In this document: piece after piece, positions 1 through 64,000 of the stretch | Layout of the letters: every line of letters starts with the position of its first letter | How positions within the stretch are numbered: position 1 is the stretch's first letter | Assembly: GCA_963674705.1 (NCBI GenBank) | Contig: OY771506.1 | Coordinates: forward strand, 608,001-672,000 | Direction of reading: 5' to 3' | Length of the DNA stretch: 64,000 bases | From: Phycisphaeraceae bacterium | Lineage (GTDB): Bacteria > Planctomycetota > Phycisphaerae > Phycisphaerales > Phycisphaeraceae | Made by a program: the position numbers and the translations under genes | The notes under the pieces: generated by a model | What the model was told of the DNA's origin: nothing | The model's input: only the letters and a program-made list of their open reading frames with translations | Databases searched by the model: none

Positions 1-837
1 AAGAATCAAAGTCGTCGCGTAGGGCTTACTCATCAGCCACAGGATCGCGAGCTGGTTCAACTTCACACCCTGCTCATCCGCGATCGCTCGCAACTGCCCC
101 ACCATCTCCGCGACCTGCTGATCTTCGATGAAGTTCTTCATGCGATTGGCGGTCGACTCGTGAATCGCTTCGTCCGTATACCCCGGCTGATGATACTTGC
201 CTGTCAATATCCCCCGGCACAACGGCCCGTAACACATCAGCGCCACGTTAAACCTTTTCAAGAACGGCACCGTCTCCGGCTCGATCGCGCGATCCAGAAT
301 GTTGTAACACGCCTGCTGTGAAATGATCGGCGACAACCCCGCCGCCTTCGCTTCGCAAATCATCGTCGCCATCTGCCACGCGTAATGATTCGCCACGCCG
401 ACGTATCGCACCTTCCCCTGCGACACCAGGTTATCCAGCGTCGCGAGCGTTTCATCCAAAGGCGTCTCCGGATCTGGATGATGCAGCATCAGCAGGTCGA
501 CATGATCCATCTTCATCAGCCGCAAACTGCGCTCAAGCGAAGCGTTGATATTCACCCGACTGTTCCGCCCCACTTCCTTGTTGCGCGTAAACCGATTGAA
601 CACCTTCGTCGCAACATAGACTTGATCGCGCTTCACGGGCGCCAGCAACTTACCGAGCAACTCCTCACTCTGACCGTAGCTGTCTGCGGTATCGATAAAG
701 TTCAGACCGTGCTCGATCGCCTCATCGATCGTGCGAGCGGTTTCTGTTTCATCCAGCTCGCCCTGCCCGAACGTCATCGCGCCCAGGCAAAACCGAGAAA
801 CTTTCATCCCCGAATTGCCGAACCGTACCATTTGCAT
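1..837 (-). CDS. Aldo/keto reductase (3' end outside window)
   Basis: Manual translation of the minus strand: MQMVRFGNSGMKVSRFCLGAMTFG..., later FIDTADSYG and MDHVDLLMLHHPD..GKVRYVGVANH motifs typical of AKRs. Confidence 0.85.
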   Translation of the reverse strand, partial: MQMVRFGNSGMKVSRFCLGAMTFGQGELDETETARTIDEAIEHGLNFIDTADSYGQSEELLGKLLAPVKRDQVYVATKVFNRFTRNKEVGRNSRVNINASLERSLRLMKMDHVDLLMLHHPDPETPLDETLATLDNLVSQGKVRYVGVANHYAWQMATMICEAKAAGLSPIISQQACYNILDRAIEPETVPFLKRFNVALMCYGPLCRGILTGKYHQPGYTDEAIHESTANRMKNFIEDQQVAEMVGQLRAIADEQGVKLNQLAILWLMSKPYATTLIL

Positions 838-873
838 CACGTCACTCCAATCTATTGCTTAATAATCTCAATA

Positions 874-1953
874 TTATTCAGGTAAATGTTCCCGGAAAAA
901 TCGTAACCAGTTGCCGTGGAAAATCGCGTCGATATCCGCGTCACTGTATCCCCGATCTTTCAACAGCCCGTCAAGCTTCTGCAAATCCGTTATCCGTTTT
1001 AAATCGCGTGGCGTCTGCTCCGTACCGAACCCGCCATCCAGATCACTACCGATCGCCGCGTGCTTGCAGTTCCCAGCCAACTGACACACGTGATCGATAT
1101 GATCAACCACCGCTTCCAACCCAACGACGTCCGGCGAAGTCTTCCCATGCTCCCAACCCGTGTACAGCATCCACGCATCGAGCGCCGAACCAATCACCGC
1201 CCCGCGCTCGATCAACCGCTTCAACTGCTCATCATTAAACTGCCGCTCATCCGGCACAAGCGCCCGACAATTCGAATGACTCGCCAGCACCGCCCCATCA
1301 AAGTGATCCAGCGCCTCATCAAAACTCTGATCCGATAGATGCGTCACATCAAGAATCATCCCCAACTGTTCAAACGCTTTTAACATCTCAAACCCCGCCT
1401 GCGAGACAGGCCCGTTAAACCCCGTCCCCACCGCGTGTGCGCTCTGCCCGTAATGACACAACCCCGCCGCACGCAAACCCTCTTCCCACCACCGCGCCGC
1501 ATCATCCGCCGACAGGATCGGGTCCGTCCCTTCCATACTAAGAATCAAACCGATGGGCGACCCTTGCATTCCCCCGATTTCACACTTCGCCCAATGCGCG
1601 TTCAGCGTTTGCACATCCTTAATAAAAGCAATCTCACCGCGCTCCGCCAATACTTTGTAATACGCCAACTGTCCCTGCCCGACAGCGCGCGTGATCGCAA
1701 AGTCACGATGATCCAGGTCCGTACGCATCACCGCAGCCACAGCCGGATTGCACCGCGTCAAAATCGTCCCCAGACAGACAGCAATCCCCGCCTTGCGAAG
1801 CTCCGGCAGACTCAACGTCGCCTTGCCCCGGCAAGGATGATCCGACATCCCCCGCTCCGCCTCATTAATCGCATCAACCGTCTGCGTCAGATCGCGATTA
1901 AACGACAGCGCATTCCACGAAAGATCAAGATGTGCATCAATCATCAACCGCAT
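874..1953 (-). CDS. Membrane dipeptidase family (peptidase M19)
   Basis: IDAHLD, SMEG, LDVTH, ASHSN and IGSDLDG motifs. Confidence 0.9.
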   Translation of the reverse strand: MRLMIDAHLDLSWNALSFNRDLTQTVDAINEAERGMSDHPCRGKATLSLPELRKAGIAVCLGTILTRCNPAVAAVMRTDLDHRDFAITRAVGQGQLAYYKVLAERGEIAFIKDVQTLNAHWAKCEIGGMQGSPIGLILSMEGTDPILSADDAARWWEEGLRAAGLCHYGQSAHAVGTGFNGPVSQAGFEMLKAFEQLGMILDVTHLSDQSFDEALDHFDGAVLASHSNCRALVPDERQFNDEQLKRLIERGAVIGSALDAWMLYTGWEHGKTSPDVVGLEAVVDHIDHVCQLAGNCKHAAIGSDLDGGFGTEQTPRDLKRITDLQKLDGLLKDRGYSDADIDAIFHGNWLRFFREHLPE

Positions 1954-1972
1954 AATAAGCGCCTTGCATTAC

Positions 1973-2008
1973 CTCCCTCTCCCCCTGGGAGAGGGCCGGG
2001 GTGAGGGC
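1973..2008. repeat. REP-like palindrome family A (CCCTCTCCC-N-GGGAGAGGG plus CCCTCACCC arm)
   Basis: Near-identical copies at about 8303-8420 (inverted pair), 9970-10087 (inverted pair), 11539-11571, 14270-14304, 20052-20086, 24516-24550, 55554-55590 and 63645-63760 (inverted pair). Confidence 0.85.
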
Positions 2009-2042
2009 CGTCTTGCCCTCGATTAACATTATTCACAAAACC

Positions 2043-3134
2043 TTACGCCACCTTCCCCCGTGCATCCACACAACACCGCTGCAATTCCCCATCTTCCACC
2101 CACCAGAACGCATCCTGCAGATTCACACACGGGCAGACATGGTTCGGGATCACCATCACACGCTCGCCGACCTTCGGCATAGCATCGCACTTACTCATAT
2201 CCAATACGCCATGCTCTTCATTCGTCCACGCAATACGCGCCTGCGGATACTCCACCACGTGCCCGAATCCCAGATCATTATCACCCATGCAGCGGTCCGA
2301 ACTGAGCATCTTGCTGCCCGCATCGATCACCACCTGCCCCGGCACCGCATCACTGACCACAGTCGTCAACACACGCGCCGCACAGTCATCGATCGTGCAA
2401 TACCCACGAGCGACCGTGTTCATATCGTTATACACGTACGTGCCCGGCCGAATCTCCGTCACACCTTTAACCTGATGCGACTGATACGCCGTCGGCGTCG
2501 ATCCACCCGAAACGATCTTCGCCTCCAGCCCGTCCCGCTGCCACAACTCAAGCGCTTCTGCTACCAGAGCCGTCACCGCTTCAAGCTCTTTATTCTGCTG
2601 CTCGGGCGAGGTCCGGACATGCCCCGGGTAAATCATCAACCCATCCAGACGAAGCCCCGCCGCCTGATCGATCGCCCTCGCAAGCTCAAGCGTCTGCGAT
2701 GCTGTCTGCACGCCCGTCCGCTTCAAACCCACATCAAACTCAACCAGCACGCCGAGCGTGCTGCCCTTCCGCTTCGCTGCTTCGGCCAGGTTCTGCACAC
2801 CCACCATCGAATCCACATCGACGCGCACCGTCTTGTTTCGCGCAAGCTCCGCCAACAACTCGCACCCCTGCGGCGAAACCACCGGGTACGCTACCAGCAC
2901 ATCATCCCCCGCCCCCACCATCACTGCCGCCTCGCCCGGCTTCGCCACCGCAAGCCCCACCGCACCCAGCGCTAGCTGCATCCGCGCCAGCTTCACCGAC
3001 TTGTGCGTCTTCGTGTGCGGCCGTAGCCCGATCCCGTTCGCCTTCGTGTAATCCGCCAACCTTTGCAGATTCCGCTTCACCACCGCAGCGTCAACCAGCA
3101 GGCAAGGTGTCGCAACTCCGTTTGTTACTGTCAT
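2043..3134 (-). CDS. D-threonine aldolase / DSD1-like PLP enzyme (alanine racemase fold)
   Basis: TPCLLVD, RPHTKTHK (PLP lysine), SGGSTPT, EIRPGTYVYND, EEHG and IPNHVCP. Confidence 0.88.
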   Translation of the reverse strand: MTVTNGVATPCLLVDAAVVKRNLQRLADYTKANGIGLRPHTKTHKSVKLARMQLALGAVGLAVAKPGEAAVMVGAGDDVLVAYPVVSPQGCELLAELARNKTVRVDVDSMVGVQNLAEAAKRKGSTLGVLVEFDVGLKRTGVQTASQTLELARAIDQAAGLRLDGLMIYPGHVRTSPEQQNKELEAVTALVAEALELWQRDGLEAKIVSGGSTPTAYQSHQVKGVTEIRPGTYVYNDMNTVARGYCTIDDCAARVLTTVVSDAVPGQVVIDAGSKMLSSDRCMGDNDLGFGHVVEYPQARIAWTNEEHGVLDMSKCDAMPKVGERVMVIPNHVCPCVNLQDAFWWVEDGELQRCCVDARGKVA

Positions 3135-3170
3135 CCGATTAATCTCACGTTCTTGTCAATAAATAAGTAT

Positions 3171-4496
3171 TCACGAAGCCAAACAGGCAGGCAACCGGCT
3201 CATCCGATCCGCGACCTTATCAAGGTCCTGCTCATGAAAATCCGCCAGCGTCGTATGCAGTGTATTGTTCAAGGGCTTGACCCACCTCTCATCCAAACCC
3301 TTCGGCCCGAAGTAACAACCCAGCAGCGACCCGGCCGTCGCCCCGTAGCTGTCCGTATCGTTACCCTGCATCACCTGTTTACAAATACCGTCGCCCACAT
3401 CCTCAGCAAACCGTAGCGTGTTGATCATCGTCGCGGTCTCTTGAAACACCTTGCAATGACCGAACGCTTTGTAACGCTCGTGGATGCGGTTGTAGCCATC
3501 AAGCCAATCGCTCGCCTGCTGAACATACGTAAGCCCGTTACGGACCGCCTCGGCAAATCGGCTGCGCTGCGGCACGAACTGTAGCGCGATGCGGAACATG
3601 TCCAGACGATCCTTAACGACCGCAGCACAAGCGATCGCTGCCGCAGTAAACATCGTGGCGTAGAGCCCCGTTCGGCGATGCGTTAAACCCGCATCACGCC
3701 AGGCAAGCTCCGCCGCCAGCGCCGGATTACCCACGCAGGCATAACCATACGCATCCGCACGGATCTGCGCGCCGCACAACTCGGCGCCCGGATTCCATAC
3801 CCGCACCCAACGCTCACAATCCACCTCCCCGCCATCCAACGACGCCTGACCAATCTTCAATAGCGTCGTACGCTCCGGCCCAAACGTCCAACCGACCGGA
3901 AGCTGCCGCAACCACTGATCCGCAAGATGCGCCCGCGTAAACGATCGGCCGTAACGCTCCAGGATCAGCATCCCCAGCACGCTGTAGTTAATGTCATCAT
4001 CCGGTATTGCGCAGAAGATTGTTTCACGACACGATCCCGTCTCCAACTTAGCGCCCGGCCGAAGCAAGGAAACCGCACGTTGCGAGATATAGTCGTTGAT
4101 AGGCCAGTCGCCCATAGGCTCCAGCACGTCGCGCAACTCGGCAAGCGTCGGATCACACTCGACGGGTTTACCGAGCATGCAGCCGCAGACCGAACCGAGA
4201 AATCCCGTACGTATCCGCTCTGCCATAGCCGATGGATCGACCTTCGCGATCGCTCCCTTCGGTCGGGCCGGATCGCACTCCGCACGGATCGCATCCAACT
4301 CATCTGGCTCAACGTATGGCCAATCGCCTCGCATCGGCAGGTCCGCAAGACGTTCAGCAAACGCCTGCATCGCGTCATAACTCGCCGGCAAAACCTTCAA
4401 CTCGTCGATCAAACCGCCCGTGTCATGACCCTGCGCTTCCCGGGTGTCTATGACGCCCAGCAACAAACGACGTAACTGCTCAATCGAGGCTAGCAT
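3171..4496 (-). CDS. ADP-ribosylglycohydrolase family protein
   Basis: PDDDINY, GAQIRAD and GNDTDSYGATAGS motifs; start placed at ATG 4496 (ORF track extends to 4601). Confidence 0.85.
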   Translation of the reverse strand: MLASIEQLRRLLLGVIDTREAQGHDTGGLIDELKVLPASYDAMQAFAERLADLPMRGDWPYVEPDELDAIRAECDPARPKGAIAKVDPSAMAERIRTGFLGSVCGCMLGKPVECDPTLAELRDVLEPMGDWPINDYISQRAVSLLRPGAKLETGSCRETIFCAIPDDDINYSVLGMLILERYGRSFTRAHLADQWLRQLPVGWTFGPERTTLLKIGQASLDGGEVDCERWVRVWNPGAELCGAQIRADAYGYACVGNPALAAELAWRDAGLTHRRTGLYATMFTAAAIACAAVVKDRLDMFRIALQFVPQRSRFAEAVRNGLTYVQQASDWLDGYNRIHERYKAFGHCKVFQETATMINTLRFAEDVGDGICKQVMQGNDTDSYGATAGSLLGCYFGPKGLDERWVKPLNNTLHTTLADFHEQDLDKVADRMSRLPACLAS

Positions 4497-4655
4497 GGAA
4501 GCACTTTCTTCAATAACACCAAGGCGGATCAACCTTGAGCGCAACGGGATGGGTGCCACATCTTGATCGCGCAGCGACAAGGTGTGCTGCTGCCCGCACA
4601 CTTTGCTCCTGTGGAGTCAAAGTGTGGCACCCGATACGCCATCGGTTGATCCTCA

Positions 4656-6419
4656 CTAAAGTCCAGGTAAACGCAAACGCACCCTCATGGTAACCCGCTT
4701 GCCCTTGCCGCGCCTGCTTATCCGGTTCGCCAGGCAAACCCGGTTGTCCGAACCGATCGCCGGCGTCTGCGTTAGCGTAAAACCGCCACCCGCTTCTGCG
4801 CCGACCTGCTCGATCGCCACATCCCCCCGCGCTAACTGCAACACGGCTCGCTTGCCGCCCCGCTCAATCACCGCGTTAGCCGGCCCAAGATGCAATGGCT
4901 GCTCCACACGCGCCGCCTTGTTCGCATCAACCCGATCTTCGATCGTCACCGACTTATCCGTGATCGACACGCTCCGCCACCAGACATAGCTGAACCCATC
5001 CACGCCGCCCTTGCTTTCGATCATAACCTTCTCAGGCGAATACTTCTTGATCCGGATATCGGTATCCGAAAGATACTTCGGATCGAACCCACGCACGTTC
5101 GCGGGATTCACCAGCACCACGTTGTGCGACTGCGCCGAGCGGTACCAGTCTTCCCAAAGTTCAAGATCGTAGCTGCTGCACCCCGAATCCATTAGCACCT
5201 GTTCGTTGCCGACGAAAATCAGGACGTTCGGCTTACCCGCGTGGATGTGATGCGATTTGTTCGGCATCGCATCAATGTAAACACTCACATCCCCCTTACG
5301 CAGCACCACGATCTGGCTATCCGCAAAACACACGCTCCTGTTCGCCTTCGTCTGCGGGATCGGCAGTAACTCGCGAACGATCCGCAAGTCCTGCGCAACA
5401 TCCAGCGCGTACGAATCCGACACCTGCAACGTCTTGCCTTGCGGCGTCGCGGTCGCTTCAAGATGCTTGTACTGCTGCTTGATCCCGCGTTCCAGGCCCG
5501 CGATCGGCTTCAAGCCGTTCATTTTCAAAAGCAAATACGCATCGACATACAAGCGTGCAATGAAGTGGCTGTAGCTCGGGCTGCCCTCGATGCTGCCGCC
5601 ATCCTTGAAAATCTCTTTCGTCAATTGGTCCTTGACGATCTCGCGCCCCGCTTCGATGAAGCCTTCCGCGTTTTCAAGTTCCGGATATAGCGCGCCCGTG
5701 TACATCAGCGCGACGCCGTGCTGCAGGAAGTGGTTGCCGTGCCCGCTCTTCTTCTCAAGCGCGTTGAGCGCTTCTTCGTATAACCGTCCGCTGTGCAGGC
5801 CGATCGCCTGATAGATCTTTCGCCAGTGGTTGCGCTTCAGGCTCTTTGAACCGGCCAGCAGCTTCACACTGTGGATCATCACCAGTAGCCGCCAGGTGAT
5901 CTGCATGTCGAACCACGTGTACTTCGTCTTCACCCGCGCATCCGGCAAAGCCATATCTATATAAGGATTCGCCTTGCACCAGTCGTCGAAGTACTTGAAC
6001 CACAGCTTCGCCCAACGCTCCTCGCCCGACCGCAAAAACCGCTGTGCGATCGGCAGAAGGAAGTACAAGCGGTTCGCCCAGACATGCTGCTCGATGAGCG
6101 TACAGCAAGGCGAGCCGATCGTCTGATCGTACACCTTGTCCCAGACCATCCGCCCATCGACTAACCAGTCCGCCAGCAGCGTCCCGTCATCCAGCGCATC
6201 CAAAAAGTGCCGGGCAGTCGCCCCGCCCAGGCGGTGGTTCGTGCTGAAAAACGCCCCGCCATCCAGCACCAACAGCGGGAAGATGTCGTACCGCTTCAGC
6301 AGCTCATCACCGTAGGGATAGCGACCCTGTTTTACGGTAGATTTGTAAAAGTCTTTGCTATACGGCCTGTTATAACTGGACACCCAACACCTCCTAATCC
6401 CCCGCTTACCATCGATCAC
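4656..6419 (-). CDS. Heparinase II/III-like polysaccharide lyase
   Basis: GNH..HG, DGGSIEGSPSYSH, HHIHAG and HNVVLVN motifs; start uncertain. Confidence 0.75.
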   Translation of the reverse strand: MIDGKRGIRRCWVSSYNRPYSKDFYKSTVKQGRYPYGDELLKRYDIFPLLVLDGGAFFSTNHRLGGATARHFLDALDDGTLLADWLVDGRMVWDKVYDQTIGSPCCTLIEQHVWANRLYFLLPIAQRFLRSGEERWAKLWFKYFDDWCKANPYIDMALPDARVKTKYTWFDMQITWRLLVMIHSVKLLAGSKSLKRNHWRKIYQAIGLHSGRLYEEALNALEKKSGHGNHFLQHGVALMYTGALYPELENAEGFIEAGREIVKDQLTKEIFKDGGSIEGSPSYSHFIARLYVDAYLLLKMNGLKPIAGLERGIKQQYKHLEATATPQGKTLQVSDSYALDVAQDLRIVRELLPIPQTKANRSVCFADSQIVVLRKGDVSVYIDAMPNKSHHIHAGKPNVLIFVGNEQVLMDSGCSSYDLELWEDWYRSAQSHNVVLVNPANVRGFDPKYLSDTDIRIKKYSPEKVMIESKGGVDGFSYVWWRSVSITDKSVTIEDRVDANKAARVEQPLHLGPANAVIERGGKRAVLQLARGDVAIEQVGAEAGGGFTLTQTPAIGSDNRVCLANRISRRGKGKRVTMRVRLRLPGL

Positions 6420-6841
6420 TCATACCGCGTGACACGATCCTCCCCAATCCACGCCCTGAAGACAACATGATAATTAATTTTCTCAAATAGATAAAGAACG
6501 TGCCGCCCCTTGTATCTATAAAGTTCTCCCCTCCCCTCCCCCGGCGTGGTCGCTTCAGCGATCCACACGCCAACACCCCAATTCCCTCCCACTCCAAATT
6601 ACCTCCGGGCAATACCCATTCAACCGATCCGCCTTTACCTCCCTCCACACAACCAGACACAAAACAATCGGTTTTCACATCCACAATCAAACGGCTTATC
6701 TCATACCCTCTGGATACCGAATAATGACCGTGTTTGAGCACACATTCCGGTTCTGATCCGTGTTTATCCGTGTTCATCTGTGGCTAAAAATCAATGTCTT
6801 GAACCGTGTCGCATAAGCACTATTTACATGACTACAAACAA

Positions 6842-6870
6842 TTGACCCGACCTTTTAATCCTGTTAGTTT
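6842..6870 (+). promoter_or_regulatory. Putative sigma70 promoter of rhaAB
   Basis: TTGACC-N17-TAGTTT with a TGn extended -10, about 105 nt upstream of the rhaA ATG. Confidence 0.5.
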
Positions 6871-6974
6871 TGACCGCGTGAGACCTTCACATCATGCCTT
6901 GCCTCGGCCGACACGGATGACACTCTCCCGATGCAGCGCATCATCCTCACAGCAACCACTTGAAAGGAACGCTC

Positions 6975-8264
6975 ATGGGTGTGTTTGATCCTCCCTCCGA
7001 TACCCAGATCGAATCCGCTTACGCCATCGCGAAAGACCGCTATGCAGCGCTAGGCGTCGATACCGAACAGGCGATCGCAAACGCACTCGCCACCCCGATC
7101 TCCCTGCACTGCTGGCAGGCCGATGACGTCGCGGGACTTGAAACACTGCCCGGCGTGACCGACGGCGGCGGGATCATGGCGACCGGCAACTACCCCGGCA
7201 AAGCAACCACCGGTGACCAGATGCGCCAGGACTACGATAAGGTCCTCTCGCTATTACCCGGCACGCAACGCCTGAACCTCCACGCCTGCTACGCAGAAAC
7301 CGGCGGCAAAGCGGTCGACCGCGACGGCTACACCGCCAAACACTTCGGCAAGTGGATCGACTGGGCCAGGCAATCCTCCATCGGCCTGGACTTCAACCCG
7401 ACCTTCTTCGCGCATCCCAAGGCGGAGGACGGCCTGACACTCAGCCACGCAGATAGCGGCATACGTAAATTCTGGATCGATCACGGCATCGCGTGTCGGA
7501 AGATCGCACAAGCGATGAGCGAAGCGCTGGGCACGCCTTGCGTTACCAATATCTGGATACCGGACGGCCTGAAGGATTCGCCAGCCGACCGCTGGTCGCC
7601 GCGCAAACGCCTGATCGAATCGCTCGATACGATCCTTGATAAAAACCTCGGTATCGATAACACCAAGTGCGTCGATGCAGTCGAAAGCAAACTCTTCGGC
7701 TTAGGCAGCGAAGATTACGTCGTCGGTTCGTTCGAGTTTTACAGCCATTACGCACTGACGCGCCACACGCTGCTTTGCTTGGATATGGGCCACTTCCACC
7801 CGACCGAAACCATTCACGACAAGCTCTCAGCGCTGCTGCAATATCATAAGAAACTGCTGCTGCACGTCAGCCGACCGATCCGCTGGGACAGCGACCACGT
7901 CGTGATTCTTAACGATGATGTGAAGAACGTCTTCCTGGAACTGGCGCGCGGCAACGCGCTTAACCGTGTCGTTGTGGCGATGGACTTCTTCGATGCAAGT
8001 ATCAACCGCCTGATGGCCTACGTCGTCGGCGCCCGCGCCACACGCCAGGCCATCCTAAACGCGTTACTCGACCCGTCATCCAGGCTCATCGAGCTGGAAG
8101 CGCAAGGCAAAGCCGGCCAAAAACTCGCCGCGATGGAAGCGGCAAAGGTGTTGCCATTCGGCGCGGTTTGGGACATGCTCTGTCTGCGCAGCGGCGTCCC
8201 CGCCGGCGCGGGTTGGGTGCCGATCGTGGAGGCGTATGAGAAGGATGTGCTTTCAAAACGCTGA
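6975..8264 (+). CDS. rhaA: L-rhamnose isomerase
   Basis: ISLHCWQADDV, GLDFNPTFF, DAVESKLFGLGSEDY, LHVSRPIRWDSDHV and DFFDASINR. Confidence 0.95.
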   Translation: MGVFDPPSDTQIESAYAIAKDRYAALGVDTEQAIANALATPISLHCWQADDVAGLETLPGVTDGGGIMATGNYPGKATTGDQMRQDYDKVLSLLPGTQRLNLHACYAETGGKAVDRDGYTAKHFGKWIDWARQSSIGLDFNPTFFAHPKAEDGLTLSHADSGIRKFWIDHGIACRKIAQAMSEALGTPCVTNIWIPDGLKDSPADRWSPRKRLIESLDTILDKNLGIDNTKCVDAVESKLFGLGSEDYVVGSFEFYSHYALTRHTLLCLDMGHFHPTETIHDKLSALLQYHKKLLLHVSRPIRWDSDHVVILNDDVKNVFLELARGNALNRVVVAMDFFDASINRLMAYVVGARATRQAILNALLDPSSRLIELEAQGKAGQKLAAMEAAKVLPFGAVWDMLCLRSGVPAGAGWVPIVEAYEKDVLSKR

Positions 8265-8435
8265 AAAATAATCGGAAACGAATAAGATGTGATTAGATAA
8301 ATCCCTTCTCCCGCCGGGAGAAGGCAAAGATGAGGGCCGGGTTGATTGTGCATAGATTGCACAAACGCATGCACAAAGACTCCGGCCCTCACCCCAGCCC
8401 TCTCCCAAGGGCAGAGGGAGTAAGAAGCAGAAGGA

Positions 8436-9911
8436 ATGACAATGCCTCAAAACGGTGAGCGTGTTTACTTGGCGGTCGACCTCGGCGCAGAAAGCGGGCG
8501 TGTTGTCGCGGCGCAATTCGATGGCAAAGTGATCGAGCTGATCGAAGTACATCGTTTCCCGAACGGCCCCGTCGAACTCGATGACGGCCTGCACTGGGAC
8601 TTCTCCTCGCTGTGGGACAACATCGTTGAAGGCTTGAAACTGTCCGCCCAACGCTGGGGAAAAAGCATTGTTTCCATCGGTGTCGACACGTGGGGCGTAG
8701 ACTACGGCCTGGTTGATAGCCAAGGCAACCTGCTTGCCGAACCCTTCCACTACCGCGACAGCCGAAACGATGGCATGCAGGATGAGGCGTTCAAGCTCGT
8801 AACGAAGCGCGAAGTCTACGACCGAACTGGCATCCAGTTCCTGCCGTTCAATACGGTTTATCAACTGCTTGCCGAATCGCGTGCAAACACAAACGCTTAT
8901 CAACAAGCCAAGCATCTGCTTTTTATCCCCGACCTGATCAATCATCGCTTAACCGGACGACTCACCAACGAGTACACGATCGCCAGCACCAGCCAGGCGA
9001 TGGATGCACACTCGCGCCAATGGGCGCTGCCGATGCTAAAGCAACTCGGTATCCGCACCGACTTGTTCTGTGATCTCATTGAACCCGGCCAAACCATCGG
9101 CAAGATCACTTCAACGATCGCGCAACAAACCGGCTTGCATCCGAACGTGCAAGTCGTTGCGGTCGGCTCGCACGACACCGCCTCAGCGGTTGCCGGCGTT
9201 CCCGCTTCAGGTGATGGTTGGGCTTACTTAAGTTCAGGTACGTGGTCGCTGCTAGGCATCGAAGTCGATAAGCCGATCATCAACAACGAGTCTTTCGAGC
9301 ACAGTTTCACCAACGAAGGCGGCGTGCTCGGGACGGTTCGCGTGCTCAAGAACATCAGCGGGTTGTGGTTGCTCCAGGAGTGTCGTCGGCAGTGGCAACG
9401 CGAGGGTGACAACTACACATATGGCGAACTTGCATCGATGGCGGAATCGGCGCAGCCGTTCGTGCATCGGCTCGATCCGGACGACCCGATCTTCACCTCG
9501 CCGGGTCGCATGCCTGAGAAAATCAACAACTACCTTTGTGCGCACGCGCAACAAAAATGCCAGGATCGTGCGCTCATGGCGCGGTGCATTCTAGAATCAT
9601 TGGCGATCAAGTATTTTGACACATTGAGCATTTTAGCGCAGCTTTCAGATCGGCCTATCCAGACGTTGCATATCGTCGGCGGCGGGTCGAAAAATCGACT
9701 GCTCAACCAGTTCACCGCCAGCGCTACGGGCAAGCGCGTCGTCACCGGGCCGGTCGAAGCAACCGCCATGGGCAACATCCTCGTGCAACTGATCGCATCC
9801 AGCGCGGTCGCCGATCATGCAACCGGCCGCGCAATCATCGGCGCGGGTTCGGGCGGCAAGGTTTACGAACCGATCGATCACGAGAAGTGGTTGGCGCAGG
9901 CGCGAAAGTAG
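8436..9911 (+). CDS. rhaB: Rhamnulokinase
   Basis: AVDLGAESGR, IGVDTWGVDY, SHDTASAV and LSSGTWSL; follows rhaA. Confidence 0.92.
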   Translation: MTMPQNGERVYLAVDLGAESGRVVAAQFDGKVIELIEVHRFPNGPVELDDGLHWDFSSLWDNIVEGLKLSAQRWGKSIVSIGVDTWGVDYGLVDSQGNLLAEPFHYRDSRNDGMQDEAFKLVTKREVYDRTGIQFLPFNTVYQLLAESRANTNAYQQAKHLLFIPDLINHRLTGRLTNEYTIASTSQAMDAHSRQWALPMLKQLGIRTDLFCDLIEPGQTIGKITSTIAQQTGLHPNVQVVAVGSHDTASAVAGVPASGDGWAYLSSGTWSLLGIEVDKPIINNESFEHSFTNEGGVLGTVRVLKNISGLWLLQECRRQWQREGDNYTYGELASMAESAQPFVHRLDPDDPIFTSPGRMPEKINNYLCAHAQQKCQDRALMARCILESLAIKYFDTLSILAQLSDRPIQTLHIVGGGSKNRLLNQFTASATGKRVVTGPVEATAMGNILVQLIASSAVADHATGRAIIGAGSGGKVYEPIDHEKWLAQARK

Positions 9912-10126
9912 TCGTTGCGATTACCACTTCACCTTCATTGATTACGTGTGTATAGCACATTGCGTAATACCTTCTCCCCTTGGGAGAAGGCAAGGATGGG
10001 GGCCGGATTGATAAAGCGCTCTTGTTGAAATCCGATTACACAAAGACTTCAGCCCTCACCCCGGCCCTCTCCCGCGGGGAGAGGGAGTAAAGTTAACTTT
10101 CATTCGCTCGATGAAGACAAACTTGA

Positions 10127-11443
10127 TCACACCGACATCAATACTGGTGTGGTCAGCATGGTATACGGGCCTTCGGGGATTACGGCGATGCGTCTATCAG
10201 GATTGTCTTTGATGAATTGATCGATGTACTGCTGCGCGCGGGTTTGTGCGTCGCCTTTACCCGGCGCGGGGGTGACAGCGACTTTATGTTGCGTTTCGAT
10301 AGGCAACCCGTCATTTGCGAAGAGGCTGCGTTCGATGCCGAGTTTTTGCAGGACGCGCGTCTGCATCTGGTAGCCCCACTGGTCTTTCTCTGTTGTTGCG
10401 CTTTGTTTGATGTGTTCGAGAAATGCTTGCCAGTCCGGGCCGAAGCGGTCGTAGATCGCGACGTATTCCGGGTCGCCGATGCGTTGACAATCCGCGACGG
10501 TCAGTAATATGCCGTCTTCTTTTACTGCGGGCAGCGCGCAGCACATGCCTTTGACGGTTTGATAGAAGCTTGTATCCAAGGGGAATCCGCCGCCGCAGGT
10601 GACGACAAGATCGAACGGTTCATCGAAGTCGGCGGACGCCCAGCGTGCAGAGTTTTTGCATCCTGCGATGAACGCTTGATCCAGATCACCCGCGTAAACG
10701 CCTGCAAGTTTTCGGTCGTGCGTGACAGCAACGTTAAGCAGGAAGTCGACGCCGACCTTGTGAGCCGCCATGTCTGCGATTTCGTGGCACGGGTTGCCGA
10801 CGAGTCTGCCTTCGACGGAGTTGGGGTCAGCCATGGTTGCGTAGCCGTGGAAGCGTTGCACGGTGGCAAGGTCGACGATGCCGGGGCAGATGCCTTTGCG
10901 TCCGCCGGAGAAACCTGCCATGAAGTGCGGCTCGATCAAACCCGTCACGATCTTGAGGTCTGCTTCGGCGTAGAGCTTGTTGATCGAGATCGGCGGATCA
11001 TCGGTGATGCGGATGTGCGTTTCGTGTTTGCGTGATTCGTGATCGACGACGTTGACTCGTTTCTGCAGTTCTTTGCCGATCAGGATGTCGAGTTCTTCCT
11101 GGGATGATGGCAGGTGCATGCCGGTCGCGATGAGTACTGTGCAGGCGGAATCGGGGATGCCGACAGCGTTAAGCTGCTCGAGGATCGCGGTAATGAGCAG
11201 TTCGTTTGGCACGGGGCGAGTGATATCACTGATCGTGATGACAACGGTTTTAGGCTTTTTTTCCGCGGCGATTTCGTGCAACGGTTTGCAGCCGATCGGG
11301 TTTTTTAAACCCTCGCGCACCGCGGCTTGCGGGTCGGGCAGTGCGGGGATGTGCGGGCCGATCAGGACGGTTGCGGATTCGGGGAAGCTGAGCTGCATGC
11401 GTCCTTTGCCGAAGCGCAACGATTGTGTGTTCTTGGTTTGCAT
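10127..11443 (-). CDS. larA: Nickel-pincer lactate racemase LarA family protein
   Basis: SDITRPVP, ATGMH, EPHFMAGFSGGRKGICPG and YQTVKG; substrate not certain; start could be 11476. Confidence 0.8.
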   Translation of the reverse strand: MQTKNTQSLRFGKGRMQLSFPESATVLIGPHIPALPDPQAAVREGLKNPIGCKPLHEIAAEKKPKTVVITISDITRPVPNELLITAILEQLNAVGIPDSACTVLIATGMHLPSSQEELDILIGKELQKRVNVVDHESRKHETHIRITDDPPISINKLYAEADLKIVTGLIEPHFMAGFSGGRKGICPGIVDLATVQRFHGYATMADPNSVEGRLVGNPCHEIADMAAHKVGVDFLLNVAVTHDRKLAGVYAGDLDQAFIAGCKNSARWASADFDEPFDLVVTCGGGFPLDTSFYQTVKGMCCALPAVKEDGILLTVADCQRIGDPEYVAIYDRFGPDWQAFLEHIKQSATTEKDQWGYQMQTRVLQKLGIERSLFANDGLPIETQHKVAVTPAPGKGDAQTRAQQYIDQFIKDNPDRRIAVIPEGPYTMLTTPVLMSV

Positions 11444-11679
11444 GAGGATGTCTCTGATATTTTGTGCTTTGTGCATTTTACGCGAATTTACCTGGGGCTA
11501 TGAAGTTGATATGGCTGGGAAGTGTATGAAGCAAACGGCCCTCTCCCTTGCCCTCTCCCAAGCGGAGAGGTGATAAGAACACGTGCTTCTCATAGACTAA
11601 TCACCGATGGTCGGTTGAAATGACAACGTGCCGGGGTGTCCGGCACGTTGAGAGGGTATACAAGTTGTCGAGCAGTCGA

Positions 11680-12438
11680 TCAGCGTTTGCGGCGTGAGAG
11701 CACCGGCAGGCCGAGCGCCGCGAGGAGCATCGCGGAAGCGGGTTCGGGGAAGATGGTGACGGTGAGGCCTTGCAGGTCTTTCTTCTGGATTTCCGCGGAA
11801 GAGCCTGCTTCGCTGGTGGTTGCGAGGATGTTGTTGAGGATGACCTTGACTTCGGTCGCGCCGTAGGTGTAGTTGACGCCGGCGTCGATCAAGAGTTGTT
11901 CGACATCAATGTCGAGCACGCCGGTCCAGATCACACCGAAGCCTGCGCCGTCGTCGGCGAGGTTGTAGTCACCAGCCGAGGGGGTGAAGACGAGGTTGCC
12001 GTTGTAATTGATTGGCGAGATGCTGACGCCGTCAACTTCAACGATATTGATGAAGACCGGTGCGGCCACGGTTGCGGATGTTCCGACACCACCAGAACCA
12101 AAGATCGTGTAGTCGCCGGCTTCACTGAGCACGATCTGGTCAATGAAGTTTCCGGACGTAGCTTCGGCGGTGAAGTTGAGTACGCCGATGGTGCTGTCGA
12201 TTGCTCCGCCGCTGGAACTTGAGACGAAGTTGGTGGGGTTAAAGTCCAGCGCATCACCGGCGACCGTGGGAGCACCGAATAACGGCGTCGCGTCGGTGGC
12301 GGAGTCTTCGGTGACAGACAGGTAGTTCACTGTTGTACCGGAAAAGTTGCCGTAGTTAATCGGCACCGCCTGCGCAGTTGCTGCAAGCAGACCCATTCCC
12401 AGAAAAGTTGCTGCCCTACTGATCGAATATGACTTCAT
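11680..12438 (-). CDS. Secreted PEP-CTERM protein (paralog 1)
   Basis: Signal peptide ending AQA; C-terminal FPEPASAMLLAALGLPVLSRRKR. Confidence 0.88.
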   Translation of the reverse strand: MKSYSISRAATFLGMGLLAATAQAVPINYGNFSGTTVNYLSVTEDSATDATPLFGAPTVAGDALDFNPTNFVSSSSGGAIDSTIGVLNFTAEATSGNFIDQIVLSEAGDYTIFGSGGVGTSATVAAPVFINIVEVDGVSISPINYNGNLVFTPSAGDYNLADDGAGFGVIWTGVLDIDVEQLLIDAGVNYTYGATEVKVILNNILATTSEAGSSAEIQKKDLQGLTVTIFPEPASAMLLAALGLPVLSRRKR

Positions 12439-12911
12439 ATCACCCGCTCCTAAAGGTTAATGCCCGATGGCTATAAAGTGATTTACTTCAGGTAGGATAC
12501 AGAGTCGCAGAGGAACTTCAAGGGAAAAATGCCTGACGATCGGGAATGGCCCCGACTTTCAACCCCCCTCATTGAACCGGGCCATACACATACAAAGCCC
12601 TATGCAGTAACGCATTAGGCGCAAACTTTTTTGAAAAATCCTATCCCCGCCGGGCGTATTAATGCGTTTCTTACAAGACAACCACAGCCATAAAATCCGA
12701 GCCGAGACTGCGTAGCCCCCGGTTCAGACCGGTTAGGACCGGATGGTCCAGCGGTGGGGAGGGGCTATCAGACATTGCTGTCGTTATTGAAAGGTGTCTG
12801 TGGTTGCAGGTGCTGCAAAGCAACTGGCCCACAGTTCGGGATGTATATGTAAAGACAGTGCCGGTGTTAGCCGGCACTGTCTGTTACTTTTGTAGAGCGG
12901 GTAGCTGCGTT

Positions 12912-13673
12912 TTACTTCTTGCGGCGAGTTAAAATCGGCAGACCGATAGCTGTCAGGAGCACCAGCGAAGCGGGTTCGGGCACGACGGTCACGCCGAAGC
13001 CCTGGATATCCTTCTTCTGGATCTCAGCGAATGAGCCGGCTTCACTGGTCGTCGTGAGTGTATTGCTCAGTGAGACCATGACCTTGGTCGCACCGCCGGT
13101 GTAGGGGACAGCGGCGTTGGTCAGGAGCTGGGCGACGTCGACATCCAGGACACCGCTCCAGATCACGCCGAAGCCCGCGCCGTCGTTGGCCAGGTCGTAA
13201 TCGCCAGCCGATGGTGAGAAGACCATATTGGCGACGAAGTTAACCGGGACGATCGCAACGCCGTCGACCTCGAGGACGTCGATGTTGACCGGCGCGGTTA
13301 CGCTGGCGAGGGTCCCGACGCCCCCGGTGCCGAAGATGGTGTAGTCGCCGGCCTCGTAGAAGAGCACTTCATCCACGAAGTTACCGGGCAATGCTTCGAT
13401 GTAAAAATCGAGCACGGCGGTGGTGGTGTCGGACGCTCCTGCGCTTGAGCTGGAAACGAAGTTGGTCGGGTTGAAGTCCAATGCGTCACCCGCGACGGTC
13501 GGCACTCCGAACAGGGGAACCGGATCGGTCGTTGAATCTTCCGTGACTTGCATGAACTGGACGGTTGTACCGACGAAGTCCCCGTAGTTGATGGGAACCG
13601 CCTGTGCAGTGACTGATGTTAACAGTCCCACTGCGGTGCAGACCGTTACCCCAAAGATCGAATGTGTCTTCAT
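12912..13673 (-). CDS. Secreted PEP-CTERM protein (paralog 2)
   Basis: C-terminal VPEPASLVLL...RRKK; colinear with and highly similar to 11680-12438. Confidence 0.88.
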   Translation of the reverse strand: MKTHSIFGVTVCTAVGLLTSVTAQAVPINYGDFVGTTVQFMQVTEDSTTDPVPLFGVPTVAGDALDFNPTNFVSSSSAGASDTTTAVLDFYIEALPGNFVDEVLFYEAGDYTIFGTGGVGTLASVTAPVNIDVLEVDGVAIVPVNFVANMVFSPSAGDYDLANDGAGFGVIWSGVLDVDVAQLLTNAAVPYTGGATKVMVSLSNTLTTTSEAGSFAEIQKKDIQGFGVTVVPEPASLVLLTAIGLPILTRRKK

Positions 13674-13943
13674 ATTCTCCCGCTCCTGATTGTGTGCCCC
13701 GAGGATCGTTAAACAAATTACTTATCGCAGGATACCGGTTTGCTGGATAACTTCAAGGGTAATTTTAGTTCTGTCATCAGGATTGCGCATCTTCGGTCCG
13801 GGTCGGCTGGGCGATATAACAGGCCGATTCCCGGTCGCAAGTAGGGTATATACGGTACTTTGCATAAAGCAATCCGATATAAATCCAGTGATAAAGAGGG
13901 TTTTAAATAATATTGTTTTCGCACGCGGAGACTGCAAATTACT

Positions 13944-14138
13944 TCAAGCTCTTGTGTGGCTGTTCATCAGTTGATCCAGCGCGCGGACGTGCTGTGGGCC
14001 GTAGCGGCGGTGGCCGCCGACCGTGCGGTGCGACGGCGGGATCAGGCCGAGGCGTTCCCAGACGCGCAGCGACTCGGGCGATACGCCGAAGCGGTCAGCG
14101 AGTTTTCCGATGCTCATCATGTGAAGTTCACGTTCCAT
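13944..14138 (-). CDS. Small MerR-type helix-turn-helix protein
   Basis: MSIGKLADRFGVSPESLRVWERLGLIPPSHRTVGGHRRY is a MerR HTH signature; no effector domain. Confidence 0.8.
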   Translation of the reverse strand: MERELHMMSIGKLADRFGVSPESLRVWERLGLIPPSHRTVGGHRRYGPQHVRALDQLMNSHTRA

Positions 14139-14191
14139 GTCATGTCCCCCTGCATCCTTCTATATCGATCACAATTCCGATCGCCTTATAG

Positions 14192-14392
14192 GCTTGAGGG
14201 GTGAGGCTTGAGGTTGGAAGTTTGAATGATGAAGTATTAGAGGTTGTGATTGATCACGTAATCAATCCGGCCCTCCCCCTTGCCCTCTCCCGGGGGGAGA
14301 GGGGATATAGTTTGCTTTGTCATTCTTCATTCAAGTGAAACTGCAAATTCATACTTCCTATCTCAAGCCTCACTCCTCAAGTCTCAAGCCTT
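14192..14392. repeat. Inverted heptamer arrays (CTCAAGY / RCTTGAG), here enclosing a family A palindrome
   Basis: ggcttgagg/ggcttgag arm paired with a ctcaagcc/ctcaagtctcaagcc arm; similar at 14714-14800, 16270-16293 and 24557-24580. Confidence 0.7.
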
Positions 14393-14406
14393 CCTCGCAA
14401 CAACAA

Positions 14407-14488
14407 TGAGGTGGGACGGAGTTGAACCGCCAGGGTCTTTCGACGGCTGGGTTACAGCCAGCGGGGCCTGCCAATGCCCAACCACCTC
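14407..14488 (-). tRNA. trnY: tRNA-Tyr(GTA)
   Basis: Cloverleaf; anticodon arm GCTGG-CTGTAAC-CCAGC; long variable arm; no CCA. Confidence 0.9.
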
Positions 14489-14616
14489 GGATGAGCCGTT
14501 AGCCGTTAGGCTTTGGCCATGAGCACGGAGTTGTTCCGCCTTTGGCGGATGGGGGCAGCAAGCTGCCCCGCTTAACGGCAAGCCTTTTTGCGCTAACAGA
14601 TGGTGGCTTCATAAAG

Positions 14617-14701
14617 CGGAAGGCGGTGGGCACGATCCACAAACTCAAACGAGTCCCGACCGGTTAGCAACCGGTGCCCGTCCCCGACGGGTTCACCTTC
14701 C
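14617..14701 (-). tRNA. trnS: tRNA-Ser(GCT), atypical T-loop
   Basis: ACCGG-TTGCTAA-CCGGT; long variable arm; T-loop reads ATCGTGC rather than TTCRANY. Confidence 0.8.
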
Positions 14702-14805
14702 TGGTGTATGTAGGCTTGAGGCGTGAGTCTTGAGGCTTGATTAAGCATGCAAAACGTAAGCATTGCGATACTCAAGCCTCATCCCTCAAGTCTCAAGCCT
14801 TCCAA

Positions 14806-14876
14806 AGGCCGGGGCGGGAATCGAACCCGCTTGGACGGGGTTGCAGCCCGTCGCCTTGCCATTCGGCCACCCGGTC
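14806..14876 (-). tRNA. trnC: tRNA-Cys(GCA)
   Basis: ACGGG-CTGCAAC-CCCGT; U73; A2-C71 mismatch. Confidence 0.88.
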
Positions 14877-14931
14877 TTGTGAAGAGTGGATGGATGTGAA
14901 TTGAAGCAATAAAAACCGTTAAAATCCACAT

Positions 14932-15822
14932 ATGGACTTTCTATTCTGCTGTTATCCAAATCGCATTCGTGAAGTTGATCCGGATTATCAGGCCGAGGCT
15001 GATTGCGTAAGACAACTCAGTTCATCTGTGAGTTTGTTGGATCATGACGCTCTGCTTGAGGGAAGTGTCTCCAAATCAATCCGAGGCGTTGAATCCCGTA
15101 CAGATCAGAAACAGCTGTGCTATCGGGGGTGGATGATCCCACCGCCGTTGTATAAACAGCTATACGAGGGTCTACTTGAAAAGAACCTAGTGCTAATCAA
15201 TTCACCCCAGCAGTATCAACATTGCCATTACCTGCCGGATTCATATGAATCTATCAAAGGCAAGACGCCTGAGACTGTGTGGATCCCGGGACGACCTCCG
15301 TTTGATCCAGCACAGATCATGGCGGCAATCAAACTGTTTGGTGGCAAACCGTTGGTCCTGAAAGATTATGTGAAGTCGCAGAAGCACTATTGGAAGGAAG
15401 CCTGCTACATACCTGACTCAAACAAGCAAGATGAAGTCATGTCCCGGGTTAACAGGTTCATCGAGCTACAGTGTGATGACATCGAGGGTGGATTGGTGTT
15501 TCGCGCGTATGTGCCGATCAAGATCATTGGGCGACATGCGGTTAGTGGTATGCCGTTAAGTCATGAATATCGTGTTGTGTGGTTTGAACAGAATCCGGTT
15601 GTGGTTTGGCCTTATTGGGATGCTGCTGATCCGAGGGAATGTGATCCGCCTTTGGATGCATTTCGCGAAGTCGCGAACCAGATCAACAGTCGGTTTTTCA
15701 CGATGGATATTGCTGAGCTTGACGACAGCAGTTGGATCATTGTTGAGCTAGGCGATGCGCAGGTCGCAGGATTACCGGAGAATGCTGATCCGGTGACTCT
15801 GTATAAACCGTTAATTGATTGA
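14932..15822 (+). CDS. ATP-grasp domain protein (R2K-clade-like)
   Basis: YRGWM, CHYLPDSY, VLKDYVKSQKH, GGLVFR, EYRV and FFTMDIA..W.IVELGDAQVAG. Confidence 0.8.
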   Translation: MDFLFCCYPNRIREVDPDYQAEADCVRQLSSSVSLLDHDALLEGSVSKSIRGVESRTDQKQLCYRGWMIPPPLYKQLYEGLLEKNLVLINSPQQYQHCHYLPDSYESIKGKTPETVWIPGRPPFDPAQIMAAIKLFGGKPLVLKDYVKSQKHYWKEACYIPDSNKQDEVMSRVNRFIELQCDDIEGGLVFRAYVPIKIIGRHAVSGMPLSHEYRVVWFEQNPVVVWPYWDAADPRECDPPLDAFREVANQINSRFFTMDIAELDDSSWIIVELGDAQVAGLPENADPVTLYKPLID

Positions 15823-15850
15823 CTTGGCATATCAGAATGCAATTCAAAAA

Positions 15851-15922
15851 TGCGGCCGACAGGGATCGAACCTGCTCCTCCGCCGTGGCGGGGCGGCGCT
15901 CGGCCAATTGAGCTTCGACCGC
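15851..15922 (-). tRNA. trnG: tRNA-Gly(GCC), atypical (A8, C33, A73)
   Basis: CCGCC-CCGCCAC-GGCGG; standard D and T arms. Confidence 0.85.
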
Positions 15923-15956
15923 GTGGTGGGTAGTTCGTTGTGATATCGATTAGAAG

Positions 15957-16029
15957 CACGCACGGTAGGGGTTGAACCCACATCTGGTGGATTTGGAATC
16001 CACTGCTCTGCCGATTGAGCTACGTGCGT
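15957..16029 (-). tRNA. trnW: tRNA-Trp(CCA)
   Basis: GTGGA-TTCCAAA-TCCAC; G73. Confidence 0.92.
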
Positions 16030-16179
16030 GTGGGGAGAGCTGTTAGCTGTTAGCTGTTAGCCGTCAGTAAGAAGTATTCCGCCTGCGGCGGATGGGGGTA
16101 GCAAGCTGCCCCGCTAAACGGGGAGAACGCGAAACGCGAAACGGCTTGAGCTAATGGCTAAGGGCTAACGGCTCATAAA

Positions 16180-16251
16180 CTGCACCGGCAGGAATCGAAC
16201 CCGCAACCGTCTGCTTAACAGGCAGCCGCACTACCTTTGTGCTACGGTGCA
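16180..16251 (-). tRNA. trnN: tRNA-Asn(GTT)
   Basis: CTGC-CTGTTAA-GCAG; U1-A72; G73. Confidence 0.9.
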
Positions 16252-16302
16252 ATGTGTGTGATTGACTAAAGCCTCACCGCTCAAGTCTCAAGACTTTTCA
16301 AA

Positions 16303-16375
16303 TCACCCCGGCTGGGGTCGAACCAGCACGCTGCCGTTTAGAAGACGGCCGCTCTTCCGTTTGAGCTACGGGGCG
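16303..16375 (-). tRNA. trnR: tRNA-Arg(TCT)
   Basis: GCCGT-CTTCTAA-ACGGC; GGAA D-loop (A20). Confidence 0.9.
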
Positions 16376-16432
16376 ATGCTCGACTTATTCGATCGTTATT
16401 GACAGCGTGATGCGATACCTGACAATGCGGGT

Positions 16433-17470
16433 ATGTATGAAAATCAAACCAACAGTGACGGTGATAAAGGACCGGGGGCTGAGGCTGTCGCTCGTGTGGT
16501 TGACGCGGCGAATCAGCATCCCGATGAAGGGCCAACGGAAGAACTGATCACTGCGATCAATGAATTGGTTGCACAGGACAAGCATCTTGATGCGAACACG
16601 TATCGAGCCTTGTCGGAGAGCATCAAGCAGATACGGTCGCCGATGAGTGCGGGATTCGTCGCTGTCTGGTTAGGTGCGACGGTTGAAAATGGTGCGGACC
16701 CGCATGTGCCGTTGCCGCATGTTCTTGAATACCTGTACAACCTGATCGCCACGATCCAAACGCCGAAGGACGATGAGCCGGATGATGCGGTCCCCGAACC
16801 GGGCGAACTTGTGCAGCAAGCATTGGATCACCTGGGGCAGGCGCTGGTCGCGATGTTGATACGTTGTCCCGATGCGATCAGGGAACTCATCCGGCGCGAG
16901 CAGGCTGTATCCGAGCTTGAGCGCGTGGAGCATCTGGCGAGTGGACCCAAGTGGATATTAGCGTTACTTAGACAACGCAGCGGTGAGTTGCTTGTATTGC
17001 ACGGCGTTGAAGGGGTCGGCGTTCGTGTGAAGTATGAGAATATCGAAAACTGTTTTCACCTGTTCACGCTCCTTCAGGGTTTACTCCAGCGTGTGATGCC
17101 CGGCGCGAAGACGCAAAGCACGACGATGTACAAGATCGCGCGGGGTGAACTGGTCGGGCAGGTGCATGACTCGGCGTGGTGGCATTACGGCCGGGCCGGG
17201 GTGCCGAAGGCGGACTTTGTCGGGATGGTCTTTGGCGAGCCGACGCTAGATTCGATCGATGAGGTTGACGGACAACAGGTGTTGCTGCTCTGGCCGCCGA
17301 TCATCGCGGATCGTTCGTGGAACTCTGGCTTTTTCCAGCCGATCATCGATGCCAGGAAGCCGAACGTTGAGTTGCTGGAGAAGCTGTCGCCTGACGAGGT
17401 TAAACGCTGGCGCGAACGGTTGGGTTTGCCTGCGGCAAAGGCGCGGCCGTGGTGGCGTTTCTGGTCTTGA
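16433..17470 (+). CDS. Hypothetical protein ending in a RPWWRFWS motif
   Basis: 345-aa ORF filling the space between two tRNAs on the opposite strand. Confidence 0.75.
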   Translation: MYENQTNSDGDKGPGAEAVARVVDAANQHPDEGPTEELITAINELVAQDKHLDANTYRALSESIKQIRSPMSAGFVAVWLGATVENGADPHVPLPHVLEYLYNLIATIQTPKDDEPDDAVPEPGELVQQALDHLGQALVAMLIRCPDAIRELIRREQAVSELERVEHLASGPKWILALLRQRSGELLVLHGVEGVGVRVKYENIENCFHLFTLLQGLLQRVMPGAKTQSTTMYKIARGELVGQVHDSAWWHYGRAGVPKADFVGMVFGEPTLDSIDEVDGQQVLLLWPPIIADRSWNSGFFQPIIDARKPNVELLEKLSPDEVKRWRERLGLPAAKARPWWRFWS

Positions 17471-17483
17471 CCGTGAGTATGAA

Positions 17484-17555
17484 AGCCGGCGGCCGGGATC
17501 GAACCGGCGCCTCCGTGGTACGAGCACGGTGTTCTGCCTGTTGAACCACACCGGC
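17484..17555 (-). tRNA. trnT: tRNA-Thr(CGT)
   Basis: CCGTG-CTCGTAC-CACGG; G1-C72, C2-G71. Confidence 0.9.
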
Positions 17556-17632
17556 GATAAAACCCTCGGCCCGAAGACCGAGGGCTGCAGAGAAAAAACG
17601 CGAAACATTCGCATGCAGACACCATTAAGAAG

Positions 17633-17705
17633 TGGCCCCGGTGGGACTCGAACCCACACCCAGCGGATTAAAAGTCCGCTGCTCTGCCGATCGAGCTACA
17701 GGGCC
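17633..17705 (-). tRNA. trnK: tRNA-Lys(TTT)
   Basis: GCGGA-CTTTTAA-TCCGC; A73. Confidence 0.92.
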
Positions 17706-17869
17706 TTGTCGTGTTGTTTTAAAATGGGAGAGCGAGCAGGCTGGCAGCCTGCGGCTAATGGGTGAGTGCGTTGGGATGAAGTTGTTGAAAACAAGATAGC
17801 CAGTTGATCTACGATGTTTCGCGGCGGGCTTTGTTACCCTACACCCCACACCCTAAACCCTATCCACAA

Positions 17870-17943
17870 TGCGCCGTGTCGGCCTCGAACCGACCACCTG
17901 CTGGTTGGAAGCCAGCCGCTCTGCCGAGATGAGCTAACGACGC
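17870..17943 (-). tRNA. trnG: tRNA-Gly(TCC), A73
   Basis: GCTGG-CTTCCAA-CCAGC; GCG acceptor start. Confidence 0.9.
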
Positions 17944-18024
17944 CAGGTATGTTTCATTTCTGCATGCTCTGTGTGGCGCAGTCGCAATACGGCCACGGCC
18001 GATCATCTATAATGGGCGGCACCG

Positions 18025-19896
18025 ATGGGACAGCTTGCCGAGAATACGGTGTTGCGATCACAACGTGTTTACAAAACCCGTTGGATCTCGGGTTTTGTCC
18101 TGATCTCTGGTGTCACGATGGCTGGCGCCTGTCTGTTCATCATTCTCGCGACATTGCTTGCGGGCAAATCCAGCCCGATCATGCAAGTGATTGTCACAGT
18201 CTGGCTGGGGATCACGGCAGCTTTCTTTCTCTGGTATCCACTTCACATGTTCAGCCGATCGCTGACGCGATATATCTTCACACCTGAAGCGTTAATTGAA
18301 CGTTCGCTGTTCCGCAAGCAGGTCATGCCCTGGCGTGACGTGACGGATTATTCCGTGGTGGCTGGTGACGCGGGGGAGCCGTTGTCACACATCATCTTTC
18401 ATCTGGTCGACGGCCAGACCAAACAACTGCCGTTGGACCTGATCCCCGAAGGCCGGGTGGAGACGTTACTTTCGGCATATGTGCCGTTGATCGCGGAGCA
18501 TGGGTTGGAGCGACCGAGGCAAGCCGGATCGTCAAAAAGCGAACTGCGTAAAAGCACACGGAAGGAAGCCATCTCCGATTGGGCTACTCTTTGTTTCAAC
18601 ATTTTGTTTGGTGGGATTTGTATCACAGTATCTGTCTTTCTCATGCTTGGTCGCATGGAGTATCAACTAATCATCAGCGATCCGGTGGAAGTGACCGCGA
18701 CGGTTATTGAACTGGATGTTGATGAAGAGGATGCATCGTTAACATTTGAATTCACTGACGATCAAGGCCATGTTGTCCGATCTAGCCGGTCGGTCGAGGT
18801 GAGCACAGCTAAAACATTGGCTGTAGGCAGCGAAGTAACCGTCAAGCACCTGCGTGGTTCACCTACAAAAGTCCGATTGAAGAAGGGCGATCTGGATCAC
18901 CAAGAGTGGCTGTACGTATTCGTCAGCTTCCCGCTGGGGTGGTTGTGTATTTGGGGGTGTTTCCGGCTGCTCAGGTCGATTTTTGGGCCTAAGACAAAAT
19001 CGGCGTCATGGTCGGTCCAGTCTAATTATGACGAGGCGATTATCTCGTACAGCCCGGCATATATGGAAACCAGTGTTGCTATGATCCCCGAGCAACATGT
19101 CGGTGCGGCGGTTTTTCTTCGTCTGAACAGCAAGGAAAACAGCAATCAATTCGTGGATCAGATGTCCACTTTTTCACCAAGCTCGCATGAATTGAACGGG
19201 AACAATATCCAGTGTGAAAACATTGCCGGGATTTTCCTGTGTATGGGGCCCGTGGCGATGTCTCGTTTTGTATCCCGCTTGGGCGAGCCGGCCAAGACCC
19301 GTGCTGAATATGTCGTGCTCGACATGGCGGACAGTGTGGAAGTAAGCCGGTGGGCGGTACGGAATGATCCGAGGCATCGCGACATGGATGAATTATTCAG
19401 CGATGAAGTCGTTCGGTTCTGTTGCCGAAATAACACGGTTGGGCCGGTGCAGCCGGGTGAACTGACATACGTGTTTGATCGATTCATCATGCAAATGATC
19501 AAAGCCCTGTGTGAAGATCAGACGCCCGCGGGGCTATACGACGTCAGTATCTGTCAAATCCTGAATCTCTCACCCAAAGACCTTGATGCCAGGATCATGC
19601 TGTCGCTGCAGATGAACCGGTTGCGGATTTTTGTGCAGCTGCGCGGCGTCAATCAAGCTTCGGTGGCTGAGTATCAATTTGGACAGTGGCGGCGCACCCC
19701 GGAAATGCCCGTGCCATTAAGCATGCGCAACTTCAAGTGGTTGAAGTATGTGTTAGCGCTGCCGTATGGTCCGTGGCTGATATTGCCGGTGTTACCGTAT
19801 CTCATCTACTGGGCGATGGAATTGCCATGCAAATGGTATCGGCACTTTCAATTGAATAAAGCGCGGGCCGCGTTGTTGCAATCTTCCTCGATCTGA
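18025..19896 (+). CDS. Multi-pass membrane protein (bacterial PH-like plus DUF3592-like segments)
   Basis: 623-aa ORF with several hydrophobic helices; VTATVIEL...FEFTDDQG...VGSEVTVKHL resembles DUF3592. Confidence 0.7.
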   Translation: MGQLAENTVLRSQRVYKTRWISGFVLISGVTMAGACLFIILATLLAGKSSPIMQVIVTVWLGITAAFFLWYPLHMFSRSLTRYIFTPEALIERSLFRKQVMPWRDVTDYSVVAGDAGEPLSHIIFHLVDGQTKQLPLDLIPEGRVETLLSAYVPLIAEHGLERPRQAGSSKSELRKSTRKEAISDWATLCFNILFGGICITVSVFLMLGRMEYQLIISDPVEVTATVIELDVDEEDASLTFEFTDDQGHVVRSSRSVEVSTAKTLAVGSEVTVKHLRGSPTKVRLKKGDLDHQEWLYVFVSFPLGWLCIWGCFRLLRSIFGPKTKSASWSVQSNYDEAIISYSPAYMETSVAMIPEQHVGAAVFLRLNSKENSNQFVDQMSTFSPSSHELNGNNIQCENIAGIFLCMGPVAMSRFVSRLGEPAKTRAEYVVLDMADSVEVSRWAVRNDPRHRDMDELFSDEVVRFCCRNNTVGPVQPGELTYVFDRFIMQMIKALCEDQTPAGLYDVSICQILNLSPKDLDARIMLSLQMNRLRIFVQLRGVNQASVAEYQFGQWRRTPEMPVPLSMRNFKWLKYVLALPYGPWLILPVLPYLIYWAMELPCKWYRHFQLNKARAALLQSSSI

Positions 19897-19915
19897 GCCC
19901 GACTCACAAAATCAA

Positions 19916-19990
19916 TCAGCCCGGCTGGATTCGAACCAGCGATCTCTCCCGCCCGAAGGGAGCGTGATGACCAAGCTTCACCACAGGCTG
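19916..19990 (-). tRNA. trnP: tRNA-Pro(CGG)
   Basis: CTCCC-TTCGGGC-GGGAG; C1-G72, A73. Confidence 0.9.
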
Positions 19991-20120
19991 TTAAGCACAA
20001 TGCATAGTTGATTGAGTGTTCAATCAAATATAGTTCACACGAGATTGCTGGCCCTCACCCCGGCCCTCTCCCAAGGGGAGAGGGAGTAAAACACTAAGCC
20101 GCAAGCGGCTTTTGGGTGAA

Positions 20121-20192
20121 TCAGGGGAGAGGGAGTCGAACCCGCTTCCTCGGGGTCACGGCCCGAAGCTTTACCGCATAAGCTATCCCCTG
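20121..20192 (-). tRNA. trnH: tRNA-His(GTG), atypical (no G-1:C73; C1-G72, A73, C33)
   Basis: TCGGG-CCGTGAC-CCCGA; acceptor CAGGGGA/TCCCCTG-A. Confidence 0.8.
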
Positions 20193-20233
20193 AATGACGG
20201 GCCCCCGATCCCGCCTCATTGAATCATGTGTGA

Positions 20234-20482
20234 TTATTGTCTGAAGTAATGGCTGCGGTTTGAGCCGTCGAGTTTGCCGGTCTTCATGCAGCACTTCTTA
20301 AAAGCGTTTGCCGCTGCCGCAAGGACATGGATCGTTGCGGCCGAGCTTTTCGATCAGTTCTTTGTTGCCATGAACGCATTGGTCGCCCCGCTTGACTTGT
20401 GACTCGGACGGGTAGCCGTAGCGTCGCTTGCTCATGGGCTGGAAAGGATTGGTCGTCGTTAAAAGCGATGGTCCTTGTGCAT
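20234..20482 (-). CDS. SEC-C motif zinc-binding protein, split across frames (candidate +1 programmed frameshifts)
   Basis: AAAGGAGGT SD plus ATG 20482; [15 protein letters not shown] stops at TAA 20298 and the motif-completing KKCC lies in the +1 frame. Confidence 0.75.
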
Positions 20483-20548
20483 GGTGCACCTCCTTTGATA
20501 ATAGATTGTTACCACTCACACTCCCCCTCTCTTGCGTCAGAAGTTATA

Positions 20549-21529
20549 ATGCAGGAGATGAAATTACGGCCTAAAGCATTAGAAAACTTGGCGGTAATGA
20601 TTTGCGGAAATAAAGATGATCCGTATGGAATACCATTTTCATATCGCTCTAGTTCATACTTAACAGGTTTCTTTTCTGAGTGTGACTTAACATTTGTACA
20701 TGATGGCTCAACACGTAAAAGGTGGGTACTAGATGTTCTAAATTCACTAAACCAAAATGTCGCAAGTATGCCCGATCTCCCCTCAGATGACCTGGTTCGG
20801 GTAATCACCGAATTAATGGATCCAGACCATTTTGACGCGGAAGATACCGATCGAGGACAGGCCTTGAACAAGTTAAACCAAACTCTCAGCCGAGATTCCT
20901 TGATCGCATATATTGAAAATAATGGGCAGTGTTATTTACGACATACAGGCGCTGGTACAACATCTGCAATGTTGCCTCAACGACCCCGCCCACTATCTCC
21001 AGAAGAAAAACAACAGCGAGACACACTGTCCAAATTTCTCGATAACGCGAGCGAAGACGAGTTTACAGAAACAGTACTAGTCCCATTATTTCAGCGCCTT
21101 GGATATCACAGAGTCATAGCATCGGGGCACAAAGAAAAAGTATTAGAATTCGGGAAAGACTTATGGATGAAGTTTCAATTACCAACTGCCCATTGGATAT
21201 ACTTTGCCATACAGGTAAAAAGAGTGAAAATTGATGCCAAAGGTAAAAGCAGTGGTAATGTTACAGAAGTACTCAATCAGGTGAGAATGGCTCTGGACCA
21301 CGAGATATTTGATCCCGATGTAAATCGAACAGTACTACCAGATCATATCTACGTTATTTCGGCTGCAGAGATAACCCGAGCAGCACAAGCTTGGATCATT
21401 CGACATCTAGATAGAGAACAACGACGTCAAATCATCTTCATGGATCGCACGGAATTATTGAATTTCGCAGCTCGAATAGTTACAGAACTACCAACGCCGA
21501 ATTCTATCGATGACGAAATACCTTTCTAA
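20549..21529 (+). CDS. Putative PD-(D/E)xK restriction-endonuclease-like (Mrr-like) protein with AbiJ-like N-terminus
   Basis: EDEFTE..LVPLFQRLGY, EFGKDL and AIQVK catalytic-type motif; visibly more AT-rich than its flanks. Confidence 0.7.
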   Translation: MQEMKLRPKALENLAVMICGNKDDPYGIPFSYRSSSYLTGFFSECDLTFVHDGSTRKRWVLDVLNSLNQNVASMPDLPSDDLVRVITELMDPDHFDAEDTDRGQALNKLNQTLSRDSLIAYIENNGQCYLRHTGAGTTSAMLPQRPRPLSPEEKQQRDTLSKFLDNASEDEFTETVLVPLFQRLGYHRVIASGHKEKVLEFGKDLWMKFQLPTAHWIYFAIQVKRVKIDAKGKSSGNVTEVLNQVRMALDHEIFDPDVNRTVLPDHIYVISAAEITRAAQAWIIRHLDREQRRQIIFMDRTELLNFAARIVTELPTPNSIDDEIPF

Positions 21530-21532
21530 AAA

Positions 21533-21605
21533 TCAGAGCGGCAGGACTCGAACCTGCGGCCGCCTGGTCCCAAACCAGGCGCTCTGCCAACTGAGCTACG
21601 CTCTG
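21533..21605 (-). tRNA. trnP: tRNA-Pro(TGG)
   Basis: CCTGG-TTTGGGA-CCAGG; C1-G72, A73. Confidence 0.92.
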
Positions 21606-21664
21606 TGATAAAGCCCGGCCGGGCGCGCTTGTGAGAAGCGGCCCGATGGCCGGGGATATAGGGG

Positions 21665-22279
21665 TTAATCGTGCAACTCGGTGTTCCAGTACGCGGTGTC
21701 CACGAAGTGTTTCCACGTGTCGTGGCGGAACCGATGCGAACGGAACATGAGTGCCGTCGGGTCCGGACGCTTCGGCTGACGGATCAACTTCAGGCCGGCC
21801 TCTTCGGGCGTGCGGTTGCCTTTGATCGCGTTAACTTCGACGCAGCAGCAAACCAGGTTTTCCCAATTCGTCTTGCCGCCACGCGAGGTGGGGATGACGT
21901 GGTCGAGGTTCAGCTTGCTGGCAGGGAGTTTGCGGCCGGTGTACTGGCAGGTGTAGTTATCCCGCAGGTACACGTTCTTTCGGCTCAAGCGCACGGCCTG
22001 GCGTTGCATACGCCGATCGAACCGCAGCATGCGGACGACGCTTGGGACGATGATGGCCGAGGTTACCGTTCGCACGAAGCTGTGGGCCTCGGGCTCGAAC
22101 TCATGTGCGAATTCACTGAGCTCGTGCCAGGATGCGAAGTCGTAAGCGCGATAGTTTTCGTCAACGGCTTCGACTCGGCCGACAAACAGATCGGCCAGCG
22201 CTTCAGCAGCGGTGATGATCCGCAGCGCGGCGTAGTTACGGTTCAGAACGAGCACATCATGCGACAGAGCCGACGTCAT
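21665..22279 (-). CDS. HNH endonuclease
   Basis: VLVLN, LSRKNVYLRDNYTCQY, LNLDHVIPTSRGG..WENLV..C..VNAIKG; AAAGGAGGT SD 5 nt before ATG 22279. Confidence 0.9.
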   Translation of the reverse strand: MTSALSHDVLVLNRNYAALRIITAAEALADLFVGRVEAVDENYRAYDFASWHELSEFAHEFEPEAHSFVRTVTSAIIVPSVVRMLRFDRRMQRQAVRLSRKNVYLRDNYTCQYTGRKLPASKLNLDHVIPTSRGGKTNWENLVCCCVEVNAIKGNRTPEEAGLKLIRQPKRPDPTALMFRSHRFRHDTWKHFVDTAYWNTELHD

Positions 22280-22381
22280 GGCCGACCTCCTTTCAGGATT
22301 GAAGTTGATTGACTGGTTTTGTCCCCTCTCCCCAGGCAACGAATTCGATCTGCGTTGCAACTTCTTACAGAAGAAAACTAT

Positions 22382-22548
22382 TAGCCACCGATGAACACGG
22401 ATGAACACAGATCAGAATAAATCCTGTTTCGTGTTTCGAACACATTGACTCAAGATGCCTGTTCTGACTACTTGAACTGCGATGAATCTGATGCACTTAA
22501 GCTTCTCTTGCTTTGCATCTGTGTTCATCCGTGTTTATCTGTGGCTAA
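22382..22548. repeat. Inverted-repeat element family B (GCCAC-GATGAACACGGATGAACACAGAT ... ATCTGTGTTCATC-GTGGC)
   Basis: Paired arms also at 25641-25733, 27282-27375 and 29209-29320; single arm at 6756-6787; related variant at 24143-24260. Confidence 0.85.
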
Positions 22549-22613
22549 AATTGGCTGGCTGAAGACTCCGAACGAATATGTTGCGAGGGAAGAGGGAGCA
22601 GGAGTAAAGCAAG

Positions 22614-22685
22614 TGGAGCTGCGGGGAATCGAACCCCGATCTCCCGGGTGCAAGCCGGGTGCTCTCCCGATTGAGCTACGGCCCC
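22614..22685 (-). tRNA. trnA: tRNA-Ala(TGC)
   Basis: CCCGG-CTTGCAC-CCGGG; G3-U70 present. Confidence 0.92.
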
Positions 22686-22696
22686 ATGAAAAGGAA

Positions 22697-22761
22697 TGTC
22701 GCGGAGAGGATTCGAACCTCCATCAACTGGGAAGTGCCTCTGCCGATTGGGCTACGACGAC
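22697..22761 (-). ncRNA. tRNA-like RNA or pseudo-tRNA lacking a normal anticodon arm (Leu-type D-arm)
   Basis: 65 nt: acceptor GTCGTCG/CCGCGAC-A, D-arm GCCCAATCGGCAGAGGC, perfect TTCGAAT T-loop, but only ACT-TCCC-AGT in place of the anticodon arm. Confidence 0.7.
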
Positions 22762-23993
22762 AAAATTAAAAAAAGTAAGTGGCCCGGGTGGGAGTCGAAC
22801 CCACAACGCACCGGATCTGAGCCGGCGTCCTCTGCCGGTTGGGATACCGAGCCGGAGATAGAGCAGGAGTAAAACAGAGCAGGAGAACAGGAGATAGGAG
22901 AGCAGGAGAAAAAGATAAGTGCTCTCGGCTGGGGTCGAACCAGCACGCCGTTGCCGGCAGCGGGGTTTAAATCCGCCGCGTCTGCCTGTTCCGCCACGAG
23001 AGCGTTTGTTTGTTTAACACGAATGCCGCCGGCAGGATTCGAACCTGCACGTTGCCGGGTTTGAGCCGGCTTCCTCTGCCGATTGGGATACGGCGGCCAG
23101 GTTGGTGCGTCGGGCGGGATGATGAGTTTGCTGCGATACGGGCGGACGGTTTGTCGCGGGGTGTGAAGTTGCCGAAAGCGTTTCGCTAGCAGCGTACAGA
23201 ATCGACAGTATTCAAGATCCACATCTTTTAGCTTAACTTGAATACAGCGTGAACCATCCAAGTATCTCTTAGCTTGCTTTTCGGCAATCTCTGTATACGA
23301 GCGTGCGTAATACGGGCCACCATAGATCCGCCACAACTCACTAATGCTGATAGGTGCTCTGCCCAGCACGGCGTCTATAAAGTCGAAACCCCAAGGGGGA
23401 TACCCCAAGATTCGCCGGGCGGTGATGGGCGCCAGGTCAATCATGAACCAACGATGACGCCGGTGATGCAATTGGAAACCGGCGCAGACATCAAAAAACA
23501 CACAAGGTGGGTCAAACTTTCTGCATGACCTAAACGACGGCGACATCATCAGTAGACCGGTGTCCGGATGCACATAGAACCGGTCGCGCCAATGGCGGCC
23601 CCAGATTGGTTGCCAACCGAAGGGGTAGCCGACCGAACAGGGTTGGCCGTCAATGATCCGGACATGTCGGACAACAAGCCAGAGCACGTGGTCGCGCACG
23701 TGGTTTTGAACGGTACTGTCAACCCGGACGTGTTGGCTGATCTCCGACCAGACATCGTTCCACGGCTTGCCGACCGAGCTCTGCAGGAAACGGATCAGTG
23801 GGGCCAGGTTTTCGCTTTGCCACTTCATATTTTTCCATGTCTGCCAGGCTCGTTTCATACCTTCTATATGGGGTAGGCCGGTGTCGTCATCGGCGTCGCG
23901 TGGTAATCGGTAGCGCTTGGCGCCACGGGGGAACTTATTACGGCAGCCTCCCCGCGGTCGCTCGACGATCAGCTTGGCCATGTCGCTTCGCAC
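22752..23993 (-). CDS. Arg-rich hypothetical protein (MRSDMAKLIVERPRGG...); frame runs on through three tRNA-Leu genes
   Basis: AAAGGAGGT SD 5 nt before GTG 23993; protein-like for about 250 aa (ENLAPLIRFLQSSVGKPWNDVWSEI, FYVHPDTGLL); first stop at 22752. Confidence 0.7.
   Translation of the reverse strand: MRSDMAKLIVERPRGGCRNKFPRGAKRYRLPRDADDDTGLPHIEGMKRAWQTWKNMKWQSENLAPLIRFLQSSVGKPWNDVWSEISQHVRVDSTVQNHVRDHVLWLVVRHVRIIDGQPCSVGYPFGWQPIWGRHWRDRFYVHPDTGLLMMSPSFRSCRKFDPPCVFFDVCAGFQLHHRRHRWFMIDLAPITARRILGYPPWGFDFIDAVLGRAPISISELWRIYGGPYYARSYTEIAEKQAKRYLDGSRCIQVKLKDVDLEYCRFCTLLAKRFRQLHTPRQTVRPYRSKLIIPPDAPTWPPYPNRQRKPAQTRQRAGSNPAGGIRVKQTNALVAEQADAADLNPAAGNGVLVRPQPRALIFFSCSPISCSPALFYSCSISGSVSQPAEDAGSDPVRCGFDSHPGHLLFLILSS
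22780..22853 (-). tRNA. trnL: tRNA-Leu(CAG), short variable loop, A37
   Basis: GCCGG-CTCAGAT-CCGGT; variable region only GCGTT. Confidence 0.85.
22920..23003 (-). tRNA. trnL: tRNA-Leu(TAA)
   Basis: GCGGA-TTTAAAC-CCCGC; long variable arm GCCG-GCAA-CGGC. Confidence 0.9.
23024..23097 (-). tRNA. trnL: tRNA-Leu(CAA), short variable loop
   Basis: GCCGG-CTCAAAC-CCGGC; variable region only AACGT. Confidence 0.87.
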
Positions 23994-24048
23994 GGCACAC
24001 CTCCTTTCTGCTGTTGCGGTTGTTGCGGTTGCTACGAAGACAGGACAA

Positions 24049-24121
24049 TCACCCCGGCAAGAATCGAACTTGCAGCCTTCGGCTTCGGAGGCCGATGCTC
24101 TTCCGGTTGAGCTACGAGGTG
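24049..24121 (-). tRNA. trnR: tRNA-Arg(CCG), A37
   Basis: TCGGC-CTCCGAA-GCCGA; AACCGGAA D-loop. Confidence 0.9.
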
Positions 24122-24292
24122 TTAGTGAAAACAAAAGCGGTTTGCCACGAAAAGGCACAGAAGACACAAAAGGGCTGGCTTAAGAAGCACAGAACATTGC
24201 GTAACAAACCAATTGAATACTCATGTATTTCTATTTTGTGGTTTTTGTGCCTTTTGTGGCTACTTCTTAGTCTTACATGAATGTGAGATTAA

Positions 24293-24365
24293 ACAGGCCG
24301 GCGGGATTTGAACCCGCAACCTGCCGGTTCAAAGCCGGCCGCTCTTCCGGTTGAGCTACAGCCCG
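24293..24365 (-). tRNA. tRNA with Gln anticodon (TTG) on an Arg-like body
   Basis: GCCGG-CTTTGAA-CCGGC; D-arm identical to the Arg(CCG) copy; C1-G72, U73. Confidence 0.75.
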
Positions 24366-24366
24366 A

Positions 24367-24438
24367 TCGACCCGGCGTGACTCGAACCCACGCACAGGCC
24401 CTTATAAGGGACCCGCTCTGCCACTGAGCTACGGGTCG
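24367..24438 (-). tRNA. trnI: tRNA-Ile(TAT)
   Basis: GGTCC-CTTATAA-GGGCC; A73; G52-A62 mismatch in T-stem. Confidence 0.82.
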
Positions 24439-24594
24439 GGGGATTCGATCTGAAGTACCAATTCAATTGGATTACCCGCTCGATCATGTTGCATACGAAT
24501 ACACAATGAATTCGGCCCTCACCCCGGCCCTCTCCCGAGGGGAGAGGGGGAAAGTACAAGCCTCAAGACTCACGCCTCAAACCTTTTCAAAAAG

Positions 24595-24667
24595 CCACCC
24601 CGGCAGGATTCGAACCTGCACCTTCCGGATTCGTAGTCCGGCGCCCATCCGCTTGAGCTTCGGGGTG
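24595..24667 (-). tRNA. trnR: tRNA-Arg(ACG), A8
   Basis: CCGGA-CTACGAA-TCCGG; A20. Confidence 0.9.
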
Positions 24668-24682
24668 AAGTACCCGACGGCG

Positions 24683-25396
24683 TTATGCAAACCGACGGGC
24701 GATGTATGTATTGATCGTGTCAACAACACGACGCTGCGATGCGAGCACATGGTCTGCGTGAAGTCGAAAATCACGAGGAATGTGGCCATGCTCATCGTAG
24801 GCCACCTCTCGCCAAAGGATCACCAGGCCGACGCCCGCGAATGTGTATTGATGGCGGTTTTCCGAAAAATGACAACGACGGACTAACTCTGCGCCGTACG
24901 ATACACGTGCCAGATCCCGGCCGAAGTTACCCGTCCAGGTCACGATCTGTTCGAGGTCGGCTTCAACAAGAGGCCAGCCGTTCGATGCAACAAGATCACG
25001 TAACGTCATCAGCTTCAGGACCCTCGCCATATCGCGATCACGTTTGCGTGGGTATACCTTATCGCCCAGCCGCCAGATCAGTCGATTGCAGAACCGGCAA
25101 CTGCAATGAATATCAACCGGTGTTTGCCGCAATGGGTGATCTGCGGAGGTATGTCCGAACGATACTAACATGCTTGTGTAAGCAACCATGTCAGCATCAT
25201 GAAGAAGTAGTTCTTCCGGGATAACGCCGCGGTTATTCACAAGCCAATCCGCAGCAGCTTCGCACTCAGGTATATGTTTGTGGTCGTGGTCGAACCGCAG
25301 GCCGGTTTTGAAACGGGCATCACGGAGCCAATCGATGAATGCGTAGACAATCTGTTGTACACGTATCGCCTGATCAACTGTTTGTTTTGTGAGTAC
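24683..25396 (-). CDS. Hypothetical protein with CxCxxC motif; start position occupied by GTA
   Basis: Open frame fills the Thr(TGT)-Arg(ACG) spacer; SD-like AAAGGCAGGT lies 5 nt before in-frame GTA 25396; alternative TTG 25417 has no room for an SD. Confidence 0.6.
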   Translation of the reverse strand, partial: VLTKQTVDQAIRVQQIVYAFIDWLRDARFKTGLRFDHDHKHIPECEAAADWLVNNRGVIPEELLLHDADMVAYTSMLVSFGHTSADHPLRQTPVDIHCSCRFCNRLIWRLGDKVYPRKRDRDMARVLKLMTLRDLVASNGWPLVEADLEQIVTWTGNFGRDLARVSYGAELVRRCHFSENRHQYTFAGVGLVILWREVAYDEHGHIPRDFRLHADHVLASQRRVVDTINTYIARRFA

Positions 25397-25419
25397 GATG
25401 CACCTGCCTTTGAGCAAAG

Positions 25420-25492
25420 AGCCACGAGTCGGGATTGAACCGACGACCTGCGGTTTACAAGACCGCTGCTCTGCCAGTTGAGCTACCGTGGC
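25420..25492 (-). tRNA. trnT: tRNA-Thr(TGT)
   Basis: GCGGT-CTTGTAA-ACCGC. Confidence 0.93.
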
Positions 25493-25538
25493 GGGGAACT
25501 TTCGGGGGGAAACTTCCGGGGGAAACTTCCGGGGGAAA
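25493..25538. repeat. Short tandem repeat (GGGGAAACTTCC-like, about 3.5 copies)
   Basis: Direct reading; the complementary CCCGGAAGTTTT motif recurs at about 26122, 26378 and 57163. Confidence 0.65.
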
Positions 25539-25539
25539 G

Positions 25540-25613
25540 CGACGCCGACGGGGATCGAACCCGTGACCTCTTCCGTGACAGGGAAGTGCTCTTGCCGATT
25601 GAGCTACGGCGCC
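25540..25613 (-). tRNA. trnD: tRNA-Asp(GTC)
   Basis: CTTCC-CTGTCAC-GGAAG; G73. Confidence 0.92.
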
Positions 25614-25754
25614 GTGCTTCAATCTGAATAGAAAGTATTTTTAGCCACGGATGAACACGGATGAACACAGATAAGATTTGAAAATATCTCATTCAGATCG
25701 TAATCCGTGTTTATCTGTGTTCATCGGTGGCTAATACAGGTTAATACAGCACAA

Positions 25755-25836
25755 AGCTACCGACGGGAGCCCCCGGTTTTGAACCCGTGACCGCCCGCTT
25801 ACCACGCGGGTGCTCTTCCGGCCGAGCTCCGGCAGC
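25755..25836 (-). tRNA. trnT: tRNA-Thr(GGT) with a 9-nt T-loop insertion (possible pseudo-tRNA)
   Basis: CCCGC-GTGGTAA-GCGGG; T-arm ACGGG-TTCAAAACCGGGGGCT-CCCGT; G8, G32. Confidence 0.65.
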
Positions 25837-25849
25837 ATTGTTAAAACAA

Positions 25850-25922
25850 TTGACCCGAGAGGAATTGAACCTCTTGCCCCCCGCTTATCAGGCGGGTGCT
25901 CTTGCCGGTGAGCTACGGGTCA
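25850..25922 (-). tRNA. trnI: tRNA-Ile(GAT)
   Basis: CCCGC-CTGATAA-GCGGG. Confidence 0.9.
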
Positions 25923-26000
25923 AGTCTGTAATAAAGCGCATCGCCCCGCCGCCCGATTGCGACGGGGCTTGCGATTTTTTTACATCCATCCACTCTTAAC

Positions 26001-26032
26001 TTGTCAATGAACGCGTGGCTGTAAACACAGCC
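26001..26032 (-). promoter_or_regulatory. boxB-like hairpin plus boxA-like antitermination signal
   Basis: GGCTGT-GTTT-ACAGCC followed 4 nt later by GTTCATTGACAA (compare rrn boxA GCTCTTTAACAA). Confidence 0.5.
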
Positions 26033-26039
26033 GACTAAG

Positions 26040-26111
26040 CCGCTGGTCCCGGATTCGAACCGGGGGCTCCCGGGCTTCAACCGAGCGCTTTACCCGCTAA
26101 GCGAACCAGCG
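26040..26111 (-). tRNA. trnF: tRNA-Phe(GAA), atypical (G37, C38, G73, C1-G72)
   Basis: CTCGG-TTGAAGC-CCGGG; acceptor CGCTGGT/ACCAGCG-G. Confidence 0.85.
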
Positions 26112-26185
26112 CCCCCCCGATCCCCGGAAGTTTTTCCCTCGTGTTATTCACACGGAAGGAATGCTTCCGGGGATCGGGTTAAAAG

Positions 26186-26257
26186 TCGCCGCGGTCGGGA
26201 TTGAACCGACGCACTTCCCCATGTAACGGGGATGCTCTACCGCTGAGCTACGCGGCA
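26186..26257 (-). tRNA. trnV: tRNA-Val(TAC), G32
   Basis: TCCCC-GTTACAT-GGGGA. Confidence 0.88.
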
Positions 26258-26439
26258 TCGTTGGCGCACCGATCGCGTGGACGGTTTTGGCCGTCTTTGT
26301 CGCACCGATCGGTGCGCCACTTTCGGGTTGTCTCGGCCGAGAAGGGATATACCCCCGTCTCTCAGCCTCTCCCCAGCCCCCGGAAGTTTTGTCACTCGCG
26401 CTACTCACGCGTAAGTAATCTTCCAGGGACGGTTGTTAA

Positions 26440-26511
26440 TGGCGGCGACGGGACTCGAACCCGTGTCTCCGGGACATGAACCCGGCAAGGAACCAACTCC
26501 TCCACACCGCT
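26440..26511 (-). tRNA. trnfM: Initiator-type tRNA-fMet(CAT), G37
   Basis: CCGGG-TTCATGT-CCCGG (three G-C pairs), A1-C72 mismatch, A11-U24. Confidence 0.85.
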
Positions 26512-26525
26512 ATTTACTTTTTAAG

Positions 26526-26599
26526 TCGCGATGGCTGGACTTGAACCAGCAACCTTTCCCGTATGAAGGGCGTGCTCTACACTTTTGAGCTACATCGCG
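26526..26599 (-). tRNA. trnM: tRNA-Met(CAT), elongator type, degenerate
   Basis: CGCCC-TTCATAC-GGGAA with two mismatches at the top of the stem; D-loop lacks GG. Confidence 0.7.
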
Positions 26600-26647
26600 A
26601 ATTTGTTGTTTTCGATCGTCCTTTCTTTTTAACACTCAAACTTTGAA

Positions 26648-26719
26648 TGGCCGCGGCTGGGATCGAACCAGCGCCCCCCTGCTTGTCGTGCAGGTGATCT
26701 ACCGCTGATCTACGCGGCC
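26648..26719 (-). tRNA. trnV: tRNA-Val(GAC), A32/C33
   Basis: CCTGC-ACGACAA-GCAGG. Confidence 0.87.
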
Positions 26720-26732
26720 ATGGGATAACCAA

Positions 26733-26803
26733 TAGCCTTGGCGGGAATTGAACCCGCGGCTCCGCCTTGAAAGGGCGGCGTGCTTCCACTGCACCACAAG
26801 GCC
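26733..26803 (-). tRNA. trnE: tRNA-Glu(TTC), first gene of the array
   Basis: CCGCC-CTTTCAA-GGCGG; U11-A24. Confidence 0.9.
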
Positions 26804-26872
26804 AATGCATAACGACAGTTACGTCGTTTCGAACGTCGTGTGGCGTCGGGTTTTGAGTCTGGGGAAGCGGGC

Positions 26873-27100
26873 TTACGCGGCGGATCGATCGCCCGGCATA
26901 AATCGCCGTGATCGACCTTTGCCGGCGGCCTGTGTCCCTGGTAGTAGCACGCATAACGCATGCCTGTAAATACCGAGGTAACTGAAGGCCGCTTGGCATA
27001 TGTCCGCAAGAATCGCGGACACGTCCCCAATGCCGCCAGACAGCATCGACGCACAGGACGTGCGTTCGTATGTATTCAGTTTTTGCTGTCTGAGGGTCAT
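26873..27100 (-). CDS. Putative leader ORF (75 aa) in the structured 5' leader of the tRNA array
   Basis: AGGTGA SD-like sequence before ATG 27100, just downstream of the promoter; overlaps several hairpins. Confidence 0.35.
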   Translation of the reverse strand: MTLRQQKLNTYERTSCASMLSGGIGDVSAILADICQAAFSYLGIYRHALCVLLPGTQAAGKGRSRRFMPGDRSAA

Positions 27101-27142
27101 CGGTTCACCTACTTCGTTAGAAGTTACTATTAACTGGCGAGA

Positions 27143-27171
27143 ACTATATCGGCGCATCGGCCGATGTGCAA
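27143..27171 (-). promoter_or_regulatory. Sigma70-type promoter of the tRNA array with a dyad in the spacer
   Basis: TTGCAC-N17-TATAGT; near-perfect palindrome GCACATCGGCCGATGCGC at 27152-27169. Confidence 0.65.
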
Positions 27172-27407
27172 CAGTAAATACGCGAATTCATGCAAAATTA
27201 TTGCAGCGCGTCGTCATAAGTTTAATAAATTGAGATTCTGGAGGAAAAAAAGTTGACGATTGGATCTATGAAAAAAGCATTTTAGCCACAGATGAACACA
27301 GATGAACACAGATAAGAATCAAATACATGGATTCATTCTGTTTGAATCCGTGTTTATCTGTGTTCATCGGTGGCAAATAGATTGGCTTTGATTAGCAGGA
27401 TGCATAC

Positions 27408-29156
27408 TTAGCCGATGATCTTGCGACGGTTGTTGACATAGTCCCACAGGACGTAGCGATCGAGGTCATGGCCGCCGGTGAAAAAGACGCGGCCGCTGGT
27501 TGCCTGGGCCATGCGTTGAGCGAAGCGCACATCTTCTTCGGACTGGCTCCAACTCGGGACCAGAAATACATTGATCGTGATCTGTTCACGCGCGCAGGCC
27601 ATGGCTTCGCGCATAGTTGCTTCTTCCGTCAACGGGTCCGGTGGGTAAAGTAGGTAGAGCATGGAATCGTCGAAGTGCGCGGTGGGCAGGCCGTCGGTGA
27701 TGAGGATAATCTGCCGGTTGGGCGTATCTTGTGCGCCGAGGAATTGCCGGGCAAGACGGAAGCTGTGCTGGATATTCGTGAAGTGCGGCGGGACCATCGA
27801 TTCGGCCACATCTTCCCGGCTCATATCAACACGCAAACGGACAACCGGGTCATAGATTGTCACGGGCTTGGGCAATAACTGCGGGACTTCGGAAATGTGT
27901 TTGGGCTTGGCGAAGGTTGCCATTTCCAGGAACTGTAGATAATCGCCGGGGTATTCGCGACGGATCAGGCCGTCCATCGCCAAGGCCATGCGTTTGGCGT
28001 CGATGAACAGGCCGTCGTAACGCATCGATCCGGACATATCCATGATGATGCTGGTGGCACACTTGGGTGTGTTTCGCGTTTGATGGATTTCGATGTCTTC
28101 GGAACGGAGGTTGATGCGTCCTTTATTGGCGCCGGCTTCCCAGGGCGGCGGGTTGTTGGCGCGTTCACGGAGCATGGCGTTGATCATGGATTGGGGCACA
28201 TCCATGTGTGTCGGGGAGTCGCCGAATTCGTACGCCTTGGTGCGTGGCAACTCGACTGCGCCTTCACCTGTGACTTTGCCTTCGTGTCGGCCGGAACGTG
28301 AGGCTTCGAGGTCAGCGAAGATTTCCTGGAGCAGTTTGCCCTGGAAGGTGCGGTAGGCCTGTGGCGTGAGTAGATAGTTGCCCGCGTCATCGATCTCCAG
28401 GCCCTGGCGTTCGGCCATCTCGCGCATGTAGTCTTCGACCTGTTGTTGCAGGCCTTGCAGTTGTTCGATGTCAGCTTCCTGCACGAACTGCGCTAACGCT
28501 TCCATATCGATCAAGGCGACCTGCGCGTTTTCCATCGCTTCGCGCAACTGCTCCAGGAGTTGATCGATGGTTTCGAGTTCCTCTTTGACTTCAAGTGCGC
28601 GAGGGACATCCATGGGGACGCGGCCGGTGAAGTCGTAGTTGGCGTCGAGTTCTTCGACCTGGTACTTGTCGCCGAGGCGTTCGGTGATATTGAGAAGATC
28701 GGCGGCGAACGGCGGGTCGGAGCGTTCGACGCCGTACCATAAGCGTTCGAGGTCGCGTATCTGCTGGTCGCGGATAATCCGCATGAACGGTTTCTGAAAA
28801 CGCTTGGGTACACGCGCCTGCGTGGCAGCGTCCATGTATTCTTTTTCGGCTTCTTTGATTGCTTCCGAAGTTTCGTAGGTTTCGAGGATTTTACGCTTGC
28901 GCTCTTCGAGCATCTCGATCAGTGATTCGAGGCTCGGACCGAGGCCGGCGATCTGCGAAGGGTCGAGCATGATCGCGTTGGCCAACTCTTCGGGTGTTAG
29001 TCTGCGCAGCGAACCGAAACGCATCATATGATCGAACGCAGCCGAGGCGATGTCCGGCTCAGGCTGGCTCGGGCTGGGGAAACGCTTGGGGTCGAACTTC
29101 TGGTATGCGTGTATCAACCCGCCGAGCGGTCGTGATGGATGGTCTTTGTTACTCAT
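27408..29156 (-). CDS. VWA domain protein (partner of the AAA ATPase)
   Basis: DMSGSM MIDAS motif, TNIQHS and ILITDGLPTAH. Confidence 0.88.
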   Translation of the reverse strand: MSNKDHPSRPLGGLIHAYQKFDPKRFPSPSQPEPDIASAAFDHMMRFGSLRRLTPEELANAIMLDPSQIAGLGPSLESLIEMLEERKRKILETYETSEAIKEAEKEYMDAATQARVPKRFQKPFMRIIRDQQIRDLERLWYGVERSDPPFAADLLNITERLGDKYQVEELDANYDFTGRVPMDVPRALEVKEELETIDQLLEQLREAMENAQVALIDMEALAQFVQEADIEQLQGLQQQVEDYMREMAERQGLEIDDAGNYLLTPQAYRTFQGKLLQEIFADLEASRSGRHEGKVTGEGAVELPRTKAYEFGDSPTHMDVPQSMINAMLRERANNPPPWEAGANKGRINLRSEDIEIHQTRNTPKCATSIIMDMSGSMRYDGLFIDAKRMALAMDGLIRREYPGDYLQFLEMATFAKPKHISEVPQLLPKPVTIYDPVVRLRVDMSREDVAESMVPPHFTNIQHSFRLARQFLGAQDTPNRQIILITDGLPTAHFDDSMLYLLYPPDPLTEEATMREAMACAREQITINVFLVPSWSQSEEDVRFAQRMAQATSGRVFFTGGHDLDRYVLWDYVNNRRKIIG

Positions 29157-29167
29157 ATCGATTATTC

Positions 29168-29357
29168 ACCGCGAAGGCGCGAAGAGCGCAAAGAGGAAAA
29201 TAAAAACGGCCACAGATGAACACGGATGGACACAGATGGACACAGATAGGAAATTCAATTTGATTCCGTGATTTGAATCCAAGTTCAAATCCGTGTTTAT
29301 CTGTGTTCATCGGTGGCTAATTCCTGGATTTCTTCGTGCTCTTCGCGCCTTCGCGGT
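29168..29357. repeat. Nested inverted-repeat elements
   Basis: Outer arms ACCGCGAAGGCGCGAAGAGC / GCTCTTCGCGCCTTCGCGGT enclose a complete family B element. Confidence 0.8.
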
Positions 29358-29361
29358 TTAA

Positions 29362-30804
29362 TCAAGTCTCATACTCGATCCGGCCATGGCGTTCGGCTCT
29401 ACTAATACGGTCGGTAGCGTATAAACCTGCGAGCACAAATTCGACGCAGGAGGCGCGGACGGCTTCGTCCTCGGCCGGGTTCACTTCAAACGCTTTTTCC
29501 CAGGCCGGGGGTACGCGCTTTAATAGCTTGGCGTAGTGCGAACTGGGGAGCATGTCGCCGACTTCGATCTTGACGCCCTGCCCGAAGATGTCGGTGATTT
29601 CATCGAGGCCGTGCTCGTCGACGTATTCATCGAAGACGTCGCGGATCGCTTCGGCGGCGATGGCTTCGAGCACCTGGTGTTCGGTCATCTGGTGTGTGCC
29701 CATCATGTCGAGTTCGAGCTTGCCGAGGGCCGAGGCGTGGTAGTGCGACAGGTCGCTGATGCGCGGTACGGCCGGCGTCTCACCGATGCGGATCGCACGC
29801 TGACGCGCGCTAGCGATCATCGTGCGGTAGTTGGCGATGCTGAAACGTGCGGAGACACCGGAGGCCTGATCGACGTACTTGCTCTTGCGTGCAACGACCG
29901 CCATCTGTTCGCAGACTTCAGCCATGAAGCGCGGAACGATAACGGGGTACTTGCCTTCGGTTTCGATACCCGCTTCCTGGATCATGATCTCGACGCCAAG
30001 ATCGCGCCTGCGCGGGTAGTGGGTCTGGATCGTTGTGCCGATGCGGTCCTTGAGCTGCGGGATCACCTTGCCCGAGCGGTTGTATGTCTGCGGGTTGGCG
30101 CTGAACATGACGAAGACATCGATGTCGAAGCTGACGGGATAGCCGCGGATCTGCACGTCGCGTTCTTCGAGGATGTTGAACAGGCCTGTCTGCACGAGTT
30201 CATCAAGGTCGGGCACTTCGTTCATTGCGAAGATGCCGCGGTGCATGCGGGGGATGAGCCCGAAGTGCAGCGCCTCTTCGGCGGACATGCTCGAACCGGC
30301 GGCGAGCTTGGCGGGATCGATCTCACCGATCACATCGGCGAACTTCGTGCCCGGTGCGAGGCGCTCGGCGTAGCGCTCAGCGCGCGGCCACCAGGCGATG
30401 GGTGTGTCTTCATCACCGTGCTGAGCAACATACGCCCGGCCGGCGGAGGTGATCGGATGGTACGGGTCTTCATGCACGGGGCACCCGCCGTGGAAATCGG
30501 CCGGGATGTCGAGGTACGGCAAATACGGATCGAGGAAGTTGACCAGAAGGCGCATGAGCTTGCTCTTGGCCTGGCCCTTCTCGCCCATAAAGAGGATGTC
30601 GTGTCCGGCGAGGATCGCGTTGATCAGTTCGGGGATGACGGTGTCTTCATAGCCGATGATGCCGGGGAACAACTCGTCGCCGCGCTCGAGCGCAGCGATG
30701 AGGTTTTCCTGCAGTTCCTGCTTGACGGGCCGGCTCTTCCAGCCGCTTGCCCGCAGCTCGCCCAGGGTCGTGATCTGTGTGTTGGGGGTACTCATCGTTG
30801 TCAT
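29362..30804 (-). CDS. Magnesium-chelatase/MoxR-like AAA+ ATPase
   Basis: GEKGQAKS Walker [22 protein letters not shown] and QLKDRIG. Confidence 0.88.
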
Positions 30805-30892
30805 GCCAGCATTTTAGGCATGCAAATCCCGGGCAAGACAAATACTCGAAAGAATAGGGGTTGGTCCGAAGTAGTAAGGGCCCAAACGCAGG

Positions 30893-33583
30893 TTACGGCC
30901 GCATTTCGGCTTGCAGTTTGAGTGCGGGCTTGAAGTCGGGGTCGATTGCAAGCACCTCGTCGATGATGGCGAGCATCTGCTCGTTGGCATCGGATGCCTC
31001 AATGTCGCGATCGAAGTACTTGAGCCAGACCGCCTTGGCCCAGATGCGGTGGATGCGTTCGTAGTGCTCGAAGCGCTGTGTTTCTTCTTGGTCAGCATTC
31101 ACAAGCATCGACGCGATGGATTGCGGACGGAACGGCCGGATGCCGGCGACGCGCTTGCCGAACTCATCATCGACGTTGAAGTTGTAATAGCTGACCGCGG
31201 ACATGAATTCGAGATACGGATGGTCATCGGTGTGCAGCAGGCCGTCACCGATGTACTGGTGGTAGCCCTCTTCATCAAGGTATAGGCAAAGCGGGATCTG
31301 TACCGGGTCCTGAATGCTGATCGCTTCAAGATCTCGCATGATCTTCGGCGAGGATGCGTAATCGCGGATGCGGTCCATATCGAAAGCCATAGGGCCCGGT
31401 GTGCCGATGAGGATGCCGAAGTTGGTCTGTGAATAGTCGATGTACCACAGCGACGCGTGCGGGAAGACGTCGCCAAACGTGCGAAGAAGCATCTTGAATT
31501 CTTCATCGCTGATCGCCATCATCGGTATCCACGCACAGGCGATGCCATCATCGCTTAGCCGATCCTTCATCAACTGGAAGTATTCGCGCGTGTAGAGCGA
31601 GCTGTTCTGGCGGTATTGCAGGTTGGTGACGTCGGTGGAGATGACATCGTACTTGCGGTCGCTGACCAGCAGGTGGTTGCGTGCATCGTTGAGGATAAGC
31701 TCGAAGTTCGGCTCATCAAGCACGCCGTGGTTTTGATTGGCAAAAAGCTTTGCGGAGCAGATCACCTCGGGCTCGATCTCTACGGCGGTCGCTTTGATGT
31801 CGTGTTGCGTCATGGACCAGGATGTGCCACCACTGCCGAAGCCGACCGTCAGCGCGGACTGTGGATCGGGATGCAACAGCAGCGGGATGTGCGCGAGCAT
31901 TTTGGCATCGATGGTCGAGTGCATGTGCGTGGACGCGACGTGCAGGCCGTCGATGTAAAGCGCGTTGAATGGTGCATCGGGCTCGGAGGCAAGCGTGACG
32001 TTTTTGACGATGACGGTGGCGCTCCGGCCGCTCTTGTAGCGGAGGATCTCGGACTGTCGGATGCCGGCGGCGGTATCCCACGTTGGGCCAAACGGGTGAT
32101 AGGTGAGTTGACCTTTGATGCGCTCAAGTTTCCCATCACGCACGAACGGCAGCATCTGCGAGCCGTAGGTCAGAATCGTGCCGACGTAGATGACGATCAA
32201 GGCGTAGGGCATCATGCGTTTAGGCCTATCAGGCGAAAGCCCCAGCGTGATAAGCCCAACCGCGATCCCGATCACGCAAAGAAACAGCAACGAACCGATC
32301 AGGCCCATAGCGGGGATGAGCAGTAGCGCTGTGACGCCGACACCGATCGCGGAACCGAGGTTGCCAGCGAAGTAATAGAACCCGCTCTTTCTGCCTAGCT
32401 CTTTGCCGGTCGATATCAACGCCTGACAGACTGCGGGGAAAGCGAGGCCAAGGAAAATCGTCGGCAAGAACATCATGATCGTTGCCATGAGCCCTTCAAC
32501 AAGTACCGCGCGAAACAGTGTGACCGGGACCATTTCTCCATCGGGGAACGCGATCTTGAACCGCATGAATGGAAATTGATAGAACGTCGGCAAGAGCAGC
32601 GAAGTGCTGATCCCCGCCATGAGGTTCGAGATAACAAACACGCGCACACCGGACATGCGTTTTGAAAGGATCGGGTAAAGCAGCAAACTGCCGAGGCTGA
32701 AGCCTGTCAGGTAGACGGCGAGCACGATCGCGAAGGTGGTCGTGCTGGTAGAGGTGAACAGCGAAAGCATGCGCAGCCAGATTATTTCGTAGCCGAGCGC
32801 GAGGAAGCCGGAGACGATGTAGAAAGGCAGAAGCAGGTGGATGATTTTGCTGTCTGCCAGCGACTGTGGCGTTGGTTGATCCTGTATTGATTCAGGTACA
32901 TCTGCTTGTCCGCTGCTTCGTTTGGGTGAGAAGCGGATCAGCGCGGTGCTGGTGACAACGACGAACAGGTTCAAGGCTGACGCGACGTAGAGCGAGTTCT
33001 GCACGCCGAGCGAGCGGATCAGGAAGATGCCGGTCAGCAAGCAGCCCGCGACGGCCCCGAGCGTGTTGATGCCGTAGGCGAGCGCGGTGCTGTAGCCGAT
33101 GCCTCGGCCGTGCTCGTGGATCAGGCGGTTCATCACGGGGATGGTCGCGCCCATGCCGAGCGTCGCGGGCAGGACCATCGCGATCGCCAACAGCAGGCGC
33201 ACGAGGTAAGGCAGCGCGGTGATCTGGTTGGAATCGCCGAACTCAATCAGCAGCAACCCCATCGCGCCGAGCAGCGCCGGCACAGCCAGGCTCCACAGGC
33301 CGATCCAGAACTCGACGCAGGCGTAGAAAAGCAATGCTCGATCGAAGCGTTCGAGGATGCGTCCGCCGATGAAGCTGCCGAGGCCGAGCCCGAGGAAAAA
33401 CGCGATAAGGATCGCGGCCGTAGCCGGGGCGCTTGCGCCGAACACAAGGACCATGAGCCGTTGCCAGAGTGTCTCGAACATCAGCGAGCTTGAGCCGGAC
33501 ACAAAGAACAACAGCAATAGCGGGAAGTAGACCCGCGATGTCATTGGTTGCGGCTTGAATGTTTGTGTATCAGTCACCGGCAA
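30893..33583 (-). CDS. Fused MFS-like membrane domain / spermidine synthase-like methyltransferase
   Basis: Many TM helices, then TVGFGSGGT, AVEIEPEV, DARNHL, YDVISTD and LYTREYF. Confidence 0.88.
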   Translation of the reverse strand: MPVTDTQTFKPQPMTSRVYFPLLLLFFVSGSSSLMFETLWQRLMVLVFGASAPATAAILIAFFLGLGLGSFIGGRILERFDRALLFYACVEFWIGLWSLAVPALLGAMGLLLIEFGDSNQITALPYLVRLLLAIAMVLPATLGMGATIPVMNRLIHEHGRGIGYSTALAYGINTLGAVAGCLLTGIFLIRSLGVQNSLYVASALNLFVVVTSTALIRFSPKRSSGQADVPESIQDQPTPQSLADSKIIHLLLPFYIVSGFLALGYEIIWLRMLSLFTSTSTTTFAIVLAVYLTGFSLGSLLLYPILSKRMSGVRVFVISNLMAGISTSLLLPTFYQFPFMRFKIAFPDGEMVPVTLFRAVLVEGLMATIMMFLPTIFLGLAFPAVCQALISTGKELGRKSGFYYFAGNLGSAIGVGVTALLLIPAMGLIGSLLFLCVIGIAVGLITLGLSPDRPKRMMPYALIVIYVGTILTYGSQMLPFVRDGKLERIKGQLTYHPFGPTWDTAAGIRQSEILRYKSGRSATVIVKNVTLASEPDAPFNALYIDGLHVASTHMHSTIDAKMLAHIPLLLHPDPQSALTVGFGSGGTSWSMTQHDIKATAVEIEPEVICSAKLFANQNHGVLDEPNFELILNDARNHLLVSDRKYDVISTDVTNLQYRQNSSLYTREYFQLMKDRLSDDGIACAWIPMMAISDEEFKMLLRTFGDVFPHASLWYIDYSQTNFGILIGTPGPMAFDMDRIRDYASSPKIMRDLEAISIQDPVQIPLCLYLDEEGYHQYIGDGLLHTDDHPYLEFMSAVSYYNFNVDDEFGKRVAGIRPFRPQSIASMLVNADQEETQRFEHYERIHRIWAKAVWLKYFDRDIEASDANEQMLAIIDEVLAIDPDFKPALKLQAEMRP

Positions 33584-33710
33584 GATTCATCCGCCTTGGA
33601 TTCATGATTGATCGATCACGCCCGTTTCAATCCCACAGTTTAACCAGACAAAACGACCGCACCAATCCGGTACTGTCGGCTGATATGCAATGTCATGTTG
33701 CAGCAAAGCG

Positions 33711-35381
33711 TCAGCTTCGCCAGATGATGCGCATGCGTGTAAAGATCACGACAACGATCCCGAGCAGGAGCGTCTGAGCGACCGCCCAGATGAACAGCAT
33801 CCAGGGGTTCGGCCCAAGCAGGCTGTACATCCAGCCGTTGATGGTCGGGTCGTTAATCGTCGCGACTTTGCCGACCAGCGGCGCAAGCAGCGGCAACATG
33901 ATGAATGGGCCAAGCAGGCCACGGATGCCTGCGTAGGCGAGCATCGGGTTCTGCCCGTTGATAACGAACAGGGAAGCCGTCCGCCTGAAACCAAGCACAT
34001 CGATCCAGATAAAGAGCGTACCAAGAAACAGGATCGCCAGCCCGGCGGTGACCCAATAAAAACTCAAGGTCGAAGGTTCACCCTTGGTGATACCACGTTC
34101 CAATGGTTCAACGAGCAGCCCGAGGACCAGCCAAGCTGAACCCCACCAGAAAAGAGAACACGTAAACATCGCTTTCGGATCGCCCGGCTCATTAACGAGC
34201 AGCAGACCGATCGCCATCAACGGCAACACGCCCAACCACGTCGCCCAAGGCGTGATGACCTTGAAGCCCGCGATGTCAAACAACACACGATCGTGACATT
34301 GCAGCCCGATCAGACTCACCACCAACAATCCGGCAAAAACCAGACCCATTGCAAAGTAACGCGCTACGCCCCATCCTCGCCGCTTCGCTGGTGAATCCGT
34401 CGGCTTGGATTGCATGTAAGTACGCAACAGGTCCCCAACAATCGTGCCGGGGATTACGACGAAGAGGAACTTGTACCACGTGAAGTCATACAACACGGAA
34501 ATATCCAACAGGCCCGGCAGGATATTGCGAGACAGATGATCGTTGATCCATGTCAGGTTCAGCCAGCCTTCGGGCGCAAAGACGATCCAGTCGATCCAGG
34601 GCGAACCGTTGAGATAGGATTTACCACCCATGTAAAGCATGGCTTTGTCATGTGCGATAAAGACAAGGATCAACGTGCCCAGACGCAACAATATGTGTTG
34701 CCGGGTGATAAGCCAGATGAGCGAGCCCGCGATCGCCATGTGCGCCAAGAGCAGGATGATGATGTCATTCTGTGCATAGGTAAACGCTTCGCCGTCACCG
34801 ATGTTGAGGTACGTCACAAAACCGATGCACGCGGCGACGCCGAATGTTCGGATCGCAAAAACAGTTCCCCGATTCAAGGTGCCGGGCAAGCGGGTAAGCA
34901 CCGGGAACAATAGCATGAACCCGAGGATGCCCAAGCACCAGGTGCTGGTTAATGGCGGGTTTTGGATCACCCGCGGGATCACCTGGAAGATATAGATCGC
35001 AAAACCGATCAGCGTGATCCCTCGGCCAAGTACCCCCAGCGCAACACGCCAAGGCGAAACGCCTTTGTCGAGTTTACGCCCCAGCGCAAGCGGGATCGCC
35101 GCGCCCATCGCGAACAGGAAGAACGGGAACACGCAATCGACCCATGTGAGCGCCGCCCACCAGGCGCGGCTCGTGTATGGGTCAGCCAACTGTTGCCAGA
35201 CGCCCTGTGCATCCGGCAGGAAACGTGGGTGATAGCCGTGATACATCGCGTTGGGCAATCCCTCGGGCACCATGCCGGACAGACACATCGCAAGGATCGC
35301 CAGGCCACGCAGCGCATCAAGCGACAGCGCGCGTGGTGCATTGGGTAACGGCTCGGTTTGGCTTTTACTTGAATCGGCCAT
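33711..35381 (-). CDS. DUF5009-type membrane protein (HGSNAT-like acyltransferase)
   Basis: RALSLDALRGLAI, TWVDCVFPFFLFAMG and GQNPMLAY. Confidence 0.8.
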   Translation of the reverse strand: MADSSKSQTEPLPNAPRALSLDALRGLAILAMCLSGMVPEGLPNAMYHGYHPRFLPDAQGVWQQLADPYTSRAWWAALTWVDCVFPFFLFAMGAAIPLALGRKLDKGVSPWRVALGVLGRGITLIGFAIYIFQVIPRVIQNPPLTSTWCLGILGFMLLFPVLTRLPGTLNRGTVFAIRTFGVAACIGFVTYLNIGDGEAFTYAQNDIIILLLAHMAIAGSLIWLITRQHILLRLGTLILVFIAHDKAMLYMGGKSYLNGSPWIDWIVFAPEGWLNLTWINDHLSRNILPGLLDISVLYDFTWYKFLFVVIPGTIVGDLLRTYMQSKPTDSPAKRRGWGVARYFAMGLVFAGLLVVSLIGLQCHDRVLFDIAGFKVITPWATWLGVLPLMAIGLLLVNEPGDPKAMFTCSLFWWGSAWLVLGLLVEPLERGITKGEPSTLSFYWVTAGLAILFLGTLFIWIDVLGFRRTASLFVINGQNPMLAYAGIRGLLGPFIMLPLLAPLVGKVATINDPTINGWMYSLLGPNPWMLFIWAVAQTLLLGIVVVIFTRMRIIWRS

Positions 35382-35393
35382 GAATATCCCCGG

Positions 35394-38300
35394 CTAGTGT
35401 CGTGTGATACCAACGCTGACGATCTGGTAGGGCTTGACGGTTAATCCTCTAGAAGTAACCCGTGTCTGCTGCTTATCGTTTAGATCGAGCCGAGTGAGAG
35501 CGGCCGCCTCGTGCGTTTGTACTTTGCACCGTTCGGCTCTTCCGAGTATTTCGTGCAGACGAAGTGACCACAAGCCGGGCTTGATCGGCTTAGCCCATGC
35601 GGGCACAACACCGGGACCTGTCACGATTGTGCGCAGACCCGCACTGATGGGTTTACCCGTGTAAGTAAACGGCTGATTGAATAGTGTTTCAGCAAGCGCG
35701 GCGGGTTGCTGCTCAACAGGACGATTGCAGTCGTACCGCCCCACCGCCAGATGGATCGTGTGTTTACCGAGGTCGGAGTAGATGGGGACGTCGCCGCGTT
35801 GGCCTTTAGCGCGTCGGCGTGGCGGGCCGGTGACGGGTTGCGTGATCTTGGCACTGCGCAGCAGGCTCAGGTGCAGCAGGCCGTTCATGCAGCCGAAGCC
35901 GTATTTGGATTCGCTGATCAAAGACAGGCCGTCGGTTTCGGTATCGTTGGTGACTGCGGCCCATCGGCTGGCGGGGGCTTCGTACATCGCATCGGTTTCG
36001 ATCGTGCCTGAGAGTTGGGAACGCAACGTGCTGCCGAACGGCGAGCCGTAACGCGCCATCTTCCCGCGGTAGCTTGTCGGGAACGCGATCTTTAAAAGCG
36101 TCTGCGGTTCCTGCCAGTCGATGTCGAAGTCGATAAGCAGGACCGGTCGGGCCGGGTCGATGCGGTAACGGATGGTTGCCTGGCTTTGTTTGCCGATGTT
36201 GCGCGAAAAACAGACCGCGGCGTTGAGCGTATTGCGTTTTTCGATCGTGACTTTGGCGGGGGTGGTAACACGCTCGCCGTTACTTAATGTCGGGCGGTCG
36301 ATGTCCCATGCGTCGTACTGCACGGGCTTGTCGGCAAAGGACCAGAGCTGCGCGCCGGGGGCGTCCAGTTGGATGGGTTTATCATCAATCTTCAGCGACG
36401 TGATCTGTCCGGCAAGGTCGAATTGCACTGAAACATGCTCGTTTTCCAGCGTATGTTTGGTGGCTTTGGGGGGGGAAGCGGCGAGCGACTTAAGCTCAGA
36501 TTCAAGCACGCCGGCCAGCGGTGGCGCGGCTAACACCTTTTCATCCGTCACGTGATAATTGGGCAACGCGAGCGGGTTGAAGATGCAAGGCTTACCGTTT
36601 CTTGAATTCAATTCCTCTTGCGCTTGATTGATAGCACAATCGGTGACGGCCTGTAATTCCTCCACCGCTTCGGCGCAGACTTCATGGATCGAGCTGCCGG
36701 GCAGGCAGTCGTGGAACTGACAGAAGACGACGGTCTTCCACGCGCGTTCGTCGACGGGTCCTTTGCCGGTAGCACAGCGCACCGCTTCCCAGACCTGTAA
36801 GGCTCGCTCGGCGGAACGGTACGCGGCCTTGAGATCGCCGTGCGTTGTTTGAACGCCGCGGTGGTATTGCAGGAACATTTCGCCGTGCCACGTGGGCAAT
36901 TTGCTGCGTTGTTTGTTTAAGCGATCGAAGAACTGATCGATACGTCCCCACTTCGCATCAGGCACGCTGGCTGCTTCACCGAGTAGACCGAGTTTACTCA
37001 GGCGTTCGACGCGTTCAGCCATTTCATCGTTAGGCCCTCCCCCACCGTCGCCGTAACCGGTCGGGATGAGTACTTCGGGATGGATATCCGCCTGCTGATG
37101 TTTGAGCGTGATGTCACGGTATTGCGCGGGCTTGGCTTCCTGGTTGTAGTGGCTCTGGATGATATGGGTGAGGACTTCGGAGCCGTCGTTGCCGCGCCAG
37201 CGGAAGCTGGTGTAAGGCAGTTGCGTGGCGCTGCCCCAGTGGATTTTGGTGGTGTAGAAGTACGGGATGCCGAAGCCGGCCATGATCTGCGGGATGCTGG
37301 CGGAGTAGCCGAAGGTATCGGGCAGCCAGACGACCGGGTCCTGGCGGCGGCGCTTGCCGTTCAGTTCTAAAAAGCCTTTTCGACCAAGCTCAAACGAACG
37401 CACGAGCGCTTCGCCGCAGGGCAATTGCGTATCGGATTCGACATACATCGTACCGGTCGCTTCCCAGTTGCCCTTGCGGATTTTTTCGCGGACGCGCTGC
37501 ATCAATCCCGGCGCGAGGCGCTGCGTGTCCTGGTAGCTGGCGGGCTGGGAGTAGCCGAAGTGACACTTCGGGTAGCGCTGCATCACGGACAATACATTGG
37601 CGAAGGAGTGTACGGCCTTGAAGCGTGCGACGTGTTTGGGCCAGAGCCAGACGAGGTCGATATGGGCGTGGCCGGTAAGGATCGCGGTGTGCGAGCGATT
37701 GGGGATGTCCAGATCACGATAGATCTTGCGAAGCGCCTGTCGCAGCGCGGCCGGTCCCTGGTTTTCATAAATATCGATCGCGTCGTTGAGCTGCCGAAGC
37801 ACGGTGCGGTAAACGGGCGGCGCCTGATGGATCGGCGGACGGTAACCGAACGGCGCGGTTGGCTGATTGCTTGCGGGATAGTCCGGCAGATGGATCAGCG
37901 ACAGCGTTTCGGTCAAAACCTTCAAGTCGATCATCGCGTGCCAGGCATCGTCATCACGACTAGCAAGAAACGCGCCGTTGAACTCACTGCCATGCTTTGA
38001 CATCGGCGCCATGTTGCTGGGCACCCAGACACCGGTCCGGCAACAGGTGGATTCGATCAACAGTTCGTGTGCATCATCAGGGATCGGGCAATACATATGG
38101 CCCGGATCGATGCCGAAGATCGGTTCGCCCTCGTGATAGACAGTAGCCTCGGCCTGATCGGTCCAGTAGAGGTAACGCGTGGCACTGCCGGTTTTCTTTT
38201 TAGGCAGCTTCAGTTTCCACCAGCGCTGGTCGAACATCCTGCCCCAGAACTGCGGCAGGCGCGTCACGGGTTTATACGTCAGGCGTTTGGCGGCCGGGGC

Positions 38301-38441
38301 GTCGACGATGTCAGGACTTGAAACGGTTGCGCTGACTTGGATCTGCGTCTTCTGGACGGACCAGACAGACGCTTCGAGTCTTTGAATCGTCGCCTGCAGG
38401 CGCGGGGCCATGAACTGCGGGAAGTGGACGGGTTCTAGCAT
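35394..38441 (-). CDS. Alpha-mannosidase, GH38
   Basis: GHAHIDLVWLW, WLPDTFGYS, GYGDGGGGP and QFHDCLPGSSI. Confidence 0.92.
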   Translation of the reverse strand: MLEPVHFPQFMAPRLQATIQRLEASVWSVQKTQIQVSATVSSPDIVDAPAAKRLTYKPVTRLPQFWGRMFDQRWWKLKLPKKKTGSATRYLYWTDQAEATVYHEGEPIFGIDPGHMYCPIPDDAHELLIESTCCRTGVWVPSNMAPMSKHGSEFNGAFLASRDDDAWHAMIDLKVLTETLSLIHLPDYPASNQPTAPFGYRPPIHQAPPVYRTVLRQLNDAIDIYENQGPAALRQALRKIYRDLDIPNRSHTAILTGHAHIDLVWLWPKHVARFKAVHSFANVLSVMQRYPKCHFGYSQPASYQDTQRLAPGLMQRVREKIRKGNWEATGTMYVESDTQLPCGEALVRSFELGRKGFLELNGKRRRQDPVVWLPDTFGYSASIPQIMAGFGIPYFYTTKIHWGSATQLPYTSFRWRGNDGSEVLTHIIQSHYNQEAKPAQYRDITLKHQQADIHPEVLIPTGYGDGGGGPNDEMAERVERLSKLGLLGEAASVPDAKWGRIDQFFDRLNKQRSKLPTWHGEMFLQYHRGVQTTHGDLKAAYRSAERALQVWEAVRCATGKGPVDERAWKTVVFCQFHDCLPGSSIHEVCAEAVEELQAVTDCAINQAQEELNSRNGKPCIFNPLALPNYHVTDEKVLAAPPLAGVLESELKSLAASPPKATKHTLENEHVSVQFDLAGQITSLKIDDKPIQLDAPGAQLWSFADKPVQYDAWDIDRPTLSNGERVTTPAKVTIEKRNTLNAAVCFSRNIGKQSQATIRYRIDPARPVLLIDFDIDWQEPQTLLKIAFPTSYRGKMARYGSPFGSTLRSQLSGTIETDAMYEAPASRWAAVTNDTETDGLSLISESKYGFGCMNGLLHLSLLRSAKITQPVTGPPRRRAKGQRGDVPIYSDLGKHTIHLAVGRYDCNRPVEQQPAALAETLFNQPFTYTGKPISAGLRTIVTGPGVVPAWAKPIKPGLWSLRLHEILGRAERCKVQTHEAAALTRLDLNDKQQTRVTSRGLTVKPYQIVSVGITRH

Positions 38442-38502
38442 AACTATCCAAACTCACTGGATGGATGAGGGTGGGAAGCCAAAATAATGTTGGGTAATGT
38501 TA

Positions 38503-39525
38503 TCAGGAGATCAACCGTACGGCTTCGGGCCGACCCGAGGCGACGCTGGCGACTTCCGCTTCGATGATACAGAGCGTCTGCATGGCGGTGCGTAAGGATG
38601 ATCGGGCGGGTTTTTCGCCGGTCTTGATGCAATCGATGAAGTAGGCAAGTTCGTGCTCGTAACCCTGGCCGGTTGGTACTTCCACAGGGACCGGCTCCTT
38701 GTCCTGCTCGAAAAGCAACAGGGGTTGATCGCGTGTGAAGTCGAAGGTCGCCATCGCCTTTTCGAAGACGGCTTCGTAGCGCATCTGGAACGGGTACTTT
38801 CTGAACGCGACCCATGCGCCTTCCGCCACGACCTGCGGTACGTGATCGTATTGATAGAACGTGGTGAGGTGATCCACCGCACCGCTTGGGCCGGCGTAGC
38901 CGACGCTTTTAACTTCGCGCGGCGGGCCGAAGAGGTACTGGACGAAGTCGGTGTCGTGGATATGCAGGTCGAGCACGGCCCCGCCGGAGACTTTGCCGTT
39001 GTGGTAGAACGGGTTGCCGGGGATAGCGCCCTTGCGTTCAAGCCGAAGCGAGAGCAGCTTGCCGAAGCGTTGACCGTCGATAGCCTGTTTAAGCCAATCC
39101 CATTCGGGCCAGAAGCGCATGCAGTGGGCGCACATCGCGAGGCCGGGCGCTTTGGCTTCCGCATCAAGCAGTTGTTGCGCTTCATCGCTGGTGCGTGCAA
39201 GCGGCTTCTCAACCAATACGTGCTTGCCGGCTTTAAGCGCGGCGAGTGTGAAGGGGATATGCAGCGGTGTCACGACGCAAAGGTCGACCATCTCGACATC
39301 GGGGTCGTTGATCAGGTCCATGCCGTCGGTGTAGCGTTTGGCATCGGAAAGGTCGTAGCCGTCTTGCGCCTGATTCTCTACATTGCTGTCCACCTTGCGA
39401 CCGGCCAGGCGTGATTCATCCTTGTCCGCTACAGCCACCACACAAGCGTCCGGCACATGGTTGTAGGCCTCCAGATGCCTCTGGCCCATCATGCCCAATC
39501 CAACCACCCCTACCTTCACCATCAC
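38503..39525 (-). CDS. Gfo/Idh/MocA family oxidoreductase
   Basis: GVVGLGMMG, GKHVLVEKP and LDLHIHDTD. Confidence 0.92.
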   Translation of the reverse strand: MMVKVGVVGLGMMGQRHLEAYNHVPDACVVAVADKDESRLAGRKVDSNVENQAQDGYDLSDAKRYTDGMDLINDPDVEMVDLCVVTPLHIPFTLAALKAGKHVLVEKPLARTSDEAQQLLDAEAKAPGLAMCAHCMRFWPEWDWLKQAIDGQRFGKLLSLRLERKGAIPGNPFYHNGKVSGGAVLDLHIHDTDFVQYLFGPPREVKSVGYAGPSGAVDHLTTFYQYDHVPQVVAEGAWVAFRKYPFQMRYEAVFEKAMATFDFTRDQPLLLFEQDKEPVPVEVPTGQGYEHELAYFIDCIKTGEKPARSSLRTAMQTLCIIEAEVASVASGRPEAVRLIS

Positions 39526-39710
39526 AAGCTCCTTTTACTACAGTAGCCAAACTCACCGATACCGATGGACCGGGCAACGTTTAAACCCGTCGCAGTGAAC
39601 CATCTATCCGACAAAGAGCTGCCGCATCGGTATCAGGACGCCCAATGTACACGCTGGCGAGGGGCGGGGTGAGATGATCCGCTACGTGGGGTAAACATGT
39701 GAAAAAATGA

Positions 39711-39740
39711 TTGACAGGCCAACCTATAGCATGTATGCTA
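39711..39740 (+). promoter_or_regulatory. Promoter overlapped by operator TAGCA-N4-TGCTA
   Basis: TTGACA-N17-TATGCT; palindrome TAGCATGTATGCTA at 39727-39740. Confidence 0.7.
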
Positions 39741-39872
39741 TGGGGTATAGTTGAAAGCGGCGTCTGGCTACCCCTACGCCGACTTACGGTAGGCACAACA
39801 AGGCTTGCATTACCCTTACTCGTTGATGCGTTAGCCTAAGCCATATCAATCCATTTGGAGGAGAATTGCGTT

Positions 39873-40712
39873 ATGCGAACAGGAACCGCCCGTCATATTG
39901 CTATCGCCACGCTGGCAGGTGGACTGCTGGTCTGCTCGAGCGCGGCTTCGGCCAGCACGCTGCTTGCCGACTTCGACAACCACCCCATCCCGGCTAGTTC
40001 TGACATCTATGGCAGTTGGTCCACCGGCACACTGACCCCCGGCCCCACCAGCTACCGCGTGGAATCCGCGGGAGGTTTCGGCGGCCAATGGAACGGCCTG
40101 GGCGATGGCGTCGACGCCTCGGCTGAAACCGACATCGAACTGATCGTCACCGTCGATGCGGCACACCCAGAGGCCGGTCTCGGCGTCGTCTTCGCGCTCG
40201 TGGACGGCGACGGCACCGAGTGGCAATACGTCATCAATACCACTGAAAACTCATGGTTCGGACTGCTGCCCGGTGCAACCTACACGCTCACCGTGCCCAT
40301 CACCGGCGCGACGGGGCTGATCAATCCCGGCTCAAGCTCGGGACTGGATACTTCAAACATCATCGGATTCCATATTCAGGTTGATAGTGGTGATAACAAC
40401 GTACCCTACGACATCTCATTCGAGAACTTCCGCATGTACGTTCCCGGTGAAGACCTCGAAGGCGATCTGAATGGTGACGGATTCGTCGGCCTGGATGATC
40501 TGGATATCATCCTGAGCGCCTGGAACCAGAGCGTACCGCCTGCGGACGCCGCCGCCGATCCTTCGGGTGACGGGTTTGTCGGCCTGGACGACCTGGACCT
40601 CGTGTTGAATAACTGGAATGCAGGCACGCCTCCAGCCACCGCCGTGGTCCCGGAACCGGCAACACTTGGGTTGATATCCCTGGGTGGACTGGCGCTACTG
40701 CGTCGCAAATAA
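39873..40712 (+). CDS. Secreted protein with dockerin-like repeat and PEP-CTERM
   Basis: GDLNGDGFVGLDDL-type motif twice; VPEPATLGL...RRK. Confidence 0.85.
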   Translation: MRTGTARHIAIATLAGGLLVCSSAASASTLLADFDNHPIPASSDIYGSWSTGTLTPGPTSYRVESAGGFGGQWNGLGDGVDASAETDIELIVTVDAAHPEAGLGVVFALVDGDGTEWQYVINTTENSWFGLLPGATYTLTVPITGATGLINPGSSSGLDTSNIIGFHIQVDSGDNNVPYDISFENFRMYVPGEDLEGDLNGDGFVGLDDLDIILSAWNQSVPPADAAADPSGDGFVGLDDLDLVLNNWNAGTPPATAVVPEPATLGLISLGGLALLRRK

Positions 40713-40843
40713 GTACAGACATGTATCCTCCGCGGCCGCATGCTTAACGGTGTGCGGCCGTATTCTTAGCAACTGATGTTCGAAAAGCATCCGAGCCCGG
40801 GTGGCGAGGGATGATTGAAAAAGATGTTGACTCCTGAGGCTTC

Positions 40844-42328
40844 GTGATGATCCGACCCCTGCTTGTTGTTGTGATTGGTTTGCTGTGTGTGTCGCCGAGT
40901 TTCGGCGAAGCGGCCGATGTGCAGAAGACGAACTCGCAGAAGCTGTACATGCATTACATGCCGTGGTTCGAAACGCCCTACTCCCTGGGCACGAGCAATT
41001 GGGGCTGGCATTGGACGATGAACACCCAGAACCCCAACAACATCACTTATGATGCAAACTATCCGGATGGTGAGAAGCGGGACATCGCCTCGCACTATTA
41101 CCCGTTGATCGGGCCTTACGATTCGAGCGACCCGGATGTGATCGAGTATCACCTGCTGCTGATGAAGCTGTCAGGCGTGGACGGCGTGCTGATCGACTGG
41201 TACGGCGTGCAAGGCACGAACGGCGACATCACCAGTCTGCTGAACAGTTCCAACGCATTAATTGAGAAGATGGACGACTTCGGGATGGAGTTCGCGGTCG
41301 TCATGGAAGACCGTTTCTCCGCCAACATAAGCCAGGCCGAGGCAAACGTCGCCTACCTGCGTGACAACTACTTCAACAACTCGCAGTACATCCGACTGGG
41401 TTCGGGGGATGATCCGCTGTTGATGTCGTTTGGGCCGATCACGTTCGAGCAGGAATCGCAGTGGACGCAGATCCTGGCGCAGGCTGGGGAAGATGTGAAC
41501 TTCCTGCCGTTGTGGTACGAATCCGGCGATGCGGGCGTGAATGCGGACGGGGAGTATTCCTGGGTCTATCAGGATGGCAACAGTTACAGTTGGCACCTGT
41601 CGAACTTCTACCAGTACCGTGCGCCGAATCTGGACGTTGCTGCGGGCAGCGCATTCCCGGGGTTTGATGACTTCTACGCGGAAGGCGGTGCGGGCGGCGG
41701 TTACTTCAATATCCCGCACGATGACGGGCAGACGCTCGCGACAACACTGAACCTGGCAGGCCAATACGCAAGCGAGGTCGACTTCCTTCAGTTAGTGACG
41801 TGGAACGACTTCGGCGAAGGCACGATCTTCGAACCGACCGTTGAGACCGGCTACGACTACCTGCTCCAACTGCAGGACTACAGCGGCACGCCCTACGGGC
41901 AGGATGAGCTTGAACTGGTTCACGCACTTTACTTGGCACGTAAGGAATACGCCGGCAACACGGAGAAACAGAACTCGCTGGATGAAGTCGCATCCCTGCT
42001 GGCGGCGCTTGATATCGATGGCGCCCAGGCGCTACTGAACATCATCAACGGCCTGGCACTGGAAGGCGACCTGGATGGTGATGGATTCGTCGGGCTCAGC
42101 GACCTGGATATCGTGTTGAACAATTGGAACCAGGTCGTTGTGCCATTCGGCGACACGCGGGCGGACCCATCAGGCGATGGATTTGTCGGGCTCGACGATC
42201 TGGATGTTGTGTTGAACAACTGGAACGCCGGCACGCCCCCCATTGTCGCGGCGCCAGAGCCGGGCTCTGGGCTGGCTTTGCTGCTATTGGGCGTTTCAGG
42301 CCTGTCGGGTCGTTTGCGAACCCGTTAA
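40844..42328 (+). CDS. GH99/GH71-like glycoside hydrolase with dockerin-like repeat and PEP-CTERM
   Basis: MHYMPWF, SHYYPLIGPYDS, DGVLIDWYG and TWNDFGEGTIFEP. Confidence 0.82.
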   Translation: MMIRPLLVVVIGLLCVSPSFGEAADVQKTNSQKLYMHYMPWFETPYSLGTSNWGWHWTMNTQNPNNITYDANYPDGEKRDIASHYYPLIGPYDSSDPDVIEYHLLLMKLSGVDGVLIDWYGVQGTNGDITSLLNSSNALIEKMDDFGMEFAVVMEDRFSANISQAEANVAYLRDNYFNNSQYIRLGSGDDPLLMSFGPITFEQESQWTQILAQAGEDVNFLPLWYESGDAGVNADGEYSWVYQDGNSYSWHLSNFYQYRAPNLDVAAGSAFPGFDDFYAEGGAGGGYFNIPHDDGQTLATTLNLAGQYASEVDFLQLVTWNDFGEGTIFEPTVETGYDYLLQLQDYSGTPYGQDELELVHALYLARKEYAGNTEKQNSLDEVASLLAALDIDGAQALLNIINGLALEGDLDGDGFVGLSDLDIVLNNWNQVVVPFGDTRADPSGDGFVGLDDLDVVLNNWNAGTPPIVAAPEPGSGLALLLLGVSGLSGRLRTR

Positions 42329-42414
42329 ATCCCCCCAATCAACCCACATTTTCCGAGGCCGACCTGTGACCATGCGGTGACAGGCCGAGTTTTTGTGATT
42401 TCAGCTTAAAATGC

Positions 42415-42444
42415 TTGACAGAAGATGCTATAGCATATATGCTA
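42415..42444 (+). promoter_or_regulatory. Promoter overlapped by operator TAGCA-N4-TGCTA
   Basis: TTGACA-N17-TATGCT; TAGCATATATGCTA at 42431-42444. Confidence 0.7.
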
Positions 42445-42562
42445 TGGTCTAGTAAGGGTATTCAGGCTTTCTATCAGCCGTCCCGGATTTGTTTTCAAGG
42501 GGAACATCAAGCGGACTTCCCGCCGCACACTTCACACCACTTTGGAGAGGAGAGAGTTGATC

Positions 42563-43165
42563 ATGTTTAAGACACCTTCGTTTGTGCTGGCCGCTGCCGT
42601 TGCCACGCTGGGCGCTGCATCTGCTTCGCAGGCCACCGTGGTCATCGAAGACTTCAATAACTACACCACCGGCGGCAACGGCGCTGCATTCGCCAACTTC
42701 TCAACCGTCATCACCGCCGGCGCAGATGATTGGACCGTGGATGTGGTCGACGGCGGCTTCGGCCTCCACTTCGACGACACCGGCAACTACCCGGACGGGA
42801 TCGACATCAGTGGCGAACCCATCCTCGAAATCGACTTTGCCATCAACTCTGGTGGCATCTACGGCACGACCGTGATCGTGGTGCTGGAAGATGTTAATGG
42901 CCTTCAGAGCGTGTATGACATGGGTGTCCTGTTAGGCAACTTCGCGGCGGGCTTCGATGGCACCGCCAGTGTGCCGCTGACCCTGCCCGCAGGGTTCGCC
43001 ACAACCGGTCTGGCCTACTTCCATGTGCAGGCCAACAGCTTCGATGACACGTATCCATACCCGTACAGCGTGACGTTCAAAGAGCTGCGCGTAACGCCCG
43101 AACCGGCCTCGATCGCACTGATCGGCAGCGGCCTGGGCCTGCTGGCGCTGCGTCGCCGCGGATGA
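42563..43165 (+). CDS. Secreted PEP-CTERM protein
   Basis: Signal peptide; TPEPASIAL...RRRG. Confidence 0.85.
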   Translation: MFKTPSFVLAAAVATLGAASASQATVVIEDFNNYTTGGNGAAFANFSTVITAGADDWTVDVVDGGFGLHFDDTGNYPDGIDISGEPILEIDFAINSGGIYGTTVIVVLEDVNGLQSVYDMGVLLGNFAAGFDGTASVPLTLPAGFATTGLAYFHVQANSFDDTYPYPYSVTFKELRVTPEPASIALIGSGLGLLALRRRG

Positions 43166-43218
43166 GATTAACCCGATTCAGCTTTCAGGCATCCGGGTTA
43201 TAACGATGACCCATTTAA

Positions 43219-43250
43219 GCCACGGCCGAGCAATTGGCCGTGGTTTTTTT
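43219..43250 (+). terminator. Rho-independent terminator
   Basis: CCACGGCC-N-GGCCGTGG stem followed by a T run. Confidence 0.75.
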
Positions 43251-43332
43251 GTGGATACATGAGATCCGCAACTGAGTCCGTTCCGTGCAGCTGACGATCT
43301 GAGGATTAATTTGAATTTTTCCAGATGGAGTA

Positions 43333-43373
43333 TTGACAGAGCCGATGAATAGGTTACTATAGCACTAGTGCTA
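43333..43373 (+). promoter_or_regulatory. Promoter with adjacent operator TAGCA-N4-TGCTA
   Basis: TTGACA-N16-TACTAT; TAGCACTAGTGCTA at 43360-43373. Confidence 0.65.
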
Positions 43374-43471
43374 CATTAACTATCGCATATCATGGCTGTA
43401 TGAACCCAATGATCGGGCAAACCAGCCAGCACGTGCGACCCCGGCCCAGAGGCCGACTTGGAGGTACTCGC

Positions 43472-44341
43472 ATGACCCGTCACCGGTTTAATGCATTCAC
43501 ACTGATCGAGCTGCTGGTCGTGATCTCCATCATCGCCCTGCTCGTGGGCATCCTTTTGCCGGCCCTGGGCGCCGCCCGGATCAGCGCCAAAAAACTGCAA
43601 AGCAACACGCAACTGCGCGGCATGCACCAGGCTTTTGTCACGCACGCCCAAGGCAACAAAGGCTGGTACACCGCCTATGACGCCGGCAAAAATCAGTGGA
43701 TGTCGCTCAGCCGCGGCTACGACATGATTGTCGATCCAAGTCCGGCACACGGCTGGGGGCAGGTAGGCAACTTCCCGGAGGCCCGCTTCTCCGAGTTGGT
43801 CAGGCTGAACCTGGTTACCAGCGCGTACCTGATCCATCCTTCTGAAGCCGATCCTAAAGACGCCTGGACCGGCACGAACAATGAAGAGTTCACCGTTGAG
43901 AACTATTCGTATGCGTTAAACGAACTGGGCTACAACGAAGGGCCGTACGCGATGGACGGAACGCCCAAGTACCAGGAAGCGCTGAAGGAGTGGCAGGAAA
44001 CCATGAACTCACGCGCACCGGTTGTGTGCGATCGTTTGTTCCGCCTGCGGGGCAACCATTACGAACACGAAAACTACCAAGGGATGTACTCCGGCAAGCT
44101 CGGACAGATCTCGGTCGGCCTGGCTTTCAATGACAACCACGTCGAACGCAGCGAATCGCCCATCTTCGAAAACATCAAGATCGGTGAAATCAATAACACC
44201 AGCGACAACGTCTTCTCGCGAGGCCACGACAGCTACCCGGGCAACGACAACGTTCAAACCGGACCGATTATTGATGCAGGCCAGAGCTCATCGGCCCACA
44301 TGGTGCACTGGGGCTGGGCATCTTATAACAACCTTGATTAA
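43472..44341 (+). CDS. Prepilin-type N-terminal cleavage/methylation protein (DUF1559-like)
   Basis: AFTLIELLVVISIIALLVGILLPALGAAR and a C-terminal AFNDNHVE motif. Confidence 0.88.
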   Translation: MTRHRFNAFTLIELLVVISIIALLVGILLPALGAARISAKKLQSNTQLRGMHQAFVTHAQGNKGWYTAYDAGKNQWMSLSRGYDMIVDPSPAHGWGQVGNFPEARFSELVRLNLVTSAYLIHPSEADPKDAWTGTNNEEFTVENYSYALNELGYNEGPYAMDGTPKYQEALKEWQETMNSRAPVVCDRLFRLRGNHYEHENYQGMYSGKLGQISVGLAFNDNHVERSESPIFENIKIGEINNTSDNVFSRGHDSYPGNDNVQTGPIIDAGQSSSAHMVHWGWASYNNLD

Positions 44342-44446
44342 ATAAACAGACGCCCCTTGTAGTCCGGATCACATCCAAGCTGACAAAAGAAAAAGCCCCT
44401 CAACAGCGAGGGGTTTTTTACTGTATTTACAGGTGTTTTAGATCGA

Positions 44447-45571
44447 TTACTTGATCGTCGCGCTGCGCCGCGTGCTTTTACGCATCTGCACGGGCTTAGG
44501 TGGCTGGCGCACGGCCGCAATTGATTCACCCTCGAACAGCACGGGATCGTCCGGCTCAAGAAGCAGTTCGCCCTGCCAGTTGCCGGCGTTTTCGGCAAAA
44601 GCGTCGAAGACGCGCGACATCAATGGCGCGATGTCGGGCATGTCCAGGCCGGACAGCGAAGGGCAGAGGTATCGGCCGTTGACGATATTGATCGCGCCGA
44701 TGGAAAGGTCGCGTCCGACGTTAACGCCCTGCTCGTAGCAGGCGCGCATCGTCGCGATCGCTGCGGGCTGACTGGCGCACATGACCAGGCTGGGACCCGT
44801 GTTGGCGTTCCATGTCCGAAGCAGACGCTTGGCCAAGCGATAAGCGTACGGCGTCGGGTCGGTGTATGGCGGAGCAGGCTCGTCCCAAATCTTGCTTTCC
44901 ACGCCACGACGCGTGGACCATTCCTGCCACTGCTCGACCCGGCGGTCGATTTCTTCGTTGTGCCCCTGGCTGTTGAGAAAGTCGATGTGCCGATGCCCGA
45001 GTCGGTAGGCATATTCAAAAAGTTGTTCGATATGCGCCGATGGGTAAAGGCGGATCGACGGGATGCCGTGATGCACCATTTCGCCGTCGAAGACGACAAG
45101 CTTGCCGTGGCACTCGGCGAAACGTTCGAGGACGTGCGGCGGTACGGTTTCGGTGCTGGGGATCAGCAAAACGCCATCGGCGCCGGAAAGCGCATCCCAG
45201 ACGATCGGATCGTCCCAGTGCACGTATTGCACCGGGCGGATCGAGACATCGCACTGGTTGGCAACTTCGGTCACCGCCAGGCGGCATTGATTCAGGTGAT
45301 CGGATGGATAGGCGGGATAGAGGAAAACGACATCCAACCGGCTCTTGCTACGGCGATAGGATGGATCGACGTAGAGCTTGCCGTTCTCTGCCCGGGCAAG
45401 CATGCCCTCCTTGATCATGGCGAGTACGGCCTTACGCGCGGTCATGTAACTCACGCCTGTGTCGGCGGCGAGCTTTCGCTCACCCGGCAGGTCGTTAAGC
45501 AGGTAGTCGCCGGCCTCGATCCGACGCCAGATAATGTCCATGACATCGTGATATTTGGTATTTGGTGGCAT
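44447..45571 (-). CDS. GntR-HTH / LacI-type sensor transcriptional regulator
   Basis: LPGERKLAADTGVSYMTARKA followed by a periplasmic-binding-protein-like domain (VGRDLSI, PSLSG). Confidence 0.85.
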   Translation of the reverse strand: MPPNTKYHDVMDIIWRRIEAGDYLLNDLPGERKLAADTGVSYMTARKAVLAMIKEGMLARAENGKLYVDPSYRRSKSRLDVVFLYPAYPSDHLNQCRLAVTEVANQCDVSIRPVQYVHWDDPIVWDALSGADGVLLIPSTETVPPHVLERFAECHGKLVVFDGEMVHHGIPSIRLYPSAHIEQLFEYAYRLGHRHIDFLNSQGHNEEIDRRVEQWQEWSTRRGVESKIWDEPAPPYTDPTPYAYRLAKRLLRTWNANTGPSLVMCASQPAAIATMRACYEQGVNVGRDLSIGAINIVNGRYLCPSLSGLDMPDIAPLMSRVFDAFAENAGNWQGELLLEPDDPVLFEGESIAAVRQPPKPVQMRKSTRRSATIK

Positions 45572-45791
45572 GTGAAACAGCCTGGTAACAAACGACGCGC
45601 GATAATATTGATACTATATCACATAAGCTATAATTTGTCGAGAATTTAGGATAATCTGCCCCTGTTTACCTCCATCTGAGCGAAATAAAGACCTCCAGTA
45701 TTCCGTTTCCGCTCTTGTGTTAGAGCATTTTTGCTATAGAATAGATCTGTAGCTTTAGTATAGCACGCGAGGGCCGGATTGTCCCCGATTC

Positions 45792-47660
45792 TTGCCAAGG
45801 ATAAGGCCCGGGTTTATCCCTACGGGGTCATTCACGCCCCAAGCACTTGGAGACGGCACCATCAACGCGAAATGCACCCAGACAACTCGCACCGGATCTT
45901 GCCGGAAACTAACCGGCGGGTATCTGCATCGCCTGGTCTGCGTGATTGCGTGCGTGCTGGTCTGCTTAGGCTGTGCGGGAGCGGGCCATGCTGAGGTGGA
46001 CCCGGGCTTCACGCTACCCGAGCCGAACCGCGCGGAACTGTCAAAGCCGATCGCGGATAAGAAACTGGTGATCGCGCATTACATGACCGGGATGATCCCG
46101 ACGCCGGAGGGCGAGACCGGCCATTGGATGTCGCCGGACCTTTACGACCCACAAGGCAGCACCGCGAAACTTGGTGGGATATTCCAGACGCTGCCCGTGC
46201 CGATGCTGTTGTATCCCGATCTGCTTCCGATGAAGAAAGCGGCGTTATTAGAGATGCGGACCGCGAAAACGCTGGGCGTGGACGGGTTCAACTTCTACTA
46301 CCCGTTCGGGCCTGACGATGCGTTCCGCGACCGGTACGACCGATTTATCCTCAGCTTCTTTGAAGCGGCGAAGGAGAACAATCTCGACTTCAAACTCACG
46401 CTCTGCATCTCGCCGATCGGCGGTAGCGATATGACCACCGAGCAGAAGGCTCGCACGCTGGGTGAACACTTGCGTGGATTACTGGAAAAGACCGGCAACA
46501 GTGATAACTGGCTGCGTACGCCGGATGGCAAGCTGCTGATCTATACCTGGCTTGCCGATGCGATCGTCAATGAAGACCTCGATGGCAAGCAGTGGGAGAT
46601 CTACCAAAACCAGCATCTATTACAGAAGGCGGCGGCGGTGTTCGACAAGATCGCAGAACATGCGGGAACCGAAGCGGTGTTCCTCTACCATCTCGATCAG
46701 CCGAACGATCCGAAGTTCGTTGAGAAAGTGCTGGATTACTTCCCGGCAGTGTACGGCTGGTGCGGCGTCGGTGAAGATTTGAAAGTCTGGCGGCGTGTGG
46801 CCGAGCAATGCAAAGCACGCGGCCGCACGTACATCCAGGAAGTGCATCCGGCGTTCTATGGCTCGAAGGTCCACCCGGTCGATAGCTGGGCGATGATTTT
46901 CGACCACCAACGCGCGGTCGAGATGGGTGTGGATCAGCTTGAGCGACACATCCAGATCACGGGCTTAACGCAGACGTTCTGCGATAAATTACAGATGGCG
47001 ATCGATCTGGATTCGCCTTTGATCAACCTGACGACATGGAACGACTATCCGGAGGGCCATCACCTGGCACCGGAGATCAATCACAACTTCGGTTTCGCGC
47101 TGCTGCTGAAGCATTACCTTGAAGCGTGGCGTGGTAGCAATGAAGCACTGCCAGGCGATACGGTAATCGTGTTCTTCAAGAAGTACCGGGCCGATGTGAA
47201 GCCCGATCCTTATGGCATCAAGGTGCGTGTGATGCGTGCGATCGGCGAACCCGAGGTCGAAGACGGGATTGAAGTGATCACGCTGCTGAGTGAGCCGGGC
47301 AAGTTATATGTCAACGATCACGAGCCGTGCGATGTGTCTGCGGGCATGACGATAACGCGCTACGGGATGGAGCTAGGCGCGGTGACGGCTGTCGTGAAAC
47401 GCAACGGCCAAGCGGTTGCTTCACTGACGACGCCCGAGTGGATCACCGAGCATCCGTTCCGTACCGATCGACTGACGTACAGCTTTTCAAGCGCGTTCAC
47501 ACACTACTACGAATTGATTTACGGCAAAGATGCACCGAAGCACACCTCGATGCAGTACGCGGAGGACGAACAGGGTCGTCCGCGGTGGCAAAGCGGCGTG
47601 CAGACCGAGTATCACCTTGCCGTTACGGGTAAACGCCCAAATGAGTTGTTGGAGAATTGA
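45792..47660 (+). CDS. GH71/GH99-like secreted glycoside hydrolase
   Basis: VIAHYM, AKTLGVDGF and TWNDYPEGHHLAP; true start probably downstream of 45792. Confidence 0.72.
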   Translation: MPRIRPGFIPTGSFTPQALGDGTINAKCTQTTRTGSCRKLTGGYLHRLVCVIACVLVCLGCAGAGHAEVDPGFTLPEPNRAELSKPIADKKLVIAHYMTGMIPTPEGETGHWMSPDLYDPQGSTAKLGGIFQTLPVPMLLYPDLLPMKKAALLEMRTAKTLGVDGFNFYYPFGPDDAFRDRYDRFILSFFEAAKENNLDFKLTLCISPIGGSDMTTEQKARTLGEHLRGLLEKTGNSDNWLRTPDGKLLIYTWLADAIVNEDLDGKQWEIYQNQHLLQKAAAVFDKIAEHAGTEAVFLYHLDQPNDPKFVEKVLDYFPAVYGWCGVGEDLKVWRRVAEQCKARGRTYIQEVHPAFYGSKVHPVDSWAMIFDHQRAVEMGVDQLERHIQITGLTQTFCDKLQMAIDLDSPLINLTTWNDYPEGHHLAPEINHNFGFALLLKHYLEAWRGSNEALPGDTVIVFFKKYRADVKPDPYGIKVRVMRAIGEPEVEDGIEVITLLSEPGKLYVNDHEPCDVSAGMTITRYGMELGAVTAVVKRNGQAVASLTTPEWITEHPFRTDRLTYSFSSAFTHYYELIYGKDAPKHTSMQYAEDEQGRPRWQSGVQTEYHLAVTGKRPNELLEN

Positions 47661-47663
47661 AGT

Positions 47664-50000
47664 ATGAAGTCCGCCATAAATAATCAGCCGTGGTACACGC
47701 AGGGAGACCCGTGGGTCCTGACGCAGGACGGCTGGAACCCTGACCGTAATATCTATTTTGAGACGATCTTTACGCAGTCCAACGGCTACATAGGGATCCG
47801 CGGTTATACCGAGGAAAGCAACACGGTTGCCGACACGGTGCGAGAGGGTTATCTGGCGGGTGTGTTCGGGCACACGGATCAGGCGGCGTTGAAACTGACG
47901 CGTGTCAAATACAAGTGGCCCATGCAGGCGATGATCACGTTGCCCGAATTGTTTGCTTGCCGGGTCAAGCTTGACGGCGAAGTACTGGACTTATCGAAAG
48001 GTGACATTGTTTCGTTTACGCGCTCGTTGAATATGCGCAATGGCGAACTGGTGCGAGAGCTGATCTGGAACAGCCCGAAGGGTAAGTGCACGCAACTGCG
48101 TTTCGAGCGATTCCTGTCGATGGCGACACCGCACCTTGCGATGCAGCGCATCCGTATCACGCCACAGAACTGGTCGGGCAACGCGAGCCTCAAGTTTGAA
48201 CTGGATGGTGGTATCACGACCTACTTCCGCTGCGGCGATCGCGAACTGCCACATGTCCCGCAGGACCTGCTGACACAGCAACGCATCGAATGTGATAACG
48301 AACGGTGTGCCACACTCATATTCAAGACGCGCGGCAGCGATCACCTGGTCGCGATCACTTCACGGGTTGATGCGGATACATACTCAACCATCGCACAAAG
48401 CGCGAATGTGCTGCGTCAGAAGGCGAAGCTCGAACTGCATGAAGGCCAAGCCGAAATCGTAACACATACATTGGCCGTGGTCAGCTCAAGAGACGACATC
48501 GAACGAGCGAGTGTGCCCACAAAGTCGAAACAGGTCGTATCCGACGCGGCGGAGGCAGGCTACGACAAAGCCCTGCACGATTCGCAGCGCGTCTGGCAGA
48601 AGCTCTGGAAAGTCAGCGATGTACAGATAGAAGGACCGACGCAGGACCAGGCGTATCTGCGGTTCAGCACGTTCAGCATGCTGCAGATGGCGCCGCTGCA
48701 TACCGACAACATGAGCGTGCCTGCGCGTGCGTACTCTTACAACCGATATCACGGCCTGTACTACTGGGACAGTGAAACCTTCCTGCTGCCGCAGTATCTG
48801 CACACGTGCCCGAAACTCGCACGCAACCTGCTCGTCTTCCGCCATCGCACGCTCGAAGGTGCAAAGCGTACAGCCGCGTATCTTGATTCACCCGGCGCAT
48901 GTTTCCCGTGGATGACCGATTCGGATACGGGCACAGAGCAAGGCCCGTGGCACATCGGCGATTACCTCTGGCATCAGAACGCAGACATCGCCTACGCGAT
49001 CGATCAATACGTCCGCACGACGGGTGACAGCGCGTTCATGTGTGACTACGGCCTGGAGATGATCCTCGAATCCGCACGCTTCTGGATGTCGCGTCTGGAA
49101 GTCGATGATGAAGGTGCCTACCACCTGCACAACACCGTCGGCCCGGACGAGATTGAGAAGCACGGCAAGGACAACGGCTTCGGCAGCTACATGTGTCGAC
49201 GTCACCTGCGCCTCGCGGCCAAGTGGATCGACGAGATGCGCAGACAATATCCAAGGCAGACCGAAGACCTGCTGCAGCGGCTGGAAGTTCGACCGACAGA
49301 GGTTGCCAACTGGACCGAAGCGGCCGACAGGATGTGCGCCCCGATGATCCCGGGCACGCAGGTCCCGCTTCAGGATGAGTTCCTGCTGGATAAAAAACCG
49401 CTCGACTTCTCAAAGATGTCCACCAACGAAGCATACGAATTGCGGCACACACATCGTGTGGTGAAGCAATCCGATATCGTGATGTTGATGTATCTGCTTC
49501 AAGATGAATTCACGCTGGAGCAGAAGCGCGATGCGTACGACTTCTACGAACCGATTACGGTTCACTTCTCGTCATTGAGTTACAACACGCATTCGATCGT
49601 CGCGACGATGCTTGGGCGAAAGAAGCAGGCGTACGACTACTTCATGAAGGCGGCTGGGCTGGACCTCGACGATCTGAAAGATGCAACCGAAGATGGCCTG
49701 CACGCAGCAGCGCTCGGCGGGACGTGGCAGACGGTGATGTACGGCTTCCTCGGTATGAAGCTGGCGGACGAAGGCCTGTCGCTTGAACCGCGCCTGCCGG
49801 ATGAATGGAAGTCGATCAGGCTCCGGCTGGTGTTCCGTGGTTACACGCTTCGGCTTGATGTGTCGCACGATCGTCACACGATCGAAGTGGAATCGCGCGA
49901 AGGCGAGGCTCAGGGCACCCTGACGCTCAACGGCGAACAACACGAACTGACTGAGGGTTTACGTATCACGACCGCACCCGGCGGCGTGGCGATCCCATAG
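47664..50000 (+). CDS. GH65 alpha-glucoside phosphorylase/hydrolase
   Basis: SNGYIGIRG, YYWDSE, GPDE, KQSD, HFSSLS and GLHAAALGGTW. Confidence 0.92.
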   Translation: MKSAINNQPWYTQGDPWVLTQDGWNPDRNIYFETIFTQSNGYIGIRGYTEESNTVADTVREGYLAGVFGHTDQAALKLTRVKYKWPMQAMITLPELFACRVKLDGEVLDLSKGDIVSFTRSLNMRNGELVRELIWNSPKGKCTQLRFERFLSMATPHLAMQRIRITPQNWSGNASLKFELDGGITTYFRCGDRELPHVPQDLLTQQRIECDNERCATLIFKTRGSDHLVAITSRVDADTYSTIAQSANVLRQKAKLELHEGQAEIVTHTLAVVSSRDDIERASVPTKSKQVVSDAAEAGYDKALHDSQRVWQKLWKVSDVQIEGPTQDQAYLRFSTFSMLQMAPLHTDNMSVPARAYSYNRYHGLYYWDSETFLLPQYLHTCPKLARNLLVFRHRTLEGAKRTAAYLDSPGACFPWMTDSDTGTEQGPWHIGDYLWHQNADIAYAIDQYVRTTGDSAFMCDYGLEMILESARFWMSRLEVDDEGAYHLHNTVGPDEIEKHGKDNGFGSYMCRRHLRLAAKWIDEMRRQYPRQTEDLLQRLEVRPTEVANWTEAADRMCAPMIPGTQVPLQDEFLLDKKPLDFSKMSTNEAYELRHTHRVVKQSDIVMLMYLLQDEFTLEQKRDAYDFYEPITVHFSSLSYNTHSIVATMLGRKKQAYDYFMKAAGLDLDDLKDATEDGLHAAALGGTWQTVMYGFLGMKLADEGLSLEPRLPDEWKSIRLRLVFRGYTLRLDVSHDRHTIEVESREGEAQGTLTLNGEQHELTEGLRITTAPGGVAIP

Positions 50001-50024
50001 TCCAATAGCTGGAAGGAACAATCT

Positions 50025-50693
50025 GTGTCTGCCGTACAAGCCGTGATCTTCGATCTCGACGGGGTTATCGTTTCGACCGACGAGTACCATTACCAAGCCT
50101 GGAAACAGCTTGCTGATGAGGAAGGTATCCCATTCGACCGCAAGGACAACGAGCGTCTGCGCGGCGTCAGCCGGATGGAATCGTTGGCGATCATTCTCGA
50201 AAAAGCGGCGCGTGAATACAGCGACAAACAAAAGCTTGAATTGGCGGAGCGGAAGAACGGCTACTATCGGCAATTGCTTACCAAGCTGACACCCGCCGAT
50301 ATCCTGCCGGGCGTGATGCGTGTATTGGATGAATTGCGTACTCGCAATATCCGCATGGCGATCGGTTCGTCCAGTAAAAACGCGCAGCCCATCCTCAAAG
50401 CGATCGGGTTGGATAATGCGTTTGATGTGATCGTCGACGGCACACACATCAAGCGATCCAAACCCGATCCGGAAGTGTTCTCGCTGGGCGCTCAGCGCAT
50501 GGGTATCGAGCCACAGCATTGTCTAGTTGTGGAAGATGCCGATGCCGGCGTTGATGCGGCGATTGCAGCGGACATGTTCGTACTCGCGGTCGGGTCGGCA
50601 CAGTCGCATCCCGGCGCAACGATCGCAGCGCAGGACCTTGAAGCGATTAGCGTGGACCAAATGCTTAACGTTGAAGCCTTGTCAGCCAAGTGA
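50025..50693 (+). CDS. pgmB: Beta-phosphoglucomutase
   Basis: FDLDGVI..T..YHYQAW, LRGVSRMESL, SSSKNA and SKPDPEVF. Confidence 0.92.
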   Translation: MSAVQAVIFDLDGVIVSTDEYHYQAWKQLADEEGIPFDRKDNERLRGVSRMESLAIILEKAAREYSDKQKLELAERKNGYYRQLLTKLTPADILPGVMRVLDELRTRNIRMAIGSSSKNAQPILKAIGLDNAFDVIVDGTHIKRSKPDPEVFSLGAQRMGIEPQHCLVVEDADAGVDAAIAADMFVLAVGSAQSHPGATIAAQDLEAISVDQMLNVEALSAK

Positions 50694-50713
50694 TTACGTG
50701 CAAGTCGAACACG

Positions 50714-51916
50714 TTAATGGCTACCGTTGTTCGTTCCGAAGACACGGTCCCAGCGTTTGAGGTTCCACTGTACCTTTTCGGCAGGCGTCATGGATTCAAA
50801 GTCCGGCTCGCTATTACTCGATGCACTTCTCGCTGATGCGACAGCGGCAGGTTTAACGCTCTGCGGCTTCGGCGCTGGCTTACCCGCCCCACCGCTGTAG
50901 TTGGCTTCACGTAATGTTGAGCCCAGGTCTTCTTCAAGCGAGCGATAAGGTTTGATGCCAAGCCCCTGAAGTGCGCCGTGGTAGGACTTCACTGCTTCGG
51001 CGGGCTCGAGCTGGCCATCGGCAATAGCGCGCAGGTGTTTGATGAACGTGAGCTGGTGTTCGCTCTGATTAATCATTCGGCCATACAGCGCGACACGTGC
51101 GCCGTATTTGCGAGCTTCCCAGAGCTGGAAGAATGCATCAAAGGTCGTGCCCGCCGATCCACCGAGGATGCCAACGACGAGTTTACTGTCGAAGGATGAC
51201 AGTTCATCCATTGCACGTGCGCCCATATAAGGGATCTTCAAGAAGAGTGGCCGTTGCTTGCCGGCTATCCCCGCGAGGGTTCGTACGATCATGTCGTTTA
51301 GGTATCGGCCAAGGTCCGGGATCGGTTTGCTTGGCGCGTTGGGCGCGAATACTTCCAGGAAGTGACGGAAACTCTTGGCTTCGGCTTCCTGTCGGAACTT
51401 GCCATAAGCTTCAAGCGTGCGCGTATCCGCATCGACCTCGTTGTTGAAGGTGACGGAATACAAGCCGAGGTCTGCACCGACGACCGGCTCATCCGGATCG
51501 CACACCGACTTGCCGCACATCGCAAAATCCAGCGCCGCGGTACGGAACGGGACGGACTTTTCTTCGGAGTACTTACCGGTTCCGGCAAGCCAGATATCAG
51601 TTGTGTCGTTGGCGCGGATGGCTGGCGTGACGTGGCTGTTAGCGAACAAACCCTCCTGGATCGCAAGCACCTCGTTTGTGCTGGCACTCATGAGCATGAT
51701 GTCGACAAGGCCTTGCCTCGTGTTCTCGCGGATGATCTTGCGGTACTCATCCAGGCTGCGGAACTTCGCTTCGGATGCGTGATGTTCCGGGCTCTTGCCG
51801 GGTGCGGAGATCCCAAACGCCATATCCGCATCCTTGGCGTCGGCGATAATGAACACTTCGGCTGAAGGGTTCTCAGCCAGTTGACGCAGTTTGGTATCAA
51901 GTGATTTGGTGGACAT
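50714..51916 (-). CDS. Hypothetical protein, possibly class I aldolase-like TIM barrel
   Basis: HFLEVF, FLKIPY, VGILGG and ALYGR strand/loop pattern; last gene of the BMC-associated minus-strand unit. Confidence 0.55.
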   Translation of the reverse strand: MSTKSLDTKLRQLAENPSAEVFIIADAKDADMAFGISAPGKSPEHHASEAKFRSLDEYRKIIRENTRQGLVDIMLMSASTNEVLAIQEGLFANSHVTPAIRANDTTDIWLAGTGKYSEEKSVPFRTAALDFAMCGKSVCDPDEPVVGADLGLYSVTFNNEVDADTRTLEAYGKFRQEAEAKSFRHFLEVFAPNAPSKPIPDLGRYLNDMIVRTLAGIAGKQRPLFLKIPYMGARAMDELSSFDSKLVVGILGGSAGTTFDAFFQLWEARKYGARVALYGRMINQSEHQLTFIKHLRAIADGQLEPAEAVKSYHGALQGLGIKPYRSLEEDLGSTLREANYSGGAGKPAPKPQSVKPAAVASARSASSNSEPDFESMTPAEKVQWNLKRWDRVFGTNNGSH

Positions 51917-51980
51917 TGTTTGATGCCTGGTGGCTAGTGTCTTGTGGCTGGATAAAAAAGCTAACGGCTAATGGCCTGCC

Positions 51981-52559
51981 TCACAAATACTCGGCCATCA
52001 ATTCCCTGCATGGCCTGGGGATTGTCAAAGCACTGACGAGTAATCCTTTGTTTACGACAACTTCCTTGCCCGCTTCGACCGCTGCATTACACGATGCAAC
52101 CGAACCGGCCATGAGCAGGAATGCCTTACCGCCGAGTGCCATCGCCATGTGGATGCGGAAGAGCGTGATGTCCGCCGCTTTCGCCGCGGCGTCGGCTGCT
52201 TCGAGGATGACGGAAGCTGAGTACGACTCGATGATGCCAAGCGCATCCGGTGTCGCGTGATCGGCGGCGCTACTGGTTAGCTGCACCGACTGACCGAGTG
52301 CGGGGAAGACAGAATCATGCACGCGGGGCACAATCACGTGATCGATCACGCCGTCCGGCGCAGCTTTGAGCCCCGCTTCAACAGAAGCTTGCACAGACGC
52401 GACATCGCCGCCGACAAGGTTGATGTATTTGCCGGAGCAGATGGTTCGGCCGAGGATCAACTGCACGTCCGCAGCCTTGAGCATGGTGTCCTGCACCAGG
52501 TACCCGATGCCGACGCTTGTCAGTTCGATCATGCCGATCGCACGATGTTTCATAGCCAA
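51981..52559 (-). CDS. BMC-T tandem shell protein (PduT-like)
   Basis: Two BMC domains; TICSGKY with the PduT-type Fe-S cysteine. Confidence 0.88.
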   Translation of the reverse strand: MAMKHRAIGMIELTSVGIGYLVQDTMLKAADVQLILGRTICSGKYINLVGGDVASVQASVEAGLKAAPDGVIDHVIVPRVHDSVFPALGQSVQLTSSAADHATPDALGIIESYSASVILEAADAAAKAADITLFRIHMAMALGGKAFLLMAGSVASCNAAVEAGKEVVVNKGLLVSALTIPRPCRELMAEYL

Positions 52560-52587
52560 CTCCTCCCGGCCGACCCGGGATGCTTAA

Positions 52588-53895
52588 TCACGCCTCGATC
52601 ACAACCATGCCGTTCACGTTCGTCACACGCCCCGCTATGGATGCGTGGATCGGTACACCCAGCTTACCTGCCGGGGGTTTACCAATGACATCACCTTCGT
52701 TCACCGTATCGCCGACATTCACCGTCGGTTCCGCTGGGGTGCCGATGTGCATGCTCAGCGGGATCGATACCTTCGCAGGCGCATCGCCCGGCTCGATCAA
52801 CGGCCCGACGTTCTTAAAATCACTCAATCCAAGCTTGCGGATCAATCTGCCGATCGGTACGCGACGGTTATTCAGATGCACACTCGGCCTAGTCTCGACG
52901 TGCGGCGGGTTCTGCCACTTCACGCCTTCCGATGCCCGTCGACGCTTGTTCTGCGTGCAGATGTTTTTCGGATCGAGGTCTTCCGGGCAGGCGATCATCG
53001 TGCAGAGGTTGCACTCGCAGCAGAAGTCCGTGCCGATGACATTGGCTTCGCCCATCTCGTTAAAGCAGAGCGAACGCATCGCTTTGTGCGGTTCGATCGG
53101 ATGACCGAGCAGGTATCGTGGGCAGAACTCCGTACAGAAAGAACACTGATCGCAAGCGCTTGCACCGATGCGCGATATCTGCTGCCAGCTTGCGTCGTAT
53201 CTTCGATAGAGGTGATGGTCTTTGGGCAGGACGATCAGACCACCGGTCGTGCGTGTGACAACCTGGCTGAAGTCGGTGCAGAGTTTGCCCATCATCACGC
53301 CGCCGACCAGGCCGAACGGATCATCGCAGGTCGCGCCGCCAGCCAGTTCGATACAGTCAGCCAAAGTGCAGCCGATCGGCACATCAACCGTCACCGGATT
53401 CGCCACCGCGCCGGCGACGGTCAAGAACTTTCGTGTGACGGGCCGTTGCCTTGCGACGTTCATCGCAGTCTCGACGTTCATCACCACGCAGCCGACGGAG
53501 AGCGGGATGTTGCCCGGCGCGATGATGCGCTGTGTGCAATCGTAAACAAGTATGAATTCGTCGCCGCTTGGGTAGCTGTCGCTGAGTTTCTGGATCGTGG
53601 TCTGCGTGTTGAGCATCGGCGCGAGCAGATCGATCACATCTTCGTACTTGCCCTTGATGCCGACGATCGCGCGCTCGGCCCCGACCAACTGCCTGGCAGC
53701 CTCAAGCCCGTCGAGTATTTCCCGGCCGAAGTGGCGCAGCAGTTCCTTGTCTTTATGTAGTAGCGGTTCGCACTCGGCGGCGTTGAGCAGGATGGTGTCC
53801 GCGTTGCCCTTGAGCTTGACGTGGGTTGGAAAGCCCGCGCCCCCTGCCCCGACGACGCCACACGCTTCAATCTGCTCTACCGTGATACCTGCCAT
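52588..53895 (-). CDS. PduS/RnfC-like Fe-S flavoprotein
   Basis: GVVGAGGAGFPTHVK, NAAECEPLL and two CxxCxxCxxxCP clusters. Confidence 0.88.
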   Translation of the reverse strand: MAGITVEQIEACGVVGAGGAGFPTHVKLKGNADTILLNAAECEPLLHKDKELLRHFGREILDGLEAARQLVGAERAIVGIKGKYEDVIDLLAPMLNTQTTIQKLSDSYPSGDEFILVYDCTQRIIAPGNIPLSVGCVVMNVETAMNVARQRPVTRKFLTVAGAVANPVTVDVPIGCTLADCIELAGGATCDDPFGLVGGVMMGKLCTDFSQVVTRTTGGLIVLPKDHHLYRRYDASWQQISRIGASACDQCSFCTEFCPRYLLGHPIEPHKAMRSLCFNEMGEANVIGTDFCCECNLCTMIACPEDLDPKNICTQNKRRRASEGVKWQNPPHVETRPSVHLNNRRVPIGRLIRKLGLSDFKNVGPLIEPGDAPAKVSIPLSMHIGTPAEPTVNVGDTVNEGDVIGKPPAGKLGVPIHASIAGRVTNVNGMVVIEA

Positions 53896-54126
53896 AAGGT
53901 TCCACCTTCAAGCTAGCCCCCGGCAGCCCGAATCGGGCCCAATATATTGTGTAAAACTCTTATTTAAAAGTATTTACATAAATAATAGTGACTCTGAGCA
54001 CAAAATCCACCCAGTATCTAACGATCATACGGATGGATTTATACGATAACATACGAAAGCTTATGATGCAATTTGACATTTATCTATCAGTATGATTCAA
54101 TATCTTCCGTGGAGGACCCCGCCTAA

Positions 54127-54822
54127 ATGACCACTACAGCCCAATCCAGACTGGAACGCTCGCAGGTCGAACAGCTTGTCCGCGAGGTGCTGCGCGACCG
54201 CTGGACCGAGATCGCCCCCACCTACCGCCAGCCGGCGCCGCACAATGGCCCGAACCCGCTAGTGGTCAATGTTTCCGCCCGCCACGTCCACGTGTCGCAG
54301 GAGGCGCTCGAAGTACTCTTCGGCCCAGGCTCAAAACTCACCAAGATGAAAGACCTCTACCAGGACGGCGAGTTCGCTTCCGAGCAGACGGTCAACCTCA
54401 TCGGGCCACGCAACCGCATGATCCCCAACGTGCGGATCCTCGGGCCCACACGTGACTACACGCAGGTTGAACTCAGCTACACCGATGGTGTCTACCTCGG
54501 CCTCGACCTGCCGCTGCGCATCAGCGGCAACCACGAAGGCACGATCGGCGGCGTCCTCGTCGGGCCACACGGCGCACTGAATATCGACAAGGGCATCATC
54601 CGCGCAGAACGCCACGTCCACATGAGCCCGGCCGATGCGGCGCACTACGGCGTCCAGGACGGCCAATACATGAAACTCAAACTCGACGGGCCCTGTGGCG
54701 TTACCTTCGACCGCATGCGCGTCCGCGTACATCCGAAAGTCAAACTCGAAGTACACATTGATACCGACGAGGGCAACGCTTGCCACCTTTCGTCGGTTAC
54801 CCACATGGAACTTATTAAATAA
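54127..54822 (+). CDS. pduL: Phosphate acyltransferase PduL
   Basis: VSARHVH, RILGP.R..TQVE, RHVHM and HIDTDEGNA. Confidence 0.93.
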   Translation: MTTTAQSRLERSQVEQLVREVLRDRWTEIAPTYRQPAPHNGPNPLVVNVSARHVHVSQEALEVLFGPGSKLTKMKDLYQDGEFASEQTVNLIGPRNRMIPNVRILGPTRDYTQVELSYTDGVYLGLDLPLRISGNHEGTIGGVLVGPHGALNIDKGIIRAERHVHMSPADAAHYGVQDGQYMKLKLDGPCGVTFDRMRVRVHPKVKLEVHIDTDEGNACHLSSVTHMELIK

Positions 54823-54880
54823 CCCTCGCAAGTAAAACCCGCCCATTGAACAGGGCGCCTGCAAACCAGGAGTAATCAAG

Positions 54881-55183
54881 ATGGCACAGAGTGCATTAGG
54901 ACTGGTCGAGACCAAGGGTCTGGCCGCGCTGATCGAAGCGTCGGATGCGATGCTTAAGGCGGCCAATGTCGAGATGATCGGCTGGGATAAGGCCGGCTCG
55001 GGGCTGGTCACCAGCTTCGTTACCGGTGATGTCGCAGCGGTCAAAGCCGCTGTGGATGCCGGTGCAAGCGCCGCGTCGCGCGTCGGTGAAGTGGTTGGCG
55101 TACACGTCATCCCCCGTCCGCACGACGAGATCGATGCGTTGTACCCTGAATCCGCAAAATCCCGCAAAACCAAGGCAAAATAA
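54881..55183 (+). CDS. BMC-H shell protein
   Basis: [39 protein letters not shown]. Confidence 0.95.
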
Positions 55184-55269
55184 GCCGTTTTCGGCTTAGC
55201 GCTCTTGCCTTACCCAAACTTTAACCCGTGTCGGGCCAAGCCAAACCCGCACGCGAAGGAGCAAATATT

Positions 55270-55530
55270 ATGGCAGCGATTGGTATCCTCGAAACACGCG
55301 GCGAAACGGGCCTGATCCAAGGCACCGACGCCATGCTCAAGGCAGCGGATGTTGAACTTAAGAAGTCGATCGGTATTGGTGGCGGGTATGTCACCGTCGT
55401 GGTCACTGGCGATGTCGGTTCGGTCAAGGCGGCCGTCGACGCCGGCGCGGAAGCCGCGGGCAGCATCGGCGAGCTCGTCGCCGCCCACGTCATCGCACGC
55501 CCACACGACCAGTTACTCGACTGCTTCTAA
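55270..55530 (+). CDS. BMC-H shell protein
   Basis: AIGILETRG..DAMLKAA..VIARPH. Confidence 0.93.
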   Translation: MAAIGILETRGETGLIQGTDAMLKAADVELKKSIGIGGGYVTVVVTGDVGSVKAAVDAGAEAAGSIGELVAAHVIARPHDQLLDCF

Positions 55531-55638
55531 ACCAAGAGTTTGATGGCCTACCTCCCTCTCCCCCCGGGAGAGGGCCGGGGTGAGGGCCGAATACCTTGCG
55601 TAACGAAATAGCACCCCCGACTCACAATAGCACCGCCC

Positions 55639-56829
55639 ATGATCGTCCTCATCGCCAACCTGGGTTCTACGAGCTTCAAATGCAAGCTCTACGATTGCCA
55701 AGATAGCGACGGCAAAAAATCGTTCGACGCGATCGCCACCGCCGCGATCGACCGGATCGGCCTGGGTAATAGTGCGTGGATTATCAAGCACGGTGACAAG
55801 AAGCTTGAGGGCGTTGCTGATCTTGACGGTCACGAGCAGGCGATCGCGCTGGTGCTCAAGCAGTTTGACGAAGTCGGTGCGACGCAGGGCGAAAAGGTCG
55901 GTGCGGTCGGATTCAAGGCTGTACACGGCGGGCCGATCAGCGGCGCGGTGCGAGTCGACGACACAGTGTTGGCAGCGATGAAGGAGTTTTCCGATGTCGC
56001 GCCGGCACACAACCCACCATACATGGCCGCGATGAAGGCGATGGAAAGGGTTTTGCCGGGCGTGCCGCAAGTCGCCGCGTTCGAGACCGCGTTCCACAGC
56101 ACAATTCCGCTGGCTCGACAGGTCTACGGCACACCCTACGAATGGGTCAAGAAAGGCATCCGTCGCTACGGCTTCCACGGCGCATCCAACCGCTACCTTG
56201 CTCAGCGCATGGCTCAACTCGCGCCCGAAGCAAAGAAACTGATCACGCTGCACCTGGGCGGATCGGTTTCCGTCAGTGCGATCAACGATGGGAAAAGTGC
56301 CGCGACTTCGATGGGCATGACGCCTCAGGCGGGCCCGTTCCATGCAAGCCGGGTCGGCGACTTCGACACGTTCGCCATGCTCAAGCTGCAGGCCATGGGC
56401 AAGACCGTGGACGAGATCTTTAACGACCTTGGCAAAAAAGGCGGGATGCTGGGCCTGTCCGGCGTGTCCAGCGATACGCGTGAAGTAAAAGAAGCGGCGG
56501 ACAACGGCAACAAGCAGGCACAACTTGCGCTCGATGCGTTCGTCGAAGCATGCAGGCATTACCTCGGCGCGTATGCCGTCGTGCTCGGTGGTGTTGATGC
56601 GGTCGTATTCAGTGCAGGCATCGGGCAGAACGCGACCTGGCTTCGCGAAGCGATCTGCAAAGACCTTGAATTCCTCGGCATTGAACTCGACCCGGTTAAG
56701 AATAACAGCACAATCGGCAACACCGAAACCACCATCAGCTCGGGCAACAGCAAGACGCAGGTCTGGGTCGTGCCGACGGATGAAGAGGTCGTTGTCGCAC
56801 AGCAGACCGTAGAAGTACTGGAAGCATAA
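55639..56829 (+). CDS. Acetate/propionate family kinase
   Basis: NLGSTSFK, APAHNP, FETAFH, RRYGFHGAS and VPTDEE. Confidence 0.93.
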   Translation: MIVLIANLGSTSFKCKLYDCQDSDGKKSFDAIATAAIDRIGLGNSAWIIKHGDKKLEGVADLDGHEQAIALVLKQFDEVGATQGEKVGAVGFKAVHGGPISGAVRVDDTVLAAMKEFSDVAPAHNPPYMAAMKAMERVLPGVPQVAAFETAFHSTIPLARQVYGTPYEWVKKGIRRYGFHGASNRYLAQRMAQLAPEAKKLITLHLGGSVSVSAINDGKSAATSMGMTPQAGPFHASRVGDFDTFAMLKLQAMGKTVDEIFNDLGKKGGMLGLSGVSSDTREVKEAADNGNKQAQLALDAFVEACRHYLGAYAVVLGGVDAVVFSAGIGQNATWLREAICKDLEFLGIELDPVKNNSTIGNTETTISSGNSKTQVWVVPTDEEVVVAQQTVEVLEA

Positions 56830-56895
56830 ACGCGGGATAGAACAACCGCGAAAACGAAAACAACCCACCCATAGGGAACTATCAAGGAGTTAGTC

Positions 56896-57159
56896 ATGGC
56901 ACAGCAGGCCATCGGAACGATCGAGACCATCGGCACCATCAGCGCGATCGAAGCGTTGGATGCTGCGATGAAAGCAGCCAACGTACAGTTTCTGCGCAAG
57001 GATAAACCCGGCAGCGGATTCATCGCAGTGACGATCACGGGCGACGTCGCCGCGGTGAAAGCAGCTGTCGACGCGGGCGCCGAAGCGGCGCGGCGTGTCG
57101 GGCAGGTCGTATCCGTCAATGTCATCCCCCGTCCGCACGACGACGTTTTGAAGATCTAA
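56896..57159 (+). CDS. BMC-H shell protein
   Basis: AIGTIET..DAAMKAANV..VIPRPH. Confidence 0.93.
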   Translation: MAQQAIGTIETIGTISAIEALDAAMKAANVQFLRKDKPGSGFIAVTITGDVAAVKAAVDAGAEAARRVGQVVSVNVIPRPHDDVLKI

Positions 57160-57263
57160 CCCCCCGGGAAGTTTTCCCTCATAAACGGGGTCAGACCCCG
57201 TTTAATGTGCGGAAGCTTCTCCGGAATAGGTGTCGGATACCTTTTTCTTTGAGGAGATTGCCC

Positions 57264-57611
57264 ATGTTCCTCGGACGCGTGAAGGGTCAGGTCGTTGCGA
57301 CCCTCAAAGACAAGTCGATGCGGGGCGCGAAGCTGCTGATCATCGAGCCGCTGAAGGTGGACTACGATCACGCCAAGCTCGCAGCCAACGGCAACGCGAG
57401 CGTCGGCCGTTTTGCAGTAACCGGTCGGGCCATCGTCGCGCTGGACATGATCGGCGCGGGTGAAGAGCAACTCGTGTTGATCACGCAAGGCTCCAGTGCC
57501 CGCCTGGCGGACAACTGCAAAGACATCCCCACCGATGCGGTCGTCGTCGGCATCGTCGATAGCGCGATGGTCGGCAAGGAGACGATCTACGAATCGTCTA
57601 AGAACAAGTAA
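57264..57611 (+). CDS. BMC-P vertex protein (EutN/CcmL)
   Basis: MFLGRVKGQVVATLK..GAGEEQLVL..GSSAR..DAVVVGIVD. Confidence 0.93.
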   Translation: MFLGRVKGQVVATLKDKSMRGAKLLIIEPLKVDYDHAKLAANGNASVGRFAVTGRAIVALDMIGAGEEQLVLITQGSSARLADNCKDIPTDAVVVGIVDSAMVGKETIYESSKNK

Positions 57612-57654
57612 AACCCAAAAGGGGGATAAGCCCCTTTTACATGGTTGAAGTGAT

Positions 57655-59094
57655 ATGCAACAGGAACTGATCGCCAACGTCGTGGAAGAAGTGCTCCGCC
57701 GAATGAACGCCCCCGGAAGTGTTCCAGGGAACGGGCGAGGTGGCTCACCCAATATCACTTCGAGTTCCCATGCCGTGCCGGCTTCGGGTTTATTCACCGA
57801 AGTCGAGCCTGCTGTGCTTGCGGCTGAACGCTCGCAGAAGCAACTGGTTCAAGCGGGCATGAACGTTCGCGCACAGATCTGTGATCTGTTCAAGAAGATC
57901 GCTGCAGACAATGCCGACGCCTGGGGCGCGTTTGAATTGAATGAAACCAAGGTCGGCAGACTTGATCACAAGATCGCCAAGCTTGGTCTGCTCGAAACTG
58001 TACCGGGTGTTGAATTCCTTAAAACACAGGCTTTCTCGGGCGATGATGGGATCGGTCTGGACGAAGCAGCACCATGGGGGGTTATTGGTGTCATTACGCC
58101 GGTGACGCACTCGATCCCCACCATGACAGCCAACGCGATCAGCATGATCGCTGCAGGCAACGCGATGGTAGTCAACGCACACCCGTCCGGTGCCAAGAGT
58201 GCCGCGCTTGCCGCGGAAACCTACAACAAGGCGATCAAGCAGAAGTTCGGGATCGATCCGCTGATCTGCATGATTAATCCGCCGACGTTACGCTCAGCAG
58301 AAGAAATCTTCCGCCACGAGCGCATCCCATTGCTCGTAGCGACCGGCGGCCCGGCCGTCGCGCGTGCCGCGATGAAGCAGCCCAAGCGTGCCATCGTTGC
58401 GGGCCCCGGCAACCCCCCGGTTGTTGTGGATGAAACCGCCGATCTTGATCGTGCCGCCGAATCCATCATCTTCGGCGCCGCGTTCGACAACAACCTGCTT
58501 TGCATCGGAGAAAAGGAAGTCTTTGTTGTCGAGAGCGTGTTCAACGACATGATGGCCGCGATGCGTCGGGCCGGCGCGATGGAACTGAACGCACAACAGA
58601 TAGCCAAACTCACGGAAGCGGCGCTTGAATGGCATAAAGATCACTGGGTAGCAAAGCGTGAATTCGTCGGCGCGGATACATCCGTACTCGCACAGGCAGC
58701 GGGCACGAGTTGCGGCAGTAAAGTCGACCTCTTGTTCGGCGAAACCGCACCGGACAACCCGTTCGTGCCGACCGAGCAGATGATGCCGTTCGTGCCGTTC
58801 GTGCGTGCACGCAACTTTGATCATGCTTTGGAAATGGCGATCGAAAACGAGCACGGCTTCGGGCATACTGCGATCATCCACTCCAACAACCTCGCCAACA
58901 TTACACGCATGGGTAAAGTGATGAACACCACCATCTTCGCCGCCAACGGTCCATCCACCGCGGGGCTCGGTGTTGAGGGCGAAGGTTACCCAAGCTTCTC
59001 GATCGCAACACCGAGCGGTGAAGGCATCACGACGCCGTTGACGTTCACGCGCTTCCGCCGCTGCTCGATCAGCCGATCGCTAAGGATCGTTTAG
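57655..59094 (+). CDS. CoA-acylating aldehyde dehydrogenase (PduP/EutE family)
   Basis: PWGVIGVITPVTH, ATGGPAV, AGPGNPPVVVDETAD and FDNNLLCIGEKE. Confidence 0.93.
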   Translation: MQQELIANVVEEVLRRMNAPGSVPGNGRGGSPNITSSSHAVPASGLFTEVEPAVLAAERSQKQLVQAGMNVRAQICDLFKKIAADNADAWGAFELNETKVGRLDHKIAKLGLLETVPGVEFLKTQAFSGDDGIGLDEAAPWGVIGVITPVTHSIPTMTANAISMIAAGNAMVVNAHPSGAKSAALAAETYNKAIKQKFGIDPLICMINPPTLRSAEEIFRHERIPLLVATGGPAVARAAMKQPKRAIVAGPGNPPVVVDETADLDRAAESIIFGAAFDNNLLCIGEKEVFVVESVFNDMMAAMRRAGAMELNAQQIAKLTEAALEWHKDHWVAKREFVGADTSVLAQAAGTSCGSKVDLLFGETAPDNPFVPTEQMMPFVPFVRARNFDHALEMAIENEHGFGHTAIIHSNNLANITRMGKVMNTTIFAANGPSTAGLGVEGEGYPSFSIATPSGEGITTPLTFTRFRRCSISRSLRIV

Positions 59095-59115
59095 TACCCG
59101 CACCCGGAGTCACCC

Positions 59116-59415
59116 GTGCAGCTTGCGATGATCAAAGGCAGAGCGACCTCAACGGTCAAGCACCCTTCGCTGGAAGGTTGCCGGATGCTGATCGCGCAGA
59201 TGCTGGATATTAAGCTCGAACCCACAGGCGACCCGGTACTGATCATCGACCGCCTAGGCGCAGGCCACGGCGACCTGGTGATGATTACCTCCGATGGTCT
59301 GGGCCTGCGTAATATGCTCAACGACAACACCAGCCCAGCACGCTGGTGGACCGTCGGGATCGTCGATAACGAAGGCGCACAGATGAGGCTCAACGGAGCT
59401 GCAACCAAAGCATGA
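59116..59415 (+). CDS. BMC-P vertex protein (EutN/CcmL)
   Basis: MQLAMIKGRATSTVKH..DRLGAGHGD..SDG..VGIVD. Confidence 0.9.
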   Translation: MQLAMIKGRATSTVKHPSLEGCRMLIAQMLDIKLEPTGDPVLIIDRLGAGHGDLVMITSDGLGLRNMLNDNTSPARWWTVGIVDNEGAQMRLNGAATKA

Positions 59416-60245
59416 GTCAGGTTGATCCACAACTCGTCAAGACGATCGCCGATCTCGTGATCGAGGCGCTATCCAGGCGCACGCAAGCCGCCGACATCAA
59501 GCCGCCAGCCGGGTTGTGCACAGCGGGCGGCGATTCCGGGCCAAGCGATAACACACCGACAATCAAGCCCGTCACGACTTCCACGCCTTACGAGCCACGT
59601 AACATTATCCCCGCTACCGATCGGCCGATGCTGCACGGCATCGTAACTTCGCATCGCCTTGAAGATGCGATCGCTTCTTCGCCGGATAAGGTCGTGAACC
59701 TGGCGATGGATGCACGCCTGACACCGCTAGCTCAAGACATAGTGCGGGCAAATCCAAACGTTGTGCGTCGCGAAAACATCAACGAAAACGACGCCACACT
59801 CAAGCAGCTAAATCACGGCCGGGCGTGGTGCTGGTGGACGTGTTGCAGTTGTGATGCGATACAGCGCACAGTCAGCGAACGTGCGAGCATGCTTGTGCCT
59901 TTGGCAGTGCCGAGGAATTCGAACGCGATCGCCGAGGCGGTGATGGATGCCGACGCGATGATCCGAAGCGGGCGTGTCGCCGGGGCAATCCTCTTTGTCA
60001 GGCAAGCCGCGCGACCGATGTGTTTGGCGAACCGCCGCCGATCCATGCGGGCTGTGCTCGGTTACTGCGACGAGACCGTGATGCACGGCATTCATGCGAT
60101 CGGCGCAAACACGCTGATCCTTGAATTCCCCTATGTGAACTACGAACAGATGTCCACACGTGTCGACATGATGATGCGGTCCGAAGCGAAGCCGCCGATG
60201 GAAATGAAACGTTTCCTGGCGAACGTGGAGGGGCCGGGCTACTGA
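59412..60245 (+). CDS. PVM-associated hypothetical protein (RpiB-like C-terminus)
   Basis: N-terminal amphipathic helix, LTPLAQD, and CLANR..MRAV..IGANTL. Confidence 0.7.
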   Translation: MSQVDPQLVKTIADLVIEALSRRTQAADIKPPAGLCTAGGDSGPSDNTPTIKPVTTSTPYEPRNIIPATDRPMLHGIVTSHRLEDAIASSPDKVVNLAMDARLTPLAQDIVRANPNVVRRENINENDATLKQLNHGRAWCWWTCCSCDAIQRTVSERASMLVPLAVPRNSNAIAEAVMDADAMIRSGRVAGAILFVRQAARPMCLANRRRSMRAVLGYCDETVMHGIHAIGANTLILEFPYVNYEQMSTRVDMMMRSEAKPPMEMKRFLANVEGPGY

Positions 60246-60256
60246 CCCGCACTATT

Positions 60257-60559
60257 ATGCGAATTGCCACCGTCATAGGTCGAGTTGTGTTGAACCAGAA
60301 GCTGCCTTCGCTGGTTGCGGGGCAGTTATTGCTGGTTGAGGTATTGGATGCGACGGGCTTGAAGGACGGCGCGAAGAAAGTGTGTCGTGCGAGCGCGTCG
60401 CCACAGTCGCTGGTTGTATTTGATTCGTTAGGTGCGACAGTCGGACAGTTGATCGCCGTCAGTGAAGGTCGCGAAGCAGCGGCGCCGTTTCATCCAAAGC
60501 CCGTCCCGGTCGATGCGTATTGCGCCGCGATCCTCGACCAGGTTGAATGGAAAGACTAG
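60257..60559 (+). CDS. BMC-P vertex protein (EutN/CcmL)
   Basis: MRIATVIGRVVL..SEGREAAAPF..PVDAYCAAILD. Confidence 0.9.
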   Translation: MRIATVIGRVVLNQKLPSLVAGQLLLVEVLDATGLKDGAKKVCRASASPQSLVVFDSLGATVGQLIAVSEGREAAAPFHPKPVPVDAYCAAILDQVEWKD

Positions 60560-60623
60560 CAATTAACCCTCGGCCCACGGCTCTGCCGGGGGATTAATAG
60601 ACGGGGGTGTATTGGAGATAACC

Positions 60624-61490
60624 ATGAACCAGCAGATCTGGAAAATCAAGAAAGACATGTGCGACATCGGCCAACGTATCTGGCAGCGCGGGTATTGTGC
60701 CGGTAATGAAGGCAATCACTCGGTGCGCATCGGTGAGAACCGCGTGATCTGCACGCCGACCGGCATCAGCAAGGGTTTTCTTGAACCGACCGACCTGTGT
60801 GTCGTCGATATGGAAGGTAAGCAGGTTGAACCTAATCCCAAAGGCCGAAAACGCACCAGCGAAGTGCTCGTGCATCTGGCGATCTACAAGAAGTTCTCCG
60901 ATGTCGGCGCGGTGATCCACTCGCATCCACCGCATGCTGTCGCGTTCTGTCTGGCGAACATCCCGCTGCCCGAAGGCATCCACCCCGAGGCGGAAGTGTT
61001 CCTCGGCAAAACTGTCTTCGCCAACTACGCCACGCCCGGCGGGCCCGACCTGCCGCAGAGCTTCATGGATAAACTAACCCCGCTGACCAACACGATCCTG
61101 ATGGCCAACCACGGCTCGATCAGTATCGGTGAAGACCTGACGCAAGCCTATTACCGCCTGGAAATCCTAGACAACTACTGCAAGCAACTGCTGCTCGCCC
61201 GTCAGCTCGGTAAGGTCAACGTGCTGGACACCAACCAGATGATCGACCTGCTCAAGGTTAAAGAAAGCTTCGGTTTCAAGGACGACCGCCTGCAATGCGC
61301 GCCTACCGGCTGTATCGGCACGGAGAACGATCAGTTCCTGACAAATTTTGGTGTCCAGCCTATGAGCGCATCGTGCTCGTGTGATGGCGGTAATGTAGCA
61401 TTTAAATCGGCGGCCGGTAACAGTGAGGCGTTTGAGCGGATGGTTCAGGCTATCACCGATCAGATCATGGCCGCCGCCGGTCGGAACTAA
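60624..61490 (+). CDS. Class II aldolase (fuculose/rhamnulose-1-phosphate aldolase-like)
   Basis: EGNHS, TPTGISKG, TSE..VH, HSHPPH and ANHG. Confidence 0.92.
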   Translation: MNQQIWKIKKDMCDIGQRIWQRGYCAGNEGNHSVRIGENRVICTPTGISKGFLEPTDLCVVDMEGKQVEPNPKGRKRTSEVLVHLAIYKKFSDVGAVIHSHPPHAVAFCLANIPLPEGIHPEAEVFLGKTVFANYATPGGPDLPQSFMDKLTPLTNTILMANHGSISIGEDLTQAYYRLEILDNYCKQLLLARQLGKVNVLDTNQMIDLLKVKESFGFKDDRLQCAPTGCIGTENDQFLTNFGVQPMSASCSCDGGNVAFKSAAGNSEAFERMVQAITDQIMAAAGRN

Positions 61491-61530
61491 TTGACTTCGT
61501 AAAAGTCGTCTGTGTGATGGAGCACCGTGT

Positions 61531-62292
61531 TTGCTGATCGTTGAACGACAAAACCGATTGCTGGAAATCCTCAAGCAGAAGCACGCCGCGGAATTGGCGG
61601 ATCTGTGCGAAGCGTTGTCGGTCAGCATGTCCACCGTCCGGCGCGACCTGGACACGCTCGAAGACAAGGGCGCGATCAAGCGCACGCACGGCGGCGCGAT
61701 CTACCTTGGGCAGACCGAAGCAAAACCCACACCGACCAACGCGCTTGCCAGCCGGATGCTGGAGAACATTGAGGCCAAACAAGCGATCGGTCGATACGCC
61801 GCATCACTCGTGCAGCCGCACATGACACTGCTGATGGACGCCGGCTCGACCGTCATCTATGCAGCCAAGGCCATCAATGCCAGGCCGATCCAGGTCGTGA
61901 CCAATTCCCTGTCGATCGCAAGCCACTACGCGGAAGATGAGAAGGTCGAACTCACACTCATCGGCGGTAACCTGTATCCACGCACCGGCGCACTCGTCGG
62001 CACGCTGGCCCGTCAATGCCTGCGCGAACTGCACGCCGACCTTTGCTTCTTCTCGCTGGCGGGTATCGATCAGCAGGCCGCCTACAACATCAATCTCGAG
62101 ATGGCGCGCGTCGAGCAGATGATGATGCAGCAGGCCGACCGCACACTGATGCTGATGGACGCCACCAAGTTTGGCCGCAAGTCATTAGTCAGGGTCTGCA
62201 ATAATGCAGAAGTGGACCAGATCGTGACCGATCAATCAGTCGCGGAAGATTGGCGCAGCGCGTTGGGTGATAGGCTGGCGATCGCTGAATAA
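61531..62292 (+). CDS. DeoR/GlpR family regulator
   Basis: VSMSTVRRDL..RTHGGA, DAGSTV, VVTNSL and DATKFG. Confidence 0.93.
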   Translation: MLIVERQNRLLEILKQKHAAELADLCEALSVSMSTVRRDLDTLEDKGAIKRTHGGAIYLGQTEAKPTPTNALASRMLENIEAKQAIGRYAASLVQPHMTLLMDAGSTVIYAAKAINARPIQVVTNSLSIASHYAEDEKVELTLIGGNLYPRTGALVGTLARQCLRELHADLCFFSLAGIDQQAAYNINLEMARVEQMMMQQADRTLMLMDATKFGRKSLVRVCNNAEVDQIVTDQSVAEDWRSALGDRLAIAE

Positions 62293-62302
62293 TCCCTGGT
62301 TC

Positions 62303-63436
62303 TCAAATCTTCACAAACACCTTCCGCCGATACAGCCAGACGCACAGCAGCCAGAGCAGCAGCCAGACCACTAGTGCATTGGCCAGTATTGCGAGTTGCT
62401 CATTCACGCCTGCCATCGTCAGCCAACCGACCACGAAGATCCCCACCTTCGGGTTCAGCCAGCTATAGGTAAATGACTCGGCGATCATGTAGATCAGGAT
62501 CGAGTTCATCCCCACCACCGCAACGATCCACCCGCCGAAGCGGAAGCCGATTCCATCAATCAGGCTGTAGAACGCAGCCAACGCCAACAAACACCATCCG
62601 CCGGAGATAAGCACAAACGGCCCCGTGCATGTACGCTTGATGATCGGCGCATACCCGATCGCTTCCAGGCCATAGCCGGCGCCGATAGCGACCAGGCCGA
62701 ACAACGTGATCCAAAGCACGCCGCGCAATGGGTCTTTCGAGCGTACAATCGCCCGACCGGCGAGCACACCCCAGATTGTGTGGGCTGCGGACGGGATCGC
62801 GTTGAACGCCACCCAGTTATCGCTGTTCAAATGCCCCATCAGCAGCATGTCGATATACGAACCGAAGTTCTCACCGGGCGTAAAAGGCTGATCGTAAGGC
62901 GCGATCAAGATAAACCGGTACGCCGCATCCGACGCCCCGATCAACGCAAGTGAAATCAATAGCTGCACCCAGAACGGCAGTTCCATGATCAAAAACGCGA
63001 TGAGGATTGTCACCGACAACTGCGTCAGCACGTTCCATAATTCAAACACCAGTTTTCCCGCATAGATGCAGTGCAAACCCGTACCCAACAGGAACAGGAT
63101 GAAACACCGCACGAGGATGTGGGCAAAACGATCCGGCCACTTCTGGCCTTGTGCCGCACGCTTGCGCATCGAAAACACCATCGACACACCCACGATAAAC
63201 ATGAACGCCGGCTGCACCAGGTCCCAGAAGCGCAAACCGTCCCACGCCGGATGCATGCACTGCTCTGCGATTACGCGCGCCCAGTGTGGCCCCAACTCAT
63301 ACAACGCGACGTACACCCCCGCCCCTTCCGCGATCAGCAATGTCATTACCAATCCACGATAAACATCCAGCGAAAACAACCGCTTATCTTTTACGACTTC
63401 AGTACCCGGCTGTTTTTCGCTGAGTGTTTCTGACAT
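62303..63436 (-). CDS. DUF5009 / HGSNAT-like membrane acyltransferase
   Basis: RLFSLDVYRG, HPAWDGLRFWDLVQPAFMFIVG and GMNSILIY. Confidence 0.82.
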   Translation of the reverse strand: MSETLSEKQPGTEVVKDKRLFSLDVYRGLVMTLLIAEGAGVYVALYELGPHWARVIAEQCMHPAWDGLRFWDLVQPAFMFIVGVSMVFSMRKRAAQGQKWPDRFAHILVRCFILFLLGTGLHCIYAGKLVFELWNVLTQLSVTILIAFLIMELPFWVQLLISLALIGASDAAYRFILIAPYDQPFTPGENFGSYIDMLLMGHLNSDNWVAFNAIPSAAHTIWGVLAGRAIVRSKDPLRGVLWITLFGLVAIGAGYGLEAIGYAPIIKRTCTGPFVLISGGWCLLALAAFYSLIDGIGFRFGGWIVAVVGMNSILIYMIAESFTYSWLNPKVGIFVVGWLTMAGVNEQLAILANALVVWLLLWLLCVWLYRRKVFVKI

Positions 63437-63800
63437 CAACAAACCCCTGTCCTGTTTAGCGGGCGATCAACGATCACCAAAACTATAGAAGTGCATCACC
63501 AAGGCGATTATAACAAACGGGGATGGAATCGATGGTCACGAACCCAGCCCCGTTCGGGATAGCACTTATCAAGAACAAGTAACACGCGACCCCGGTCAAT
63601 ACCGCAATCATTCCTTAGAGTGTGTGTAAGAAGTCGGCTCTACCCCCTCTCCCCCCGGGAGAGGGTCGGGGTGAGGGCCGACAACCTTAAGCGAATATTC
63701 TCAATAAGAACACGTAATCAACCCGGCCCTCATCCCAACCTTCTCCCTGGGGAGAAGGGGCCGGACCGCTCGTTTATTGCAAAGGTTTTCACACCGATTT

Positions 63801-64000
63801 TCAACGATGCGCCCGGCGCTTATTCGTAATCAGACAAGCCGCCGACAACAGCATGATGGTGCCGGGCTCCGGGATCGTGTTTATATTTTCGCTGATTGGC
63901 GGCGTCCCGGCGTTCCAGTTATTCAGGACGACATCCAGATCATCCAGGCCGATATAGCCGTCCGGGACACCGGAGGGACCGGAGACGTCCGCACGTTCAT
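63801..64000 (-). CDS. 3' end of a dockerin-like repeat / PEP-CTERM protein (partial)
   Basis: Manual translation: ...DGYIGLDDLDVVLNNWNAGTPPISENINTIPEPGTIMLLSAACLITNKRRAHR*. Confidence 0.85.
   Translation of the reverse strand, partial: ERADVSGPSGVPDGYIGLDDLDVVLNNWNAGTPPISENINTIPEPGTIMLLSAACLITNKRRAHR

Follow-up and report, generated by a model that had tools for sequence, protein, structure and literature searches.

The window, a stretch of 64,000 nucleotides from a Phycisphaeraceae genome, carries a long tRNA array, and between tRNA-Pro(TGG) and tRNA-His(GTG) of this array lies a small gene for a SEC-C protein (Table 1), present in a single copy in the one-contig 5.5-Mb host genome. We tested a decoding rule in which an in-frame TTTY (TTT followed by a pyrimidine) is read as a single Phe. 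Applied to the window gene, the rule gives a product of 81 amino acids with 18 Lys/Arg and 9 Asp/Glu residues and a pI of 9.6. The Shine-Dalgarno (SD) sequence, the ATG at 20482, the three TTT-Y sites and the 81-aa product had been proposed in a sequence-only reading of this DNA, and all coordinates hold. In homologs an SD-led start is retained at the same distance. Shift site 1 is found also in loci L002-L004, and in L006 its place is taken by an in-frame TTC-GAC with unchanged spacing.

Table 1. Features of the SEC-C gene and of the surrounding tRNA array (window positions)
Feature	Position	Strand	Remarks
Shine-Dalgarno sequence AAAGGAGGT	20488..20496	-	anti-SD duplex -12.2 kcal/mol; 5 nt before ATG
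Start codon ATG	20482-20480	-	opens the leader
Leader segment 1	20459..20482	-	7 codons, Phe last, then TAA in frame 0
Shift site 1, CGC-TTT-T-AAC	20458..20467	-	UUU-U facing UAA; T run 20464-20461
Shift site 2 (family site A), TCC-TTT-C-CAG	20439..20448	-	UUU-C, A-site CCA; TTTC 20445-20442
Core segment	20304..20441	-	basic motif KRRxG[YF]PSE; SEC-C knuckle, first half (CPC)
Internal ATG	20433..20435	-	without SD; mostly a residue, not a start, across the SEC-C family
Shift site 3 (family site B), CGC-TTT-T-AAG	20297..20306	-	UUU-U facing UAA, within the SEC-C motif; T run 20303-20300
Final segment	20234..20299	-	last two Cys ligands (KxCC), conserved DG..R..YF tail, TAA stop 20236-20234
tRNA array	14407..26804	-	30 tRNA genes (ARAGORN), all on the minus strand
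HNH endonuclease gene	21665..22279	-	within the array
Array tRNA-Phe(GAA)	26039..26111	-	G37-C38; candidate trans-acting stimulator; housekeeping copy A37-A38
Small MerR-type HTH gene	13944-14138	-	directly 3′ of the array
Antisense ORF	14932-15822	+	R2K-clade ATP-grasp protein
Antisense ORF	16433-17470	+	
Antisense ORF	18025-19896	+	
Antisense ORF, 326 aa	20549-21529	+	between tRNA-Pro(TGG) and the SEC-C gene
Weak tRNA-like match	22697-22761	-	32 bits; relatives have tRNA-Leu(GAG) here; probably a degenerate tRNA
ORF in the array	22752-23993	-	SD-led, basic N-terminus, 0 family matches; frame continues through three tRNA-Leu genes
Palindrome AACGAC-N6-GTCGTT	26811-26828		just 5′ of the first tRNA; more ACGAC words around

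The 81-aa product matches the full 19-position Pfam SEC-C model (PF02810) with 39.4 bits only by way of shift 3, as expected from the earlier claim that the last two ligands exist only in the shifted frame; the unshifted 45-aa piece covers model positions 1-13. With the SEC-C domains of SecA, YecA and YchJ (PDB sequence matches 9l6b, 1sx0 and 1ozb) the product shares the CxCx8CC pattern, a conserved Ser and an aromatic residue, but unlike them it is a free-standing mini-protein and has a basic N-terminal motif and a tail of its own. Models of the YecA/YchJ type in NCBIfam scored 20-34 bits against cut-offs of 68-158, the likeness being confined to the motif, which places the product outside these families. 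Homolog P0017, folded instead of the window product, reached a pLDDT of 53 alone and 66 with an alignment. Fold searches with the predicted structure (Foldseek, VIA-align) gave 0 matches, and the ESM Atlas search yielded only other small SEC-C clusters. SecA-type knuckles were reported to bind ribosomes, that of SecA being known to bind Zn/Fe and SecB or the ribosome (10.1101/613315), and by analogy the SEC-C product is most likely a ribosome or RNA binder that would aid recovery.

The array is similar to the long tRNA arrays (L-arrays): it has about 30 co-oriented tRNAs and an embedded HNH gene, a known companion of such arrays (PMC8421152), near which RtcB is often found. The long tRNA array of Anabaena was reported to be induced 100-1000-fold by ribosome-targeting antibiotics (PMC8421152); the main text of that paper mentions neither SEC-C nor frameshifting nor G37. 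Loci L003-L005 lack the 326-aa antisense ORF of the window and have the tRNA about 100 nt upstream of the start. This ORF had no Pfam, NCBIfam or PADLOC match, and we take it to resemble a restriction/Abi-type insertion. The palindrome preceding the first tRNA presumably resembles the sites of WYL regulators and, judged by its sequence, is possibly the operator of the array.

Contigs from four public runs, belonging to three studies, span the shift sites and differ by substitutions, with 0 indels at the T runs. The check was made on assembled contigs, one of which (X1) possibly comes from the source sample. The X1 contig is identical to the window over 20060-20900, the X4 contig has 13 substitutions and no gap over 20094-20900, and the X6 contig has 15 substitutions and no gap over 20315-20498. 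A second X6 piece crosses site 3, and its sole gap is at 19995. Assembly error, which the sequence-only reading had raised in the form of homopolymer error in the T runs, was ruled out by these contigs.

Distribution of the family and its frame breaks

A close homolog was found in 8 of 60 related genomes, and every copy breaks at TTT-Y. A scan of genome contigs gave at least 519 confirmed stretches, of which the best 80 were analysed. Together with nine loci of related genomes (the window included) and after removal of three duplicates these make up 86 non-redundant loci from 12 named phyla, 50 in Planctomycetota and 11 unlabelled; two virus loci were kept separate. Matches below 1e-25 were obtained in 22 genomes from an even draw of 301 planctomycete genomes, and three hits around 1e-13 were left out. 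Cultured carriers include Massilia, Pelomonas, Stieleria and Novipirellula. The annotated phages searched gave 0 matches. Two plasmid records, from a single organism, matched, and the copy examined is decayed. Among the best 80 matches to viral contigs two were true members, the remainder sharing the SEC-C motif only. The virus locus L104 (record G426, 533 kb) carries a copy whose three sites make up another set (one at G-F-P, two before D-G), as well as dispersed tRNAs and a G37 tRNA-Phe, and it has the upstream word TTGACGGGCAAATCA in common with L007-L009. Loci L005, L214 and L242 hold decayed or partly in-frame copies, one of them next to a SIR2-family gene on a plasmid of Manganitrophus. 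There was no intact member among the 108 loci examined. The protein databases returned 1075 matches, named SEC-C, YecA-like, YchJ-like, nucleic acid-binding or hypothetical; those inspected are fragments of the frameshifted gene, which flags the family as apparently mis-annotated in the form of partial ORFs.

The leader start was picked by anti-SD energy alone. From this start the standard reading gave the full protein at 0 of 85 loci, the TTT+Y rule at 64 and a rule of TTT plus any base at 49. Of the 192 four-base rules tried, the other 190 reached at most 7 of 85, the figure of the best non-TTT rule. At the planctomycete loci of the even draw (23, including at least three genomes already in the main set) the standard reading and the TTT+Y rule gave the full protein at 0 and 16 loci, respectively. 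Exempting TTT-C at the G-F-P of the core raised the latter to 20 of 23; this exemption was set after the data had been seen.

The core is reached only by the TTT+Y rule, that is by at least one leader shift, at 80 of 85 loci; one exception is standard (L005, with an apparently decayed 3′ end) and four reach the core neither way. By these counts the most conserved candidate shift site, and a near-universal one, is site 2, which immediately precedes the E/Q-P-M-S-K-R-R motif. Junction B (window site 3) is broken in 15 of 86 copies, always at TTT-Y, and none of the 71 intact copies has TTT-Y there; 69 of them carry TTC, or TTT followed by a purine. The sequence-only reading had taken the last shift to be the best supported one, and these counts reverse that order. 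Junction C follows G-R/C and is shifted in 66 of the 86 copies, by TTT-Y in 57 and by CTT-TGA, CTG-TGA and CTT-C in three each; in the CTT-C copies, all acidobacterial, the shift lies a few codons upstream. Junction D lies ahead of the final R-E/D; of the 70 copies that could be scored there, 61 are shifted, 59 of them at TTT-Y. The P-site codon can thus be re-paired in the +1 frame (TTT-Y or CTT-Y) at nearly every site, with three CTG-T exceptions. These are the CTG-TGA sites at junction C of L086, L090 and L098 (Pirellulales), in which the downstream segment and site D are still conserved. They would pair poorly after a slip and count against a simple rule of P-site re-pairing.

An alternative proposed earlier was that the first two shifts are bypassed by initiation at the internal ATG at 20435. 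That this ATG has no SD was confirmed across the family: the median anti-SD pairing is +1.0 kcal/mol, compared with -8.4 kcal/mol for the leader start. An ATG occupies the position in 61 of 85 loci, and in 23 of 80 a Thr, Ile, Ser or Leu codon stands there instead. The bypass is thus unlikely, the internal start was rejected as the normal route, and the leader shifts appear to be part of the design.

The pN/pS ratio was 0.22 in the core segment (19 codons tested). In segments accessible only by way of a shift it was 0.39 (14 sequences, copies shifted at B) and 0.36 (64 sequences), compared with 0.32 and 0.40 in intact copies and about 0.9-1.7 in the other frames. Variation in the shift-only segments is biased to third positions, and identical breaks reappear in diverged homologs. 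The conserved TTT-Y break and the purifying selection for which the sequence-only reading had proposed a test were both found. A pseudogene was ruled out by the conserved TTT-Y junctions and by purifying selection past the breaks. A frame break conserved with coding selection on both sides is what a programmed +1 frameshift would be expected to show, and conservation, selection and controls together support a SEC-C gene that would depend on +1 frameshifting.

Among 80 loci the number of shifts per gene was two in 14, three in 58 and four in 8, and never 0 or 1. The variance of this total was 0.26, compared with 0.71 when the sites were shuffled. On the gene tree, which is poorly resolved, each site switches state 8-11 times. 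An independent-pairs test of the conserved total gave only one or two supported pairs, the gene being too short. As judged from the alignments, the putative shifts fall at a small number of fixed Phe codons, the use of which varies between lineages while the total stays at 2-4.

A gene for RtcB, Hen1, a Pnkp-type kinase, an RNA ligase or Tpt1 was present at 23 of 77 loci, often directly 3′ and on the same strand, and at least two tRNAs were found within 1.5 kb at 13 of 77. One or the other occurred at 32 loci and neither at 45, many of the loci being short. The same seeds found only two RNA-repair enzyme loci in the 5.5-Mb host genome.

Codon context and the array tRNA-Phe

At internal UUU-U sites a stop codon occupies the A site in 97 of 98 cases. 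This stop is forced by the next residue at junctions B and C but not at D, where the Arg following UUU-U is encoded by AGR, giving UAG, in 41 of 41 cases, whereas AGR accounts for 64 of 741 Arg codons at other places in the family. At D, CGN codons occur only following UUU-C (5/18; Fisher p 0.002, related copies not being independent). UUU-C sites face the sense codons CGA, CAG, CAA and CCN, and UUU-CGA is the most frequent leader site (36 cases). None of the 142 shifted internal junctions has an A before the shift codon, the usual base there being C. Anti-SD pairing upstream of B averages -5.3 in shifted and -2.2 in intact copies, and an SD-like element (-4 kcal/mol or lower) stands before B in 10 of the 15 shifted copies and in 5 of the 71 intact ones; window site 3 has no such element upstream (-1.7). 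A scan for promoters and terminators gave results at chance level, and the search for a shared upstream motif returned only tRNA T-loops and lineage-specific words, with no sigma-54 site.

At the G-F-P of the core, TTT-C accounts for 6 of 55 Phe codons, and for 4 of 23 at the loci of the even draw, and has to be read in frame there. It is about as frequent as the harmless TTT at intact B (9/69), with no visible purging. The tetramer alone is therefore insufficient, and context or modest rates must matter. Genome G000 has 2729 in-frame TTT-Y in long ORFs, and the other array genes, which offer few codons and of which several are antisense insertions, gave no sign of TTT-Y avoidance. The Leu variants of the CUU-Y type favour P-site re-pairing over one special tRNA.

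UUU_Y is described as +1-prone in bacteria, and modification of base 37 of tRNA-Phe may inhibit shifting at UUU_U (PMC5009743). The host genome encodes proteins of the MiaA and TrmD families. The A37-A38 of the housekeeping tRNA-Phe is presumably the pattern of a MiaA substrate. Other tRNAs of the array have A37 (His, Leu(CAG/GAG), Arg(NCG), Gln) or C38 (Tyr, Cys, Leu(TAA/CAA)), and so do those of family loci with at least eight tRNAs. From its sequences the array looks like a spare tRNA set with lower dependence on TrmD and MiaA.

G37 is present in 8 of 9 array tRNA-Phe genes of family loci. By pattern match with the stems checked by eye, a search that can miss variant tRNAs, a G37 tRNA-Phe was found in 11 of 22 planctomycete genomes that carry the SEC-C gene, in 12 of 279 that lack it and in 20 of 77 genomes from another set; within family f12 the counts were 7/12 for gene-positive genomes versus 4/12 (p 0.41). 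In the near-complete genome G088, for which all pattern matches were listed, only an A37 tRNA-Phe was seen. The G37 tRNA-Phe was rejected as a requirement since the search did not find it in 11 of the 22 gene-positive genomes, the single-contig G265 among them; it is a plausible stimulator of shifting. Six genomes of family f51 (G184, G202, G219, G234, G248, G261) have a G37 tRNA-Phe without the SEC-C gene, which may be their housekeeping copy. The tRNA-Phe(GAA) at 11364 of the Anabaena trn operon (locus L213) also has G37, as in the window array, with no SEC-C gene in the Anabaena region examined; aberrant gel mobility was reported for the operonic tRNA-Phe(GAA) of Anabaena (PMC8421152).

Proposed serial +1 slippage and its alternatives

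The closest known case is FseA of Mesorhizobium (ICEMlSym, msi172-msi171), a functional bacterial shift at UUUC in which tRNA-Phe moves from UUU to UUC and which proceeds at 4-13% (PMC4755241). Window site 2 (TCC-TTT-C) is of this type, and UUUC is common in the family. In FseA one site joins the two ORFs of a transcription activator and a G-rich sequence lies upstream (PMC4755241), whereas window site 2 has no upstream Trp-Gly and the SEC-C gene has 2-4 serial sites within about 80 aa, in 12 named phyla and at lineage-variable positions. With prfB (RF2, CUU-UGA-C) the family shares a re-pairable P-site codon before a stop, UAA at window sites 1 and 3, and in three loci CUU-UGA itself at site C. 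It differs in its mostly UUU codons, in facing UAA, UAG, UGA and sense codons at several sites, and in that the frameshifted product is a SEC-C protein, not a release factor. The comparison with prfB drawn earlier therefore stands for the UUU-stop sites but not for the UUU-C sites such as window site 2, which lack an A-site stop and resemble FseA. The E. coli argI error, Yersinia YopN-TyeA and influenza PA-X (UCC_UUU_CGU) have the same tetramer and preceding C, as single low-level events making an extra product (PMC5009743), whereas in the SEC-C family shifting would be the sole route to the conserved protein. In Euplotes and in Perkinsus mitochondria several +1 shifts per gene occur, as here, as part of a genome-wide change of decoding (PMC5009743); here they are confined to one bacterial gene family. 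Single UUU-Y shifts, prfB and the eukaryotic multi-shift genes are already known. In the open literature searched we found neither the SEC-C family nor any bacterial gene that depends on more than one conserved +1 shift, and SEC-C is not mentioned in the main text and two supplement files of the GeneTack survey (PMC3711429), so the family and its serial design are apparently new.

From the observed breaks and their conservation, the selection, the codon context and the gene neighbourhood we infer the ribosomal nature of the shift, its rate and regulation, and the target of the protein. The reading we consider likely is that of a selected 81-aa SEC-C gene in which serial programmed +1 slippage gates a response to translational stress. 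At each site the P-site peptidyl-tRNA-Phe(GAA) would slip from UUU to the overlapping UUY. At UUU-U re-pairing would gain nothing and the A-site stop would supply the pause, as in prfB; at UUU-C the slip would gain a G:C pair and, as in FseA, a stop would be unnecessary. In many family members an SD-like element just 5′ of site B may add to the shift. Per-site yields multiply, which makes about three sites a steep gate: at FseA-like rates of 4-13% per site the full product would amount to about 0.006-0.2% (the range cubed), and a 3-fold rise per site would give 27-fold more. As the earlier reading had also supposed, the product would arise only under impaired frame maintenance or termination. 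Because tRNA arrays and RNA-repair enzymes accompany the gene, its most likely role is to signal translational stress, and it is probably switched on when translation fails. The inputs might be damaged or hypomodified tRNA, slow termination, ribosome-targeting drugs (chloramphenicol was reported to raise frameshifting; PMC10959953) and possibly the G37 tRNA-Phe of the array. A more elaborate form, which we regard as tentative, is a multi-input sensor of frame fidelity in which the number of slips is selected over their place and the stress-induced array supplies a +1-prone G37 tRNA-Phe. Array induction or damage to tRNAs or ribosomes would then lead to synthesis of a ribosome-binding knuckle protein, whose action in restoring frame maintenance or rescuing ribosomes would complete a feedback loop.

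The breaks might instead form a fixed attenuator, in which three constitutive low-rate slips, without any sensing, restrict a potent or toxic protein to traces and reduce noise. Such a role was proposed for FseA (PMC4755241), a conserved total close to three is compatible with selection on yield, and the tolerated accidental TTT-C of the core suggests modest rates. A very strong SD (median -8.4) followed by three brakes would, however, be wasteful for a low constant level, and the links to stress-induced arrays and RNA repair as well as the selection on A-site stops speak for regulation rather than a fixed yield, so we judge the attenuator unlikely. We give still less credence to the G37 tRNA-Phe as a dedicated key, which without the bulky modification at A37 would read four bases or slip readily and would make the protein dependent on expression of the spare set. 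The prevalence of G37 in array tRNA-Phe genes, its enrichment in gene-positive genomes, the 533-kb virus record with both the gene and a G37 tRNA-Phe, and the proposed inhibition of UUU_U shifting by base-37 modification (PMC5009743) agree with it. This tRNA was, however, not found in half of the gene-positive genomes nor in 57 of 77 genomes of the other set, G088 has A37 only, the difference within f12 is not significant, the Anabaena region combines a G37 tRNA-Phe with no SEC-C gene, and the CUU-Y sites require tRNA-Leu.

Loss of a base at the RNA level, by RNA polymerase slippage or editing, with normal reading by the ribosome, would suit the many sites that are T runs (TTTT, up to T7). RNA polymerase slippage usually requires longer runs, many sites have only three T (TTTC), and the breaks track codon phase, A-site stops and the SD-like element, which are ribosomal features; we consider this very improbable. 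We find it scarcely credible that only pieces of the gene function, through a start at ATG 20435 or re-initiation, or that we are dealing with a pseudogene or an assembly error. An ATG at that position in 61 of 85 loci, the partial ORFs annotated in databases and the decayed L005, L214 and L242 are what such a reading has in its favour. It is opposed by the lack of an SD and the absence of the ATG from 23 of 80 loci, by the stop inside the metal motif that ends its frame in the window, by purifying selection past each break and by the indel-free contigs of three studies. Serial programmed slippage remains the reading we prefer.

Known functional bacterial +1 frameshifts are few and have a single site. 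If the preferred reading is true, the SEC-C gene would represent a novel mode of regulation that reads out translational accuracy with ultrasensitivity and in which the slip count is kept while the positions move, in at least 12 phyla. The at least 519 matches flag the whole family as mis-annotated, as YecA/YchJ-like or hypothetical fragments. The family is a natural library of UUU-Y contexts from which it may be learned what triggers shifting, and for the unusual G37 tRNA-Phe of stress-induced arrays it suggests a role that can be tested.

Follow-up and report, generated by a model that had tools for sequence, protein, structure and literature searches.

A small SEC-C gene riding in a long tRNA array of a Phycisphaeraceae bacterium would give its full protein only through about three forward slips of the ribosome, and may be switched on when translation fails. 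We assign a probability of about one half to the combined reading, in which a partly decaying array carries a gene that is read by serial +1 frameshifting and probably senses translation stress; that the family undergoes programmed ribosomal recoding is, on the pattern of its conserved breaks, very likely. The gene lies in the window, a 64,000-nt stretch of the source genome (G000). An earlier note had proposed a three-gate system here, in which frame breaks at UUU-Y, a missing stop codon (gene 3) and a GTA start (gene 4) each control one gene. All three defects are real, and the UUU-Y breaks, which are conserved, appear to be programmed, but the initiation and non-stop gates were not supported. 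The outcome that the note itself had named as refuting, intact versions in homologous arrays, came true for gene 4 and largely for gene 3, but not for the SEC-C gene. One programmed defect is thus set apart from two that look like ordinary decay.

Table 1. Features of the array region, in window coordinates (SD, Shine-Dalgarno sequence)
Feature	Position	Strand	Remarks
Probable array promoter (TTGCA ... TATAGT)	27143..27171	-	GCGCCGATATA invariant in 8/8 aligned arrays
Conserved leader ORF, 75 codons	26873..27100	-	AGGT-6nt-ATG and open frame in 8/8 arrays
Long tRNA array	14407..26804	-	30 tRNA genes (ARAGORN); syntenic arrays in G304, G305, G306, G307, G308, G310, G136
Initiator-type tRNA-Met, G37	26439..26512	-	Three G-C anticodon-stem pairs; loop UU-CAU-GU
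tRNA-Phe(GAA), G37	26039..26111	-	Loop UU-GAA-GC; without A36-A37-A38 motif
BoxA-like motif (25999-26010) and GC hairpin, Phe-Ile spacer	25943..26010	-	Kept in 7 aligned arrays
Degenerate tRNA-Thr(GGT)	25768..25836	-	9-nt insertion in T arm, common to G304
Gene 4, 237 codons, no known family	24683..25411	-	SD 25402-11, GTA 25396-94
Gene 3, uncharacterised family (homologues 212-291 aa)	22752..24007	-	SD 23999-24007, GTG 23993
tRNA-Leu(GAG)	22697..22761	-	9 nt of anticodon arm deleted, in this strain only
HNH endonuclease gene, intact	21665..22293	-	SD 22285-93, ATG 22279; Pfam HNH_5 E 1e-11; in 7/8 arrays
Antisense 326-aa gene	20549..21529	+	Between tRNA-Pro(TGG) and SEC-C gene; recent insertion
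SEC-C gene, 81-aa product	20234..20496	-	SD 20488-96, ATG 20482, stop TAA 20236-34
Small MerR-type HTH gene, array 3' end	13944..14138	-	Same place in G304, G308, G310, G136

Probable serial +1 shifts in the SEC-C family

Read plainly, the SEC-C gene stops after 7 codons. Its full product needs +1 steps at TTT-T (20464-61), TTT-C (20445-42) and TTT-T (20303-00), from which the frame runs on to the terminal TAA, and only after the third step are the last two cysteines of the SEC-C motif encoded. In the unshifted frame, PF02810 covers only positions 1-13 of its 19 (28.5 bits, cut-off 20.4), and no NCBIfam model reached its cut-off for the product. Across four sequencing runs no indel is listed in the gene. 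Among 1043 SD-start sites of the source genome, 4 pass a crude filter for TTT-Y multi-shift genes, this gene being one of them.

The breaks at UUU-Y pointed out in the earlier note are conserved far beyond this array. At least 591 of 600 candidate stretches from GTDB genomes were confirmed as family matches, spread over many phyla, with Sphingomonas, Caulobacter, Massilia, Lysobacter and Pelomonas among the culturable carriers in the matches listed. Decoding by a simple rule (TTT followed by C or T equals one +1 step) restores the complete protein at 90 of 104 loci, and in 85 of these 90 plain reading ends before 35 aa. Four of the 14 failures have an in-frame UUU-C in the core (L006, L008, L108, and L140, which shifts twice there), one has a CTT-TGA site (L103) and the rest are broken or cut. 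Start codons at the leader site were picked partly by use of the rule; two further sites were scored rule-free. After the CPCG motif, a +1 step is needed in 76 loci, 75 of them with TTT-Y, and none is needed in 27, all lacking TTT-Y; at the next site, TTT-Y occurs in 38 of 41 loci needing a step versus 0 of 60 needing none.

Purifying selection continues across the breaks. The three merged segments gave pN/pS of 0.21, 0.44 and 0.36 (the last two in shifted frames; values uncorrected, with pS near saturation), with stops in 0 of 102, whereas the other frames gave 0.89-1.93 and 12-89 stops. With the +1 steps applied, all four cysteines of the SEC-C motif are invariant in 65 aligned members, and in about three quarters of the family a shift falls within the motif. 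The in-frame Phe of the G-F-P motif is encoded by TTT in only 3 of 39 cases versus 15.4 expected from local genes; Tyr at that position uses TAT 33 times and TAC 23 times. The long ORFs neighbouring family genes contain 772 in-frame TTT-Y codons.

The number of shifts itself clusters at three. Between two and four sites are present in 88 of 90 genes, and exactly three in 64 of 86, reached by five distinct combinations of sites; permuting site by site gives 45% with three, and none of 20000 permutations attained the observed count, a statistic that is overstated because it draws on best-scoring loci and non-independent relatives, with a poorly resolved core tree (45 of 83 forks open).

A possible read-out of translational stress

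In the mechanism that we favour, a strong SD (at least 5 nt in 90 of 104 loci) would load ribosomes onto the SEC-C mRNA, and at each UUU-Y, where bacteria are known to be prone to +1 shifts (PMC5009743), the P-site tRNA-Phe would re-pair one base on, with UUU or UUC. The slip would be favoured when the following codon is served slowly; this codon is a stop at 103 of 259 sites and a sense codon at the other 60%. Slipping at every site, usually three, would produce a basic protein of about 80 aa with a complete four-cysteine metal site, in an amount that goes roughly with the cube of the per-site slip rate, near zero in healthy cells and rising steeply under translational stress. That general translational stress is what drives the shifting we consider about an even bet, and the product may act in translation or RNA repair. 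Around 80 GTDB loci, the neighbours include rtcB (14), HNH (11), slipin (9) and three or more tRNAs (12); 56 of the 80 have no recurring RNA-repair or tRNA neighbour, only 47 loci having the full 10 kb. In Anabaena, TrcR represses rtcB, HNH and slipin, and its loss raises +1 frameshifting (PMC10272220). We tentatively suggest a broader version, a pan-bacterial "frameshift counter" in which about three interchangeable UUU-Y sites in the gene of a small metal-binding protein give a roughly cubic read-out of frame loss that triggers or assists ribosome or tRNA repair; long tRNA arrays, whose tRNAs would escape the MiaA and TrmD determinants through swaps at bases 37/38, would be downstream or co-induced partners.

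An unlikely variant keeps the serial frameshift and takes the modification state of tRNA-Phe (ms2i6A37, involving MiaA and the Fe-S enzyme MiaB) as its input, such that iron or oxidative stress leaves tRNA undermodified and slippery, the metal-binding SEC-C protein is made, and the G37 tRNA-Phe of the array acts as a local booster. All but a few of the classified shift sites are Phe codons, +1 P-site slippage of tRNA-Phe/Tyr increases 3-9 fold when ms2 is lost (PMC5699536), MiaB carries a 4Fe-4S cluster (PMC13602947) and the source genome encodes MiaA, which requires the A36-A37-A38 motif (PMC5699536). The array tRNA-Phe and initiator tRNA are indeed atypical, as the earlier note held: both have G37, versus A37 in the housekeeping copies. 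For tRNA-Phe, G37 is found in 7/7 same-genus arrays (A37 in G136), and the initiator-type G37 tRNA-Met in the G304, G307 and G136 arrays, not in G305, G306, G308 or G310. A G37 tRNA-Phe also adjoins the SEC-C gene in L113 and in phage L139. However, UUU is simply the easiest codon for a +1 slip, what recurs nearby is genes for RNA repair and for tRNAs, with no iron or tRNA-modification gene recognised among the neighbour clusters (five representatives scanned against Pfam), and the arrays of G305 and G306 have the G37 tRNA-Phe without the gene. Moreover, the G37 pattern was found in 1 of 19 other genomes of the phylum that carry the SEC-C gene versus 12 of 281 non-carriers, in a search that can miss tRNAs, whose 14 hits may include some other than tRNA-Phe, and which covers MAGs that lose tRNAs. 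The same figure, together with 78 of 104 loci having no tRNA in the flanking DNA examined, led us to reject the notion that the array's own tRNA-Phe is needed for decoding. A quadruplet-anticodon tRNA was ruled out, all Phe tRNAs seen having 7-nt loops.

Similarly doubtful, if not slightly more so, is that the shifts form a constant damper rather than a switch, keeping a toxic or strictly stoichiometric small protein low despite its strong SD. Shift number is kept better than position, as dose setting would predict, and most copies stand alone, with a long ORF beginning within 3 nt of the stop in only 6 of 90 loci. But a weak SD would be a simpler solution, and the link to stress modules would be left unexplained. 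General translational coupling to a downstream gene was not supported either, rtcB lying 6-27 nt past the stop in five gammaproteobacterial loci only.

Loss of the extra base in the RNA, by transcriptional slippage or editing, followed by normal reading, is very improbable. The sites are T runs and 131 of 259 are TTTT, but the other 128 are TTTC, with three T only, C precedes the site in 177, the codon phase is kept, and slippage usually takes place at homopolymers of at least eight (PMC3711429).

The array and the probable decay of part of its cargo

The array is longer than the 20234..27171 originally described, with 30 minus-strand tRNA genes from 26804 to 14407. Housekeeping genes elsewhere in the genome, which has 48 tRNAs outside the array, duplicate 29 of the 30 anticodons, Ile-TAT being exclusive to the array. 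A syntenic array was found in 7 of 40 relatives searched, a patchy distribution in which several genomes are incomplete. Its earlier likening to the stress-induced cyanobacterial trn operon is apt, since it resembles the trn/L-array class, and it may be a supplementary array of that type transcribed from one conserved promoter. The promoter consensus scan is weak alone (10 matches versus 10.4 in shuffles). The sense leader ORF (27100-26873), absent from the earlier note, has about 20 conserved initial codons and a variable tail in 8 arrays. In the Phe-Ile spacer, the motif that we take to be boxA-like differs by one mismatch from TCTTTGACAAGT, which in the source genome lies some 1.8 kb upstream of the 16S 3' end; with its hairpin it is a possible rRNA-type antitermination signal. 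A scan of the 5' region recovered no known ncRNA besides tRNAs.

The protein cargo appears to turn over fast, with genes 3 and 4 and two tRNAs probably bearing recent disabling changes. The HNH gene is normal, as first described. The antisense gene shows 0/978 nt differences from its copy in G304 and is absent from G307, G308 and G310, and a contig of sequencing run X6 bridges over its site. In the seven other arrays rtcB occurs six times (it is also missing from G304) and slipin five times; neither is in this one. The SD geometry said to be common to the four sense genes was confirmed at every site, each AAAGG(C)AGGT being followed by 5 nt and then by ATG (SEC-C and HNH genes), GTG (gene 3) or GTA (gene 4). 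These are the only four matches on either strand of the 64-kb window and belong to 28 in the whole genome, which indicates clustering of strong SDs in the array, for a pattern itself derived from the four sites.

Here the three-gate model, in which the array's own tRNAs would serve a frameshift gate, a non-stop rescue gate and a non-AUG initiation gate, becomes hardly tenable. Gene 3 runs for 299 stop-free codons up to tRNA-Leu(CAA) and then on to 22752 across three tRNA-Leu genes, and the stop-less form is common to G304 and a third strain. However, the copies in the source genome and G304 count as one observation because they differ at 1/897 nt, a 46-codon stop-free run arises in 19% of shuffles, and ordinary stops end 7/7 complete distant homologues (nine loci; L037 runs off its contig and L040 is unreadable). 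When the gene is aligned to the G307 copy, the in-frame stop of the latter falls on an out-of-frame TAA (23235-33); a small indel ahead of the ancestral stop probably explains the read-through, an argument of moderate weight because identity around the stop is only about 50%. The missing stop is lineage-limited. The gene is present in 3/8 arrays with one copy shattered, and was not found in 150 order-level genomes or viral contigs; one plasmid match was obtained. For gene 4, GTA is a real allele, seen in runs X1 and X5, and is a strain allele: the sister genome G304 starts the gene with GTG, as do runs X3 and X6 from other studies, and on these grounds an IF3-type gate was rejected. Gene 4 occurs in 2/8 arrays, and genes 3 and 4 occur together in 2/8. 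Neither has a Pfam or NCBIfam family, and the Atlas returned unnamed clusters or nothing.

Decay of a silent array, the competing explanation from the outset, accounts best for genes 3 and 4, but its extension to all breaks, as decay or sequencing error, is scarcely credible: the tRNA-Leu(GAG) deletion, the GTA, the broken rtcB, HNH and gene 3 of G307 and an in-frame stop in plasmid copy L163 would suit it, yet it is refuted for the SEC-C gene by the rule-free site test and selection past the breaks. Against it also stand the lack of any listed indel in four runs and the recurrence of the same codon, direction and positions across many phyla, in about 90 genomes.

Relation to known systems

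The control signals of arfA (non-stop) and infC (non-AUG) are conserved across species; those of genes 3 and 4 are not, and the likeness is on the surface only. Like L-arrays, defined as long, rarely periodic same-strand tRNA arrays (PMC8421152), and the Anabaena trn operon (PMC10272220), the array is long, one-stranded, non-periodic, supernumerary and patchy in its phylum. Of the L-array-linked genes, HNH is present and rtcB is confined to related arrays. The array differs in its conserved promoter and leader ORF, and a TrcR-type tandem repeat over the -10 box had 0 matches in the window (one mismatch allowed, one of two published motif spacings). In the accessible text of these two articles SEC-C goes unmentioned, as do frameshifts in that of PMC8421152. 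Nor did we find the family described in accessible literature including PMC3711429, PMC5009743 and bioRxiv 2025.10.02.679949, although supplements and subscription papers may list it.

The C-x-C...CC motif matches that of the SecA C-terminal metal-binding domain and YchJ among SEC-C proteins (SecA, YchJ, YecA; PF02810), but here it forms a stand-alone basic protein of about 80 aa with its own conserved flanks. Several conserved frame changes per product are known from Euplotes and Perkinsus mitochondria (PMC5011710, PMC9550989), where they are an organism- or organelle-wide eukaryotic habit, in contrast to one small bacterial gene family. The nearest bacterial parallel is prfB (+1 at CUU_UGA; UUU_U in a minority of genes, PMC5009743), which shares P-site re-pairing, a frequent A-site stop and a phase-conserved site, and whose CTT-TGA recurs in L103. 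Nevertheless, prfB has one fixed site with its A-site stop, an internal SD and product feedback, whereas SEC-C family genes have between two and four, usually three, whose positions are interchangeable.

To our knowledge, known bacterial recoding genes contain one programmed shift each. Standard gene calling can capture only one frame of the SEC-C genes, which represent a class that annotation overlooks or cuts short, and the family would be a natural in vivo reporter of how well the reading frame is kept when cells face antibiotics, cleaved tRNAs or a loss of tRNA modification. If our reading is true, about three serial shifts in a family of hundreds of species, with the count kept better than the positions, would constitute a new design, a sharp switch built from a leaky error.

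Serial +1 breaks in the SEC-C gene

A search with the 45-codon core of the SEC-C gene retrieved 19 further family loci from a sample of 300 genomes of the phylum, while GTDB genomes from many phyla yielded at least 591 matches, of which the best 80 were analysed, and viral contigs contributed three loci. The resulting collection comprised 104 loci (20 from the phylum sample and the window, 80 from GTDB, 3 viral and one from the relative G310). The three UUU-Y breaks described by the earlier note are present in the window gene. When each in-frame TTT with C or T as the next base was decoded as a 4-nt step, a single protein of 75-90 aa was obtained in 90 of the 104 loci, and in 85 of these 90 plain reading stopped before 35 aa. 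Because the TTT-Y rule is partly circular, the flanking motifs were placed independently of it. Behind the CPCG motif, 76 loci needed a +1 offset, 75 of them with TTT-Y, and 27 loci needed none and had no TTT-Y (one unclassified); at the next site, TTT-Y was found in 38 of 41 loci needing +1 versus 0 of 60 needing none (two unclassified).

The segments past the breaks have pN/pS of 0.44 and 0.36 with no stops in 102 sequences, and the other frames give 0.89-1.26 and contain stops. TTT is under-used for the conserved in-frame Phe (3 of 39, against 15.4 expected), and Tyr at the same conserved position shows no avoidance of TAT. In-frame versions of each site occur among family members, which identifies the merged product as the natural protein; in its SEC-C metal motif, the last two cysteines sit past a shift. 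Comparison of these sequences thus shows the +1 breaks at UUU-Y to be conserved, phase-locked and under selection, and the expectation that breaks would be kept while the protein stays under purifying selection holds for this gene.

Removal of the 14 rule failures, of a near-duplicate of the window and of three loci with doubtful starts left 86 genes, with three shifts in 64, two in 14 and four in 8. Three shifts are reached through five site combinations, and the sites are negatively correlated. Permutation of sites predicts three shifts in 45% of genes, against 74% observed, a value never equalled in 20000 draws. The combinations are interleaved on the core-DNA tree; as this tree is mostly without resolved forks and kin are not independent, the result is not a measured probability. 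It is a strong hint, drawn from sequence, that the count is conserved at three.

Candidate mechanism and context of the shifts

UUU_Ynn is reported as prone to +1 shifting in bacteria even without a stop (PMC5009743). The P-site tRNA would slip at UUU-Y when A-site decoding is slow, and slippage multiplied across about three sites could form a steep stress switch whose output would be a small basic metal-binding protein. Rival readings are that the input is tRNA modification or iron, that the shifts act as a constant damper, or that the breaks are resolved by slippage at the RNA level.

As a possible modulator of shifting by slippage, the array tRNA-Phe may be considered. G37 is indeed present in both array tRNAs that the earlier note called atypical (tRNA-Phe and the initiator), and in tRNA-Phe it is kept in seven same-genus arrays. 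G37 in tRNA-Phe abolishes the A36-A37-A38 motif on which isopentenylation depends; when ms2 is lost, +1 slippage increases 3-9 fold (PMC5699536). A G37 tRNA-Phe also adjoins the SEC-C gene in loci L113 and L139; in the latter, a viral contig whose phage tRNA cluster is rich in Leu, Ser, Phe and Tyr tRNAs, three tRNA-Phe genes (two with G37) surround a three-shift SEC-C gene. The pattern was found in 1 of 19 other SEC-C carriers versus 12 of 281 non-carriers, and two arrays carry the G37 tRNA-Phe without the gene. The array tRNA-Phe is therefore not required for the SEC-C gene, and its proposed role as a needed decoder falls.

Most SEC-C copies are solitary: they have a strong SD, and no gene downstream is coupled to them. 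The product therefore probably acts in trans. Stress- or RNA-repair-type neighbours (rtcB, HNH, slipin, HD-AAA, RNA ligase, PcfJ-like or a gene labelled Thg1-like) or at least three tRNAs were found near 24 of the 80 GTDB loci, and near the other 56 none. Four Planctomycetia copies (L016, L092, L105, L125) share a GAACCT...GTGTCT-like motif ~40-70 nt upstream of the SD, which resembles an alternative-sigma promoter. In Anabaena, TrcR represses rtcB, HNH and slipin, and its loss increases +1 frameshifting (PMC10272220).

Stop-less and GTA-start cargo genes

All four SD sites with 5-nt spacing are present in the window as described. Gene 3 does lack a stop, also in the relative G304 (1 of 897 nt different, 23097-23993) and in a third strain, but a non-stop gate finds no counterpart in the seven complete distant homologues (two further loci were unreadable), all of which stop normally, encode 212-291 aa and have no tRNA nearby. 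The G307 copy is broken at many places; an in-frame TAA in its 3' part aligns, weakly and after a 2-nt gap, with the out-of-frame TAA at 23235-33 of the window. In 19% of shuffles, the 46 extra codons contain no stop. The simplest account is a small indel ahead of the old stop.

Gene 4 starts with GTA in the window, as noted earlier, versus GTG at the same place in G304 and in contigs of X3 and X6, sequencing runs of other studies, which speaks against an initiation gate. GTA is retained in X1, which may be the source sample, and X5, both from one study. Private to the window strain are a 9-nt loss from tRNA-Leu(GAG) and, in gene 4, Leu at residue 65 versus Pro in four related proteins. GTA is a recent allele and no gate. 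The proposed system of three translational gates is not supported.

Architecture and relatives of the tRNA array

Features of the array (window positions)
Feature	Position	Strand	Remark
30 tRNA genes	26804 to 14407	-	
tRNA-Ile(TAT)	24367-24438	-	anticodon without housekeeping copy; kept in 7 of 8 arrays
Antisense gene	20549-21529	+	inserted between tRNAs
Antisense gene	18025-19896	+	inserted between tRNAs
Antisense gene	16433-17470	+	inserted between tRNAs
Antisense gene	14932-15822	+	inserted between tRNAs; R2K ATP-grasp protein
Leader ORF	27100-26873	-	first ~20 codons kept (QQ..L...ERTSCA), tail variable, all 8 arrays
BoxA-like motif and GC hairpin	25943-26010	-	kept in 7 arrays
Upstream motif TCCAGAATCTCAA ... 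ACTTATGAC	27205-27250	-	ahead of promoter; kept in same-genus arrays
Dispersed inverted repeats	22375-22550, 24147-24230, 25645-25735, 27283-27375		in spacers; match many sites in G000 and G304

Outside the array, the genome (G000) encodes a tmRNA and 48 more tRNAs, which cover all but one of the 30 anticodons in the array (29 of 30); tRNA-Sec was called twice (C1:708446-708537 and 1821572-1821664). When 40 relatives were searched at the DNA level, seven proved to have a syntenic array (G304, 96% identical, G305, G306, G307, G308, G310 and G136, the last from another family). The eight arrays keep tRNA order, the probable promoter at 27143-27171 and a 75-codon leader ORF, a candidate stalling or attenuator peptide for induction. 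Protein cargo is not kept: HNH occurs in seven, the SEC-C gene in five, gene 3 in three and gene 4 in two, and rtcB and slipin, present in six and five of the other seven, are absent from this array and from that of G304. The motif ahead of the promoter is possibly an operator. A 12-mer near-identical to the boxA-like motif occurs ahead of the 16S gene and within a dispersed repeat family of G000.

Array tRNAs Leu-CAG, Arg-ACG, Arg-CCG, His, Gln and Asp have A37 versus G37 in housekeeping copies, and Cys, Tyr, Leu-CAA and Leu-TAA have C38 versus A38; Phe has G37. These swaps, largely kept in related arrays, may let array tRNAs escape TrmD and MiaA, or else anticodon nucleases.

Insertions seem to favour tRNA ends; two of the four antisense genes are absent from G304. 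The antisense gene at 20549-21529 is identical to that of G304 and gene 3 nearly so, against 18 nt of difference each in HNH and gene 4, which argues for recent exchange between the two lineages.

In the literature searched, some papers in passages, no description of the SEC-C frameshift family was found. The SEC-C gene would represent programmed frameshifting of a new design, serial and count-conserved. The window array adds a member to the L-arrays, whose trn representative is turned on by translational stress (PMC8421152).

Follow-up and report, generated by a model that had tools for sequence, protein, structure and literature searches.

What becomes of a gene that reaches the next tRNA gene before it reaches a stop codon? 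The window, a stretch of 64,000 nucleotides of a Phycisphaeraceae genome (G000; contig OY771506.1, positions 608,001 to 672,000), holds such a gene. Coordinates given below are those of the window unless another locus is named.

RESULTS

An open frame runs into tRNA-Leu(CAA)

On the minus strand, a GTG start codon (23993-23991), placed 6 nt behind a purine-rich ribosome-binding site (24000..24007), opens a frame of 298 codons; both signals were read from the sequence. Codon 298 ends at 23100 and base 1 of tRNA-Leu(CAA) (23097) is the third base of codon 299, which confirmed the claim of the earlier note that no stop precedes this tRNA. The note had further stated that the frame passes through three tRNA-Leu genes and ends in a truncated tRNA-like RNA, and this also held. 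Read on, the frame crosses tRNA-Leu(CAA) (23024..23097, minus strand; 74 nt, without the long variable arm, recognized by ARAGORN, Rfam and its cloverleaf fold), whose 5' end is the predicted RNase P cut, and then the ARAGORN-called tRNA-Leu(TAA) (22919..23003) and tRNA-Leu(CAG) (22779..22853) on the same strand, both of which ribosomes could traverse in this frame only on an uncut precursor. It is open for 413 codons in total and stops at TAG 22754-22752, that is, at bases 8-10 of a truncated tRNA-Leu(GAG) (22697..22761, minus strand; Rfam tRNA, 32.2 bits). In the window genome this tRNA gene lacks 9 bases of its anticodon arm; G004 and runs X3, X5 and X6 have it complete.

The 298 codons comprise a conserved core (residues 1-246; 23256..23993, minus strand), delimited by homologs, a structural model (mean pLDDT of 72.6) and a fold search (Z up to 5.8), and a 52-codon stop-free extension beyond the usual family end (23100..23255, minus strand). 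Upstream of the gene lies tRNA-Arg(CCG) (24049..24121, minus strand; ARAGORN and Rfam), and processing at its 3' side would define where an excised focal mRNA begins.

A sequencing error or a recent indel near 23250, which the earlier note had named, along with close homologs that stop at about 250 aa, as what would undo its reading, is ruled out by G004 and by contigs of 4 runs, and the missing stop is old and shared with distant homologs (see below). The closed genome G004, from the same genus, carries the same frame with 1 synonymous difference in 894 bases, and no stop or indel was found in 23098-23993 in contigs of the 4 runs, which belong to 3 studies (X1 may be the source sample, and X5 and X6 are one sample). 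We have dropped G004 as evolutionary support and use it as a check on the sequence only, since the near-identity of the focal gene contrasts with the 3-7% divergence of most of its neighbors and suggests recent exchange. A second gene behaves in the same way: 20402-21529 and 23100-23993 are 100% and 99.9% identical to G004, with neighbors differing by 3-7%, a pattern suggesting that both were recently exchanged between the two species.

The gene is part of a long tRNA array

The focal gene lies within a long array that counts 30 tRNA genes and, in addition, the Leu(GAG) remnant, all on the minus strand (14407..26804; ARAGORN, Rfam), which by its sequence is an L-type tRNA array. The genome has 78 tRNA calls, 48 of them elsewhere, in addition to tmRNA; tRNAs for Leu CAA, CAG, TAA and GAG are also encoded outside the array. 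An HNH cargo gene of the same array (21665..22279, minus strand; Pfam HNH_5) served as internal control, and its stop lies 59 nt before tRNA-Pro.

We have compared 17 related arrays, leaving out G503 and G442 (different arrays) and G004 (a near-copy). All 42 other cargo genes (HNH, RtcB, Band-7, TROVE and small genes) stop 9-731 nt before the next tRNA, and all three intact copies of the focal gene lack a stop there. The focal gene is present in four of the 17 arrays, in one of them (G007) as a broken copy, and absent from 13. HNH genes occur in 16 of the arrays, RtcB in 9, Band-7 in 7 and TROVE in 3; in G000, RtcB is encoded outside the array. Distribution is patchy at the level of the order as well, with array-type HNH genes at ≥70% identity in 16 of 401 genomes.

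Several other features of these arrays were recorded. Related Phycisphaerales arrays (L165-L181) carry HNH, RtcB, Band-7, TROVE/Ro60, an RLIG1-like gene and an unknown gene of 76-88 aa, and G710 and G471 have two arrays each. The array tRNAs Leu(CAA), Leu(CAG) and Leu(GAG) are 74-76 nt long and devoid of the long variable arm; from one genome to another, the anticodons CAA and CAG trade places at the first and third Leu genes. Four opposite-strand genes interrupt the array of the window (14932-15822, 16433-17470, 18025-19896 and 20402-21529), the first encoding an R2K ATP-grasp protein and being replaced in G004 by a different 271-aa gene. The spacers 22420-22545 and 24135-24230 resemble short palindromic repeats, and the second matches many other contigs in runs. 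Two tRNA-Sec calls were present in the genome (G000:C1:708446 and 1821572).

The missing stop is shared by distant relatives

The two best-scoring non-identical loci among 80 from genome contigs, L010 (G710) and L011 (G629), encode proteins with 42% identity and belong to two further genera of the family, in related tRNA arrays. Neither has a stop before tRNA-Leu, and both enter the tRNA in the focal frame, base 1 of the tRNA being again the third position of a codon. The earlier note had proposed examining homologs for a downstream tRNA, and these closest intact homologs with DNA context do run stop-less into tRNA-Leu. Their extensions beyond the family end measure 44 and 59 codons, against 52 in the window, and their genes are preceded by similarly strong ribosome-binding sites. 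In G007, of the same genus as the window genome, the copy is frameshifted; its last 43 codons are open into tRNA-Leu in the same frame and align with the window extension (p 0.003). These observations support a missing stop that is old and shared by three distantly related lineages.

In the remainder of the family the gene ends as expected. A visible stop is present at 98 of the 101 loci with DNA, and it falls soon after residue ~245 in 95/98 closed loci and in all 26 viral loci. Beside the window gene, the only non-stop cases are L010, L011, the G007 remnant and G004 (3/98 closed loci, 0/26 viral loci). Further non-stop members were found neither in 26 and 18 viral loci (overlapping sets) or 6 metagenome loci, nor in samples of 144 family, 401 order, 401 class and 401 phylum genomes, nor from the tails of 198 proteins, P0052 among these being judged from its protein sequence. 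Array-borne members outside the stop-less group end short of the following tRNA gene, at a distance of 3 nt in L016, 95 nt in L102 and 58 nt in L206. The L016 gene (972-1841) sits between two copies of tRNA-Arg(GCG), the second being the one it stops short of. As to the position of the stop in homologs, the notion that relatives share its absence thus stood for the closest intact ones and failed for most of the family, which stops at ~250 aa; because of the latter, the arrangement is clade-specific.

The gene precedes the first Leu gene of the array in G000, G007 and G629 and the third in G710, the arrays being otherwise collinear, and an array of the same genus as G710 has an empty site at the third-Leu position. 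The gene has therefore moved or been reinserted while staying stop-less. Past the first tRNA, the three lineages have tails of 28, 89 and 115 residues, and a 383-aa variant diverges just after it; the sequence beyond this point is, to judge from such comparisons, free of constraint. The protein tree lacks resolution: in it the three non-stop proteins belong to an open group that also includes the stop-bearing P0052 and P0067, among others, and a grouping of the three by themselves was neither shown nor rejected (p-AU 0.4). As a single origin is not rejected, the stop-less state may be one inherited event.

How often the extension would be open by chance

An open extension in the window gene by itself would not be unusual (P 0.13-0.19); the evidential weight rests on the two distant homologs. 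Shuffles left the extension open with P 0.19-0.32 for L010 and 0.16-0.20 for L011, so that the joint chance of both being open is about 0.03-0.06, a value that leaves out the window gene as the discovery case. The other two frames of the extensions contain 2-5 stops each. The three extensions are mutually unalignable (shuffle p 0.30-0.60) and the lineages differ from each other at 49-57% of the third codon positions in the core; neutral DNA should hence be largely randomized.

Within the extension itself, protein-like composition was not found (p 0.07-0.72), and K+R was raised in two of the three extensions (p 0.02-0.03). Comparison with G007 revealed no third-position excess in the extension (22/52, 27/52 and 30/51), and a synonymous bias was not borne out by these counts. 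Core columns (54 conserved) are kept at 0.93 in L010 and 0.91 in L011, with a median of 0.89 in 181 others; the window copy retains 0.80 and has lost the C-terminal KRQL motif.

The protein belongs to an unannotated family

The family counts 3,978 representatives at 50% identity; a word search gave 49 hits, and 48 homologs are 164-284 aa long. Sequence searches against Pfam (0 families at E 0.1), NCBIfam, PHROGs and the PDB gave no family match, and an Atlas search returned unnamed clusters only. Members usually end a few residues past a YAxxKRQLSxxE motif near residue 245: 177/198 proteins reach the profile end, the median tail being 6 residues and 9 tails exceeding 30. Nine of the 101 loci lie in or within 4 kb of clusters of ≥5 tRNAs, eight lie near rtcB, and in five the family gene is directly upstream of rtcB. 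The family also occurs in phages, including phages without arrays. In Caulobacterales (L034, L046, L048, L052, L079 and other loci), promoter-like hexamers were seen by eye directly before the ATG, without a ribosome-binding site, which suggests leaderless mRNAs for these genes.

The whole-protein model, built with 40 sequences (pTM 0.48), predicts a basic N-terminal arm of low pLDDT, a three-helix domain with a beta wing (residues 56-160), a beta-rich domain (165-245) and a low-confidence extension. The pLDDT is mostly >80 over 61-150 and falls below 50 at 254-261 and 277-298, in keeping with the impression of the earlier note that the sequence stops looking folded after about residue 250. 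Foldseek gave no PDB match at E 0.001. In a wide fold search the top matches were winged-helix domains (Bax1, Z 5.8; Nse3, 5.4; CSB, 5.0; MARF1 LOTUS, 4.3), and nearly all of the top 50 span residues 55-160, with a best Z that is middling. The core may thus be described as winged-helix-like, although the fold call is weak.

The 298-residue protein has a pI of about 10 and 12% Arg. The suggestion that it could be a rescue factor was not borne out: it has no ArfA or RF-1 domain (Pfam), contains neither a KH motif nor GGQ, is four times the size of ArfA or BrfA, and has a predicted winged-helix-like core. By size and by the absence of domain and motifs, identity with ArfA, BrfA or ArfB is ruled out. 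A likeness to PSRP1 (E 0.15) was set aside. Profile hits to the HPF/PSRP1 hibernation factors had E values of 0.15-0.62, and the pY domain did not figure among the fold matches. None of the four RF-1 matches in the genome is the focal gene; the fourth, at G000:C1:1557405-1557584, is an RF-1-domain gene with GGQ and a helical C-terminal part, additional to RF1, RF2 and the ArfB-like gene. From predicted fold and neighbors, the likeliest role for the focal protein would be that of a nucleic-acid-binding accessory of a tRNA and RNA-repair response.

DISCUSSION

Putative control by RNase P and trans-translation

RNase P cuts bacterial pre-tRNA at base 1, so the focal mRNA would end two bases into codon 299, and in an mRNA cut at the junction conservation of the frame there would not be needed. 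A cloverleaf fold of the first tRNA was obtained for G000, L010 and L011 alike, and where its acceptor stem differs, the changes are matched. Genes for RNase P RNA, tmRNA, SmpB and an ArfB-like protein are all present in the genome, in which ArfA was not found. No terminator-like site is present in 22500-27000, and a promoter scan returned 1 site against 3.1 expected. Cleavage hairpins, the other kind of end that the earlier note had envisaged in homologs, did not emerge: the 103 nt upstream of the tRNA are no more stably folded than shuffled sequence (z 0.14, -0.26 and -1.62), and there is no family-wide hairpin before the stop (mean z -0.02; 4/82 below -2).

The reading that we consider best, and to which we give a little under an even chance, is that tRNA processing itself makes the message non-stop. 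The focal gene would be co-transcribed with the array, and RNase P would cut at the tRNA-Leu 5' end, leaving a non-stop mRNA. Under normal conditions tmRNA would tag the product, which would be destroyed; the protein would build up only when trans-translation is saturated, with the ArfB-like factor releasing it untagged, and would then contribute to the tRNA and RNA-repair response of the array to stress. On this view the extension would be a sequence-free linker, and a stop within it would be selected against because it would bypass the control. The reading is favored by the two distant stop-less homologs with their mutually unalignable open extensions, by the stops that all other cargo genes retain, by the conserved core of the non-stop copies, by the free sequence past the first tRNA and by the two different Leu positions at which the gene is stop-less. 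Against it stand the possibility of one inherited event, the stop-bearing tail of P0052 (see below), the lack of protein-like composition and of a third-position excess in the extension, the absence of the gene from 13 arrays and its breakage in G007, and, in the window copy, the lost KRQL motif and the lower share of conserved columns.

The proposal draws on two known behaviors. The arfA and brfA genes are expressed from non-stop mRNA and their products degraded via trans-translation, and Arf pathways release proteins untagged, as set out in sections of PMC8012679; translational stress induces the Anabaena L-array along with rtcB and an HNH gene, and the array transcript undergoes rapid processing, according to sections of PMC8421152. 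Combined, non-stop control and a fast-processed, stress-induced array suggest a gate, with the product tagged normally and released whole when tmRNA is saturated.

We have also considered a stronger form of this idea, which we regard as possible and hold more tentatively. The next tRNA gene would here serve as the terminator, the mRNA would be obligately non-stop, and the stress array would meter its own winged-helix-like cargo by spare tmRNA capacity. Some 30-40 residues fill the ribosome exit tunnel, and extensions of 44-59 codons just exceed this, which is the basis for supposing that the protein could act while tethered: speculatively, the extension lets the folded domain clear the tunnel and work on a stalled ribosome. 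The phage arrays suggest that such a device may recur. In L102 (1960-2430, 2605-3132 and 3348-3863) and L107 (1785-2207 and 3355-3741), five other ORFs have their stop 10-41 nt inside the next tRNA; one is a PD-(D/E)XK endonuclease (Pfam), three are HNH-like by eye and one is unknown. Processing of the tRNAs would make these messages non-stop too.

Alternative explanations

The same phage ORFs show that the overlap recurs, and it may simply be tolerated, with no logic of non-stop control. Applied to the focal gene, this would mean one ancestral stop loss, after which coupled ribosomes read the uncut precursor to a later stop and add a harmless tail, later rounds of translation being tmRNA waste. 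We take such an accident for the main rival, somewhat less likely than the reading above, and several observations favor it: a single origin is not rejected, the gene is patchy, a pseudogene in G007 and eroded at its motif in G000, and the length of the extension is within the ordinary spacer range of cargo genes. The 64-residue tail of P0052 ends at a stop of its own and contains no tRNA-like peptide; a tail may therefore have existed before the stop was lost, and have been retained for its own sake. What argues against the accident is that over the long branches of the tree a neutral extension would in most cases be expected to have acquired a stop again, while the two independent intact homologs are both open (0.03-0.06), and that all 42 other cargo genes have retained theirs. 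Fast processing of L-array transcripts, reported in sections of PMC8421152, also speaks against it.

The missing stop could instead be a built-in degron. A winged-helix repressor acting at the array promoter would be kept short-lived through its ssrA tag, and the array would be derepressed when translation stops. The predicted winged-helix-like fold, with DNA-binding domains among its matches, and the five of 101 loci in which the family gene directly precedes rtcB would fit such a role, as would the precedent of TrcR, a repressor that controls a cyanobacterial array and rtcB, probably by way of its own degradation (sections of PMC10272220). We nevertheless find it improbable, given that the fold matches reach no more than a middling Z of 5.8 and count RNA-binding LOTUS and Z-beta domains among them, that 13/17 arrays do without the focal gene, that a shared operator was not evident by eye in the upstream regions, and that the family occurs in phages without arrays.

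A still less probable explanation is that the frame itself matters, in that ribosomes entering tRNA-Leu would either pause on the proline-rich peptide encoded there or cover the RNase P site, and would so link ribosome traffic to the maturation of tRNA-Leu or the release of the protein. The entry frame is indeed the same in the three intact lineages and the G007 remnant, even though the first tRNA could be read through in any of the three frames, and the junction peptide P[PS]YPN[WR]Q occurs in all four. L010 and L011 would both enter the tRNA in the focal frame by chance in about 1/9 of cases, however; the junction peptide is dictated by the tRNA acceptor stem, and inheritance of one junction explains the frame. 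Least probable of all, and very much so, is a gene crippled by stop loss and on its way out: breakage in G007, absence from 13/17 arrays and loss of the KRQL motif in G000 would suit it, but L010 and L011 keep intact frames at 42% identity with nearly all conserved columns, and strong ribosome-binding sites precede all three copies.

Significance and relation to known systems

As far as the sequences go, the gene is real, stop-less and clade-conserved, and it would represent a novel variant of control only if the RNase P mechanism holds. The known programmed non-stop mRNAs of bacteria, arfA and brfA, come from RNase III or a terminator, and both encode rescue factors. If the proposal is true, tRNA processing would be a third route to a programmed non-stop mRNA, tying array processing to trans-translation, and a simple genome-wide search would follow, namely for ORFs that run into a tRNA 5' end. 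The case also points to a function for an unannotated family linked to tRNA arrays, RtcB and phages. A literature search, covering mostly titles and abstract openings and few subscription papers, found no bacterial gene made non-stop by RNase P, and sections of two papers on RtcB neighborhoods (PMC6514570 and PMC7824862) do not describe the family.

The focal gene resembles several known systems in part. In winged-helix domains such as the N-terminal part of Bax1, Nse3/MAGE, the CSB WHD and LOTUS/OST-HTH, the predicted likeness lies in residues 56-160, with a three-helix arrangement and a beta wing (Z 4.3-5.8, rmsd 2.7-3.8); no sequence match to the focal protein accompanies it, and the scores are in the range of a common arrangement. 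TrcR, the RHH repressor of the trn operon, is comparable as a possible regulator linked to a tRNA array and rtcB, but its fold is RHH and not winged-helix-like, it is not array cargo, and DNA binding by the focal protein is hypothetical. The L-arrays typified by the Anabaena trn operon share the ~30 supernumerary one-strand tRNAs, the HNH cargo, the patchy distribution and, in related arrays, RtcB, Band-7 and TROVE (PMC8421152); the host here is a member of the Phycisphaeraceae, and sections of that paper describe no stop-less cargo gene.

The closest parallels concern the mRNA end. Like ArfA of E. coli and BrfA of B. subtilis, the focal protein is predicted to be made from a stop-less mRNA in a cell with tmRNA-SmpB, and its level would report trans-translation capacity, as described for these factors in sections of PMC8012679. 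The arfA and brfA genes, however, do have a stop, and it is RNase III or a terminator that ends their messages upstream of it; the focal gene has none before the tRNA, and its predicted end is made by RNase P. ArfA and BrfA are RF2 recruiters of 72 codons, with a still shorter active form, in contrast to a focal protein of about 300 aa with a putative winged-helix-like core. In the tRNA punctuation of animal mitochondria, stop-less mRNAs likewise abut a tRNA and are ended by RNase P (sections of PMC9674279), but there polyadenylation completes the stop at the protein end, whereas here 44-59 extra codons come ahead of the cut and no completion is apparent. The focal gene is thus like arfA and brfA in the logic of its regulation and like mitochondrial tRNA punctuation in its anatomy, and it is a member of neither.

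Follow-up and report, generated by a model that had tools for sequence, protein, structure and literature searches.

Is a tRNA-Phe gene with an unusual anticodon loop, encoded in a long tRNA array, a dedicated promoter of +1 frameshifting in a neighboring gene? The question is raised by a locus of a Phycisphaeraceae genome, analysed here as a stretch of 64,000 nucleotides (the window), for which the initial annotation had proposed that a tRNA-Phe with G37-C38 and G73 could promote +1 slips at UUU-Y in a gene coding for a SEC-C protein.

An intact tRNA-Phe gene in a supernumerary array

14407..26804, minus strand: long tRNA array, 30 tRNA genes in 12.4 kb, on a single strand
26040..26111, minus strand: tRNA-Phe(GAA), member of the array, identified by ARAGORN call, Rfam RF00005 and base pairing
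26074..26080, minus strand: anticodon loop UUGAAGC, without the MiaA motif, with purine36-G37
21665..22408, minus strand: HNH endonuclease gene in the array, used as a marker for related arrays free of base-37 bias

L-arrays, or tRNA array units, are defined by at least 20 tRNA genes at a density of at least 2 per kb (Tran 2015, in excerpt). With 30 genes at 2.4 per kb, supernumerary to a dispersed housekeeping set (48 further tRNA calls in the rest of the single-contig genome, including a canonical tRNA-Phe), the array of the window belongs to this class. A further trait of L-arrays is silence in normal conditions with induction upon translational stress, a behavior predicted for this array. 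The closest named relatives of its HNH gene are Phycisphaeraceae and Planctomycetota records.

The tRNA-Phe gene is 72 nt long, from C1 at 26111 to G73 at 26040, with a 4-nt variable loop, U20 and no encoded CCA. ARAGORN identifies it as tRNA-Phe(GAA), and its Rfam RF00005 score of 56.8 bits lies in the middle of the range of the 29 array matches. The acceptor stem is paired at 7/7 positions, starting with C1-G72, and the anticodon stem of 5 bp (one of them U-G) closes a 7-nt loop in which the GAA anticodon occupies 26078-26076, G37 position 26075 and C38 position 26074. Every stem is intact, with covariation among relatives. The loop, the C1-G72 pair and G73, as initially described, are all confirmed from the minus-strand letters. 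Moreover, contigs from two other studies differ by 4 substitutions within 700 bp and leave the tRNA-Phe positions unchanged; as the letters are the same in diverged contigs, G37, C38 and G73 are not sequencing errors. The G34-A35-A36 anticodon and U20 of canonical bacterial tRNA-Phe are present in the array copy, and the discriminator A73 is absent (G73). The housekeeping tRNA-Phe of the same genome (G000:C1:4320313) has a different loop, UUGAAAA, with A37-A38, G1-C72 and A73; the objection that the host copy might share the unusual loop therefore falls. The enlarged-loop type of +1 frameshift suppressor tRNA has an 8-nt anticodon loop, and the array copy, with 7 nt closed by G31-C39, is not of that type. 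In other words, 26040-26111 is an intact accessory tRNA-Phe gene of the known array kind.

Modification of base 37

MiaA requires A36-A37-A38 (PMC5699536, in excerpt). The array tRNA-Phe presents A36-G37-C38 and, the motif being necessary, MiaA is excluded, in agreement with the initial annotation. The additional claim that the loop fits neither MiaA nor TrmD was too strong in its second part: the strict G36-G37 of the E. coli rule is lacking, but the purine36-G37 of the Aquifex rule is present, and the Aquifex enzyme methylates a substrate with the same A36-G37 (PMC5372735). A36 is bound comparably by E. coli TrmD, and m1G37 is on record for bacterial tRNA-Phe. According to a structural review, with pyrimidine variants shown, the G36 pocket is specific for guanosine (PMC5372744, in excerpt), and TrmD methylation of the array tRNA-Phe is accordingly uncertain. 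The host genome encodes MiaA, MiaB and TrmD. In archaeal and eukaryotic tRNA-Phe, G37 after A36, as m1G37 or wyosine, is a known alternative to ms2i6A37; Trm5 was not found in the host genome. Mycoplasma tRNA-Phe carries m1G37, which is not taken as evidence here. The available part of the Mollicutes paper contains no statement on base 37 of tRNA-Phe.

Loss of ms2/i6 at base 37 raises +1 slips 3-9 fold (PMC5699536, in excerpt), and simple m1G37 has been suggested as the cause of CUU-U outshifting UUU-U (PMC5009743, in excerpt). The earlier link between hypomodification and frameshifting is consistent with these excerpts, as a less bulky base is expected to favor +1 slips at UUU-Y. Since G37, either bare or as m1G, is less bulky than ms2i6A, it is plausible that the array tRNA-Phe is mildly slip-prone at UUU-Y. 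UUU-Ynn is shift-prone in bacteria with ordinary tRNA-Phe, and no special tRNA is needed (PMC5009743, in excerpt). In E. coli, the A37 version of a suppressor tRNA outperforms the A36-G37 version about 2.5-fold in decoding.

Spread of G37 among accessory tRNA-Phe genes

The tRNA-Phe(GAA) of phage T5 (AY543070) has the loop CUGAAGA, with A36-G37 as in the window copy, and is recognised by E. coli PheRS (PMC9976931, in excerpt); unlike the window copy, it has G1-C72, A73, A38 and an encoded CCA, and lies in a phage cluster. The trn L-array of Anabaena PCC 7120 (Santamaria-Gomez 2021, PMC8421152, in excerpt), likewise supernumerary, on one strand and with an HNH gene, encodes a tRNA-Phe with the loop UUGAAGA, which shares G37 and C1-G72 with the window copy but carries A38 and A73 in place of C38 and G73. 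The operonic Anabaena tRNA-Phe is aminoacylated in vivo and migrates aberrantly on acid gel, and mistranslation of UUC was not seen. Induction and charging, demonstrated for that array, are predicted for the array of the window. A SEC-C gene is absent from the 15 kb inspected at the Anabaena array. Base 37 is unmentioned in the available passages of the Anabaena study.

A search with the HNH gene gave 32 loci and 13 arrays, with tRNA-Phe visible in 12. G37 is found in 8/12 (one of them nearly identical to the window) and A37-A38 in 4/12, one of which has a second copy with G37. Two extra 'Phe' calls in locus L128, likely shifted Ser(CGA) loops, were left out of this count. The orthologues carry C1-G72 in 11/12 cases and G73 in 8/12, including 2 with A37-A38. 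The occurrence of both acceptor features on A37-A38 orthologues indicates that they are array-lineage traits, separate from G37, and the suggestion that they belong to a 'shifty' design has to be abandoned.

In IMG/VR, patterns neutral for base 37 returned 98 loci with a 4-nt variable loop and 120 with a 5-nt one among the matches listed, in which G37 is carried by 79/96 and 58/109 distinct genes, respectively. Overall, viral tRNA-Phe(GAA) has G37 in 137/205 distinct genes among the matches listed, and in 81/125 after clustering at 85%. Again among the matches listed, 103 of the 137 viral G37 copies keep G1-C72 and A73, and 88/137 encode CCA; in the viral G37 loci, the MiaA motif is present on tRNA-Trp (40/41), tRNA-Cys (27/31) and tRNA-Tyr (24/33). 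An origin of the viral G37 copies from archaeal or eukaryotic viruses was considered and rejected, as neighboring Trp, Tyr, Cys or Ser tRNAs are mostly A37 across all 83 such loci listed.

Among 401 genomes of the phylum, 34 encode a G37 tRNA-Phe, all confirmed by ARAGORN and nearly all in tRNA clusters. The pattern matched 57 genomes, and matches with unpaired stems were dropped; it recovers 31/35 known G37 genes and replaced an earlier one that recovered 27/35. Candidates in G323, G354 and G157 are not tRNAs according to ARAGORN. The housekeeping tRNA-Phe genes inspected have A37-A38 in 7/7 cases. Both forms of tRNA-Phe occur together in L134, G410 (L496) and L372, which are arrays or phages, and such carriers suggest that the two forms are not redundant. 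G37 is therefore no peculiarity of this locus. Most of the sampled array and phage tRNA-Phe genes carry it, and at the locus level the tRNA-Phe of the window is ordinary for its class. A literature search, covering few subscription papers, turned up no paper that presents G37 as characteristic of tRNA-Phe in arrays or phages, and the term 'G37' is absent from the available passages of PMC4758250 and PMC12482277.

The departure from the host at base 37 extends to other members of the array. A36-A37-A38 is missing from 5/6 array NNA tRNAs versus 0/10 housekeeping ones, and A37 is found on 5/7 array NNG tRNAs versus 0/12 housekeeping ones, which are all G37. In the array, Arg, Gln, His and Leu NNG tRNAs have A37 and Pro has G37; T5 and viral loci behave likewise, the T5 set having A37 on His, Leu(UAG) and Gln and G37 on Pro. 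The His, Gln and Arg(ACG) tRNAs of E. coli normally have A37. Across 28 arrays compared, Pro retains G37, and Ser and Trp retain A37-A38, which weakens the idea that the array evades all base-37 enzymes. At base 37, the differences between accessory sets and the host thus follow a pattern. The change from A to G is largely specific to Phe, at times involving Leu(UAA), and no explanation offered covers it fully. By automatic pairing, C1-G72 occurs on about 8/27 non-Pro array tRNAs versus 0/43 housekeeping ones.

The split SEC-C gene

20234..20482, minus strand: split SEC-C mini-gene, Pfam SEC-C, 81 aa with three +1 steps

The SEC-C gene shares the strand of the tRNA-Phe gene and lies 5.6 kb downstream of it, separated from it by 12 tRNA genes and the HNH gene; it is preceded by a Shine-Dalgarno-like AGGAGG at 20494-20489. 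Its +1 sites at UUU-Y (20464, 20445 and 20303) are all needed for the 81-aa product. The split SEC-C gene pointed out by the initial annotation is real and conserved.

The family was examined in 118 members, 98 of which have a findable start. When every in-frame UUU-Y is read as a +1 step, the Cys motif is restored in 64/98 (strict pattern), and 63 of these 64 fail the motif without shifting. In 76 distinct read-throughs with 228 shift sites, the next codon is a stop in 81 cases, CAA in 43 and CGA in 35, and the sites come after C in 159/228. These sites resemble the UUU-Ynn sites and prfB-type shifty stops (Atkins 2016, PMC5009743, in excerpt), being UUU-Y often before a stop or CGA, but differ from those described there in requiring two to four shifts per 80-codon gene; a dedicated tRNA for UUU-Ynn sites does not appear in the available passages of that review.

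The SEC-C gene is small and widespread (window, L033-L066, L154-L233), with two to four +1 UUU-Y steps needed, and we judge it more interesting than the tRNA-Phe itself. Literature searches for a split SEC-C gene found no paper. In one array-borne clade (L059, L060, L062, L063 and L065), the gene is additionally interrupted midway, close to an AAAA run and not at UUU-Y.

Does G37 go with SEC-C?

Co-occurrence of the two genes across genomes was measured with SEC-C genomes defined by E below 1e-13. G37 tRNA-Phe is found in 15/32 SEC-C genomes versus 19/369 others, an odds ratio of 16 in which related genomes are not independent. Within the two richest families, the association is 7/12 versus 4/12 (p 0.41) and 3/5 versus 4/18 (p 0.14). 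Among HNH-marked arrays, G37 occurs in 4/4 with SEC-C versus 4/8 without (p 0.21). All nine SEC-C-bearing arrays with a visible tRNA-Phe (the window, 4 from genome loci and 4 from HNH-marked arrays) have G37, although they are related and not independent; SEC-C was found in 0/4 A37-A38 orthologue loci, one of which ends 130 bp past the HNH gene. Taken together, the 9/9 and the 0/4 keep a facultative link alive. The pairing initially proposed thus stands as a regularity among SEC-C arrays, and does not extend to a significant association in the two families tested.

Most SEC-C genes lie outside arrays. SEC-C loci in genomes are in arrays in 7/34 cases and have 0-1 tRNA in 27/34; in metagenomes (80 loci kept from 274 found), the 22 loci that span 10 kb or more have at most 3 tRNAs each. 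Conversely, 0/30 loci chosen for G37 have SEC-C within up to 10 kb. A G37 tRNA-Phe was not detected in 17/32 SEC-C genomes, one of them closed, a number that is an upper bound given fragmented genomes and the 31/35 sensitivity of the pattern. In two SEC-C carriers, the closed G157 and the 20-contig G260, a looser pattern gave A37-A38 tRNA-Phe only, and the closed G090 has a G37 tRNA-Phe and no SEC-C family match. G37 without SEC-C occurs in 19 genomes and in phage T5. Full-length SEC-C relatives number 0 in 50,697 phage records and 2 in IMG/VR, though G37 is the majority form there. With each gene widespread in the absence of the other, a specific tie between G37 and SEC-C, as initially supposed, is not borne out, and co-occurrence is not obligate.

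If a tRNA-Phe were strongly shifty, its carriers would be expected to use in-frame UUU-Y sparingly. This was assessed on 40 kb per viral record; of 20 G37 records and 17 A37 records, 18 and 15, respectively, exceeded an ORF cover of 0.5 and were kept. UUU-Y is avoided in both groups, with control-corrected log odds of -0.66 (G37) and -0.62 (A37; p 0.96); the uncorrected values are -0.48 and -1.03 (p 0.10). No extra avoidance was therefore seen in G37 phages (18 versus 15 records), in a test that is indirect because host tRNAs decode phage genes too. In the host, mechanically called long ORFs contain 3,222 UUU-Y among 43,353 in-frame Phe codons.

A probable backup decoder and its rivals

The reading that we prefer, with a probability of about 0.58, is that the accessory tRNA-Phe is a backup decoder of UUU and UUC that bypasses hypermodification by MiaA and MiaB. 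The A36-G37 loop, shared by most sampled array and phage tRNA-Phe, would sidestep these enzymes, and G37 would likely be methylated by TrmD or left bare. PheRS is expected to charge the tRNA, as happens with its G37 relatives of T5 and Anabaena, and its induction would accompany that of the array under translation stress, by extension from Anabaena, the one case in which induction is known. Compared with the housekeeping copy, the tRNA may be somewhat more slip-prone at UUU-Y; SEC-C frameshifting is predicted to be mainly a matter of ordinary slippage in the P site, where UUU-Y is followed by a codon that is decoded slowly, and SEC-C would be tied to the array probably through co-transcription. 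Some observations speak against a backup decoder: the tRNA has G73 where the conserved identity base for Phe is A73 (PMC9976931, in excerpt), the charged Anabaena relative migrates aberrantly (PMC8421152, in excerpt), SEC-C and G37 are associated genome-wide, and the A36-G37 suppressor is the poorer decoder by about 2.5-fold. In addition, since the other NNA tRNAs of viral G37 loci mostly keep the MiaA motif, bypass of MiaA leaves the Phe-only change unexplained.

It is improbable, in our estimate, that the G37 tRNA-Phe is instead a selected +1 shifter at UUU-Y, with the split SEC-C gene as its partner, made only upon array expression. The regularity among arrays (9/9 against 0/4), the odds ratio of 16, the 3-9 fold rise in slips upon ms2/i6 loss (PMC5699536, in excerpt) and the role suggested for m1G37 at CUU-U (PMC5009743, in excerpt) fit such a partnership; the non-significant tests within families (p 0.41 and 0.14) and HNH arrays (p 0.21), the opposite cases of G157 and G090, and the near absence of SEC-C relatives from phage records (0 in 50,697) and IMG/VR (2), despite the majority of G37, argue against it. 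Furthermore, the 3,222 host UUU-Y codons would be exposed, and G37 phages show no extra avoidance. We are similarly doubtful of a broader version, in which an inducible A36-G37 tRNA-Phe of arrays and phages loosens the frame at UUU-Y and the multi-shift SEC-C gene is a switch or sensor. Its full product would then appear, improbable as the scheme is, once the G37 tRNA, or loss of ms2i6A37, dominates decoding.

An unlikely alternative is that G37-C38 is an escape change, by which the loop would differ from the housekeeping one and evade an anticodon nuclease, or a toxin, that targets the latter. Such escape has been proposed generally for phage tRNAs (PMC10264068, in excerpt), base 37 differs in both directions (A to G in Phe, G to A in 5/7 array NNG tRNAs) and T5 shows the same swap. 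In stressed Anabaena, however, cleavage affects some operonic tRNAs but none of the housekeeping ones tested (PMC8421152, in excerpt), the Sf14 study, as far as its available part goes, rejected escape, and 'Phe' is not matched in the available main text of the eLife paper (PMC10264068). We know of no nuclease specific for tRNA-Phe. There is also a small chance that G73 and C1-G72 make the tRNA a poor or mischarged substrate, a decoy or a product of drift, with G37 inherited in the array lineage and devoid of a decoding role. A73 counts among the conserved identity bases for Phe (PMC9976931, in excerpt), the Anabaena relative has aberrant acid-gel mobility and its authors considered a sponge (PMC8421152, in excerpt), and orthologues vary both at base 37 (G37 or A37-A38) and at base 73 (G or A). 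Yet the stems are intact and covary across relatives, and orthologues have either G37 or A37-A38, never A37-C38 as in array Tyr, Cys and Leu tRNAs, which suggests selection. In Thermus, PheRS makes no contact with A73, which is a minor determinant there; 103/137 viral G37 copies among the matches listed have G1-C72 and A73; and UUC mistranslation was not seen in Anabaena (PMC8421152, in excerpt).

If the switch or sensor scheme were true, SEC-C and the G37 tRNA would amount to a recoding circuit that is controlled by a tRNA in nature. How base 37 is modified, and whether it affects frame keeping at UUU, are testable questions in T5-infected E. coli or in Anabaena; if G37 alters frame keeping, accessory tRNA sets could retune recoding in stress or infection.

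Other features of the array

26810..27260, minus strand: 5' leader of the array, no Rfam family, conserved in related arrays

The part of the leader at 26810-27130 folds strongly (z -4.76) and the leader is conserved at 72-89% in 6 related arrays, so that it is a possible regulatory RNA. Palindromic repeats lie between array genes, at 25640-25735 and 27290-27370, with many short matches in other contigs. Four genes inside the array are on the plus strand (14932-15822, 16433-17470, 18025-19896 and 20399-21529), one coding for an R2K-type ATP-grasp protein and three without Pfam match.

Several tRNA genes of the array are unusual in other respects. The one at 26439-26512 (minus strand) has a CAU anticodon, an unusual D arm and a G37-U38 loop, and similar G37 CAU genes recur among related arrays. 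At 22697-22761 (minus strand), a weak Rfam tRNA match of 32.2 bits without ARAGORN call is possibly a degenerate 31st gene. The array also encodes an Ile(UAU) tRNA. Finally, Leu(CAG) at 22779-22853 and Leu(CAA) at 23024-23097 (both minus strand) have short variable loops, and the variable loop of the housekeeping Leu(UAA) is likewise short.
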